From assembly GCF_037042905.1 (NCBI RefSeq), contig NC_087245.1:15874001-15938000 (forward strand): 64,000 nt of DNA, read 5' to 3'. How positions within the stretch are numbered: position 1 is the first letter of the stretch; each line of letters begins with the position of its first letter. Below, in pieces: positions 1 to 64,000 of the stretch. The stretch comes from Lytechinus pictus (lineage: Eukaryota). The translations under genes and the position numbers were made by a program. Below the pieces are notes generated by a model, which worked only from the letters and a program-made list of their open reading frames with translations, was not told where the DNA came from and made no database searches.

Positions 1-302
1 AGTACAACTTTTTCAAAGATACATACTCTGTGGCTGACGATAAAACATTAACCCTGGATAACAGATTCTGGCTTGCACGCGCACAATGTTATGTACGTTT
101 TCCACTCCCTGTGGAGCATTACAGAGCTTCTTTCCTCTAATGATATAGGCATACACTACATCGGGTTCCCAGTATAACCGGATAGAGAATGACAAAACGT
201 GAAATCATGCCTTGCCAAGAGACACAGCAGTGCTATAGTGGGATTCGATCACATGACCCCCTGGCTACAAGTTGAGATCCATGACCACTACATCACGACG
301 AA
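1..302 (-). mobile_element. tRNA-derived SINE (family A), diverged
   Basis: The reverse strand shows a tRNA-like head (CGTCGTGATGTAGTGG...GATCGAATCCC) followed by CTTGGCAAGGC and the core AATGCTCCACAGGGAGTGGAAA. These parts are shared with 32159-32347 and 45069-45265. Confidence 0.7.
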
Positions 303-2097
303 CGCTTGTAGTTTAATTAAAAAAAATGAAATTTCCTTTATAAGAATGCAAATGCAAGGAAAATGTGAATTTCAAAATGTTTTCTTTCATGATCTATATA
401 ATGTTTTACTTGAATCCCAGTATTTGGAAAATAATAAGCTCAGGTTCATTTGAATAATTTATCTATAATGCTGTTAAAGTTACTATTCGACAAAAATCTC
501 CCTTTATACACAATTTAAAACCATTTGAATAAAAATAAGCTCTAACTTATTCAGGACGTAAAGTTAGCTAGTAAATGGACAATAATTGAAAGAGGGAGGC
601 AAGGTTTTGATTTACATCCCAAAATAACAACAACACTGTCATATTTTGTTATAATATTTTATTTACGTCACGCTTGTAACATCGCCCCTGAAAATAATCG
701 ACTACAATACTATTAAGATGTCCAATAAATGCGAACCTTCCAATCGGGTCTGTTTGACGCCGAGCATCTCGAAGCCGTTTCAGCCGACCGACCCGGGCAG
801 AAAATGACACAAACACCCTCAAGCCAGTAAACTAATCGAGCTCGGGTTCATGACAGTTAATTCTTTTAAAGGGAGTTAACTGCTAGAAGACGCTATCGAG
901 TTGCAATACACAATCATAATTATGTTGGAAAATTGTTTAGAAATGCGCAATCCTCCGAATATGTTATATAAAGAAATCTCATTTCGTTTCAACTGATATA
1001 TTATTTTTACCTGCTTTCACCTTTCTGACATGCTTCGGATTAATATTAGCGTGTCTACATGATTATGTTATCCGTGATTAGCTGACACTTGTGATTTTTT
1101 CTAAAATAATTTTGCACAAACCTAATTAAATTTCAGAAGATGGAACGAAGTGTATTTACACAGCACCGCTTGAATGACTCACAAAAGAATATAACTCAGA
1201 AGAATATTTTTTGAACAAAAAGGAAACGAAAATACGGAATGGGGTTGGGAAGAAACCTCTTTGAAAAAAATAATACAAATAGGATAGATATTATAAAGGA
1301 TAATTAGCATCTTACATAACGTACATGTATGTATTATTCTTAGAATTTAGCTCTTATAACTCAAGTTATGAAAAATAGGGAATGGAATAAAATAGACAAT
1401 TCAGGGAACGTAGAAAGCCAATAAATCAGAGACATGGACATACTGTATCCAACAGGAAAAAAGTTGAACACAACGAAATCAAGAATGAACGAATGAATGA
1501 TTATGTAGTATACAAGCATGCCATGAATTATAAATTCATTATTACATTCCGAAAATGTGGCCACTGCTAGGGCACTTCCTCTTATTTAAAAAAAAATAAA
1601 TGTTTATTTGCGGTATGGAGGTTGTGTACTATTAAGTATTAATCGACATAGCATGAAAATAATATTCACAAGAATCTTTTTATAAATGATATGACGAATT
1701 TCAGTCTAAAAACCCTCCTTATATTTCTCATATTGTTGACAATATACGTTGAACCATGTAGAGTCAAATAAACTGATGTGTCACGTCCTAATTAAGAGAA
1801 ATATCATCACCGTCACCCCAATTAAATCAATAATTTGAGAATATTAAAAAAAACTTATACTTGAAGTTCCATTAAAACCTTATAAAAGAAAATTGAAAAT
1901 TTCCAACCAAGAAAATTACTCATATAATGTATAATTCAAATCCTAAACAGAATCAATCCGGACGCTGGTTTCGACAAGTTAATCAGCAGAAAATTATATT
2001 TAAAGCGATCGGTAATGTCAGGCTTCAAAATTCCAAAACGATCAAAGCTCCAAACATGTCAAAAGATTTACGGTTAAGACAAGTATAATTCGCTTAC

Positions 2098-2280
2098 CCT
2101 GTCAAATTACGGCAACTTTGGTTTTATCGATGGTTCGTGCCAGCGAAGATGTCGAACGTATAAGTTGGGAGGAAAAGATCGAGCTCAAAATGATTTCTTC
2201 TCTGGGACACCGTCTTCGGCTAGAAAGACCAATTTACTCCAAGCGAAATCTGACTTTCGACTCTCTCCATCGCTAACTAG
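2098..2280 (-). other. Candidate non-coding first exon (5'UTR) of a minus-strand gene
   Basis: Donor ACAGG|GTAAGC at 2098/2097. Inr-like CTAGTT near 2278. CpG-rich, repeat-free sequence. All three frames of 2098-2219 are closed. Confidence 0.35.
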
Positions 2281-2400
2281 GCGATGAGAGCAGACAGCGA
2301 TTGCCTTTCCCCCTATCGTCTCCTTCTTTGATCGCGATCACAGAGCTTAATGAACAAAAATAAGCGCGCAATTGAGTGGACGCATGCGTATAAGAATACG
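2281..2400 (-). promoter_or_regulatory. Putative CpG-rich proximal promoter
   Basis: Palindromes GATCGCGATC and ACGCATGCGT (NRF1-like) plus GCGCGC lie directly upstream of the candidate exon. Confidence 0.25.
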
Positions 2401-3396
2401 AAGCAAGTTAGACTCCCATTTTGTTTTCCCCCTTCCTACTTCGATTTCCTGCATGACATTATCAAATCGGCAAAGAGATATTTGGCGCGTTTGAGGGTGC
2501 AATTTAATTTGAGATGAGCAGGCGCAAACTATGACTTATACCCGAAGTCAAGAATGGCTAGATCGTAGAGTTGTGTTACACGGCTTTTAACTTCTGTCTA
2601 GATTTATTTATGAAATCCAGCCACTTGGAGCTGAAATCAAACATTACCTTTTAGCCTCCTGTTAAACATGAACATGTCGATTGATACCCAACGAGTCAAT
2701 AGCAGCGTTAGCCCATATTCTTTTTTTTTTTTTTTAAGTTTAGACAAGTAGGTGTACAGAAACTATTATGAATATTGTCTGGTGTTTGAAAAAACTGTAG
2801 GTCAAGTTAATGACAATTTTGAACATGTATATATTACGATTACATAAAAAGATCAACATAGCATTGTGCATAATCATAAGACGCCTTAACCTTTCAAACA
2901 ATAAAATTTCAACACATTTTTTGTTTAATCCCGAAATGGTAAAATAACAAAAATAAAAACAAATTCTGGGCACTTGTCCATGCCATATCAGAAATTAAAC
3001 AAGATGTTTTAGAGCTGTAGCAAAGATAGGACAGAACGAAAAATCGATATACTGTTAACTAAAACAAACAAACAAAACACGAAATGGCGAAATATGTGTC
3101 GAGTTTGCTCTTGATTTATATCAGTTCCAAAGGATGAATATTCATAGGAAAGGTAATATTTAATTCATTAGATGTTGCTTCCACTTCATACCGTTGGGAG
3201 ATGACAGTTAGCATCGATCTTTTCATGACAAGATCGCACAGACTATCAGCCGTTTACTTGAACGAAAGAAAATGGGAATGGCGGAAAAATATGCAAAAGC
3301 AGGAGAAATAAAGGGGTTACCATAATTAAAATCAATGACTGTGACGAGAAGAATGTTATAACATTATCAAACATGTCAAAGGCTTTATTTGACAGA

Positions 3397-3915
3397 CCGG
3401 GGGCTGATTCAGCAACCCCCCCCCCCCTGCCTCCCACATACATTTCTCGCGATAAATTTTAAACGCATGACGCTCTCGGCACTATGCGCTAATATGTCTT
3501 TTTTCGCGCTTCTTTTGATACAAAATTTGCAACACCCAGGTACCCGGTTCCGATATTATTGATTTTGGATAAATATGACAGGCGGAAGATTGCTTAAAAT
3601 ATGTAATTTCACGTCGGCCTTCAAATCCTATATAATGCCAAGCTAAAATCCTCAATTGTATAATTCCTTTGTTTTATTGATCAAAATCACGTTTTATGTT
3701 TTTTGTGATCATTACAGTGCTGTCGAAGATATCTGCGAAAAACAAAAAAATTAAGCAATCAAAAGCACTCAAATAAAGAAATATTTAAGAATTAGATCAC
3801 GAACAGCGTATGTGCCAAATTTTATTGCGATTATGCGGTCAATATGCAGCTGAGTTCGGGGGGGGGGGGTGGTGACCCCCAGATTTAAACGTCAAAGTAG
3901 CACCGATTTTTAGGG
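3397..3915. mobile_element. Degenerate poly-G/C non-autonomous DNA transposon
   Basis: CCGGGGGCTGATTCAGC plus a C-run at the left end and a G-run near the right end. Termini are eroded. Confidence 0.4.
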
Positions 3916-6900
3916 GCACTGTTAAAATGTTTATCTCTTTTCTCCCTTGCCATGTATACAGAGACACTGAGCAGTAGCCAATAAATGATAATATATATTT
4001 TGTACTTGCTTTTAAACAATGGGAAATGTTTTCCCGCAATTATCGCTTAAATTTTGCCCAACTTATGGTATGGTACTGCACACAGTTTAGAATAGTGGTG
4101 AATTTTTTTAGTAAATGTTATGTGGACAATATGTTTTTTGTATATGAGTGTGAGTAGTATAATTCAGCAACATCGACAGAAAAAAATTCTCAATAGGAAT
4201 AATTGGAAATTAGTTTGGAACCATGCAATGCGAATTGTTTTGAATAAAAAATATTCGGAAAACATGCGTCGCATTCTTTACGGCTTCTCATTTCATCTAT
4301 ATAGAAATAGATGAAAATTTTGTCATTCTCTCGATGGGGAATGTTGCAGTAGAAACAGTGAAGCAATAATTAATCGTTATGTTTCCATCACATGAGGTTG
4401 GTACAGATAACAGACTCCACATTCAGGTAGTGTTCATTCATTGAGTTCATCGTCCGAATAAGCAGAAGAAGTGATTTGTGACGTAATTATTGTGGTATGA
4501 ATATTTCAGCTATCTCATTAAAGCACACCTCCATTCATTTCATGGTATTCGAGAAGAAGGTAATGAATATTATGACGGAGGATCCGGTCGACAATTATGG
4601 AATAGTGCATTTGCGAGCGAAAAGGTATATGGGTTGGGCTATTAAAGGCAAATCGTGTGCCGTTCTCAACTCGAACATAATATAGCGACCAAACCTACCA
4701 CTTAACATCAAGCGCAATTTCATTCTCAACCAACCAAAGACGGGGATATATGATTTCCATTTTATTTTGCTTCTTTTTAATTTAGTTGTTTAAATCATTT
4801 TTCCCATTAAACCATTGCAATGGGACTTGGAATGTCATAAGTTAAATGATTTTTTTCCTTTTGTTTAATTTCTCAATCAAAAAGAAATAGACAGGGGAGA
4901 GGGTCGTTTAATTTCTGTACATAATCTGCATATCCCTTCATCAGAATGCATATACCAACGCTTTTCTTTTTGTGTATTTCTTAAATAATAGTTTGCTACC
5001 ACACGGATTAAAAACAAAACTTACAAGAAATTCAGTATTGTGAGAGGAAAACATGCGGATTTTGATTCAGCGGACTTCATTGCTTCTCAAATACCTTGTA
5101 TGTCAGAAATATTTCATAATAAAATGTAAAGATGACCGCGATGTCACGCATGGTCCGTGTATTGATATTTTTATAATTCAGGTTCTCATTTTGGCAGCCA
5201 TTCAAATCGAGATTTTCTCAGATGATAAATAGCAACCGATGCGATTTAATCTAACGTGCTTCGTTTAGGCTTGGTAAAACCATGAATCCCTGGGTGTACA
5301 AAAGCTGATAATCTAGCTTGCTTGCAGTGGTAACATAACAACAATCACCTGATTATTTTTAATCCGCAATATTGAGTTTTGCAAATCCCTATAATGTAAA
5401 TGATGGAACTATTGTTTTATGAGTTATATGAATAAAACAACAATACAGTCATTAGTATAGCCCTTTTCAAGCCGTCTCAAACAAATGCAGTCTCACACGC
5501 ACACACAGGCACAAACTTGGCGTTAGCAACCCTTTGATATTGTGTGCACTGTGGTTATGGTAAAGGTGCCAATTCTTGTTTGAGTAAAAAGAAACCCTTT
5601 TAATAGGAAAACAGGATATTTTTCCAGTCAAATGTTGCTTTCAAAGGAAAATGCCCCGAAGCGTTCACATAACCATAATAACCATGACGGACAAGAGTCT
5701 AATTGGTTAGGTACCTTTGTCTAAAAAAGGTAATTACTTTCCGATTGGTATTTTTCTTCCATATAAAGTACACCTGCAATTCTCATAAAATATTCGCTTC
5801 TCTTACGAGGGTCTCAAATCACGGAAATCTAGCGACGTTGTTTCTATCTGATTATTCATGCAGTGACTCACATGAATTGAAATCAACATAAAGATGTTGT
5901 TGACATTCGCAGGCAAAAACCTTCAAACGAGGGGTAAACTGGTTAAATAAAAAATTGATAAAAAGAGAATTGTGAAAATCACTGATTGAAATGGAATATG
6001 AGTTTGTCTTGTCTCGAAAAATTAAATAATAGGCCTACTAGAAAATGATATTTTAAAGGAAAAAGTGGTGAATTTGAGTAATGGCCACAGCAATGAAAAT
6101 AATGGCTGAGTACATGCATGCGATTCTGAAAATCAAGTTTATTTTATAGTTTGGTTTGCTAAATTCCATACTTTTCACGACCGAAGGGGTAAATTCCTGT
6201 CTAATCAATAAAATAATCCCTTTATTTTGAGGTTTATTTAGATACCTGTCCGTGGTAAGGTGGTTTAATCACCGTACTTCCCACCTCGCCTTCAAAAACA
6301 TAAAATCAAAGTCGTTTGTCTATGCGTCACGGATTCCAATAAATTTTCGCGCTTTCCCCCTTCCCCATTGATTTCTCAGCATGGCGCTTTCTATAAACGG
6401 AGGCCAAATCGACTAAAATGCTTTCGACACGGCCGTTTGCACGCCAGGTCCCCCCGACAAAATATAGGAAATACCAAGCCTAAGAAGCGATGAAAAATGA
6501 GGAAGAATCAGCAGCCTTTGACAAGCATCATTAGCCTAATCTTCCTTTCACACGCCTTATTTGACATGGTCGAGCAATAAAGGTACGTTTTTATCGTGGA
6601 GTTGTTCTTAACCCTTCGTGAGCCATGCATGGTAAGTGTGTATGCAGATTCTAAAGCACTGCCCTTTCCATGTTCGATCTAGCGCAGCTGATGGTCCTCC
6701 CTTTAGTCCTTCTCCCCTTTATTGAAAGGTTTGGGTCTTTCTTTTTCTTTTCTTTTAAATGATGAATTAAAAACCTATAATCAAAGTGCGAGAGCTTTAA
6801 AATCTTTATCAAAATCATTACCGGGCTAGCAGTAAACATGACACACGCAAGGGAAAACAAAAACAAGAAAGTCAACAAATAGTTACCGCGATGAAATCAA

Positions 6901-7852
6901 AGGTTTCATACAGAAGTGCTATGTTGGACATTATTCCAAGGGATGAAAATTGAAACACCCAACGCCAGAATGAAATAGAATTTGAATCATGAAAATTACT
7001 TTCCAATTATTATTATTGTTTTCATCTGTATCGCTATTAGCTACTAAAATCGGGGAATACCTTTTTGATATTAAGCAATAATGCAAAAAAAAAAGCGGTA
7101 CATTACTTGAGATACATCTACGGTTTAGATTTATGTATGATCTGTATGAAGTTATAAACACATTCTATAAATTGCCTTGTCGTTTTTTACGTGTTTACAG
7201 CGAAATTCTCCGTAACGTGGAGCTGTGGTTAAGATGCGATAACAGGTAGTGATCGTAACCCATCGCCGCCCGTCTCAGTACAACTATGAGTTGGGAGCAT
7301 AGTGACTGCAGAGATGATAAAGTCAATGGGTCGGATCTCAAGTCAGGCTCTATGCTGCCTGCTGTGAGAAGATCGAAGCAACGTCTGCTATTTCAGCAAA
7401 AGAAATTGCATAAAATGATATGTTTTTTTTTCTCTAAATCATTTTCACACGTAATTATGCAAACCAAAAGGTAATGCTAATGAAACACATGGAGTAAAGG
7501 TATAGAAATTCATTCGATATCATGGGCAGTAGTGTTCTATGTAGAAAATATGAAGACATTTTCAATCCGATACGTGTCGATTTTCTTGCTTATGTAATCA
7601 CACTGTTAACGATTTAATATTTCTGACCGTTCGTTCCCCTCTTAAGGTGATTTCGCAAAATGGTTTGTTTACATGGTTTGATGTCTAATTACGTCTCCTT
7701 GATTCAAATTGAGGGTAAAACACAAATGATTACATAACAATAACAACTTATAACCCGACCCACTCATACAAATCTACACCATGTTTGGTTAAAGCTTGAT
7801 CATGATGGGTGTGATGAATGTCTGGTGAATGCCTTAATTCACTTAAGAGTCA

Positions 7853-8734
7853 GGCTGGGTTCACATAGAAGTATACTATTCGGGTATACGGTGCACGTTT
7901 TCGAGGGCACGCGAATAGCTTGAATCGAACAATAGGATTTCCTAATACCGGGTCACATGAGAGGGCACTATACGAAAATACCGCATAGCTGCGTATAGTA
8001 TAGTATAGTAGGAATCGTACTTGTTCGATTTTCGTGCAGCGTATACAGACGTGGCAGGTGGTGTTCTGAATTTCCCTATAATATTTACTGTGTGCGTTGG
8101 TTAAATGAGGTAAGTTCAAATGAAATGATTTCTTGGTACTCATTTTATTGGAATTTCTTAGCACATGCCGTCATATTTAAGTTATCCAGCACTTCAGAGT
8201 TTATCTCATGCACATGCTGTATGATTTATGTGGGCTCTGCATTTTTCGCTCTGTCTTTTTTTACCTTGAAATGACTGAAGATACAAGGTCAAAAAGGTCC
8301 GCAGCGAAGGCTACTTGAGCTATGTTGTTGTGTATCGCTGAGTCATGTTTAATTAATTACTTAATTATTCTTATAATAAGTCGATAATAATGTGGAAATA
8401 GATTTCATTCAAGAAAATATTGTTTATAATGATTTATTTATTATTTCACTTTTGCTATGATTTCACAGAGCTGGGATGGGGGAGTAGAATCAAGCTCCCC
8501 CCCTAAAAATGACGTCATCAAAGCAAAAATAGGAATGATTGATAAAATCAATTAGGCTGATACAGGTTTGAAATCTTAAAAGAAGAGCCAAATCTTCTTC
8601 GTCTGAAGTATCCATTTTGAATATTAAAGTAGGACACGCGTGCTACCTTTATGTGACCCGCCATGCCCGTATAGCGTATAGCGAATAGCGAATAGAGAAT
8701 ACCGTATACCGTATACTTCTATGTGAACGCAGCC
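7853..8734. mobile_element. PIF/Harbinger-like non-autonomous element
   Basis: TIRs GGCTGGGTTCACATAGAAGTATAC / GTATACTTCTATGTGAACGCAGCC (1 mismatch). 7-bp subterminal repeats (CGTATAG/CGAATAG) at ~8657-8716. Confidence 0.8.
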
Positions 8735-8794
8735 TACTGATCACAGGCATCTATACGAATAACTGCGAACAGTAAATCTGAAATAAAATGAATT

Positions 8795-9018
8795 CACTCT
8801 AAAAAACACTGAGTAAAATTTTACCCAATATTGGGTAGAAAGGGAAAATGCTTGTTTGCTGGGTATTTTTGTTACCCTCATATTGGGCAAAATGCATGTT
8901 TAAACCGTAAATTTCAACGCAACATTGCGTAAAATTGACAAAATATTTGGTATCTTTTTACCCACCAACATGCACGTTCCCATTTTACCCAATATAGGGT
9001 AAACCTATTTTTAGAGTG
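8795..9018 (+). mobile_element. CACTCT-terminated MITE (copy 1)
   Basis: TIR CACTCTAAAAA / TTTTTAGAGTG, with internal TTTACCCAATATTGGGTA palindromes. A second copy is inverted at 42838-43056. Confidence 0.85.
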
Positions 9019-9742
9019 TAATAAGACAAGGAAAGTGCATCTTTCTACGGACGATACTTCGGCTTTAATCTCCAACATCAACAGTATCGGGTGGGTTAAG
9101 GGGATGTCATTCCCGATGTGATCAGACAAAAATCAATCGGAATTGAGACGATTATAGGAACGATTTTTATCTTGAGACAGACGAGCCCGTCCTCCATCGT
9201 CTCACATCTCGACAAGAAAACTAGGCTTCGATGTCTTTCTTTATCTTGATTGGCTAAGAAGGGGAGGGGTATTGAATTCAGAGGTATAGTGGACTAGTCT
9301 TGTCGCTGAGAATGTTATCCTGTAAGACGAGATAAAGTTTCACGATTTTATCTCTGGAATCACTTGAGACAGAAACAAACTTTCAACCTTGCATTAACGA
9401 CGAAAGTTTCACGAAGTGAAATGATCTTAATCAACTTATCATTATCACATGATCATGGTTAGCTTATGTAATGACAACCTTGCTTGAAAAGAGACGATGA
9501 ACCATCTTTATTTGTGGGGCATCAACCTGTGAACACATTAGCTAATGTACAAAAAGGAATGAAAGTTTGTCCATCTAACGAACTGTATTTGATGATACTT
9601 TCAGAATCTTGGTATCCCCGTGCAGGTTATTAACATTGTTAGAAGATGTTATGGAAGGGAATGACAACATATTTTGATTATCCATGATACAATCATCCAG
9701 AACGTTAAGGGGACAAACGTTATCCGTCATTGCCATAGTATA

Positions 9743-10216
9743 TAGAGAGTTTTCGCATTTGCTACGGAGCCGCTCTCTACAACACACACATTCCTTTAAA
9801 AATGTAATCAAAATCACAATAGAGAGCTGAGAGGTTTTGGTCGAAAGTTGGTGGACCAGGGTGGTGTTTCATAAAGCTGTTCGTAAAGGTACGCACAACT
9901 TTACGCACGACTGAAACATGTTCTTAGGTGCTAAATCAGTTACATAGGGAGATCGTATAGTACAAGAAAGGGTCACCAGTATACATGAGGTCATTCGTAA
10001 CTTACGAACATCTTTATGAAACGGGTCAGCCGATCATCCGAATATTTGCACCGGACGAACAATTGCAAAAATGTGGTTTTCCAGAGTTAAGAGATTCCGC
10101 TGCTGTCCTGGTCCACCAACTTTCGACAAAAGCCTTTCAGCTCTCCATTGTGATTTGACTTGCATTTTTAATGGAATTGGTGCGTTGTAGACAGTGGCTC
10201 CGTAGTAAACTCTCTA
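9743..10216. mobile_element. Long-TIR (foldback-like) MITE interrupted by a nested MITE
   Basis: 9743-9860 and 10107-10216 are ~110-bp imperfect inverted repeats (e.g. TCGAAAGTTGGTGGACCAGG / CCTGGTCCACCAACTTTCGA). Confidence 0.8.
9859..10027. mobile_element. Nested MITE (Harbinger/Tourist-like)
   Basis: TIR GTTTCATAAAGCTGTTCGTAA / TTACGAACATCTTTATGAAAC. Confidence 0.75.
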
Positions 10217-10751
10217 ATGTAAGTGATGGAGCGACATCGTCTTTACACTATAGCCATGCAGTCTACTCTGTACGATTTCAGCATGTTACAAGTCTCCGTC
10301 ACAATTATATTTCTGTAAGCTATAAATAAATCAAATATTTTCTGTCTATCATTCATTGCGTATGATATCCCGATAAATGAAGACAAAATGGTCTACTTAG
10401 TAATGAAATCTATTCTTAATATATATATATTTACACGGTAACTCTGGTTTTTCTAATTTGTGCTAATTTCGTAAATAATAGTAAATACAAACTTCGTCAT
10501 ATTAAAAAAGAAAACGTAGGCCTTTAAGATTTTAAATGGAATTTGAATGTACGTTGAAATGTAACATTCATAGATTTGGTGTTCAACCTAACCATCAGGC
10601 TGGTTAATAATTTTACCTACTAACTAAATGTTTTTTCTTTCAAACCAGATCTTTTTGCATTTTTTAGGAATGTGAAAAGACCACAGGTCTACTAAGAGCG
10701 TCTTTAAATGAAATCCTGATTAAAGTGCGTTTCTTAACCATATTTAACTTT

Positions 10752-10980
10752 CACTCTCTATTGCAGGGATTAAAGATACATCCTAATAGACTGTACCTAG
10801 GGACCATTCAAATTCTAGATTTAGTTTGAATCCAAAATATTTAGTTTTCGATTCCGAGGCTTTTAAAATGGAAAACCTTCGAGATTTAAATCTATAGTAT
10901 TCAAACTAAATCCATAATATTTGATTGGTCCTGATTTAGAATCTATCTGGACTTATTTTAAATTCCTGCAATTTAGAGTG
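10752..10980. mobile_element. Palindromic CACTCT-terminated MITE with TT flanks
   Basis: Termini CACTCT..ATTGCAGG / CCTGCAAT..AGAGTG. Inner inverted repeat GATTTAGTTTGAAT / ATTCAAACTAAATC. TT on both sides. Confidence 0.75.
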
Positions 10981-11505
10981 TTGGTACCCCAGAATCAATG
11001 TTATATGAGTGTTTTAACCGTTATGATCTTTGGTTAATAAATACACATTCTACTGCTTTAATTTTGTTCTAGTCAACACTCTGAAGGCCCATATGACAAC
11101 CAACATAATATTTTTTAGAACTGTAGAACGTATCATTGACCGGTATTGTTCAGAGAGACGCAGACAGGTCTGTGTAATATTGAATGAAATTCAAGTCCCT
11201 GGTTGGTTTTTGGTATCGGATTAGGGATGCGAGTTGAGTGTGATAAGAAGGCAAACGACTGTTTAACATACAAACTGGCAGGAAGCCTTTACGGGATTGA
11301 TTTTCCTTTGCGTTCTCTTGATCATCCAAGAGGGCCTGGTGTACATGAATACCACCGGGTTTCTGTCCCCAACGCGATATGAGCCGCATAAATGGGTCAG
11401 CACCCTGCTTTGACAGTATTCTCCATTAAATGGGGTCCGTGTCATAATTGCCCCGATTTCAATCATCCCACGTTTCACGTAGCCCCACCCTACACCCTAC
11501 TTTAA

Positions 11506-12100
11506 AGGGGAATCCAGCCTTGGCCATTAAATGTTGTGTTGGGAAGGAGAAAAATAAATGAAACAGAATGGTGAAAGTTTGAAAAAAATCGGAAAAACAA
11601 TAAGAAAGTTATAGCTGCTTTAAAATTGAGATCACTAATACTATGTAGATTTCAAATTGGCAACTGGGTAAGTAAATTATGACACGGGGCAAGGACAACT
11701 TTCCCATAGGCCATGTACTTTATTATCAGGGATTTGTGGTTTTCTCCTAAGTGCCCATTCCCCTGGGGCAGTAATATAAATATAACCCAGGTAGTATATT
11801 GTTTTATGTCCTCATGAAAGAAAAATATAATTTGAAATAAAACTTTGGGGAAAAATTACATTTTAGCCATAATATGTATCGGAGTACATGGAAGAGTAGT
11901 CCTTGCCTGACATCACTATGACATCCCATATGTGGCCAATTTGAAGTCTCCATGGGTATAGTGATTACCAATATTTACAACTTTTAAAAATTCATAACTT
12001 TTTTGTTGTTTGTCCAATATTGTCCAAACTTTCACCTATCAACTTGTCTGATTTTTATTTTCCTTATAAAAACAAGTTTTTATTTGGGTTGCATTTCCCT
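11506..12100. mobile_element. Kolobok-like non-autonomous DNA transposon
   Basis: TTAA at 11502-11505 and 12101-12104. Termini AGGGGAAT.. / ..ATTTCCCT. Subterminal inverted motifs GGTGAAAGTTT/AAACTTTCACC and AAAGTTAT/ATAACTTT. Confidence 0.85.
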
Positions 12101-12369
12101 TTAATACCCATTCCCTTCGTCCGCTTCCTTTCAAGAATTCGCATGTCCCCCCCCCCTATGCTTGATATTGCTATAGTCGCACCTACTAAACGCCGTTCGA
12201 GATAACACCATATTTCTGAAGTGTCTGGAGCCGGTTTCATTTTGTATGTCTGAAGCACATATCTGTTCCCTTATAATATACCCCTTCCCTTCACACCTCC
12301 CTGTCATTACCCCTCCCCTCCTTTTTTCTCATCCATACTCTTTCTCCAAAACTAATTTTACGCTACACC

Positions 12370-12463
12370 CACACCAAATAAACCTACACGAAACCGAACG
12401 ATGGTATGTCATTTGAAATAACGAAACAGCGTTAGTTGGTCCGAGACTGGTTTCGTTGGTGTG
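12370..12463. mobile_element. Small MITE remnant (related to 41801-41897)
   Basis: Inverted ends CACACCAA..AAACC / GGTTTCGTTGGTGTG. Confidence 0.4.
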
Positions 12464-13715
12464 AGTGGAGCACGAGAGCATTATATAATTTTTATTCTCT
12501 TCGACATATTTGCGTTTTCCTCACCCTGTGTCAGAATTTGAAGAAAGCAAAGGTATGGCTCTTGAATGTTACAAGTCATCCATCTTGTCTATAGTACCAA
12601 AACCATGTAGATTCATGATCATAACTGCTATCCCTTTTCGTTCAGAATCATCATAATCATCAACCCTTCCTCGCTACCCCCTCTCTATCTCCATCGCTGT
12701 GTCTGTGTTTGTCTTTCTGTCTCTCCTCCCTTCTCTCTCTTGCCAAATTCATCATTCAATAAAAAATATCCATTCCCATTCAGCAGAAGCTACCCCTAAC
12801 AAGCTCATGTACCCCAAATAGTCATGGGGTTTCTAGAACAATCAATACTACCTAAAAATTCCCGTTTAACTTCTAGACCTCATTTGTCCTCTAGGCAAAC
12901 TGATCGCTGACTCTGTCTCTAATACAGTATAAATAAAAATGTATGTAATGTCTACCAAGTGAATACAACAAAATTAACTGATGATCTACCGTATATTGGT
13001 ATTTGACTAAATATATATATTTTTTGTCTGAGGTGAAGATGGATAAAGATATGATAGAATAATAAAATAATGAATCTATTTTGACTCTTCAATACCTACA
13101 AACCATTATTACTATGACTCCTGCTACTACTATTTTTGCCATTATATATTTTTACGACTGATGAATATGAATTCATGATACCAGTAGTAATAATAATGAT
13201 AATATTGATGAAAGTATTAAATATGAATGATGATAATAATGACAATACTACTATAGCTATCTGGTAAGATTTTGTAAAGTGGAACCGAGTTAAAAGAGTT
13301 TAGTTCTCAATCGACAGACCATTCCTTTCAGATATTTGTGGGCTCTTTTCACAAAGATCAGGTTACGGGACTCCTCGATCCGATGCAATTGCGTAATAGT
13401 TCGGAAATGCTTCAATCAGTGCTGCAGAATCTAAAGTAGATATGAATGTCGTGACTCCCCCTCCGCTCCGCTTTCCCTCTCGTTTCCTCCTCATATTTCC
13501 CTCCCTTCTCCGCTCTATTTTCCACCACCCAACTCTTCTTCTCCGGCCTGACCTCTCCCATTTCCCTTCCACTTTTCCCTCTTCTGTCCTTCAGACGATT
13601 CAACGTGACGCTTCTCTCTCCTCAACCCCCTCCCCCCTTACACACTCTCCGACCGCATAGCTAACCAAATCCCCTCTTTACCAACATTTTGTTTCCTCTG
13701 AAAGATAGCGCCATC

Positions 13716-13919
13716 CACTGGCGGATTCAAAGTAAAATTTGTAATGTAAAAATGCCGTTAAAACAGCAGTTTGCCCCCTCCCCTTTGAAAGTGAAGACCT
13801 TTTTTTTTGGCTTGTCCGATTTTTTCGTGGACGAAATGTTCTTATTTTTTGTTGAATACCTTTTTCCTCGGGAAAATGTGCCCCCCCCCCCCCTTTGGAA
13901 AATCCTGGATCCGCCCCTG
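13716..13919. mobile_element. hAT-type poly-C MITE
   Basis: Termini CACTGGCGGATTC / GGATCCGCCCCTG. 8-bp TSD GCGCCATC / GCGCCAAC. Homologous to 22533-22829. Confidence 0.8.
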
Positions 13920-16738
13920 GCGCCAACGGTGAAATGTTTATATTTCAAGAATTCATCATGTTATCATTTTTGTGGAGTTTTGCTATCAATGGAAATGAAT
14001 TCACATTCGCTGCAAAATCAAATTAATTTACCCTATCAAAATTATGAATCTTGTAATATAAAAAAAAATTAAACCCGATTAGACCACGAAGATATGCATA
14101 TTAAATGAATGAGCTTGTTAAATAAGGAAAATGAAAATGCAAATCAATGTACACCAAATTAGTGCCTTGTTTTATTACACATAAATATTGGAAACACGAA
14201 AATCAACATCCCAAAAACCTCACTCTATAAGATGCGTTTGTACATAATGGAGAGTTTACTAAATAAACACTTGAACCCATAACCATTAGCGTGGAAGTTT
14301 GGTTAGTGAAAAATAATGTCAGATGAAAAAGGAAAGGATTCACTTTGCATTCTACCGCTAGCTTCAAATGGGTACTAATCGGATTTTAGTGAGATTCACT
14401 GCTGCATGCCAGTCTAGATTGCTTTCTTGGGATGGCTATTCGACTGAGATCTCCTGACAGTTCTAGAACAAACATTAACTAGATGAGTCTTCTGAATGGA
14501 ATTTAAAGAAACAAAACACTTGACTTTGTCGCTTTTATGTATAAAGATCGGATATTTGCTATTTTTAGTCTACTAAGGTTGGAACCTATTTTAATTGAGA
14601 TATTTGGGTTATTCACTTTACTATACTATATACAAAAAAGGATTAACGTAACCGCGTGGGCTTTGCACGCGGGACTGTTTACCTTCACATTAAAGTGACC
14701 TATCTATTCTTGTATTTTGTTTCATTTACCTATTTACAAATTTACGAAAAATATAGTGCACGTGAAACGTTATTTTCAGCATTCTTAAAGAATTAAAACC
14801 GAAATAAACAAAACCTAAAGAAGTCCAAATCCGATTGCCCGAAATTTCTTCCCAAGATTACTTAGTTTTCTCAAAATCCTCAGGTTCCTCGTGGAAAATG
14901 CTTCTCTCTCTCTGCGTAAAAGACCCGCGTAGAAGGTTTCACATTAGTGCCACATTCACACTACATAAACCGATTCCAACCCGATCAAAGCTGTGTCCAA
15001 TGACATAATATATTTTGGGTTGGAGTCAATCTAACTGATTTGACAGTAGCTTTATCCTTCCCAGTCACTTGTCTGGAAGAAAATATCTAATATCAAGTAC
15101 ACAATATACTAAAGCACGTCATCATAGTAGTAACTTGATTAATTGTTTCATGTAAAAAAATGTTGTTGGAAAGTAAACCTCGAACTAAAATCATACAAGC
15201 AACTTAAAAGATTGAGCTGAGTAATCGAAGAAAATGAACTGACAACTTTCGTTCGGCTGGTCGGTCTAACAAACTATGAGCCTTATACATCGACTACAGG
15301 TTATTAAGATAATATAAAGATATGTGGATGTAAGATTTTTGTGTAAGTACATGGTAAAGTTTATATTTCCCTTTAACATGCAGGATGTTTTCTAAAACCT
15401 ACTCTGCAAAAATTACCTTTGAAATATTATTTCATGAAAATTATGAAAATCAAAACTTTTCGTATTCTTCATTTCAACCCTTATGTAAATAAATGTTTTG
15501 TACCGCAAAATCGTAAAATAGCCTTAAAATGTTTCTCTCGCTTTTATTATTGTTTCGCTCAGGCGTTCTAGTCATTCATGCGATTTTACTCCGATGAGTG
15601 CATGTCGTAAAGATTCCGTATGTCCGTTTAAAAAAAAACTAGTTATTGTGTTATGCTGTGAATAAATTGGTTTCAAACGGTAGCCATTTTGACATAAAAA
15701 TTAAACCAGTTTTTGCCCCCTCTAAATTCCTCGTCCCACGCTACGCCCCTGTCCCCTCTGATTGGCATAGAAGCCAGTATGAATGAGCAGCGTCACCGTG
15801 TCATGCCTGTTATCAAACATCAATGTGCCCGAATATTACGGATCGATAGACTGAACACGACACGGTCCACCCCGTGTGCTGTAGGCCTACGATAAAGACA
15901 GCGTTAAGTTGTGTCCACACTTGATGTTATAGATTTGAACCACTACGAATATCAGCCACCGTCAGCCATATAGATCAAACAAATTGTTCTTTTTCAAGAA
16001 ATAAAATCGCTGTCATTTCTTGCATAACATGTATGATGTAATTGTCACGTATTGTTTAATAATTTCTGTAAATTATTCGTTTCAAGATGAGCATGAGGTT
16101 TATTATAACCATTGTCTTTAGTTTTCTGACGGCGGGAAATGTGGCTGTGTGGATGAGGTTACAATGAGGAACCGGTCGTGCGTTCTATTTCGATAAGCAC
16201 ATTTCGTCTTGTCAAAACTTATCCTTTCTCTGCGTGCCTTCGATCTGCGACCAGAGCTGGATTGGAGAACTCGTGGCGGGAGACTCTGTTAGATTAACGT
16301 CAAATTACCCCCGGCGTTGCAACCGATGTATGCATCCACATCGACAAACCCTTTCATTTCTTTTCGGAGACATCACTGGATAGAAAATCACATCCATGTC
16401 AATATTTCTCGATGAATAAGAAGAAAGGCGATCATTACGCCTTCGAGACATATTTAGCCCTCGAAGAGTGGACTCTCCAGATTGTGATGTTTGATGACAT
16501 GTCATTTTTTTTTTTTTTTCAAAAGCAGAATACATTCGTGTGCATTATAATGCTTCATGCGCAAACTCAAGCCATTGCCCGAACCATCCATGTAAAGTCT
16601 TCATTTGTCACAGATCACGAGAAACTGCACTATAATAACAAAATTGTAAAAACACTAAAAACGTCATCGTCGTAATTTTTTTACACATTGTTGTAGCCGA
16701 TGCATGATATTTTTTTAACTGAATCTTGATAGTTAAAG

Positions 16739-18103
16739 ACAAGGCAAAAGCGATTTTGTGTCTCGCCCTTATGAAAATAACCAGCAATATCGTGATTTGC
16801 GAGGGCGCGCAACATAATTGTATCAAAACTTCATTGTGAAATGACTGGGATGGAATAACACTTGTCATTAGAGCCTTGCACGTAAACTTTAATGTTGACC
16901 TGAAAATGACCTTTGACCTTACCATGTGACCTCTGACTGCAGCATAACATGCAGGTCGCCTAAGTACATCTACCATCCAAGTTTTGTTGAAAAGTGACTT
17001 ACGGTTGCGGAGTTACGTGTCATAAGAGAGTCTTGCATGTAAACTGTAACGTTGACTTGAAAATGACCTTTGACCTAACCATGTGACCTCCGACTGCAGC
17101 ATGACATGGTCCCCCAAGTCCATCTACCATCCAAGTTTGGTTGAAAAGTGAGTTACGGTTGCGGAGTTAGGTGTCATAAGAGAGTCTTGCATGTAAACTT
17201 TAACGTTGACCTGAGAATGACCTTTGACCTTACCATGTAACCTCCAACTGCAGCATAACATGCAGGTCCCCAAGTCCATATACCATCCAAGTTTGGTTGA
17301 AAAGTGACTTACGGTTGCGGAGTTAGGTGTCATAAGAGAGTCTTGAATGTAAACTTTAACGTTGACCTGAAAATGACCTTTGTTGTAGCCATGCATGATA
17401 TTTTTTTAACTGAATCTTGATAGTTAAAGACAAGGCAAAAGCGATTTTGTGTCTCGCCCTTATGAAAATAACCAGCAATATCGTGATTTGCGAGGGCGCG
17501 CAACATAATTGTATCAAAACTTCATTGTGAAATGACTGGGATGGAATAACACTTGTCATTAGAGCCTTGCACGTAAACTTTAATGTTGACCTGAAAATGA
17601 CCTTTGACCTTACCATGTGACCTCTGACTGCAGCATAACATGCAAGTCCCCCAAGTCCATCTACCATCCAAGTTTGGTTGAAAAGTGAGTTACGGTTGCG
17701 GAGTTAGGTGTCATAAGAGAGTCTTGCATGTAAACTTTAACGTAGACCTGAAAATGACCTTTGACCTTACCATGTGATCTCCGACTGCAGCATAACATGC
17801 AGGCCTCCAAGTCCATCTACCATACAAGTTTGGTCGAAAAGTGACTTACGGTTGCGGAGTTAGGTATCATAAGAGAGTCTTGCATGTAAACTTTAACGTT
17901 GACCTGAAAATGACCTCTGACCTTACCATGTGACCTCCGACTGCAGCATAACATGCATGTCCTCAAGTCCATCTACCATCCAAGTTTGGTTGAAAAACGA
18001 CTTACGGTTGTGGAGTTATGGGTCATTTGGTTTGTGACGGACGGACGACGGACGACATTTGGATTCATAAGTCTCGCCTTCACCTCTGGTGGGCGAGACA
18101 AAA
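16739..18103 (-). mobile_element. Helentron-associated non-autonomous element (HINE/DINE-1-like) with internal tandem repeats, partly duplicated
   Basis: Sub-terminal inverted repeats TGTCTCGCCC (16759, 17450) / GGGCGAGACA (18091). Short inverted repeat GTCTCGCC...GGCGAGAC at 18071-18099. (GACG/GGAC)n microsatellite near 18036-18056. Small 3' hairpin CAAAA-GCGA-TTTTG. ~156-bp central repeats. Confidence 0.8.
16884..18020. repeat. ~156-bp tandem repeat units inside the HINE (7 unit starts, one truncated)
   Basis: Units start at AAACTTTAA(C/T)GTTGACCTG near 16884, 17041, 17195, 17351, 17575, 17732 and 17888. Confidence 0.9.
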
Positions 18104-20679
18104 TGAATTACCAAAAAACTAAAACCAAGCGATGACAAGTTTCCCTTGTTTTATTTCTTTACATTACATCTTTAAGCAAACCTTAGGGGGGAACACACTT
18201 TTCCGTTAGGATGTCCGAGACTATACATGGCTGACTTACCTTACTCAATGTTTTCAGCACATAACCTACATGTATTCTCAGTTGATATTCATGATCAATC
18301 GACTCTGAATGTGAGCTATAATCTCCAAAACCTTAATGGACGCATGATACGATTGCCTGGTGTTTATAATTATAAAACGCGTATTCATGGATGTATCCAG
18401 TAAGGCTCTTGCTTAGGGCCTTTCTTTTTCTTTATGAGAAAACGGATGAAATGACTACTGTGCGTATTTTCAAATTTTCTCTTTACTTCTCTATATTCCC
18501 ATCTCTTTGTTTTATGTCAATCGTACTCTGTATTAAGTAAATCTAAGAAAGTACAGCCTCAAGAAGGAAAATTATTCTCTGCATTTAATTGTTTTAAATG
18601 AAATCATTCTCTCCCTTTCCTCTCTTTTGTCATTCATTATTGCCTTTCGCGTTTCCTCCACTCTCTCTCTCTCTCCCCTACCCTTTCTCTATTTTTCTAT
18701 GTTTCCTTATTATGTGGTACATTCAAACGTCGAATTTATTTACACAATTATAAACAACTCTTCCGGCAACATCATGTTAATTTCCCACTGGAATATTATT
18801 GAGCTATTTTTCACAACCATTCCGTAGGCCATGGGATTTCATGTTATTAAAAGAAAGCCAAGTTATTAATTATTTTACAAAATTCTATAGAAGCTCTAAA
18901 TAAGTTACAAAGTAATGACGTAACAAAAATTGTGCGTCTTTAACGAGGAGTCAATTTACGTTTGCACATTATCTAACCAAGACTACATTAAATCAATTAG
19001 ATCGATTGATACAATACATAAACAATTGTTGTTGATAGTATCAATATCACCAATTTGCATACCGACCAATCGGGAAAATGTTACTTAATCCGTATTTACC
19101 CACATTTCATATCAGAGTTCAATGTTGCACTCGTCTGATGGCTTTATATGTGCATCAAAATTTGGGGTAAACTGACTGGGTCTTTAAGAATGAACTGCAA
19201 ATTTGTTGATGTAGAGTTTTACCCAATACAGTACGATACACCATGTTCATGATAATAGGTATCTCAAGAGAAAAGGAAACGCCATTCATCTCTTCTTCTT
19301 TACACCTGGCTAAGCCAACTAGTTATTCCCAGTAAGATTCCAATTAAAATCTACCATGTTACACTGAGGAGAAACGATAAACTACTTCAATCAAGCCTTA
19401 AATGACATCGGGAGACTCATCTCGAAGGGGCTAACGAACACTTACTAGATTAAATGGTGGTTGTTCGCAAGAATTGCGGTTTTTACTTTATACTACTCTT
19501 CCTTTATACATCTACACAAGAACATCAACGTGAGCATTTAAAGAGATCCGCCATGCCTGCAATGTTCTCTTTTTACATGTTTTCTTGTTAAGATTTGTTA
19601 AAATATTGTGTTTTAAAGTTTGTGTATGTGCTTCTTCTCCTTGATATCTTTCGTTTTTCTTTTCAAGTTCTAGAATGAATTCACCATGTTGGTACATCCT
19701 CTTACATCCTCTCATCCAATCTCTCATTCTCTCTATCCCCCTCTCTCGTATTCTCTCTCCCCCGTCTTCTTTCACCATTCACCCATGGGGGTACTCGGCA
19801 ATCACTTTCCGTGTCTACATGGCTATCGATCCCAAGATGCTGAGTAGTAATGTCTGACAACCCCCTTTCATTCAATCCTTGATTGCACCAAAAATGAATC
19901 ACGATGATTCCTATTCCTTTTCGTTCCCTATCATGTTTCCTTTCTAATCTTTACCCTTATTCTTCTTATGGAAGGGGGCTGGGAGACACCGACCCATTCT
20001 CTAGACACCTTGAAACACAACACAGTAGTCTTGCCTATCTTATTCAAATAATGACATCTGATATCTTGTGTAATTTGCTAACCAAATGGCCAAGGTGGCT
20101 TGGGTAAACGCATAGTGTCATAATCTTCTTCTAATGCTAGATAACAATGCGACGATACTCTGGAATTAGAATATCCATTTGTGATAAGAATGTGGTTAGT
20201 TCACGCTTCTGGCTCCTGAAAATCAGAATATCTGATAGACTGTAGTGTCTTACATGTACCCCAAGATTCTATGACGTGTTGTAATCTACTACATTTGCAA
20301 TCAAGTGTCCTGCAAAACAAGGACACTTCTATGAAAAAAGGATATTCATCTCGTATATAATTCACCTCCAATTATATGCATTTCCTTCTGTCGTTAAACA
20401 TTTTCTGGACTTCTGTAGCAAAGTAACCCTTTCATTCCTACTTTTTTGTGAATTTTTATTATTTTGAATAAATCAATAATTTCTTTCATTTGTTCATCTT
20501 TTTTTCCGAATGGGTTTTTTTTTATGTGTGGAATATCCCGAAAAATATTTTGCAGAATTACCTTGAACTGCTCTTATTAGGATTCTACGGATATCCTCCA
20601 TGTCAATGTCATTTTAATTTTAAGGTAGTAAACATGTAAATAATGAAAATATATTATATAAAAGAAAAGTTAGACTTAC

Positions 20680-20786
20680 TCTGTAAAGGTGTTGGCGCAA
20701 TTAAGCTCTGGCTTAAGAAATCACGTTCGTCATATATCCTTGGCAACGCAATCAGTTCAAGAATGTGTCAGAAAGTTAGCAAATAT
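20680..20786 (-). other. Candidate internal non-coding exon (107 nt)
   Basis: Acceptor CTTATCTTTCTTCTTCTTTATAG| and donor ACAGA|GTAAGT on the minus strand. Stops in all three frames. Confidence 0.55.
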
Positions 20787-22532
20787 CTATAAAGAAGAAG
20801 AAAGATAAGATTCAGGGAATCAACATCATAAAATAAGTCAAAAAAGTAGATTTTGGTAATACTGTGTGTTTAGAAAAAAAATGATTATAATGAGAAGAAT
20901 TAAATCATGGAGGTGGAAAAGGAGGAAAGTGGATGAGGCGAGGGCGATTGTTATCTTAAAAGTTTTGACACTAGAATAAGTGATACATGATAAACTGGTG
21001 AGTGACAAACTTTGCAAACACCGGAGATGTGTAAGAATAAGGAAATAATAAAATCACCTAAGCAATGACATTAATAACGGGACTCGTTATCGTGATCATG
21101 AATGTTTACACGTTTACACGACGGACGTTTACACATTGATATGACAGACGTTGTGTCTCTCACATCGTCCAGGTAGATAATTAATGTTCCATTTGAAGAT
21201 AAGTGGACCATTAAAACACCGTTATATTTGTACTGCGAAAGGTTAATGAGAAGTGCTCAAGCCAGTAGCAAATGATATGAACTCCGAGCCCCTTGGATCT
21301 TCGTTAATATCTTTAAACCGAATTTAAAGAATCATTAATCTCCTCTGAGATAAATACTCGTTGACATTAGCAATGCCGTCACCTTTTGCTATTCTTGACC
21401 ATGTTTATGGGGGTATAATGCGGTCCATTATTTCTTATAATGATCTCCATGCTTCTGGATTTTCGCCAAACTTAAAGATACTAATGAAGTCAGTTTTGCA
21501 CTTCTTAGATAATACAAACATCATGTCAATTTATTTGAAAACCTTCTGCGATTATTATTACTCCCGATTCCATTGTAAGAAACGATGAAACTATTGTATA
21601 AACCATACAGCCGGATGACTTAGCTTGAGTGAGTAGTTTTCCCCCTTTAATGGTTTTATTTTCCCGCACTTTATTTTCAAAATTGATAAAAATACAGCCG
21701 TGCCCATTATCAAACATTGTATGAATAAAAAAAAACACATTTAATGTCTCTCGTTTCTTTGATTACGAACATAAATCATACTTTACTGTATCATACTGTA
21801 TATGAATATCTTTTTTTTACAAGGAAATACAAGCAGGATTTCGATTCCTCGTGTAATCAGCATAAAGCCTCTAAAAACGAGTATCAAACATAGTGCGTGT
21901 TTTTTTTTCATCTCGTCACAATGCAGTTTAATTTCAGCATTCTTTCGTGTTATAATCCCTGGGTATACTATCAATAAAAGATGCCATTCAACCATCTGAA
22001 GCATAGCCTAGTTGTATAAATGAATTAAAAGAAGCATATTTTCTATAATGATATTCCGAAACATAATGCATATATATTTTTTTTTTAAGACTACTTAGAC
22101 ACATGATTTTTTGTATTGATGCCAAAAAAATGTTGTCTTTCAGAGAAATATGTTTATTTCTAAATTATAAAAAATATCTTATATATGCGGAATAAACTTT
22201 ATGCTCTTTCAAGTGGACATTGCATCTAGACAGAAACGTCTATTTCCCAAAGGCCTGCTGCTAATCCATTTATCGCTACATTATAGATATGATTATATCC
22301 CTATTTAATTCTTAAATCTGTTCCTTTATCCATTCAGATTGGCGAGCACCTGACCAGATGATATGCATTTTCGATTATTGAGGTGCGCTATACGACTATG
22401 TTCTAGTACAGGTTTAGGAAGAGTAACATGAATATTTTCTGACAAGTGTAAACCTATTATTAAGTGCCCGATTAGGATTTTCCTAAATAAAAACAAATCA
22501 TAGTATACAAAATTATCAAAATCATGGTATTG

Positions 22533-22829
22533 CACTGGCGGACCCGGGGGGGGGGGGGGGGGCACAGCCGGCCCATGCCCCCCCCCCCTTTGAGAGGTAC
22601 AATTCAAATTTGTAAGTCTTTTTTTTTTTTTTTTTTGCTCGTCAAATCTTTCCGTTGACGAAATGTCCGTGATGTTGCGTTGAAAACCTTTTTTAATTTG
22701 CTTGTCACTTTTTTTTGTGAACGAAATGTCCTTATTTTTTGTTGAAAACGCTTTTTTGTGGCTTGTCAAATTTTTCCTATATAGGGAAAATGTGCCCCCC
22801 CCCCTTTGGAAACCCTGGATCCGCCCCTG
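22533..22829. mobile_element. Poly-G/C MITE, same family as 13716-13919
   Basis: Termini CACTGGCGGACCC / GGATCCGCCCCTG. Shared 3' part GGAAAATGTGCCCC..CTTTGGAAA. Confidence 0.8.
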
Positions 22830-24479
22830 GTTACATGTATTCACTCATGGAAGCCTCGCTGCCTGTAATGCAATTGGTTTTGCAATTCCAATATACTAGT
22901 ATCCAACATCCACGTGCATAACACGGGTAAAGAGTGGCAGAAAGGGGTATATTTACTTTCAAAGAACGAATGAACGAACCACAGTATCCTGACAGTGCAA
23001 GCACGACGGTCAATACCTTATTATACTAAGGCTCAAACTGGCTCATTCTAAGGTATATTTGTCAGTTTAAAATAAGGGAAGCTTCTACAAGAAAATGAAC
23101 CTATTAAAATACTGATTTAAGTCCATGATTCGTATTATCAATTCTTGAGTCTCGCTTGCTTTCGTTCACTTTTTCGAAAGGGCCATTTCAAATTAATATG
23201 AAGGCATTATCATGCCAATAAACATTTTTATGAATCGAAGTGTATTGTATATTACACTCATGTTTGATACTTTGGCCCAACATTTATACCTTGCAGCATG
23301 ATGTATTTATAAATCTCCACATTAGTATAATAGATCTCTTTCTAATGATGATTTGGGTTAACAAAATGCTCCCCCATTTTTGAACTGTTATTTATTCATC
23401 CGTTATCCATCTATGGTCTTTTAAATTAGGACATGGTTAGTGTTTAGGAAGTATTCCGTATGAAAATAAAGTCAGAAATAGATACTGTAATCCTGGCAGT
23501 CTTTAAAGAAAATTTTGATACAACCTTAATTGCAAATGTAAATATCGCAAATTTTGATGGATGTCTAGGTAGACCGATTACAGTTATCTAAAAAATTATC
23601 CTAAGATACACTTTTAAGCCACATTCGCAATCAATTATGTAACTGGGTCACTATTTGAACGAACATTATGTCACTATGATTTAAAAACAGCTAAAGAAAA
23701 GTCGAGTAATTCTTAATCATAATAGATAGATGGTGAGTTTTGTTACTTTTTTTCACTACATGCAATGTGCAGTATGCCAGTGCTTGAATCAGGGCTTCTT
23801 ATAAAAGGTGTTGATACAAACAGGCATTAAATTTGGCCAGAAAATATTTATTACTTAAAGCAATATTTTACAAATTAAATATTTAGATTGGGCGTTACCT
23901 CGGTAACCATGTATCCAGCTCAATAGGGTTCATTTCGTATCAGGTTCTATAATGAACTCCTTTATTTTCATATATGTTTAGCGATTTCAAATCCATATAA
24001 AATGTATACTTACACACCATAATTCACATATACACCCCCACCCTACCCTCCAAGAAACTCTGTGCAACTCCAGAGCTTAAAAAAGAGGAGTCAGTAGAAA
24101 TTGTTATCTTTAAACAGCATGGTGGACTTAACTTTGTTTGGTTTAGTCTTTGGAATCTCCTCTTTGGATATAAGTGAAGGCGTCTCTTGCCAATCTAGTG
24201 AAATAAATCGATAGGGATGAAGTTTATTTAGTCAAGCTTCAGGCACCTCTCGGAAGTATACAAAAATCACTGATACTGAACCATGTTCATATTATCACTT
24301 CCCCAAGGCTTGCCCGACATATATATATGTAAAGTCACGCGAAGAGGTATTGGGTTGTTAAATAAAGTAGAACACTTAGGAGTGGATTAAAACTTTTTTT
24401 AGGAAATTATAATATCGTTTTAAGATTCAAGTTATTCGTCCTCGTTTATCAGACAAAATGATTGTTACTGTTAGTTTCA

Positions 24480-24820
24480 ATTCATTTTCTCCCCTAATAT
24501 CGTAATCTTCTTTTTCTTCTTAATTTTATTCTTCTCCTTCAGTTATTCTCTTTTTCCCTGTCTGTATTCTTATTTTTTCCTTTGTTACTTGATCTTATTC
24601 TTTTTTGAAAAAAATATTATTCGTCATATTAATGTGTCTTCTCCTTATCCCTTTTATTATTTTCTTCCTACTCTTATCTTCTTTTTTTCTTCATTGTCTC
24701 ATAAGTCTTGTTCTTCTACTTGACAAATACTTTTATTATCCTGTCCTCCGACTTCTTTTTCTTTACCTTCTCTCATCTTCATCTTCCTCCTCCTCGTTGC
24801 CCTATTCTTATCATTCTCCT
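24480..24820. repeat. Pyrimidine-rich low-complexity tract
   Basis: Degenerate (CTT/TCT)n run. Confidence 0.6.
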
Positions 24821-26324
24821 TAATTTATTTTTATTTTAAGAAGACCAAAGTATGTTGTATCTTAAGGTGGCTGCACTGTAAAGGATTTTCAAACTTTTCA
24901 AACATTTCCGTGATTAATTTCGGCGACGTACATGTCGAGGTTTGTTTCTGGAGCCTTGTCGTTTTTAGCAGAGTGAATATTAATATAGATTTTATTTTAG
25001 AAAATATATATATGGGGGGCTTTATAAAGCCTTCATTTTATGTTTGATTAAATGTCTGTTTAAATGCTTTTTGGCAACTGTCATACCACGTCATTGGGGT
25101 CGAAAAAAAAAGAAAACTAATGTCAGACGTAAGCTTTGCAGAGAGATTTTGAACCCCGTACCTTTGGTTTTACATTTAAGGCGCAGCACAAGATCAGAGT
25201 TTCTTTAAGTTATGATAAAAAAGACAGAAACCGTTCTGAATCATGACATCAATGAAATGTAGATGTATTAAGCATTATCCACCATGAAATAATAATGGGG
25301 ATGTTTAGTTACATTCTCGTCATGAATCTTGTCATGTTCGCAGTCACACATGACTCGAATCAATTATACTGCCCCTCGATAGAACCTTATAAACCGAGTA
25401 TACGTGGTCAAGTTCATAACTTGAACATACTGAAGACGTGTGTATTGACGTCTTTTAGATATTCATATCATAAACTGAATGAGATTTGCGACCGATTCCA
25501 ACGTTCATGGATCTTGATGCGCAGACAAAGATAATTGTGTTTGGTAATTCATGTCGGAAACTAAATTAATCTCATAAATCTATTTATTCAGTCTTACATT
25601 AATGCTATAATAATACATGCATGTCCATGGTTTAAGAATGTCACATTGAATCCCAATGCTAATGGTGGTATGCAGTGACGTAATCCGGCACGCAAAGCAT
25701 GCTGGGAAGAAAACACACTTCTTATTCCATGAGAGCGAAGATTGTGTTTACCCGGTTTTATGCAAAACTAATATTTTCTTGACATGAGTGTAATAGCGCC
25801 AATACAATTGAAAAAAGAGTAAACATGCGTTTTATATCAGACACATGAAATAATAGTAACTATATAACTTGAGTGCTATCAGACAGTATCTCCAAATCCG
25901 CACAAACCTGATGGGATCTCATTTGCACTTACAACAATAGGTCTAAGGGCATGTCTGAATTATGATATGACTGTGCATAGGCATCACTACATTTAAAGTA
26001 CTTTCCGGTAAACAACCTGGGTAAGTTTGATGAAATCGTACTCATATAGAAATGTGGTTATTCCTAATCGTTGTTTTTTCGTTTTTTTTTTAAATTTTGT
26101 TGTTGCTTGCCTCTATCTCATCACCGAATACTCCACCATAACCATCATCACCAATGCCTCCATGGCCTTCATCTTCACCATTGTTACCGTCATTCCCTTC
26201 ATTATCATCTCCATCTTCATTATTAAAATTATGAACAGGTATAACCATTCTGCTTTATAAATGTATTAATCAATTTAATGAGTTTTAGTTCGGGTTGTCA
26301 TTTTTTTCTTCAGGCTACCTGCTT

Positions 26325-26889
26325 CAGGGGCGACGGAGCGTTATTTTTCGTTTGGGGGGGGGGGCAAAGTAAAAAAGGGCACTTAATATGTCAAAGTTGG
26401 CATTTTGGTGCAAACGGATATGTTCACCATGAGATTATCATCTGCGTAGAGTTGGTGTTTGTTTTGTGGTATGTAAGTTAAGCAAAGCATTTCTTGATGA
26501 AATGTATATTCAGGCTTTAATTTTTTTCCGCGAGCGAGCGGTTTTGGAAAATTTCAAATCTGAAGTTGTGAAACTCATTGGCGGCGGAGCAGAGGATTAT
26601 CTATTGTGTTTTGGGGGAGGGGACGCAACAATACGCGTCCCCCAAAAAGCAAAAGATAATCCTCTGCTCCGCCGCTAATGGTGAAACTCGCTTTTTGGTC
26701 AATTAAAATGTATTGTTTTACTTGAAAAAAGGGTATTTCATTTGGAAAAAGTGCACATTTCATTTTGAAAAAAAGGTCATTTTCTTTCCTACGCGATTTT
26801 TAATTTTGTTCATTTTATATTTATTTTTTATGTTTTTTTTTTTTGGGGGGGACTGCCACTACCCCTGCCCCCCGGTTCCGCCGCCTCTG
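26325..26889. mobile_element. hAT-type non-autonomous element
   Basis: TIR CAGGGGCGACGGAGC / GTTCCGCCGCCTCTG. 8-bp TSD ACCTGCTT / ATCTGCTT. Confidence 0.8.
26576..26680. mobile_element. 105-bp hairpin hAT MITE nested in the previous element
   Basis: 27-bp TIR with one mismatch (CATTGGCGGCGGAGCAGAGGATTATCT). Perfect 8-bp TSD GTGAAACT at 26568-26575 and 26681-26688. Confidence 0.92.
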
Positions 26890-27831
26890 ATCTGCTTATA
26901 ATGACAATTCTTCTCCTGCAATACGCAAGGTTAGAATTATTTGGTAGTAGATCATATTTGTTTAGAATGACATTCTATTTAGTCCTTTATTTACCCTATG
27001 ATTCAAACCCCCAAAACAGTAGCAAGAACAACTTTGTTATGTACTGTATAATGAACAAATATATTATAGATGAATGTTATGAATGCAGAATAAAACGATA
27101 AATCTAATCAAATCAAATCGAAATCTATCTATCTATATATCTATCTACATTTTCCTGACTATTTTCGGGTCAATCGTATAATGTATACTAAATTTAATGA
27201 ATATTTAATAAATATAATGCCTAGTAAACACCCATCATCTAGCAAAAATTTTGACATTTCTGGCTTAATAAGATTGTGTACATGAACATTTGTAAAAGGC
27301 AAAATAATCTATTTCAGTTCGGTACTATCGTTCATTTCTCTCTTAGATCCAGCAAAGTCGTTAGAAATCCATTAAAAAAATGTGATTATTTGTTTGTACA
27401 CAACAGAACGACATGACTGATGAGCATTTGCTTTGCTTTAAATGATTGACGATTATCATATAAATTGACTATAATGAATGGGGAACATGCATTTATAAAT
27501 ATTGATGCCTGCATGTTTTAGGCTGGGATAGCATGATTGAAGGAATGACCTTTGATTTTTGTGTAGAACAAAGTAAACCAAAAATAAAATATGATAAATT
27601 TCTTATAAATTCACGACGCACAGAGAATGGTGCATTAGGTGAAAAAGATCTTGTTACAGGAAAGCCAAGCAACAAATTTGAAAATTATTTCAATTTCTTG
27701 ATGAGACCAATGGGAAACAATCCGATTTTTTACTGTAAGTATTCTAAGTAATATCGGGGTAATATTATTATGTGAGCAATATTGAACGATATTGAACGAA
27801 GTTTACATTTTACATAGTAATAATTCAATAG

Positions 27832-27849
27832 TATATATATATATATATA

Positions 27850-27880
<31 letters not shown>
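27832..27880. repeat. (TA)n microsatellite
   Basis: Direct reading. Confidence 0.95.
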
Positions 27881-27884
<4 letters not shown>

Positions 27885-28446
27885 CAACTATAACTATTCA
27901 ACTAGAACGCCATGATCATTTCGATGAATGTTTGTATTACCTTAATAGTGCATCGTTTCCAACCATGATTGTGGACATAAACACTTAATGCAACTCTTCA
28001 ACCTAATGGTAGATTAAACCAGCAAAAATGCCCGGCAAAAATGTGGCAGGAACTTGCTCTCAGATCTCCGTAGCGTATCTCATACAGAGCCACATTGCTA
28101 TAGATTTGCTCCCTGAATATGAGATTCACCACACCAGTCCTTGTCATCGACCATAGTTCACATTAAATCGACGTATCAAGTACATCCTTAGGATGCTACA
28201 CTCCTATCGGTTACACTTTGATGTGCAGCTCCTCTAGGACTTGAATGTTTGTAGCAACATTGTCACTTGAACCTCAAGTTCTGAGGTTTCCGATGGGGGT
28301 ACTGGGCTATCGGTAAGTCTTACGCAAGGGAATGATAATTACGCTAATCTGCAAACAGACTGCATTAAACTTCATTGTGAACCCGGTGTTTTAGTGGTGT
28401 CTTTTACAATGTTTAAGTATCGACTCGGATTCAAGCAAACACTTAC

Positions 28447-28790
28447 CTTGTTTTCAGCAAGCATTCGTGTTCTCGTCCAAGGCTGTGTGCACGCAAAACC
28501 GCATGGGCGAGCTCAGATGAAACGAAATCTCTCACCTTCCATCAAAAGAATAAATCGAACTTGGCGTTTTGGGGTGTTAACCGAGACAACCAATGTTCAA
28601 TGCTTTATTGACATTTGAGGTATCGCCTTTCACAAATGATACCGACGGAGCATTGCTTGTGCCAAGCAAACGATCGACAGTCACACCAGTATGTTGTCGT
28701 CCATGCATGCCCCAATGAGTACCTGTACTATCCGAATTTGAAGTGGCGTTTCCATAGCCGGATAGTTCACTCTGCTCTGTCACACTAATA
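28447..28790 (-). other. Candidate first exon of a minus-strand gene
   Basis: Consensus donor CAAG|GTAAGT at 28447/28446. Inr-like ATTAGT near 28787. GC/CpG-richer unique sequence. The last ATG gives MLAENK in phase 0. Confidence 0.45.
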
Positions 28791-29964
28791 ATCTTAATTC
28801 CGAACAGCAGACTGATCGTATGTCATTTAAAATAATGCAAATTGTACTGTTTGCTCTGGGGTCGGTCTCGGCTGCTTGTCTGTAATATTGCCATGCTCAG
28901 AGCGAAATTGGTATATTAAATCCTTTTTAGCCGGTGAACGAGTTGATACACGAACATAAAGAGCGAAATGAATCAGACCCTCAATAAAAATAAATGGGTC
29001 ACTGAATAAAAAAATGTAGGAAAGGACTGGAAACAGACGGATGCAGGGAGGTGATAATGAGACAATGGGATGGTATAATAATCCTAAGTCTGTAATCGGC
29101 TTATTCTGACCAAGGAGTTGGGAGTCCAAACTCCCTGTTCTGACCGTTGCGCTGAACGTTGTTCCTTCCCTCCAATCACCCTTCCCATTCCGCAGGGCCT
29201 TCCTCCACCCCCTGATCATGTAGCTATTAGCTCCATGCCCTGATATTACAATACTAAGGCAACACACCGTAAGTGTCTATTATAAACTTTGAATGACTCT
29301 GATCCCAAACCGATAATAAGAATCAATTTTTTAACATGAAATTATCAATAAATGACATTGGTGGCCCTAGATTCGTAATTTCTTATTTTTGTTGATTTTT
29401 TTCTGTGAAAGTTTTTTACAAATCTATCAATTAAACAAGGAATAATATTGCTTCATGCAAAATTTCTGGATTATTTTCCTTACTCCCTTAAAAAAAAAAA
29501 AAAAAAAAAAACCTTCGTATACAACCAAAATCACATTTCCGCCATATATTTGTACAGCGATGACATTCAAAATGTTTAGTCAACACAGATGGGGCCCGTC
29601 GCACAAATAATTGCAATCAATCGCTAGTGGTGATGCCCAATCAAGATCGCCGTTGCATGCGCGTATTGTTCAAACACACTCAGGGACTAATCAAAACTAT
29701 TCTTTTATGTTTGAAATATATCGTTGCCTCATCCTGATGGTTCTTGGTTAAAACCTGTTTCAACACCGTTCTATTGTGGCAATGGGGATGTTGCGCAAGG
29801 TGCCCTCTGAGACACTTGAAACACGTTTCACCCATTCAACAGACCATTTCCTCCCCTTATACTTCGCTTCTTTTTAGCCGACATGTGAGAAGTGTTTTCG
29901 CCGAATACTTCGGTTGTCATTTCGATGCTTCATGCATTCTTTTTTCAACAATGCCCCTACATTT

Positions 29965-30265
29965 TTAGATCAGTACCTATTCTTCAGGTTTAATGCACCG
30001 ACAAAGGATGATTCGTTTTATTGCCAAGATCCTCTTAAAATAATACACTGGGTGTGACAACAAGTTTCGCAAATCTACTTAATCCTTTTAGAGCAACACT
30101 TAAAAAAGGATAGTCAATATGGCTTCTCAATAACACAATCGATGTTGTTATTTTCATTAACTAAGACCCTGTCACGTATTACCGAAATCTTAGATCAGTA
30201 CCTATTCTACGAGTTTAATGCACCGACAAAGGATGATTCGTTTTATTGCCAAGACCCTCTTAAAA
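29965..30265 (+). repeat. 76-bp direct repeat (29965-30040, 30190-30265) around a 149-bp insert
   Basis: TTAGATCAGTACCTATTC...CCTCTTAAAA occurs twice with few substitutions. Confidence 0.9.
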
Positions 30266-31620
30266 GAGAAACGAGTCTGTATATTGCAATTTCAACTAGT
30301 TTCGGGTATTTTTTTAACAGAAGCTGCATGTGCACAAGCGCAGCCGTATTGAAATGATAAATTTCACAAATCTAGTTACGTCTGACGAAAAAAAAAATAT
30401 ATACAACGAAGGTAGACAGTATCCTTATTCGGTAAAATGTGACAGGGTCTTTTTTTCAGAACGTATCCCGTATTTTATGTCGAAGTACATATGTCATGTA
30501 TGTGGTCCGCACGTCATGCCCCGATTGTAGTTTGGTAGGTTATGACTCCTGTATCATAATGCACGAGATAAATTGATTGATTGTAGCGTAATCAAGATGA
30601 TCCGCTTGCCGAATTCCTCCCTCTCTCATTTTCTTGTCGCGTATCTTAATTAGCATACGAGATTAATCACGTGAAAGCATGGAGAATTTACTCACAAAGT
30701 GGACTCGTAACCACCACCATGGATTTCACGTCTGAGATTTTGGATGAAATTACCCAAAACAAAACATCCGATGGATGGTATTTCAGTGTGGGATCTGGGA
30801 TGCTAGACAAAGGAGGGGAATGGTGTTGTGTATCGACCTATATATATAGTAGGAGAGAAAAAAGGGTTTGTAAACGAATAGACATAAGTTTTCATTTACA
30901 CTAAAACCAATATAACCAATAAATAAGGTATAATAAATGTTGTTTCACAAGACAGCTAATCTTATTGAATGTTTGTTCCTTTTTGCATTCAGAAAGCCAA
31001 TTCTGAGTCTTTGTAGCCCAATCATATTTTAAGGATTGTTTTAAAGACTATACACAAAAAAATGTAGCTCTAATAATGTTACGTCATAAATGAAGGAAAT
31101 ATTCAGCAATTTTGTTTGGTCCAAAACAATTTAACTCAAAATACAATACTCGATTTTGGTATGAATTCTACCACACCAAACTTGTTTGATTCGAATTCCA
31201 AAACAAAAGGAGTAATGAGAGCTAGAGCAACAGACGTATAAAAACATGAAAAGCAGAAATGAAAGAAATGGAAAGCAGGGGAAGGGGTAAACATTCCATA
31301 ATCATTTGCGAATTATTTTACATCGAAATATCTCCCACCACCATGTTCTCGATTTATTGAACTGGATTCTTTAATCCATGTCTGAACAATTTAGGTATTC
31401 CTTGGTGTCATTTCAAGGTATCGTTTTGAACTTGCTGCAAGTAAAATCTTAATTTTGACATTTCTCCTAGAGGAAAGAATACATCACATTCATTTCTTCA
31501 ACATCATGTTGTTTCTTCGTGTAAGCGGAGATATCAATCGAGGAATCTTCATTTACTTATTCAGAGCTTGCGGCGCCAATCCGGGAATGCCAAGTTTGAA
31601 GGAAATCATTACGTGTTTCA

Positions 31621-31926
31621 AATGACAGGGATTAAGTACTTTCAAAGTAAATGTTACAAAGTTGTTTCATTTCATTATGTAAAAATATGTAAAGTTAGAA
31701 ATATGAATCATGTTTTCTTATTAGCGGCATTAGTTACAATAGAAATTAAGACCAGAATATTCGACCGCCTTTCTAATGATAGGGTTTAAGTACTTTCAAA
31801 GTAAATGTTACAAAGTTGTTTCATTTCATCATGTAGAAATATGTAAAGTTAGAAATATGAATCATGTTTTCTTATTAGCGGCATTAGTTACAATAGAAAA
31901 TTAAGACCATAATATTCGACCGCCTT
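31621..31926 (+). repeat. ~152-bp tandem duplication
   Basis: 31621-31771 is repeated at 31775-31926. Confidence 0.92.
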
Positions 31927-32158
31927 GAGCCTAAAATATATAAAATCACAAATAATCCAGACATGTTATGTATCATTTTGTTCATGTGATATAAGTTGAA
32001 CATATTTTATAAAGGTTGTTTGATAACAATGAGGAAATGAGCAAGACATTAAGAAAATATACATGCTGCGCCAGCGGGGTAAAAAAAGATGAAGTACAGA
32101 GATTAAAAGCAATGGGACAATGTTATAATGCGATGCGAAAGATATTGTATGTTTGAAT

Positions 32159-32347
32159 TTGCCAGCGCCATAATGAGGCTGCGATGAATGCAAGGAATGC
32201 TCCCCAGGGAGTGGAAATTGTGCACTTTTCGTGCGGGATTGAAATGAATCCAATGACCAGGGTAATAATATGCTGTAACGCGCTTTGGGCCATTCTGGGA
32301 AAAGCGCTTTATAAAAATTGGCTATTATTATTATTATTATTATTATA
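32159..32347 (+). mobile_element. 5'-truncated SINE (family A) with L2/CR1-like tail and (TAT)n end
   Basis: Core AATGCTCCCCAGGGAGTGGAAA. Tail TGTAACGCGCTTTGGG...AAAAGCGCTTTATAAA followed by (TAT)n. Confidence 0.75.
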
Positions 32348-33935
32348 AGAAAGGGATGATGAATACCAACGAATATTGCATGGTGATATTGAAAAAAGTA
32401 TGTATTTGTCGGGACCCCCTCCCCTTATCTAATTCAATATAGCCATAAGCAAAGAAAAAACAAACTTCTATAACGAAATAATTCACATTACGGGCCAAAG
32501 GGAAAATGACAAGGAGATGATCTAAATTAATCAAAACTGCCTTTCTTTATGTACGACATGCAATATATCTGCATTACTACCATAATCAAGCTTAATTACT
32601 CTTTGAATTATTGTGTCTACCCGCCCCTCTCTTCTTCCAACCAAGTTGGTTTGCCACCTCCTTACAATACGAATTAAGAACATGGAATGAATGTTATTTT
32701 CGCTGCAACTAATGAGAGCAGAAAGGCCTTGACGTTCCTTACTACTGAAGATCAAGAGCCCCCAGCAGCGAAAACAGTGGGGATTCGTTTCCTTCGAGAC
32801 AAGTGAAGACCGAAATGAAATTCTCTGGATTGCTTTTCGAAGGACTACTGGTAAGGGATTTGAGACTCCTTGATCGGTGCCATTATGTGTGGCGAAGTAA
32901 CGTAAGTGCGGGTCGCCCCTTTACACCTCCCACCCCCGCTGGTAGTCAACGATGACACTTCTGACCTATATTTGTTTGCAGTGGTCACAAGAGAATGTTC
33001 ACATGTTAACATAGAAATTCTAAATTTAATCAGTCTTGACTTTAAATAGACGGTTTCAGCCTTTTTCCCCTCCATCTTTCTCATTCCCTCTCCATAAATG
33101 ACAGTCACGCTTTGCGGCCACTTAGGTTTAGTCATGATTTAAAAAAGATAGATAGGACAGTCACTCAATATCTATTTTCAAACGGATTAGTTACAGTATT
33201 CAAAAGTGCGAAAGTTACCAAAGGGAAAAATATAACTTTGCATACAGTTGTTTATAATATAAACTCCCGACCAACGTAAGTGACTAACAAAAATATAGAT
33301 CTTGTTTTCTTTCTTTTTGTTTTCTTCTTTCCTGAAATTTTTATCGCCACTCTATTCAGAGAGGTTAAGTGTTATTCCATGACTGCACAATAAAATGTAA
33401 TTGTTGCAAATTTTGTTAACAAATATTAACAGCAATTCTTTTTTTCATCACAAGATGAAGAACTAATATCCTAAATTACTAAATTGTTTAATGGCTGTGC
33501 TTTACCGGCTATCATTACGAAACATGTCGAGCGAGGCTGGATTGCATCAACTACATATATCCTGAATATTCGACGTCAAAATTATTAAAAGGGAAAATAG
33601 CCAATATTACTAGGCACCTTTTCATTATACATGCATACTTACCCGTGTTTTACATGTAAGTAGCATTCTAATATTCCAATGTAATCAATGTTCAGTTGTG
33701 TGTTATGCCGGTACTATACTTATGTAATCAAGAACGAGGGTGTTTTGCAGGAGCCTTGGCATTCATTAGCTTAATGCTATTGACCTCGAACGATGGTCCA
33801 GTGATTATGACGTCGGTATGATTGTGAGTAGCAACATTATATGGTCATGATGTTCTGTTATTAGCACCAATGCTAGGGGCCATAAAGCGATTAGTACCGT
33901 CAGCATTGCAATCACCGTCGTCGTTAATGCCGCTA

Positions 33936-34195
33936 TCGTTATCACCATCGTCGTCATAGACCTTATCATTATATTTCACTATAATCTTCATACTCATCAT
34001 ATCATCATTTCCTTCGCCGTAGTTATGAAGATCACCGTGGTAGTTAACGTCATTGTCATCATCATCATCACCATCTACACCATCATCACCATCATCATAG
34101 TCATCATCATCATCGTCATCATAATCATCTTCATCATCATCATCTTCGTCATCAACATCATCAGATCGTCATCACTATCATCGTCACCGTCATCT
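33936..34195. repeat. Degenerate (CAT)n microsatellite
   Basis: Direct reading. Confidence 0.9.
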
Positions 34196-35365
34196 TAAAT
34201 AACCACAAAAAGATGTCATTATCACCACTGTCAATATCAGCAGCACTGTCATGACAGTCGTCCTCAATATTTAGTTGTTTTCATTCGTTAAGCATTTTCG
34301 TAAGCTTTATCAGTTTCAATATACACTTGAATCCATTTTTACGATCACTGTGATGCCCAATTGCCCATCATCAATTTTACGATTTTTTCATTAAAAAAAT
34401 TTCAAGCTATCTGACCATGCATTCGATTAAGCATATCAACAAACATCAATGATAAATTTTTAAATCGCGCAACCCTGCGGCCTTTCTTTCCAAACCATGA
34501 CCATTGCACAGCTTCTCGTGCTCAACCCTCGATCGCTCAATTCAGGAGTCTCGCGGTTGATTGGTAGAAAGGAGGGGCAGGATGTTACTTGCATTATACC
34601 TCCATGGGGAGCCACCAACTATGATTTGAACACGCGTCAAGAGCCTTGAACATCACATGGGGGTAATAGATATGGGTCCAGGAGGGGAGGGGGGGGGTAC
34701 TTTGTCGAGAAGGAGGGCGAACGATGGCATCTTTGCACATGAATTATAATTTCATGCAACTTTATCAGTCATAATGTCTGCTCGCAGCTCAACCCTGTTT
34801 TATCACCCAGAGGCAAGAAAGAAATGAAAGGAAGACTTTGTGACCCTTTTCACATTGCATTGACAGTGTCTTCATGATTTTAATCTAAAATAGTAGTCAT
34901 AATCGAGAGAACATACTAATAGTAACATAATGAACTTCAGTGGTTATTCACTTTAACACGTTTGGATCTGCATTCTATTTTCATCAATATGTGACATATT
35001 GAATGAACAAGATAAATTATCATTCATCGTATTTATCTTCAAGATAAGGATCCCACGCATACACCCTACCCTATGCTCCCCATACAAATGCATATAATAT
35101 ACTCTTAAATCCTCCCCAAAAAGTACATACATTGGTGTCGAAATTCATATTGTCAGATTAAGACAATGCGTTCATATCTTACTTAGATGTAATATTTTGA
35201 TTATGAATGCGCCGTATAATGGCTATACACATATTAATTATTTACTCTAAAATATTTGCGATTTCAGGTTTCCCCTCCACTCCCATCTCTTTCTCCTTCT
35301 CTCTCTCTATCTCTTCCTCACTCTGGCTCTCTCTCCTCCATCACTCTCTAATTTATTTGTCATGA

Positions 35366-35393
35366 CTATCGTTATCTACCTGCCTATCTATTT

Positions 35394-35426
<33 letters not shown>

Positions 35427-35448
35427 TTACTTATCTATCTATCTGTCC

Positions 35449-35521
<73 letters not shown>

Positions 35522-35684
35522 TTATCTATCATCTATCTATTTAGCTATATATCTATTTATCTATATATTTATCCATCTATCTATCTGTCTATCTATCTGT
35601 CTACCTATTATATATCTATCTATATGTCATCTATCTATCTATCTATCTCTATATATCTATCTCTCTATCTATCCATCTATCTAT
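35366..35684. repeat. (TATC)n / (GATA)n microsatellite
   Basis: Direct reading. Confidence 0.95.
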
Positions 35685-36386
35685 TCGTGTATTTCTCTCT
35701 ACATCGACTCACGTCGCCAATTCCTTGATTTAACATACTACATCCACACAGGAAACCGGTGTCCCTTTTCCTTCTCATAAGTCTGCTATGTTTCTTTCTG
35801 CCTCGTCGCCATCACCTTTTTAGCACACACGGTATTCTTGCAATGTCTTGGTAAAGAAGCAAAACCACGGGGAATCTAAAGTGGGGTTGGCGATGACAGT
35901 ACCATATGATAACAGGTGCTAATTAAACGAGGATGCACTGATATTTAAACTCTAGAATTACACATCCTTCCTATCGATATTCCACGAAATATGAAAAACA
36001 TGCGATGATTGACCGTGTTTGACTGCACCCATGTTAGCCAAGTGTCGCGAATCTATGCGCAGGATGGTCAACCGCAGCGTACAGACGTTCGAAAAATGTG
36101 ATTTTCTTCACGGCTTAACAATCATTGCTCATCGGGTAAACAAATCCGTTTTGGGTTTGAGTTTTGTCACTTGCACTTAAGGCTGTCAAGCAATGGTGTC
36201 CAACCACATTTTAAACATGTTAAGAATGTTTGAATTATTTGGGATTCGTTTATATCACATTGCCATTTATAATGTTTATTGAATTGACCGATGCCAGTTG
36301 AACTTCATGATTTACAATGATTGTATTGTCAATATCATTACCCCATAAGCCAGAATTCAGTCTCATCGCAATAGTGAACCATCTTA

Positions 36387-37572
36387 AGCCCCTTTCACAA
36401 TTGACGTACGACCATTTGCGACCTTTTGGTCGTGCGACAGGCTGCAACAGGCATCAATCGCTAGTCATCTCGTAAGATCGCACAGAGGCTTTCACAGTTG
36501 CAACAGCTGTCGTACAACAAAAACAACCAGTAAACCCCGTTGCACGAGAAAGTCGCATATGCTCTTATTGTGCTCGTGCGATCACATGCGAGTGTTGCAC
36601 GAGGGATTGCGAGTGGAACGGTCGCATACATGCGAATGAAACGGTAGTGCAATGTTGTAAGCCGTTGCGATCGGTCTTGCAACAGTCTTATGGCCCATAT
36701 TATTATCGCAACCAGTCGCAAGACAGGTCTCTGTACATGTAGGTCGCTTGCACATGTGCAAGTGTTGCACGACCTCCAGTCAAGTAAATGCGACTACTTA
36801 GTTGTGCCACCTCTCGCACCAAGTCGTACAACGTTGAACAACACTCGCACGATGATCGCCCGACCGATGGTACGACCCCGGGTACGGCCTGATGCGAGTG
36901 AATCGATCGTATTTGATCGCGTTTGGATTTTGAACATGTTCAAAGTTCAGATGTGACCAATCACGACCACCTCGAGTTCGTGCGACCGTCTACAACGACT
37001 GCGAGTGCTCGCAAGACACCAAGAGATCGATCGTGCAACAACAAGAAAAAACTGTTGCAGGCGGTCGTAAACTGGTCGGACGTCAAATGTGAAAGGGGCT
37101 GAACGGTCGCATACATGCGAATGCAACGGTAGTGGAATGTAGTAAGCCGTAATTTCGATCGGTCTTGCAACAGTCTCATATTATCGCACCCAGTCGCAAG
37201 ACTGGTCTCTGTAGGTCTCCAGCACATGTGCAAGTGTTGTACGACCTCCAGGCGACTAAATGCGACTATACTTAGTTGTGCCACCTCTCGCACCAAGTCG
37301 TACAACGTTGAACAACACTCACACGATGATCGCCCGACCGATGGTACGACCTGTTGCGAGTGAATCAATCGTATTTGGTCGCGTTTGGATTTTGAACATG
37401 TTCAAAGTTCAGATGCGACCAGTCACGATCACCTCCGACCACCTCGAGTTTGTGCGATCGTCTACAACGACTGCGAGTGCTCGCAGGACACCAAGGGATC
37501 GATCGTGCAACAACAAGAAAAAACTGCTGCAGGTGGTCGTAAACAGGTCGTACGTCAATTGTGAAAGGGGCT
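36387..37572 (+). mobile_element. Composite Harbinger-like MITE: full unit A (36387-37100) + right-part unit B (37101-37572)
   Basis: TIR AGCCCCTTTCACAATTGACGTACGACC at the left end. Inverted TIRs end at 37100 and 37572. TTA/TAA flanks. Confidence 0.88.
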
Positions 37573-37658
37573 TAATGAACAGCTTTATGAAACAAACCCT
37601 GATTTGTCCACCACCGATGTGCATATCTTCGCCCTCATACGCATCGTTATGCAAACAT

Positions 37659-38030
37659 GCACTCGCAGTCGTTGTAGACGATCGCACGAACTCGAGGTGG
37701 TCGTGACTGGTCGCATCTGAACTTTGAAGATGTTCAAAATCCAAACGCGATCAAATACGATCGATTCACTCGCATCTGATCGTACCATCGTTCTAGAGAT
37801 CATCGTGTGATCGTTGTTCAACGTTGTACGACTTGATGCGAGATGTGGCACAACTAAGTAGTCGCATTTAGTCGACTGGAGGTCGTACAACACTTGCACA
37901 TGTGCTAGCGACCTATAGAGACCAGTCTTGCGACTGGATGCGATAATATATAGGCCATAAGACTGTTGTAAGACCGATCACAACACGGCTTACAGCATTG
38001 CACTACCGTTGCATTCGCATGTATGCGACC
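37659..38030 (-). mobile_element. Internal fragment (C) of the same MITE, inverted
   Basis: Reverse complement of approximately 36620-37010. Confidence 0.85.
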
Positions 38031-38058
38031 TTTCCTCGGTGTTACAAAATAGGAGTTA

Positions 38059-39920
38059 AGCCCCTTTCACAACTGACGTACGACCAGTTTACGACCGCCT
38101 ACAACGATTTTTTCTTGTTGTTGCACGATCGATCTCTTGATGTCTTGCGAGCACTCGCAGTTGTTGTAGACGGTCGCACGAACGCGAGGTGGTCGTGATT
38201 GGTCGCATCTGAACTTTGAAGATGTTCAAAATCCAAACGCGATCAAATACGATCGATTCACTCGCATCAGGTCGTAACATCGGTCGGGCGATCATCGTGT
38301 GAGTGTTGTTCAACGTTGTACGACTTGGTGCGAGAGGTGGCACAACTAAGTAGTCGCATTTACTCGACTGGAGGTCGTACAACACTTGCACATGTGCTAA
38401 TGACTTAAGCCCCTTTCACAATTGACGTACGACCTGTTTACGACCGCCTGCAACAGTTTTTTCTTGTTGTTGCACGATCGATCTCTTGGTGTCTTGCGAG
38501 CACTCGCAGTGGTTGTAGACGAACGCACGAATTTGAGGTGGTCGTGACTGGTCGCATCTGAATTTGAACATGTTCAAAATCCAAACGCGATCAAATACGA
38601 TTGATTTACTCGCATCAGGTCGTACCATCGGTCGGGCGATCATCGTGTGAGTGTTGTTCAACGTTGTACGACTTGGTGCGAGAGGTGACACAACTACGTA
38701 TAGTCGCATTTAGTCGACTGGAGGTCGTACAACACTTGCACATGCGCTAGATACCTACAGAGACCAGTCTTGCGACTGGTTGCAATAATATAAGACTGTT
38801 GCAAGACCGATCGAAATTACGGCTTACAACATTCCACTACCGTTGCATTCGCATGTATGCGACCGTACAGCCCCTTTCACAATTGACATCCGACCAGTTT
38901 ACGACCGCCTGCAACAGTTTTTTCCTGCTGTTGCACGATCGATCTCTTGGTGACTTGCGAGCACTCGCAGTCGTTGTAGACGGTCGCACGAACTCGAGGT
39001 GGTCGTGACTGGTCACATCTGAACTTTGAACATGTTCAAAATCCGAATGCGATCAAATACGACCGATTCACTCGCATCAGCTCGTATCCGGGGTCGTACC
39101 ATCGGTCGGGCGATCATCGTGGGAGTGTTGTTCAACGTTGCACGACCTGGTGCGAGAGGTTGCACAACTAAGTAGTCACATTTACTCGACTGGAGGTCGT
39201 ACAACACTTGCACATGTGCTAGCGACCTACATGTACAGAGACCTGTCTTGCGACTGGGTGCAATAATATGATGGGCCATAAGACTGTTGCAAGACCGATC
39301 GCAACGGCTTACAACATTGCACTACCGTTGTGTGCGACCGTTCCCCTCGCAATCCCTCGTGCAACACTCGCATGTGATCGCACGAGCACAATAGGATCAT
39401 AAGCGACTTACTCGTGCAACGGGTTTCACTGGTTGTTTTTGTTGTACGACAGCTGTTGCAACTGTGAAAGCCTCTGTGCGATATTATGAGATGACTGGCG
39501 ATTGATGCCTGTTGCAGCCTGTCGCACGACCAAAAGGTCGCAAGTGGTCGTACGTCAATTGTGAAAGGGGCTTAACATGTACATAGACCAGTCTTGCGAC
39601 TGGTTGCGATAATAATATAGGCCATAAGACTGTTGCAAGACCGATCGCAACACGGCTTGCAACATTGCACTACCGTTGCATTTGCATGTATGCGACTGTT
39701 CCATTCGCAATCCCTTGTGCAACACTCGCATGTGATCGCACGAGCACAATAAGAGCATATGCGACTTACTCGTGCAACAGGGTTTACTGGTTGTTTTTGT
39801 TGTACGACAGCTGTTGCATTTGTGAAAGCCTCTGTGCGATCTTATGATATGACTAGCGATTGCAGCCTGTCGCACGACCAAAAGGTTGCAAATGGTCGTA
39901 CGTCAATTGTGAAAGGGGCT
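38059..39920 (-). mobile_element. Full copy D of the same MITE (38059-38407 + 39576-39920), split by a nested insertion
   Basis: The two halves rejoin to the element sequence ...GTGCTA(GC)GAC(C)TACATGTACA.... TTA on both outer flanks. Confidence 0.85.
38408..39572 (-). mobile_element. Second copy of the A+B composite, inverted and inserted in copy D
   Basis: The same A/B junction occurs at 38868/38869. It shares variants with 36387-37572. Confidence 0.88.
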
Positions 39921-40152
39921 TTAAAGAAAAATAAATAAATAAATGGACTTACGTTATAGGTTCTTTACTGTACTTATTCCAATCAGTCTTGATGCGAGAC
40001 ATCTATACTTTAAATGGTAAGGACACTCATTACTGATAATACTAAAAAGGGCGTTTTATCTTAACTACTTCATCATAAATTATCTGTAGACGCGAAGATT
40101 GATTGCAAGGCGGAAGCAATGCAGTAATGATAAAATTGTTGCATTTTCATTG

Positions 40153-40291
40153 CAGGGGCCGCGAAGCGGGGGAAGCGCCCCCAGATAATTTAAATGAACT
40201 TTAACAAACACGTACAAAAAAGGTCCATTTGATTTTGGGGTGTTTTTGATCAGCACCCCCCCCCCATTTAAAAACAGTTTTGCTGCCTCTG
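40153..40291. mobile_element. Short poly-G/C MITE (related to 46035-46175, inverted)
   Basis: Termini CAGGGGCCGCG / GCTGCCTCTG. Confidence 0.55.
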
Positions 40292-41800
40292 TATAGTTAA
40301 AAACCGATGATCTCCTCTCTGATTAAATGTTGAAATACAGTATTGGTGGGGGGGGGGGGGTAATAAAAAAGTCCCTATGAATTAAGACATAAGAAGTAAT
40401 GAATTATGTCTACAGAGTATTCACATGATAATTATGATAATTTAGAAGTTGTTTATGATAAATGCATTTTACAGTTCAATGACATGCGAAAGCTGGCGTA
40501 AAAGCCAAATGTAATTTATTAAGAAGAATGCAATATCAAAATAGATGAACGTCATCAGGTTATATGAAATAGATAAGAAAAAAATGCGAGGCAAGTATAA
40601 AAGGCGTCGTTGTAAAACAACTTACAGACAAATTGTATGTATGTTTTATTATTATTGCAGCAGCTAATATCCACTATTTACGATTTTAATTAGTACACAT
40701 ATACATGCACATTTTTCAGTTTAGAAATTTCATGTGCTTTTTGAAGACAGATTGGACAAATCCGATTGTCAAGGGGCTCAGATCAAAGACAGATCCCAAA
40801 TGGTTCCTTGAATATTACACATGCTCTTAGCTAGGTCCTATATTTTATGTTTTACTACAAGTGCGATAATACTCGATTATTAAAGAGTTAGCAAAAAATA
40901 AAAACAGCGCGTAAATAAACTTTATAGTTTGATTCAACAAATGTCTGAAAAATCTTTAAAATTTGAATAAAGCGTGATATCTTTTGCAAAACAATGCAAA
41001 GTAAGCCCACTGATATAAATAAAACCATGAGGAACACTTAGTATATGATTAAATATATCAGTGATTTAAGAAAATAAATCAATGTATTACTTAGTTACTT
41101 ACTTAAATTATTTATCATTATTTGATTAATTATTCATTACTAGAATGAATAATTGAAAGGACAAATGAAAGGATAAAGTTAAACCATGAAATCATTGCTC
41201 TCATCATCTTTTGTAAATGAAGTCTTCTAACCATTCCATCGGTAATTCTTGCAATCTATCTCTTTGACTTCTACTGATCCATAATTTTCATTATAATCAC
41301 CCCATAAATGTCATTAACGAGGTTGTTTGGAAAGATGAATGCTACATCTGATGAGCAGGATGATAATTACTTAAGATATTATTCAGACAGTTTAACGACT
41401 GGAAGATTGATAAAAAGAATAAAGAAGAATCGAGAGAGGGGAACAGACAGAGGAGGGGGGGGGGGCAAAGAGTGAGATGGAAAAGTGAAGGGAACAAAGC
41501 GAGGAGAAAGACAGAAGAAGACAATGAGTGAGTAGAAGTGAAACATGACTACATCAATCGAAGTTTGCTAATTATGATGGATTTAACAAGCAAGAAACCA
41601 CCATGTTGTGTTTGACAGCAATTCTACATTAAAAAAAAAAACTTTTTACCACTCGCAGATCAAAGGTTTTACGTACGTGGAACATATAATTTTAAGAAAT
41701 AGGCTAAAGATTAGATGAACTAGACCTATACATAAACGAATACGCGATATATCGTGGTGTGCGTGTGTAATTCTTCTTTGAAAGGGAATGTCATACTACA

Positions 41801-41897
41801 GTCACACCAACGAAACCGATTAAAAAAGACCGATGATTTGCCAGAAAAAAATAACGTGTAACGTGATCGCTTTAAACGGTTTAGCAGTTGGTGTGAC
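41801..41897. mobile_element. Small MITE
   Basis: Inverted repeat GTCACACCAAC..AAACCG / CGGTTT..GTTGGTGTGAC. Confidence 0.55.
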
Positions 41898-42837
41898 GGG
41901 CACTGGATTCAGAGGTACACGTTTTTAGATGGTGGCATTAAAGGTCGGTTCCCAGATTTAAATGATTACTTCTGGAAGGATCACGTCTGGAAATCTATAA
42001 TCATTCACATAAACACAAACAGTCTCTCACCATCGGACCCTCATTGTCCTCCACACACATTACACACCCACTCGTAAGCACACTCACCCACACACTCCCG
42101 TTCTCGACACTTTCACCAACACTTGCACATGCACACAAACACAAACAGCCTTTCTTCGTCCTCACACACTTTACATACCCCTCTATATCCTCTCAGTCCC
42201 ACACACCTACATACTTCGTTCCCAAATACCGGGCCCAAATACACCCCCAAAGATGAAGAAAAGCATTGACATGTGGTACTTGTTTTTTTTTAAAGAAAAC
42301 TTCGTTAACGTGTAATATATATATCGAACGCAGCGTAAATGGAAAATATCTACTGGTGCCCAAGGGCACATTATATGGCTTAAGACAGTGAGAAACTTAA
42401 TAATTGTATACTTCCAATGGTCCGGGTTTCCTAATAACTCTTCAACAAAATTTGAACCTTTTACGACGATTCGTAACTGTCCTTGATTACCTTTTCTGCA
42501 GTAAAACTCGATAAGGTTCATTAGTGCGTGGGAAACGACTCCAAAACAACAATAAATGGCGTTTGCAAAGGATCTCTTTCCTCGTATTTTCAAATGAGAA
42601 TGAATGGAAGGATTGTAACGATAATGATGACTCAGCGAAGTAAAGACCAATTTAAGTTCTATCTCGTTGACATTTCAATTCATCGTTTGTCTTCACTGCG
42701 TGTATTATATAAGGAACCAACAAATCAAGCAAAGTTTAATGTTTTGGAAACAGATCAACCCGGTCCGATTAACTTGTCTTAAGATAATTGCATAAGCAAG
42801 ATACGAACCCGAAAGCAATGAGCAGATAGGCATTATA

Positions 42838-43056
42838 CATTCTAAAAGTTTACCAAATATTGGGTAAAATGGGAACATGCATGTTTGTTTGGTAAAAAGA
42901 TACCAAATATTTTGTAAATTTTAAGCAATGTTGCGTTGAATTTACCCTTCAAACATGCATTTTGCCCAATATTGGGGGGAAAAATTACCCAGCAAAAATG
43001 CACGTTCCCTTTTTTACCCAATATTGGGTAAATTTTTACTCTCTGCTTTAAGAGTG
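42838..43056 (-). mobile_element. CACTCT-terminated MITE (copy 2), TA flanks
   Basis: Reverse-complement homolog of 8795-9018. TA on both sides. Confidence 0.85.
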
Positions 43057-43075
43057 TAAAATGTAAATGTATGAA

Positions 43076-43334
43076 CACTGGCGTACAGATGGGAGGGGGT
43101 TTAGGGGCCACCCCCCCTAAAAAATCTAGGATCGAGTAAACAGTAAAAATGAGGGGAAAAAAGGGAAAGGCAAAGGACTAAGTTCTGATATTCCTAAATA
43201 CTTTGCCAAAATCAATCACAGAAATGGATTTTCATCTTACTTGCTCACTTGCATCCCTAATTCGGGATTTTTTAAATAAAAATTTTGGCACACGCGTCAT
43301 GTGCCCCTTCATTTTTTTTTTGATTGCGCGACTG
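43076..43334. mobile_element. Degenerate poly-G/C MITE
   Basis: Starts CACTGGCGTA, contains G/C runs, and has an eroded right terminus GCGCGACTG. Confidence 0.45.
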
Positions 43335-43451
43335 TAGGAAAGTTTGCCAAGTTCTGACTTCACGCTTGCTCTGGTGCTTCTCTCGCTTGTAATTCATGTG
43401 TTTGGGTACGATAAAGAAGTCAGTCTTTGATTTTAAGTTTATATCACTCAC

Positions 43452-43526
43452 TATAATAATAATAATAATAATACATATGATTTATATAGCGTCTTTTCCA
43501 TTTTGATTAAATGCTCAAGGCGCTTA
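43452..43526 (-). mobile_element. 3' tail fragment of an L2-type LINE/SINE
   Basis: The reverse strand reads AAGCGCCTTGAG...AAAAGACGCTATATAAAT followed by (TAT)n. Confidence 0.55.
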
Positions 43527-43916
43527 GAAGAGAGCAAGACATTAAAGTAAAGAGAACTAAGAAAAGTACAAGAAAGTGTAAATTAAAAATGAGGAAAAAT
43601 TACTGTCTTCAAACCTAGTACCTGCTGGTGAACAAATGCAATTTTATACCATTATACCATTTTACCTTCATAAGCAACACGAAATATTTGTGAAAGATGA
43701 AGAGCATGCTTTTTTTAACAGCTTACATTCATTTCATGTAATCTTGCAGTCGTATGAATATCGTACTAGTAATTAAAGCTGGATCCTCATATTCTCAGAG
43801 TAGTCCCTCGTATTACGAGTTTAAAGTATCAAGCAGATCTTGTTTCTGTGTACAGTGCAATTAACGGGGATATTAGAATGGGATTATCAAGTAATTAATC
43901 AAGTAAGTAATTAATT

Positions 43917-44190
43917 GACAGGTGTGTTGGCTCAGTTGGTAGAGCGTCCGTCTCACAACCGGGAGGTCGGGGGTTCAATCCCCGGTCGCGTCAGACCAAA
44001 AGACCTTAAAAGATGGGAGTGGCTGCTACCCTCTTTGGCGTTCAACGATTAAAGGGATAGAGCCTTGTCGATCTGGCGCTGCACAGCGGCTGCCGGGCCC
44101 ACGATCAATTGGGCAAAGCAAATTATCGGAATATTTCATTTCATGTCTATTTCGAACAATAAATTATAATAATAAATAATAATGAATTAT
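43917..44190 (+). mobile_element. tRNA-derived SINE (family B), near full length
   Basis: A box TGGCTCAGTTGG and B box GGTTCAATCCC. Body CAGACCAAAAGACCTTAAAAGATGGG...TTTGGCGTTCAACGATTAAAGGG. (AAT)-rich tail. Confidence 0.88.
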
Positions 44191-45068
44191 GGATTTTCAT
44201 AATTGTTAATAAACAGCAAAACGGGTATCATCCTTATCTCTTAAAGCTTCTAGTGATTGCTTATGATGTTGAAATAAAAGAAGTGTAGACTGAGAAATTC
44301 AAGCAGCAGTCTCACCCCGTTGCTGGCCTCCAAACGCGCTTTGACCAGCTCTCCCGGTGATAAAATATTACGGACTAATTAGATTTTCATGTTGGGATAA
44401 CATTTCCCAACATGGTGCAGTAGATTATTCTACCCCCTGAGGCTTTAATGTCCTCATATAACGCGTGTTAATAGCCTCGATATCAAGCTATAAACTGCTT
44501 AAGAGAATCATTGTGGTAAATCGGCAAACCTAAAGACTGTAAGAAGCTGGACAAAGGTTCCATATTATAAATTATATCGGACGATTATTCTAGCAGAGTC
44601 AATGTTTGCAAAAAGATGCACTTACAGTTTGTATCTTGAATCTACTCTCCTTAAAAGATTATATAGCTCCATCTTTAAACGGCACTTTATTTCTTGTAAA
44701 AATGAAGAATCTTTCAATACTCATCTAATTTGATTAAGTAACGAATTTACCAAAAAGAAATATCCTGATACAGTTTTAACCCATGCAGTCAATGAGAAAG
44801 GAGTTGAAAAAATATTGTAATTGTTTTATTTTTCCTTAATCTCGGGTACACTTTTCACATTTTGCTGCATGATACAGCATAATCTATTTATCTCGCAATG
44901 ATATTCCAACCTTGATTAAAAAAATAGAATTACCAAAGCTGGATAAAAGACAGATAAAAGAATACTGTTAAAAAAAATGTGCAAATAATAACCCCTTACC
45001 ATATTTACTACAAAGTGTTTGGCAGAAATCAAAATGTTTACTAGTAAGCGTTCCATACATGTGGAAGT

Positions 45069-45265
45069 GGTGCGTCGTGGTGTAGAGGTCCCGACTCTCG
45101 CCTTTTAACAAGAGGGTCGTTTGTTCAAATCCTTCGTCCTTCGGCAAGGCGCCAGCCCACATTCTCTACCCATTTGTTAAATGGGTACCAAGTAGGATTC
45201 GAAAGCCTATGTAATGTTCCTAGCAACTTACTCTTGAAACTCCTGTTAGAATACTCCCAAAGGAA
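45069..45265 (+). mobile_element. tRNA-derived SINE (family A), diverged
   Basis: A box TGGTGTAGAGG and B box GTTCAAATCC, then CCTTCGGCAAGGC, AAATGGGTACC and GAATACTCCCAAAGG. Confidence 0.7.
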
Positions 45266-45333
45266 AAGACAAAGTCCGTACAATTCGTGCAGTCGTGACA
45301 CGATCCTATGACCGGGGTGATAGTATATACGTA

Positions 45334-45541
<208 letters not shown>

Positions 45542-46034
45542 ACGATACATTTTGATTGGAATAACATGTAAACCTTCATGATAATCATGTTTTTTTATGG
45601 ATTCACAATCTAAAATTGCCATTACCATGTTTCGTACATAATCTGTTATAATTGATTCGGGATATACCGCACACAGATATTACAAGAAAATACTGAACAT
45701 TTTTCCAAGAACTATAATTCAAACTTGCTTAGGAAAACTCGGGTAATCCTAAAATCCAGCATTTAGAAGCCGCAAAGGAGTAGCAATCGCTTGAAGATTA
45801 TACTGTCTAGAAATATCATGCTTTCTTATTGATGGCTTCTCAGGTTTCGGTTAGAATCACGTGAAGGCCCTAAGTGATGTAAACAAATATAGATCAGGTT
45901 TGGAAATGAAGCAAAGAGAATATACATGGTAAAATGCATACACCCGTTGAAATGTATATGATTTGAATTAATGAAGTAGGATTGAATCAATCAAACATTG
46001 CAATAAATCAAAATTGGATTAAGCCGAACAAAAC

Positions 46035-46175
46035 CAGACGCCGCAGAACAGTTTTTAAAGAGGGGGGGGGGCATGCAAAAACACAATCAGACAGTAATTT
46101 TTACGTTTTTATGGACGCTTTTAGAAAAAAAAAGTGGGGGCGCCCCCACCTCTGCCTCCTGTTCCGCGGCCCCTG
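46035..46175. mobile_element. Short poly-G/C MITE
   Basis: Termini CAGACGCCGCAGAAC / GTTCCGCGGCCCCTG. Confidence 0.6.
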
Positions 46176-46244
46176 AAGATAATGAAAATGCATTTTGTTA
46201 GCAGAAATCTGGTTAAACAGTATTCATGTCATGATAAACATTTA

Positions 46245-46553
46245 GGCCAGTATTCTGAAGTCAGGTTTAAATTAGACCACGGTCTAACTCTGTGCAAAAA
46301 TTATGGGAAGCCAAAAGTTCAAAAATTATGTTTATATTTATTTCTTATGTTAACTATTTTGTTTCCTTTTGCTTTCATAATGAAGAAAAATACTTCAGTT
46401 ATCATTCCCAGACAATTAGGAAGTATTTGGGTGTCATATGAGTTAATAAATTGAATGTGTGCTGTTAGGGATTTGTGCTCCAATTGGCTCTCCATAGTTA
46501 AACCACAACTTTAAACCAGGGTTTAATTTAAACCCGAGTTCAGAATACGGGCC
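46245..46553 (+). mobile_element. Harbinger/Tourist-like MITE (copy 1)
   Basis: TIR GGCCAGTATTCTGAA / TTCAGAATACGGGCC. Confidence 0.85.
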
Positions 46554-47438
46554 ATTGTGACTAAGATGATCACGATGATTATGATGTCTGAACTGCCATG
46601 TTACGATGGTAATCGTGCATGCGTCTAAATTAGGCCTAATAATTTTTTTAATCTTGTTTTTATAGTATTAGTGCATTATGTTTTATGTTGTAATTCTATA
46701 TGACATGTATGTTAACAAAATATCAAGATGCAAAGCAGGTATCATCGGATCGAAATGCATATCCATAATGGCATGGCGTATATACACGAAAATTTTCGCC
46801 CACGTAATGCAAAATGTAAAACACATATATATATAACTGTACTGTTTTTTCAATACAAGTTAACTACACCTTTGGTGTTTTGGGGCATTAACTTTTACCC
46901 TATTTGTTCGACTCAAGTTCATTTTAAAGTGGGAGTGCTCTGCTAATAACTTCGAGTTTCAACGTATACGAGTGGACAGATGGGGAAATCAAACGAGGCC
47001 AATACTCAGCGCCTTTTCTAAATGTCGTGCCTGTATTTTTCTATTTAACATATATATTGCTTTCCTTTGCTTGATTTTCTAATAATTCTTCAAGAAAAGA
47101 AAGGCATATGTTTTTATTTTGTACTTTTGTATTTATTTTTTTCTGTTCACAAATAATCTTCGCATTGGAACTAATATATGGTTCGGCGCCAACCTTATAC
47201 CTCTGCAGGCCACTTCGTGTTAAACTTCACATTAGTTTTGCATGTCAAGGTATTTTATTACATTGGCTTCAGACAAGGGGCAGCAATATGCACTTCGACC
47301 GCATCAAAATATGGATTTAAATTTGACAGGCTCCAACTATATATGACGTGATGATATACAGCATTCTTATCATATTAAATTGAGTGATTCAATCTGAAGA
47401 AAATCCGTTTGAGTTAGTTGTACCGAGTTGTCATTTTG

Positions 47439-47690
47439 ATTTTTTCTGACGTTATCAATCATTTGTATGTACAATTTATCATAACTTCAGACTTCAGAAT
47501 ACGGGCCTAAGAAGCAATCCTCATTATCATGAATTCCGGTATGTTTGGATCACCTTGGATTAGTTCACCTCCCCTTCCCCCGACGTGAAAAAGACATGTG
47601 AAATAGTCCAAACCATCTGTTTTCTTTTTAGAATTTCTTAGCTGCATTTTTTCTGACGTTATCAATCATTTGTATGTACAATTTATCATA
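47439..47690 (+). repeat. Templated insertion (copy of 49208-49363) between 45-bp direct repeats
   Basis: 47439-47483 equals 47646-47690. 47491-47646 matches 49208-49363 with about 2 mismatches. Confidence 0.92.
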
Positions 47691-48077
47691 TCAGTCACAA
47701 CTTACCAAAAAAAATCACAAAATGCTTCATTGCATTAAAAAAAAATATAATGTATAAACCCTTTCAATTTATCTTTTAAGTCAGACTATATGTCTACTGT
47801 TAACTTTTTTTTAGTTTGTGTTTAATTTCATGATGTAATATATGGCATGGGTATTTTAAATATCATGTTTCGTACATGCAAATCCTGTGGTAGCCTATTG
47901 GTCGAGGTTATCATTTGTGCACGTCAAGCCCCTAAAGTTGTGCTCAAAGTTAGTGAACCCCACCACAAAATGCACTCCGCCATGCTGAGTGCTGAATGTA
48001 GACAACAACACTATGATGTTCGGTGGGCCCAGAGAAACAGGCCTCATTGAATGGAATCTCTGTAGATTCTCTTCTAT

Positions 48078-49224
48078 GTCCCGTATTCTGAAGTCGGGCT
48101 TAACTTACACCATGGTCTAACTCTGTGCTAAAATTATGGGAAGCCAAACGTTTCGAAATTGTGTTCACAGTGAATGCTTCTCATCAGTGGCGTACCTGGC
48201 ATATTTCGTCAGGGGGGGGGGGGGGCAAGCGACAAGGATGAGCAGGTGGGGGGGGGGTATAGTAGGCATGGACGTATATAGGCACAATTTTTTCAAGGGG
48301 GGGGCTGATAATCATTGCCCAAATATCAACTTCACAGTTTTAGGTCAATTTACAATAAAATAATATAAAAATAATAATTGCGAGGGCGAAGCGCGAGCTG
48401 AATTTTTCTAAAAATTTAGACCTAAAACGATTCATTTTGTGCACTTAATTATGAATAGGATGGGTATCTTCCTTAATAAATTATGCGAGCGCGAAGCGCG
48501 AGCTAAAATTTTGATATTTCTAACTGGACACTAGACATTCTAAGCAGTTTTACAGGATGGGCATCTAAACAGTTGTGCGGGCGCGAAGCGCGAGCTAAAA
48601 CCTTTGATATTCCGACTTAAGAACTGGATATTCTAAGCACTTTTAGTAACCATGAACAAATTGGTTTCTAACTGAATAATTAATTGATGCGCGCGAAGAG
48701 CGAACTGAAAATTAAAGATATTCCCCCCTGAAAAGTGGACATTCTAAGCACCTTTTTTTTTTTTACTTTGAACAAGATGGTAGTTAAAAACAATTAATTG
48801 GTGTGAGCGGGAAGCGCGAGCTGAAAATTTTTGATATTTCGACCTGAAAACTTTACATTCTGAGCACTTAATTTAATTATGAACAAGATGGAATTTTATG
48901 CGAGTGCGAAGCTCGAGCTAAAAAAGATTTGTTCGCTTCTTTTTTTTTTGGCTTGTGACTCATCAGGGGGGGGGGGGCAGTCTGCCCCCCTGCCCCCTTA
49001 GGTAAGCTAGTGCTTCTCATGTTTACTGTGCTCTTTACTAATTCTTTAATGGTGAAGACAACTGTCATACTTATCCTTCCCAGACAGTTAATAATGTTTT
49101 GGGAGTCAATGAGCTGATACATTGAACGTGTACTGTTAGAGATTTATGTAAATACTGGCTTTCCATAGTAAAACCACAACTAAAAACCAGAGTTTAAATT
49201 AATCCCGACTTCAGAATACGGGCC
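48078..49224 (+). mobile_element. Harbinger/Tourist-like MITE (copy 2) interrupted by a hAT element
   Basis: Homologous to 46245-46553 on both sides of the insert, with the same TIRs. Confidence 0.85.
48185..49012 (+). mobile_element. hAT-type non-autonomous element with ~100-bp internal repeats
   Basis: Perfect 8-bp TSD CTTCTCAT. Termini CAGTGGCGTACCT / AGGTAAGCTAGTG. Six GCGAGCGCGAAGCGCGAGCT-like motifs. Confidence 0.9.
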
Positions 49225-51076
49225 TAAGAAGCAATCCTCATTATCATGAATTCCGGTATGTTTGGATCACCTTGGATTAGTTCACCTCCCCTTCCCCCGA
49301 CGTGAAAAAGACATGTGAAATAGTCCAAACCATCTGTTTTCTTTTAATAATTTCTTAGCTGCAATTGAACAAAACAGAACCAAAATCAAAAATCGGATAT
49401 TGACATCGCCCCGACCAACTGAAAAAACGAGTGTTTGGCATTGGAAGTGAAGATAAACACTAATTTGATGTGAGCTTCTTTTTTTTCTATCGCGGCCTTG
49501 AATGTTCAAACGTTTAACTTAAAATGCCACCACACCGACATAAATCTACGAATGATTAAAGAAAGAAAGAATAAATCAACATTACGTGATCAATATTTGA
49601 TTAGACGCTGGTACAGTTGTTTGAAATGCCTCGTTCTTCATTAAAAGCAGGTGCATCATCAACATCATTGACGCACTGACAAATGTGTCTTTTGGTTAAT
49701 GATACTTCCTTAATTTCTAAAACATATCCTCACCAATATCGCATATACAGTGATTAAGCTGCCCCGTCTCTCCGAGCAAAAAGGAAATTAAAGATCTGTC
49801 AAAGAAGAAAAAAATCACAGATGGTTCTTAATTTTCAGATATAAGTGGATAAGCGAGATGAAGAAAAGGGGAGACGGAAACAGAGAGAGAGAGGGAGGGG
49901 GGGGGGGGGAGATAACTGCCATATTTTCTATTATGTTGGTCGCGATTATACAAAGCACTTACAATGTATAGCGATCAATAAAACTCTGTTTAAACAAATA
50001 AATGAATGCGAAATATGTATTCATTTTTAGGTGTCATGTCTTCTTAGACAATTTCATGGACATCCTGGCAGTTTAATTATGTCGTTTTTGGCAAACATGA
50101 CCTCTGGGGAGATTTGCATCCGCGAAAGCTCTTCCGCGACCACGGGGGGGGGGGGGGGTGGAGGCTTTTCGCCAAAGGAATTTTTATGTTGGGGTGGCGG
50201 AGTTGATAAATGTGGTACGTATTTAAGATATTACAAAATATGTTGTACCAGAGGTTCCCCATCCAAAAACATTTAGTCAAGTGAGAATCGAGATACCTCA
50301 ATGTCTTGCCTCGGTATTGTCTGTTATCAAAAATTAGCGATAAAAAAAAAACAATTTCGATATTTTTCAGGGAAGTAAGTGATTGAATACATGACCTTGC
50401 ATTTTTGTAAGCGAGACGTCAATTCCGAAGTTGTGAATTTTCCTAATCTAATCATCATGGTTGTTTCAAACAATTTTCGAAAAGAATCACGTAAAATTTG
50501 ATCATTTGCACTTTTACTTTCTTTATTTCACTTTCCACACTTTCATGGTTGTCATCATAACACGCAGCTACGTAGGATGATTAACTTGCGTTGGTTTCTA
50601 CCAGATGAAAAGGCTAATCAAATTTAAACCGATAAACATGTAACAATATACCTATAACAATGCGTTCAGTAGGAAACACCGATACCTATTAAACCATAGT
50701 TTTGTTTCATTCACAGTAAAAAAGAACTAGATTTCCCAAAGGCATACTGGCAAATTTCCCCGAGGCCTTGACAATTAAAAAAAATATTATGACATAGAAT
50801 TACATATTGAATAGCTTGGAAAGTCGTCTTTAGCAGTGGCCACTGCTATGAACATGGGCAAAGAAAGCGGGTCATGGGAAAATAATGACTAAGAAGTGGG
50901 TGTTAAACTGAATATACAATAAAAACGTTATCGAAAACAGAATATGCTTAAAAATAATTGAAATTAATAACCCCCGAAAAGCCTAAAGTTTTAAAACGAG
51001 TATAAATAAATACTTAATTAAATTTCATACACCCTGGAATATATCATTTTTTTGAAATTATATTCAATATATATTA

Positions 51077-51338
51077 AATTCTTGATTCCATTTTCATTTA
51101 AAACATAATACAAAGTAATATAAAGTAATATAAATCAAGTACAATTTTACAGACGAGCATTCTTACCTTGTAAAACAAAAAACAGTATAATATTGAGCAT
51201 AAATGGAAATGAGGGGGGGGGGGGTCCACTTATAGCAAAGCTTGTAGAGTTTGGATCCCCCTTGGAAATGAAGAAAATATTGTATATTATTCATATATGC
51301 GTATATATACAGGAAAGAAAAAAGAGAAGGAACAAAAA
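51077..51338 (-). mobile_element. Older 3'-UTR fragment of the same LINE family, inverted
   Basis: Reverse-complement similarity to 53154-53430 (e.g. AAATCAAGTACAATTTTACAGA / TCTGTAAAATTGTACTTGATTT). Confidence 0.85.
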
Positions 51339-51616
51339 GGTCGAAATCATATTAATGTAACCATAATTACTGACCAAATTATTAAATTATATGTACATGG
51401 ATTCGCATAATGCATGATAATTGGACAAATATTGAAATTACTATTCTAAAAAACATTCCCATGCGAAATTACAAGCAGGTTCAGTCATGATACGGAGATA
51501 CAGGACTGTAACTGGCTTATGCTTCTAAATAAAATGAAAGTATAAACAAGCATTTATTGTTTGTTTTTATATATCGCGAGTAAAATGATCAAATAATCAA
51601 ACATATTATAATCGAA

Positions 51617-52795
51617 ATGGCGCGAATTCTAAATAGGAGTAAAGACAAGAAATTCGAAAATCATAAATCTAGTCACCTTGTGGGTATTTTCCTGGACTAC
51701 TCCAAGGCCTTCGATACCATCAATCATGAAATCCTACTTAAAAAAATGTCTCACTATGGTGTGCGAGGGAAGGCCTTGGAGTGGTTCAGGAGTTACTTAT
51801 TCAACAGACAACAATACGTGTTTGTTAAAGATCATAACTCCAATTTAAAATATGTTAACTGTGGAGTCCCTCAGGGTAGCTTATTAGGCCCACTTCTTTT
51901 CACAATTTATATAAATGATTTCTGTAGATCATCCAAAATATTGTCCCTTATCTTGTTTGCAGATGATTCGACCTTATTTTTTTCTCATCAGAATCCACAA
52001 ACTTTAGTTGATGTTATCAATTCTGAACTTATTAATGTTACTGAATGGATAAGAGCCAATCGATTATCTTTGAACCTTAACAAAACAAAATACATGTTAT
52101 TTAGTAATTCCATAGACAAGTTACCGATGAACATTATGTTTGATAATACCTTATTACAAATGGTACCTTACACCAAATTTCTTGGTATAACAGTTGACAG
52201 TAAACTTTCTTGGAAAAATCATATTGAAAATATATCCAAAATAATTTCACGAAATATAGGTATTATTAATAGGCTAAAATTTTGCATTCCCTCCACATCA
52301 CTAATCATGCTCTACTCATCCTTAATCTTGCCTTATTTAAACTACGGGATTCTTATTTGGGGTGATACCCATCAATACTTATTAGACAAATTGTTGCTTT
52401 TGCAAAAGAAAGCACTTCGTGTTATTTATAGTACATGTTTCCGTTCTCATACGGACCCACTTTTTCTAGAAAGTAAACTGTTGAAAGTCAAAGACCTGTA
52501 TTTACTACAGTTAGGGCACTTCATGTATAGTTATAATAATAATGCACTTCCCCATATTTTTGATGCCATGTTCCCTAAAAATCAATTTTATCATAACTAC
52601 CCCACGAGACACTCTGACGAACTTCACATTCCACTTTACAGAACTTTACTGGCCAAAAATACATTCCTTTTCAACGGTCCTAAATTCTGGAACTCACTAG
52701 CTAATAATATTAAAGACAGTGTCTCCTTAAATTCATTCAAACATAAACTCAAACTTATCCTGCTTAATTCCTATAATTCTTCGCAACGGAACTAA
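51617..52795 (+). CDS. LINE reverse transcriptase C-terminal portion (392 aa; first 15 codons come from flanking DNA)
   Basis: Motifs [45 protein letters not shown] and C-terminal [10 protein letters not shown]...SLNSFK. No endonuclease domain. Confidence 0.9.
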
Positions 52796-53443
52796 CACTT
52801 CATTATCTTGATTTTAATCATTACATTTTTCACTTTTATTGTTTTATCTTTTTTCATCTGATATTGTCCAGTTATATCATCTTTTGTCATTTCACCAGAT
52901 CAAGCTGGTTCGTGGTCAGCCCTTTCCCATTCTTAGTATTCCTCCTTTTATAAAGTAGTTATCTTGTCTTGTACTGTCCTGTCTTTTGTTTTGTCTTGTC
53001 TTCTATGTCTTGTCATCCCCTCTCTCTCTTTCTGTTTTTTTTTCTTTCTTTCCTTTCTTCTGTCTTGCGCAACACATCCTTTACTACGAAGACCTCTTTG
53101 TGTGAAAAGCTTTGCATTAGTTCAGTAATTATATTTGCATCCGTATGATTTCTTTTGTTCTCTTTTTCTTTCCTGTAATACATATAATTATGTACGCATA
53201 TCAGAATAAGTCTACTATACTTTTTTCATTTCCAAGGGGGATCCACACTTTACAAGCTTTGCTTTTTAGTGGATCCCCCTCATTTCCATTTATGCTCTAT
53301 ATTATACTGTTTTTTCTGTTTTGTTTTTTTTACGAAGTAAGAATGCCCTTCTGTAAAATTGTACTTGATTTGTATTACTTTATATTACTTTGTATTATGT
53401 TTTTTGAATGGAAATGAAAATAAAAGAATTGAAAAAAGAATTG
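51662..53443 (+). mobile_element. 5'-truncated non-LTR retrotransposon, CR1/L2 group (Crack/Daphne-like)
   Basis: RT ORF, a ~650-bp 3'UTR with a hairpin, AATAAA, and a (GAATTG)-type tail. The boundaries are fixed by comparison with the empty site at 53701-53717. Confidence 0.9.
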
Positions 53444-53900
53444 AACCTCGAGATTCACCAGGTAAGAAGTCATGTATTTCGTCACCCAGTATTTTATAAA
53501 TTTCATCATCAATAATACAGTTCTAATTAATTATCAGTTGCTATGGTAACCGTGCTTGTAAGTAAGACAAAATCACACACTTCACGTACACGACGTAAGT
53601 ACACTTGGAAAAATGATATGGTTTCTAGAATAATCAAATAATCAAACATATTATAATAAAAATGGCGCGAATTCTAAATAGGAGTAAAGACAATAAATTC
53701 GAAAATGATCAACCTCGAGATTCGCCAGGTAAGAAGTCATGTATTTCATTACCCAGTATTTTATAAATTTAATCATCAATAATACAGTTCTAATTAATTA
53801 TCAGTTGCTATGGTAACCGTGCTTGTAAGTTAGACAAAATCACACACTTCACGTACACGACGTAAGTACACTTGGAAAAATGATATGGTTTCCAAAATAA
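53444..53900 (+). repeat. ~267-bp tandem duplication (copy 1 = 51588-51661 + 53444-53633, split by the LINE; copy 2 = 53633-53900)
   Basis: Near-identical sequence with a few substitutions. Confidence 0.9.
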
Positions 53901-54606
53901 AAAGTCGTAAGTCTCTTCTCAGACACTGAAACGATTATTTCAAATTCATGAAATGAAAAAAAAAGATTTTCAGCAGACAAAAACGTACATTACGTGTGTG
54001 ATATCTCATTTAACAAAAAATGCAGCGAACTACAGTAATGAGAATGGAATCCGGCAATGAAGGGAATTAAATAGATACGTGAGGAGAATAGAGCGCAAAT
54101 GAGGCTATCACCGCTTGAACTTGTTTTTCAATCGGATTTTATTCAATTATGAAATTAAATTTCGCGCCGTCCACGTGTTCTAGTAGAGAGCGTTGACAGT
54201 TTGTGACCCTCGGGAGTGACGTATAACAGTAATGGGCAAAAGACTATTTGTATTTGTCGTAAAGGAACATTTTTTTAAATTTTGTCTTCATCTATATATT
54301 TGACAAAAGTATGGTGACCTATTTTTTAGACCAAAATCTATTTGATAAAACATTAGCTATACAAAAATCCATCCAATTACGTCAGTGTGCCTCAAACATT
54401 TTATCAAGTACCTTTCTAAAAGATTTAAAGATGGAAAAAATAACATTCATATTTTATTGTTCGAAATAGAAATCCTCCGAAAATCCAATGCCTGATATCT
54501 TGTAAGGATAATGGTTTTTCATCTTGCTACACCAATGAAAATAACGTTACATGTTTATATTTTATTTTACCAATATTCTGTATTCCACATCAACCCTTTT
54601 ATTACA

Positions 54607-56865
54607 CATGGGCGGAAATCCCAGGGGGACAGGTGGGACGTGCCCCTCCCCCCCTACTCAAAATAGTAGGGGGGACACAATATCAAATGTCCCCCCTACT
54701 ATTTTTTGTCTTTTATATTTTGGGACGAGTTGGGATGAGATGACCGTACTTTTGCTTGTCAAATTTTCCCGCCCCTTGTCCCAATATAGGCGGATCCAGG
54801 GGGCCGAGGCCCCCCCCCCCCTATTGGCGGAGCAAAAAAAAGAAAAAAAGGGGAAGAAAGAAGGAAAAAGGAAAAAAAGGTGGGAAAAGAGAGGAGAAAA
54901 AGAAGAGAAGGACGACGAGTGCATAAAATAAGATGAGGGGAAGACTTGGAAAATAAAAATAATCTTTCGTGCCACTATATAAAATTTTCGCTCGCATTGC
55001 CTGTTAGGTGATTTACATATCTTGTTCAATATGGAGCTCAAATATCAAGTTTGGAAGTCAATATACAAAACATATTTCACCTCGGAAATCGAACTTTCAT
55101 TATTTTGTGTGATTTACGAATTGATTTTTAAAAAGTGCTCTGTAAAAATGTCAGTTTTATGGTCTGAATAATTTTATCAACATTTGCTGCTTGCGCTGCG
55201 TGCTCGCAAATTTTGATTTATCAGGTACCTATTATTTTCGTGTATTACATAAAGTTTTCAAAATATCCCTTTTCAGGTCTGATTGTCAAGACGTATCAGC
55301 TAGCGCTGCACGCTGGCATTTTGATTGGCGAGTTATGTATGTTTAAATATTGATTATACAACAAACTACTTAAAATCCCCTTTTCATGACAGTTTATCAA
55401 AAATTTTAGCTCGCGATTTGAGCTCGCATTAATGGTTAAAAATATATTAACTGATACATCCTATTCATAATTACAAAATGAAATGTCCAGTTTTTATGCC
55501 ATAATTTCATCAGATTTCGCGCCCTCATTAGGCATTAATAAATATGATATTAAAATTAAATTGTCCCTTTAGTTTCATCTTGCGCTTAGCAGGAGGAATA
55601 GGAAGATAATCATCATTTTCATGACATGTCGTAAGGATGTCCCAGTCCTATGTCAAAACTCAAAGTAATAATAATTAAAATTTTAGCTCGTTTTTAAAGT
55701 GCGATCCATATCCATCTTACAATTTTCCTACAAAGTGCTGGAAATATAAAGCTGTAATTGACTCTTTTTTTCAGATCGGAATATCATAGTTTCATGATTT
55801 TCATGATTAAAGATGCATTTAGACTGCCTAGATTCTAGGTCTAAATATGAAACACGCGCGCGCATGATTATTGAAATACTCAACTTGTTCTCTATTTAAA
55901 TCATTATCCTTTTCAGATCACAATATCAAAATTTTTGTGCTCACATTATTAATGTAGGAAGAACCCCTATTACTCATCCTTTTCATGATTTACAAAACAT
56001 TGATTTTGATTGATTTATTTTATTTAAACACGGTAAAAAGCCCTCGATCAGCCTATGGCTGTTTACAAAACATGAACAGAGTGGCCCATTTTTAGGTCTA
56101 AATCTCGATTTTTTTTCTGCTCGCGCTTCGTGCTCGCATCAATTGTTGAATTATATAGCTATCCTGTTCATGATTACAAAAGTTGATTAAAATTTTCCAT
56201 TCTTTCTTAAGAAATTTTCAAAAATTTTCAGCTCGCGCTTCGCGCTCGCATTTTTTTATTGTTAAAATATGTAACGCCTTCACGGCTAAGTGCAAGCAGT
56301 CCTTAACAGGTACCAGTTCAAAACGTATATAAAAATTTCTGCTCGCGATTATCAATACTCATCCTTTTCATGATTTACAAAACATGAATAGAGTGTCTCG
56401 TTTAGTAAATATTAAAGGACTAAATCTCGAAATTACCTATTCTGCTTGATATACAAAAAGTGCTTAGAATTTCCATTCTTTAGGTAAAAGTGTCAAAAAA
56501 TCAGCTCGCGCTTCGCGTTTGTAGTAATTATTAAGTTGCATACACATTTTTTTCAGGATAACAAACATTGCCCAGAATGTTCAAATTTTAGGAAAAAAAT
56601 ACATAAAATTTCCAAAAAATTAGCTCGCGCTTCGCGCTCGCATCATATAAATAAGGATTATGATATTATATATGAATTTATAAGAATAAAGCTAAGAAGT
56701 GACTAATGAGGACTACCCCTTTAAAGAAACAAACACAAATCGTCTTCGAGCTGCCGATCTGGGAGAAAATGGCTGAAACAAATTTCCGCCTCCCTCCCTA
56801 TTGGCGAAGGCTGGTTCCGCCCCTGTGTCCCCCCCCCTACCTTTTGGGAGAGATTTCCGCCCCTG
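54607..56865. mobile_element. hAT-type MITE (outer) hosting a 2-kb nested element
   Basis: TIR CATGGGCGGAAATC / GATTTCCGCCCCTG. Perfect 8-bp TSD TTATTACA. Confidence 0.9.
54785..56825. mobile_element. hAT-type non-autonomous element (inner, ~2 kb) with repeated GCTCGCGCTTCGCGCTCGC motif
   Basis: Termini TATAGGCGGATCCA / TGGTTCCGCCCCTG. TSD TGTCCCAA / TGTCCCCC. Confidence 0.82.
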
Positions 56866-59800
56866 TTATTACATAATCATGAACTCCTAGTTAAATGTTT
56901 ATCAGAGCTTTGAAAATAGAATTTGTACAACAATTTTCAAATGTTGTAAATAAAGAGATTTTACCAGAATTGTGTATGTAAGAAATGATTTACCTCGTCA
57001 ATACGCTGAGGTAGAAATTGCACGGAATCGTGTTTGCTACGTATCTTCATGTTTAATTTCCCCTTAATACACAAACATTAATCTAAATGATTTTAAATGG
57101 AACGCGAGAATAGCTAGCTTGTGTATATTAGGTCAATTTCAAAAGGCAGACGTTCGAATTGTAATACGGACAATAATTAAACTGTAATACCACCGATCAG
57201 CTTTTCACCTGCCGCCAGGACGCATGTGTGAAAATATTCTCATTTACAAATGAAATAAATACCATCACTGACCGCTTTCGATATGGTATTCCTCTTAAAG
57301 ATAGGTTTTGTCTTTGGTGGATGTTTGCATGATAGAATTACGGCAGGGGTAAATTGTAACGCGTTTACAAAATAAATAATATCCTTTGGTCTACTTCCTT
57401 CGTTTCATATCGTCAATGACATCTGTTTTATTCACTTTAAACCTTAAAAATCAATATCAATTAATTCAACAAATTTATCGTAAGCCTTTTTTTTTATTAA
57501 TAAATAGATTCGGGTGAAAGTTAAGATGAATTTCGGTTCAATTAAAAAAACATATACATCTAATGTTGTTTATAACAAACTAATACATGAATAGATAGAT
57601 GAATGAATGACTGAAGAGAATGGTAAATAACTGAATAAATAAATTAAAGAATAGATAAACAAATACACAGAAAGTGAATTACGATATAGGTGAATAAATT
57701 GATACATACATTATACGTTATACCTACTCTTAAAGGGCTTTGATATTGATTTAAAAAAACGACTCAACATAACAATAAACTGACATCAGTAACAGCCATA
57801 AACAACCTTTTTCGGAGTTCTACATGCTTTGATTATGCTCGTTTTCATTAGTCTTGTTGCATGTACAACCCTTCTGATTCTAAATAAAATATTTGACAGG
57901 TCCAAGCTTTTATTTATTCACCAAAATATGCAAAATTACCAACTAGAACCCCCCCAAATACAAATTCTTACAATCGAAACTGTCGTCTTCAAAAAAAATA
58001 ATGCCTGATTGCTTAGCATCATTTACATAGAATTTGGTTATGATTTTTGGGGACATATAAAATGCATTTTATAATAATTAGAATTGCCAGGGAGCAAAGA
58101 GTTATATATTTGTATTACATTAAACGATTCCGTGTCGTATTTCAGAAATTTAAGGTGCAATGTTATTGATACAGGACTTCAGTTTTGATGTTTTTCATTG
58201 AATTTCCCAGAATCAGCAAAAAATAAATCCGTTTTTGTCACCACGATATTTTTATCGTCACCATGACAATCTGAAAATTTGGTGACATAGAACTCTAAAT
58301 GGGAACACTGATTCAATATGCTGTCCATCAATCTAGTTCCCCCAATCTCAATTCTGTTCTTTCTATTTTATAAACATAACAGATATTGTAACATACACGT
58401 CACTGGCCTCATATTAGACGGTTTACCCTTCTCAATACATTCCCTTGAGGATTGAATCCGGGGCCTTTTCAAGGGATTATTGTACTAACTAAAGAAAAGG
58501 TGGAATGTATCGAACGTTACATGTCTGATCATACCGGCCCACGCACAGATTTGGCTTCGATTGGACGTTGACCGAATAATATTGTATCGACGATGTTTTG
58601 CCCAAGGCCTATTTCTGCTGAGAGAGAGAAATAAGGGCACGGTTTTATCACATTTGGGTCATAGATTAAGTTCGAAAGTGTTTAGGCCGGCAAAGAAAGT
58701 GTCAAAATAAAGTCATATTCGGCCAAAATAGTGATAGAAAATTCTGTATATTTTTCAAACTTGATATCTTGAGATAATCAAGCCCATATTTGTTTATGTC
58801 GAAACAATATCTTCAACAAATCGAACTTAACGCTCTCTACGCTCTTTTGCGTTCGAAAAAAATCAGTTTGTTCGAAAACAAACAATCCTCAAGTGGGATG
58901 AAAGAGATAACACATACGGCATATTTTGATGGCAAATGATTACTTCGCTCCCCGGTTTAAACAGAAATGTTTAGGACGGCAAACAAAGTGCATAAATCAT
59001 ATTCGACAGAAAACAGTGATTGAAAATGTTTTTAAAAATCTTCGGCATATCATAAAAATGATACAATACTACATGATGTAGAAAGCACAATAATTCAACA
59101 AGTGAGGTTCACAAAATATAACCAAAGTAATCAAAAAACCTGTTCGGTTTAGATCCTCTTTATATAGATATTTCTAACGTGGTGAGGGAGTTCAATAAAA
59201 AAAGGTAACAAAATAACAGCAAAAGAAACCCAGAACCTTGGGAGTGTACTGACCAATATCTGTTTTATTAACAGGAATAGTAAATTCATACAGAACTGTT
59301 TTTTTAAGGTTGTACAGTAACGCTTCGGAAAGAAAACTTTAGAGACATAGCATACATGATATTTGTTGATGTATTTTAATGTGGAATTGACGTATTTTGA
59401 ATATCACATGATATTTCGTCAACTAAAAGGAGTCCGATTTGTTTCCTCGACGCACAAATAATTGGACCAGTATGACTGGTATATAAATATACAGGGTCAG
59501 AATGGACAGTAATTTCCACACCTACTCTTTCTTTCAAATTATCAGGCAGGTATGATACATGTACGACATACTCCCCGTTGTGTCCAAATCGGCACCGTGG
59601 GTACACTTTCTGCGCGAACCGCGCCCTTCCATTTCAAATCCAAAACGTATTATTGGGCATGGGAGAAATGTAGCCTTAACAATTTCAAAAGATTTGATCA
59701 AGCCTTCCAGCAATCACTAATTGTAAGTCACAAGAAAATTCGGCCACGTGTTGATATTAGAAATATAATCATCTATCGCACGACAAATATTCAAGGAATG

Positions 59801-60949
59801 AGTGTTTAAAGTAATTGAGGGAACAAGTATAATAACAACATTCTCTTTTTTTATAAAACAAAAAAAAATTAGAAAACAAACGTGCGGAATTAGAGTATGA
59901 TGTAATTTAGCGTACCTCATCTGAATATAAAGTATGCCGGATATAGGTTGATAAATAGTATGACATTCGATAATCATGATGATATTGCTGTTGACGATCG
60001 ACGTGGAATGAATCGATAATGAAACATTCATATTCATCATAGTATATTCATTGCCTATATACCTAGCCGGTATATAGAGGACAAACGCGTTGAACATGAG
60101 CAGGGTTGTGGAAGTGTACAATCAAACGGAATTATTATAATACTTCGGAGGAGTTTATATGAAATGATGAGCAAGGAAAAACTACTTGGATGAGGCAATT
60201 GATATATGAAATAGCAGTTGTTAAATGAAGGGGACAATGCCCATCTTCAGTGCTCATCAGTGCTACGTGGGTTAGCCGGTTGGTATTAATTTTCATTGTA
60301 TTCAACCTTGCCGTGGTTACTCAATTTATGATAGCTGAGAAATAACATTTCTACTTTGAAAAAATAGGAACACTAGTGTTGACAGGGGTATATATATTTT
60401 TTATTACGTTTGCCAGGTTTATTTTATATTCAAGTTATTCGTTTGTAGAGAAAATTCAAATGAAACAAAATATATAATAATCCTAACCGAATTTTCATTT
60501 TTTGGGGGGCTTTACTGTTGATTTTAAAGTGACAAGATTGACAAAAATAAACGTTATCTGTTTATTTTTTCGTGGGTTAGTAATAAAACAAAACAGACAG
60601 ATTACGATATCGCTTAATAACTTCTTAACTCGATATATTTGATAACAAGAAACTGTGCAAGCCATTATTTTTATCAAATATTTGTTAGTTGTAATAAATG
60701 GTAATATCGTTGTTACATCAATGCTAATATTAACATTCAAACAAATTAATGTAAACGAACCTGGGGTGGTGTCACTGATCTGTCAAATCGTTTGTCTTGA
60801 TGCCTTGTATTTTGCGCAGCCTTGTCAGTGATGAGCTGTTCTGTTTACCGATTACGTCTTTGAAAGAAACGCACGTGAATACAACAAGTTATTTTCATTA
60901 AATAACTTTTTTTAACTGTTTACTGTTGTTTTCTCTCCACCTCTTACAG

Positions 60950-61283
60950 TTTACAACTTGTTTTCGAACAAGTAATGAGAAATTAGACCCCTAAGTCGAA
61001 CAGGCGAGTGGGCAGAAGTTCATTGACTCTCGCAGACACTCAAACAGTCACGACAACACTGGGGTTCGATTCAAGAGTCAATCCAAGAGTCAAGCCTCAA
61101 ACACACAAAAGCCTGAGATCGACCCGTTAAAGTTTTCTCTTTACATGCTTTAGGACAATGAAAAGTGTGAGAAGAAGAGTAGCATCATATCAAGCCTGTG
61201 GAAAAACTAGGGACTTCTATACTCCGCCTCGAAAGATTCGCTGTTGTCCGATGAGTGTGTGTGGGAGTGAGTTCAATCAGTTG
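60950..61283 (+). other. Candidate exon of a plus-strand gene, possibly carrying the start codon (ATG 61158; MKSVRRRVASYQACGKTRDFYTPPRKIRCCPMSVCGSEFNQL, phase 0)
   Basis: Acceptor CTGTTGTTTTCTCTCCACCTCTTACAG| and donor TTG|GTGAGT. The frame from ACAATGA stays open to the donor. The peptide is not recognised. Confidence 0.45.
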
Positions 61284-64000
61284 GTGAGTGTGTGTATAAG
61301 ATACGGAAAGCACAGCGTCATCTGGCTTAGATGTTAACTGAGTGGTATTGTGTCACATAAGGTCAATGTACTCGAGAGAGGGCGCAAGTAAAATAAAGTG
61401 ACAAAGTGGGTTTCAGCGAACAGAGACAGCTGCGGGGCTGTGGTAGGTGCATTGGCGTTCTATTCACAGTACAGACATAATAGTATGTGGAGCGCATTTG
61501 TTTGTGTCATTTCTAGAGTGTAGTTAACTCTTTTCTCTGCCGCCAATTTGCACCAAACAATACACAAAATCATATTAATCTGACACATTAAGAGATAAAT
61601 TTTATACGAAATATCATGCCATGAAAAAAAGTTTGGAGTAACATTCATCTAACACTAAAAAATCATACCATTAATCACACAGTAGCAGTATTTTTTGGGT
61701 TGTTATCGCGCACACCACATGAAAATGTGAAAGTATGCACCTTATTTTGTGAGACTCGTTTGCATCCCTAATGTTGCAACTTGAGTTAGCACATTTGAGG
61801 GGGCACACAACAGGGTGCAATTTTTTGCTTTTCTTAAAGGGTACGATTCTCACCCTTTATAGAAATGTAACTAATTGGAGTTGCGAAAAGCTTCTTAGGG
61901 TTAAAACCTGCACCCCAAAAGAGATTTTTTTTTAAATATTATTTTTGTGGCATTTGAAGTTTGTACAATTATTAGTGAAACACTCTCGTAGTGTTTACGT
62001 GCTAACCATACATTTATGGCATTGCATTCACCATTAGCTTGACTAGAAGCAATACGCGTTGATTTTAAAATTTGGCATCCATTTTCACGTCCTTCCTTTT
62101 GTTTCAGTGATAGAGATAGCTAGGCATATGGGTGCTTTATATGATTTTATATTGTATTTCTTAAAATTTTGTTTTAAAAAGACCAACTTGCATTGATTCG
62201 GATATCTTTAAAGGCTGTTTTAGACATTAGATATTTTGTAGGTACTGATTGCCGGCGTACATACCTTTAGAAAACAGGAAAGATGTTTTATGATAAGAAT
62301 CTGCCCCCCCCCCCCCATAAAAACAAAGAAAAAAAATCAGGATATGATGCTTTGCATTGCCTGATTATAAAAAAATCACCTATTTACAACACAGTCTTGA
62401 ATTGTCAGACTAAACATAGGTGGGTTAAGAAGGCAACTCTACTTGGGTAGAGGTGATTGTCACATCTAACATGTCTAATGAATATGTATCACCTTATGGA
62501 CAGGAGCGTGGGAGAAGTATAGAGTGTTTATCCCATTGATAGAGATCCTTTAATGGCCTATGATGACATCCACTCATGGTACTCCATACATGTTGGTCTA
62601 TCGGGCGGTCACTCGGGTAGTAAAAAGAATTAGGCACACGAAGATTTGAAGCGAAATCATGTCTTCCGACATGTGTCCGACTTTGTACTCTATCAAGTCG
62701 AGCCTAGTCGCTTCCGGTATGTATTTACCATTTTCACACACAATGTGATTTATTTGGTGAATGATAAAAGAGCAATACATGTGGTCTAAATATGTCTCGC
62801 TCAAGTTAGGACAAAAGTATCATGCAGAGGATAGAATCCACAAATTTCATGTAACTATTTATGTGTCTTAGACCACGGTACCTCCACTTTGCACCCCGAT
62901 ACCATCCTCTCCTCCGTTTCGCTCCGTCCGACCGTCCATCCGCCCCCCCCCGTCCCTCTCTTCCTCCTTCCTCTCTTTATTTCCTTTTGTGTCTCCGTTA
63001 TATGTTTGGCCCTTCCCACTTCCATGGTTTAGCTAAGGATAAGACAACAAGCAGTAATCATAAATTGCCTTGTGGTTTTGTCCAAACGATCGACTAGAGT
63101 TGCGCCCTCTACGTTGTATCTGTGGATGATCTTCGGTGATTGAACCTGTTTGTAATCTGAGCGGTCATCTTGAAACGCGAAGAACACTCCGTTATCAACT
63201 TGGCGTATCACTTGAAATCAAGAAGTTCCCTTTGACCAATAATGGTGTGGCAAAGTAGTTACGGGTGAAAGAGCTTGATAAAGATTTAAATTTTCAAGAG
63301 GCAGAAGCTTCAATGATTCCATGATTTTGTGTAAATAGACTTCATTCTTGTGAACATCCTCAATACAATTTAACAGTGGTCATGTGAGAAGGAGTGGTGT
63401 GCAATCTGTCTTATTTCAGTTTTTTTTAATTTGTATTGTGGCCACCTTCTAATTTCCCTTTTAATATTTAATGTTTAGTCCCCATCGCTATTATTCTGAA
63501 GAGCCTAACATTACTTTCATGTTATGTTGCCTCAGGTTTTATCATGGCCAACAATTTCCTATTTTTTATATTTTCATTTTTGGTGAGGGGATGGTGTCTG
63601 AATTTTTTTACGAATGTGAACCTTTTCGTCTTGAAATTCCTGGCGCAATATCTTTGAATTCTCTTAATCAGGTTAGTTGCTCTTAGTATCATTATTATGG
63701 TTCACCACTTCTTCCATCACTATACCCTTTCGCAATATTCAATAATGAACATCGGCGTAATCGCCACCTCATATCATTGCAGTATTATAGTTTAATTATC
63801 ATGTACCTGATGATGCCACTATTATTTTTATACGAAACGGAATAAAATCAAAATAGATTGAATTTGATCATTGTTTTGATGATGAACACGATCACCATCG
63901 TTTTCATTGTCAATCGCATCATTATCACATAATCATTACCATCAACATCATCAATAGCATCAACACTATAAGTAAGAGTGTTCACACTCACCGTACGAGG

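Follow-up and report, generated by a model that had tools for sequence, protein, structure and literature searches.

The window, by which we mean the whole 64-kb stretch of DNA that was analysed, carries at 36387-39920 a nest of copies of a 714-bp element. The best explanation overall, which we consider probable, is that a MITE moved in trans piled up at this place and that a composite of two copies (A+B) formed once and was then moved as a unit. Two such composites lie in the nest as inverted arms 835 bp apart. Both end exactly at terminal inverted repeats (TIRs) next to TWA, and their flanks are unrelated. One of them (B'+A', 38408-39572) splits D, a full inverted copy at 38059-39920, at element positions 356-358, and the halves of D rejoin cleanly and collinearly, with no sequence lost at the interruption. 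The TIR-exact ends and the clean rejoining of D favour transposition over a local inverted duplication, and they support the original prediction both in the mobilisation of A+B as one unit and in the placing of one composite inside another family member.

The element family and its ends

Reference copy A is a 714-bp non-coding element with TIRs of about 28 bp. A TIR scan of the window gave eight matches, all inside 36387-39920, where none was expected by chance, and all six outer element ends in the window adjoin TTA or TAA. Public sequencing runs were also consulted. Shared sequence words pointed to 24 runs, none of which contained half of the words (best 0.31), and four of the 24 were compared on 35800-37170, which comprises the flank, A and 70 bases of B. 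The run figures come from the 15 of 29 joints, 24 of 445 loose ends and 24 of 5146 contig pieces listed. X1 and X5 are DNA runs; X7 is guessed to be RNA, with uneven coverage and the flank absent. Among the loose ends, TA+A stands before the left TIR (36387) in at least 19 X1 and at least 17 X5 contigs, and TTA or TAA follows the right TIR (37100) in at least 15 and at least 14, respectively. Beyond the TWA, the sequence is unrelated. These loose ends support the Harbinger-like assignment that had been made from TIR style and TWA flanks, TWA being the target that a passage of PMC13668399 defines for PIF/Harbinger. Judged from TIRs and TWA only, the family is likely non-autonomous, PIF/Harbinger-type and MITE-like, and it may already be catalogued in Repbase or Dfam.

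TTAA-specific elements (piggyBac, Kolobok) have a TTAA duplication at both ends, and TA-specific elements (Tc1/mariner, Stowaway) have a TA duplication. Taken alone, the flanks of both composites would fit TTAA. A TTAA-specific element was ruled out by the right end of D and by the same contigs (at least 19 in X1 and 17 in X5), which read TAA directly followed by AGCCCC. A TA-specific element was ruled out as well, since the TAA-AG ends place AA beside the TIR.

A profile search of 63 of the 187 open frames of the window matched no transposase domain, which leaves no transposase gene to tie the element to the superfamily and counts against the assignment. Three open frames of the nest had no Pfam domain match, and Rfam returned nothing in the nest. 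A TIR 25-mer had no match in the metagenome scan, and the TIR scan of prokaryote genomes was also empty; three metagenome matches to a TIR 19-mer had no similarity beyond it and were taken as chance.

Summed contig depth over the element was about 24,000-110,000 against 38 on the flank in X1, and 25,000-119,000 against 82 in X5. The resulting ratio of about 300-2,900x is rough and puts the family, equally roughly, at the order of 10^3 copies. The depth of X7 was rejected as a copy-number measure because of its guessed RNA origin, its uneven coverage and its lack of the flank. In about a quarter of RNA run X24, 107 reads fell on the element and none on the flank, with 1 of 107 at least 99% identical. 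These reads derive from other copies and are uninformative about whether this locus is transcribed.

The element is rich in repeated TGCAAC/TCGCA-type motifs. The predicted fold of A is strong (z -12.8) and was rejected as a sign of function, since it is expected from the TIRs and internal palindromes. One imperfect palindrome, at 36905-36966 and its equivalents, surrounds a 16-bp perfect core and is broken by a change common to C and D. An internal-deletion derivative skipping 399 bp (36686 to 37086) occurs in X1 and X5 alongside other shorter derivatives. Loose ends in X7 and X24 also reveal a variant that diverges at 37054 and continues into another terminal sequence; it possibly represents a sister family.

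Anatomy of the nest and the composite as a moved unit

The extent first given for the nest, 36387-39920, and the positions within it all hold (Table 1).

Table 1. Features of the nest, with positions in the window.
Feature	Position	Strand	Remarks
Left flanking triplet of AB	36384-36386	+	TTA
A	36387-37100	+	Full 714-bp element; right (inner) TIR with T693G, common to A'
B	37101-37572	+	Element positions 230-714; begins GAA; gives AB its outer right TIR
Right flanking triplet of AB	37573-37575	+	TAA; differs from left TTA
Spacer	37576-37658		Non-family; no match to A
C	37659-38035	-	TIR-less inverted fragment, about element positions 622 to 227
Target triplet of D	38056-38058	+	TTA; about 20 bp from end of C
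D, first part	38059-38404	-	Element positions 714 to 359
Triplet at B' end of nested composite	38405-38407	+	TTA (TAA in A orientation)
B'	38408-38868	-	Element positions 714 to 230; 4.8% from B
A'	38869-39572	-	Full element, 704 bp; about 5.3% from A
Triplet at A' end	39573-39575	+	TAA (TTA in A orientation); other side differs
D, second part	39576-39920	-	Element positions about 355 to 1
Target triplet of D	39921-39923	+	TTA; perfect duplication with 38056-38058

The six segments of the nest have private indels and are 5-10% divergent. D, C and A'B' represent separate sub-lineages (7-10% divergence), as do A and B (6.6%). At the site equivalent to 38405-38407, A, A', B, B' and C read TAG. 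Positions 1-229 of B are absent from the whole window. The inverted repeat had been described as CpG-rich; the CpG observed/expected ratio of the nest is 1.31, compared to 0.87 in the rest of the window; GC outside the nest is 36%, and the window is AT-rich with microsatellites.

AB and A'B' are 5.1% apart (59 substitutions among 1165 aligned bases, and 21 gap letters in addition), and their longest perfect run is 72 bp. The junction proposed as common to them, GGGGCT followed by G(A/T)ACGG, is present in both, and TCGGA in the right TIR of A, ACAGG in the TIR of B and the extra TA were all found. As markers of the composite, these variants fared unevenly. The extra TA is the better one, being rare in the DNA runs: 125 of 28,828 in X1 and 77 of 30,208 in X5 (0.3-0.4%), or about 1-3 single-copy equivalents, compared to 804 of 3,868 (21%) in X7. 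In contrast, ACAGG is a weak marker, since it is widespread in the family (at 37073 it accounts for 47% of the depth in X1 and 72% in X5). A and A' have in common four substitutions and a 12-bp insertion that are absent from the other window copies; across the family in X1 and X5, this insertion is common, as is ACAGG. B and B' have in common seven substitutions and several indels. In a tree on the segment common to the copies, B+B' has support of 97/93, and A+A' is weak at 79/86.

The arms are inverted, lie close together and have a common junction, as would also result if a local fold-back duplication of AB had made B'A'. However, no flank is duplicated, both copies end at a TIR plus TWA, and D is interrupted without loss. 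The TIR-exact boundaries largely refute such a duplication, and we consider it very improbable. We give as little credence to an assembly artefact such as merged haplotypes. The region is repeat-dense, and none of the 24 of 5146 contig pieces listed spans 35800-37170; however, the divergence and private indels of the six segments argue against a merge, and a split D with its target triplets is no haplotype-merge pattern. Furthermore, the A/B junction was bridged by contigs of two independent runs and was thus not made by assembly. X7 record 23 reaches 50 and 70 letters to either side (6 differences, no gaps), and X1 record 8 reaches 94 and 70 letters (16 differences, 5 gap letters). X7 record 19, with 30 letters left of the junction, is one under the bridging threshold and carries the alleles of B itself. 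These contigs may represent other loci or orthologues of this locus. In X1 and X5, the match of the flank contigs breaks off at 36384, and the X5 contig ends three letters later without entering the TIR, which suggests that the AB site reads TAA, empty or heterozygous, in these samples.

A stronger rival is a pure local hop, in which one composite is the direct daughter of the other, with no wider subfamily and no homing. It would have moved by cut-and-paste to a site about 1 kb away, with the donor restored by gap repair. The rarity of the B-type TA allele in X1 and X5 fits this account, and without abundant or targeted composites, two separate landings within 1 kb would be improbable. In addition, the divergence of the pair (95% CI 3.9-6.5%) overlaps that of the flank, which is 4.1% in X5 and 3.1% in X1. 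However, a local hop leaves unexplained why D lies beside C and a composite inside D, these being different sub-lineages (7-9% apart). When polarised on four copies, the derived changes are uneven, 20 in AB and 36 in A'B' (p=0.044), which hints weakly at different ages, and X7 contains an AB-like junction about 99% identical with nothing on the left flank. We regard the local hop as a real possibility, while leaning against it.

The uneven changes indicate that AB may be younger than A'B'. At 5% divergence, the two are not a very recent pair, and the ongoing birth of composites that had been proposed stays conjectural. As part of the donor-triplet reading given below, which we judge unlikely, the AB composite may have been amplified recently in one lineage (compare the frequency of the B-type allele in X7 with that in X1 and X5).

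Cruciforms need near-perfect arms and a short spacer. The cruciform suggested for this inverted repeat is unlikely, with an 835-bp spacer and 5% mismatch. A read-through transcript could fold into a long duplex (dsRNA).

Several other features were observed in the window. On the plus strand, a 403-aa open frame at 51584-52795 matches RVT_1 (E 1.6e-25), a reverse transcriptase domain, and is probably a LINE fragment; pieces related to it lie near 51086-53900. A tRNA-Val(CAC)-like sequence at 43921-43993 (plus strand, 38 bits in Rfam) could be a gene or a SINE head. A 648-bp direct duplication at 95% (16688-18026) contains tandem units of about 154 bp, and a further 154-bp tandem pair lies at 31616-31926. 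A second small repeat family with internal inverted ends occurs at 8795-9020 and 42836-43056 (85% alike), and inverted arms are found at 9758-9860 and 10107-10209. A 160-bp segment is duplicated at 98% (47439-47690 and 49207-49366), with one copy between 45-bp perfect direct repeats. A TATC microsatellite of about 80 units (35373-35684) lies 700 bp left of the nest.

Flanking triplets and the origin of the composite

We infer the following order of events. A non-autonomous element would have been moved in trans by an unseen transposase. C would have arrived first or be a remnant, and D would have inserted at a TTA about 20 bp from it. The composite, which consists of A and the right two-thirds of B, would have arisen a single time, most likely by insertion of A into B at a non-canonical GAA. 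The right end of A, flanked by GAA and later carrying the T693G mismatch in its TIR, would have been cut poorly. The transposase would then have paired the left end of A with the right end of B and moved the 1.2-kb unit. One composite would have landed inside D and another 86 bp from C, leaving the long inverted repeat as a by-product.

The A/B join falls at the last base of A and is followed by GAA, a triplet one substitution away from TAA; B' has GTA there. The proposal that A inserted into B agrees with this join at a terminal base; the insertion itself is deduced, with B(1-229) missing and a site of GAA rather than TWA. In mPing, GAA flanks markedly lowered transposition (a passage of PMC4561436) and TIR changes lowered excision (a passage of PMC10288884). 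From these effects, a GAA-flanked inner end with T693G is plausibly weak.

Alternatively, the composite may have arisen from two head-to-tail copies by deletion of the first 229 bp of B, or by a template switch at 230 during gap repair, and have been mobilised afterwards. In favour of this, GAA is no TWA target, B(1-229) is absent, and position 229/230 (36615-36616) is a recurring breakpoint. B and B' start there and C within a few bases of it. In X1, at least 12 contigs diverge at this point, which is also where X1 records 3 and 7 and X5 record 11 begin or end. On the other hand, the join lies exactly at the terminal base of A, as transposase cutting would give, and A and B are too far apart for B to be a copy of A's own end. 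We consider this origin rather unlikely. The breakpoint suggests a longer relative with an extra segment at 229/230; the window lacks an 18-nt motif taken from the variant diverging at position 230.

Only D has a perfect 3-bp duplication (TTA/TTA), that is, one of the three complete insertions in the window. In the orientation of A, each composite is preceded by TTA and followed by TAA, compared to TAA/TAA for D, so that the mismatch is at the middle base. An inversion between the arms was rejected as the cause, since swapping the inner flanks keeps the pattern and the D halves are collinear. Point mutation and hairpin-templated repair are alternative sources of the non-matching triplets; for point mutation, the estimate for two of three mismatched insertions was 5e-4, a rough value computed after the pattern had been seen.

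The mismatched triplets may instead record overhangs derived from the donor. In the mPing model, staggered cuts within the TSD leave 5' overhangs on the donor, as described in a section of PMC4561436, and piggyBac ends carry donor TTAA overhangs, according to part of PMC7351741. By analogy, the geometry would be that of an element carrying its donor triplets as piggyBac carries TTAA. If overhangs from a TTA donor were ligated, and not trimmed, into a TAA target, exactly the TTA/TAA pattern would result, with the ligation step as the presumed part. Mismatched triplets possibly occur also at the joint at element position 161-165. Our literature search found engineered mPing mismatches and no paper on natural non-matching Harbinger TSDs, with most subscription journals outside its range.

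On the donor-triplet reading, landing at a near-cognate GAA would leave the element with a competent end at the donor TTA and a weak end at GAA, and this would automatically recruit the TIR of the host copy. Donor-triplet carry-over, an unrepaired mismatch, a weak GAA end and homing would together form a built-in route to composite families; we judge this joint reading unlikely. If it were true, Harbinger cleavage chemistry and donor sites could be read in genomes from non-matching TWA triplets, and composite births could be predicted from the target sequence.

Clustering and comparison with known systems

Three further insertions lie within 2 kb of C. If insertion were random, with 600-3,000 copies assumed in 0.5-1 Gb, a cluster of this kind would be expected at most about 0.001 times in a genome. 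TWA sites number 14 per kb in the element and 56 outside, making nesting less likely by chance. D, C and A'B' belong to separate sub-lineages, so hops from donor to daughter among these copies can account for at most part of the clustering. Among the 15 of 29 joints listed, at least four join an element end to the interior at positions unused at this locus: 161-165 (X1 and X5), 412 (X1, exactly on TTA), and 380 and 553 (X1 and X5, on opposite strands). Two of the four could be rearrangements. Chance would give 0.03 to 6.4 self-insertions genome-wide over the values tried, and the four joints are thus a hint only. Of the proposed preference for self-insertion, the local clustering stands, far above random, whereas a genome-wide preference is only suggested and depends on these assumptions.

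A precedent for tethering is Sleeping Beauty, whose insertions concentrate near its own binding sites (a passage of PMC4786924), and the Harbinger ORF1 protein binds the TIRs of its element (a passage of PMC2836001). By analogy, tethering is most likely the cause of the clustering: the transposition complex would be held at resident copies bound by a DNA-binding partner protein. Short-range hops would add to the clustering, and insertions tolerated in already neutral DNA could contribute.

MITE self-insertion and composite Harbinger structures are already published. No paper on the 714-bp family or on re-mobilised MITE dimers was found in the literature searched, which left out most subscription journals, Repbase and Dfam. 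The locus is a clear animal example of MITE nesting in which a nest-derived unit has moved again. Both composites would be discarded by pipelines, such as the one in the methods portion of PMC13668399, that require TSDs to be identical and retain the shortest of nested TIR pairs.

Like Tourist-like MITEs and non-autonomous PIF/Harbinger elements (mPing, Harbinger3N_DR, Harbinger-1M_cIno), the family is non-coding, TIR-bounded and high-copy, with 3-bp TWA flanks. At 714 bp, it is longer than mPing (430 bp). It also differs from Tourist-like and Harbinger elements in that two of three insertions have non-matching triplets and that an autonomous partner, which would share the TIRs and encode a DDE transposase and a Myb/MADF protein, was not found in the window frames searched. 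piggyBac and Sleeping Beauty, the precedents for donor overhangs and tethering, belong to other superfamilies. Nesting in or beside family members is known from the rice and maize multimers (Castaway, Gaijin, Tourist-Zm). Multimers make up more than 10% of 6,600 rice MITEs, and self-insertion is frequent in some families, according to the part of PMC5172404 that cites Jiang and Wessler (2001). The same part attributes multimers to independent insertions, whereas here a multimer-derived unit moved at least once more. A similar arrangement is that of Medicago MtPH-M-2-IIa, where a passage of PMC2213677 describes a younger element at the 5' side followed by the remains of an older relative, within outer TIRs and TSDs. 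As described there, that structure is a single locus of 21.7 kb, whereas the composite described here is a re-mobilised, duplicated unit.
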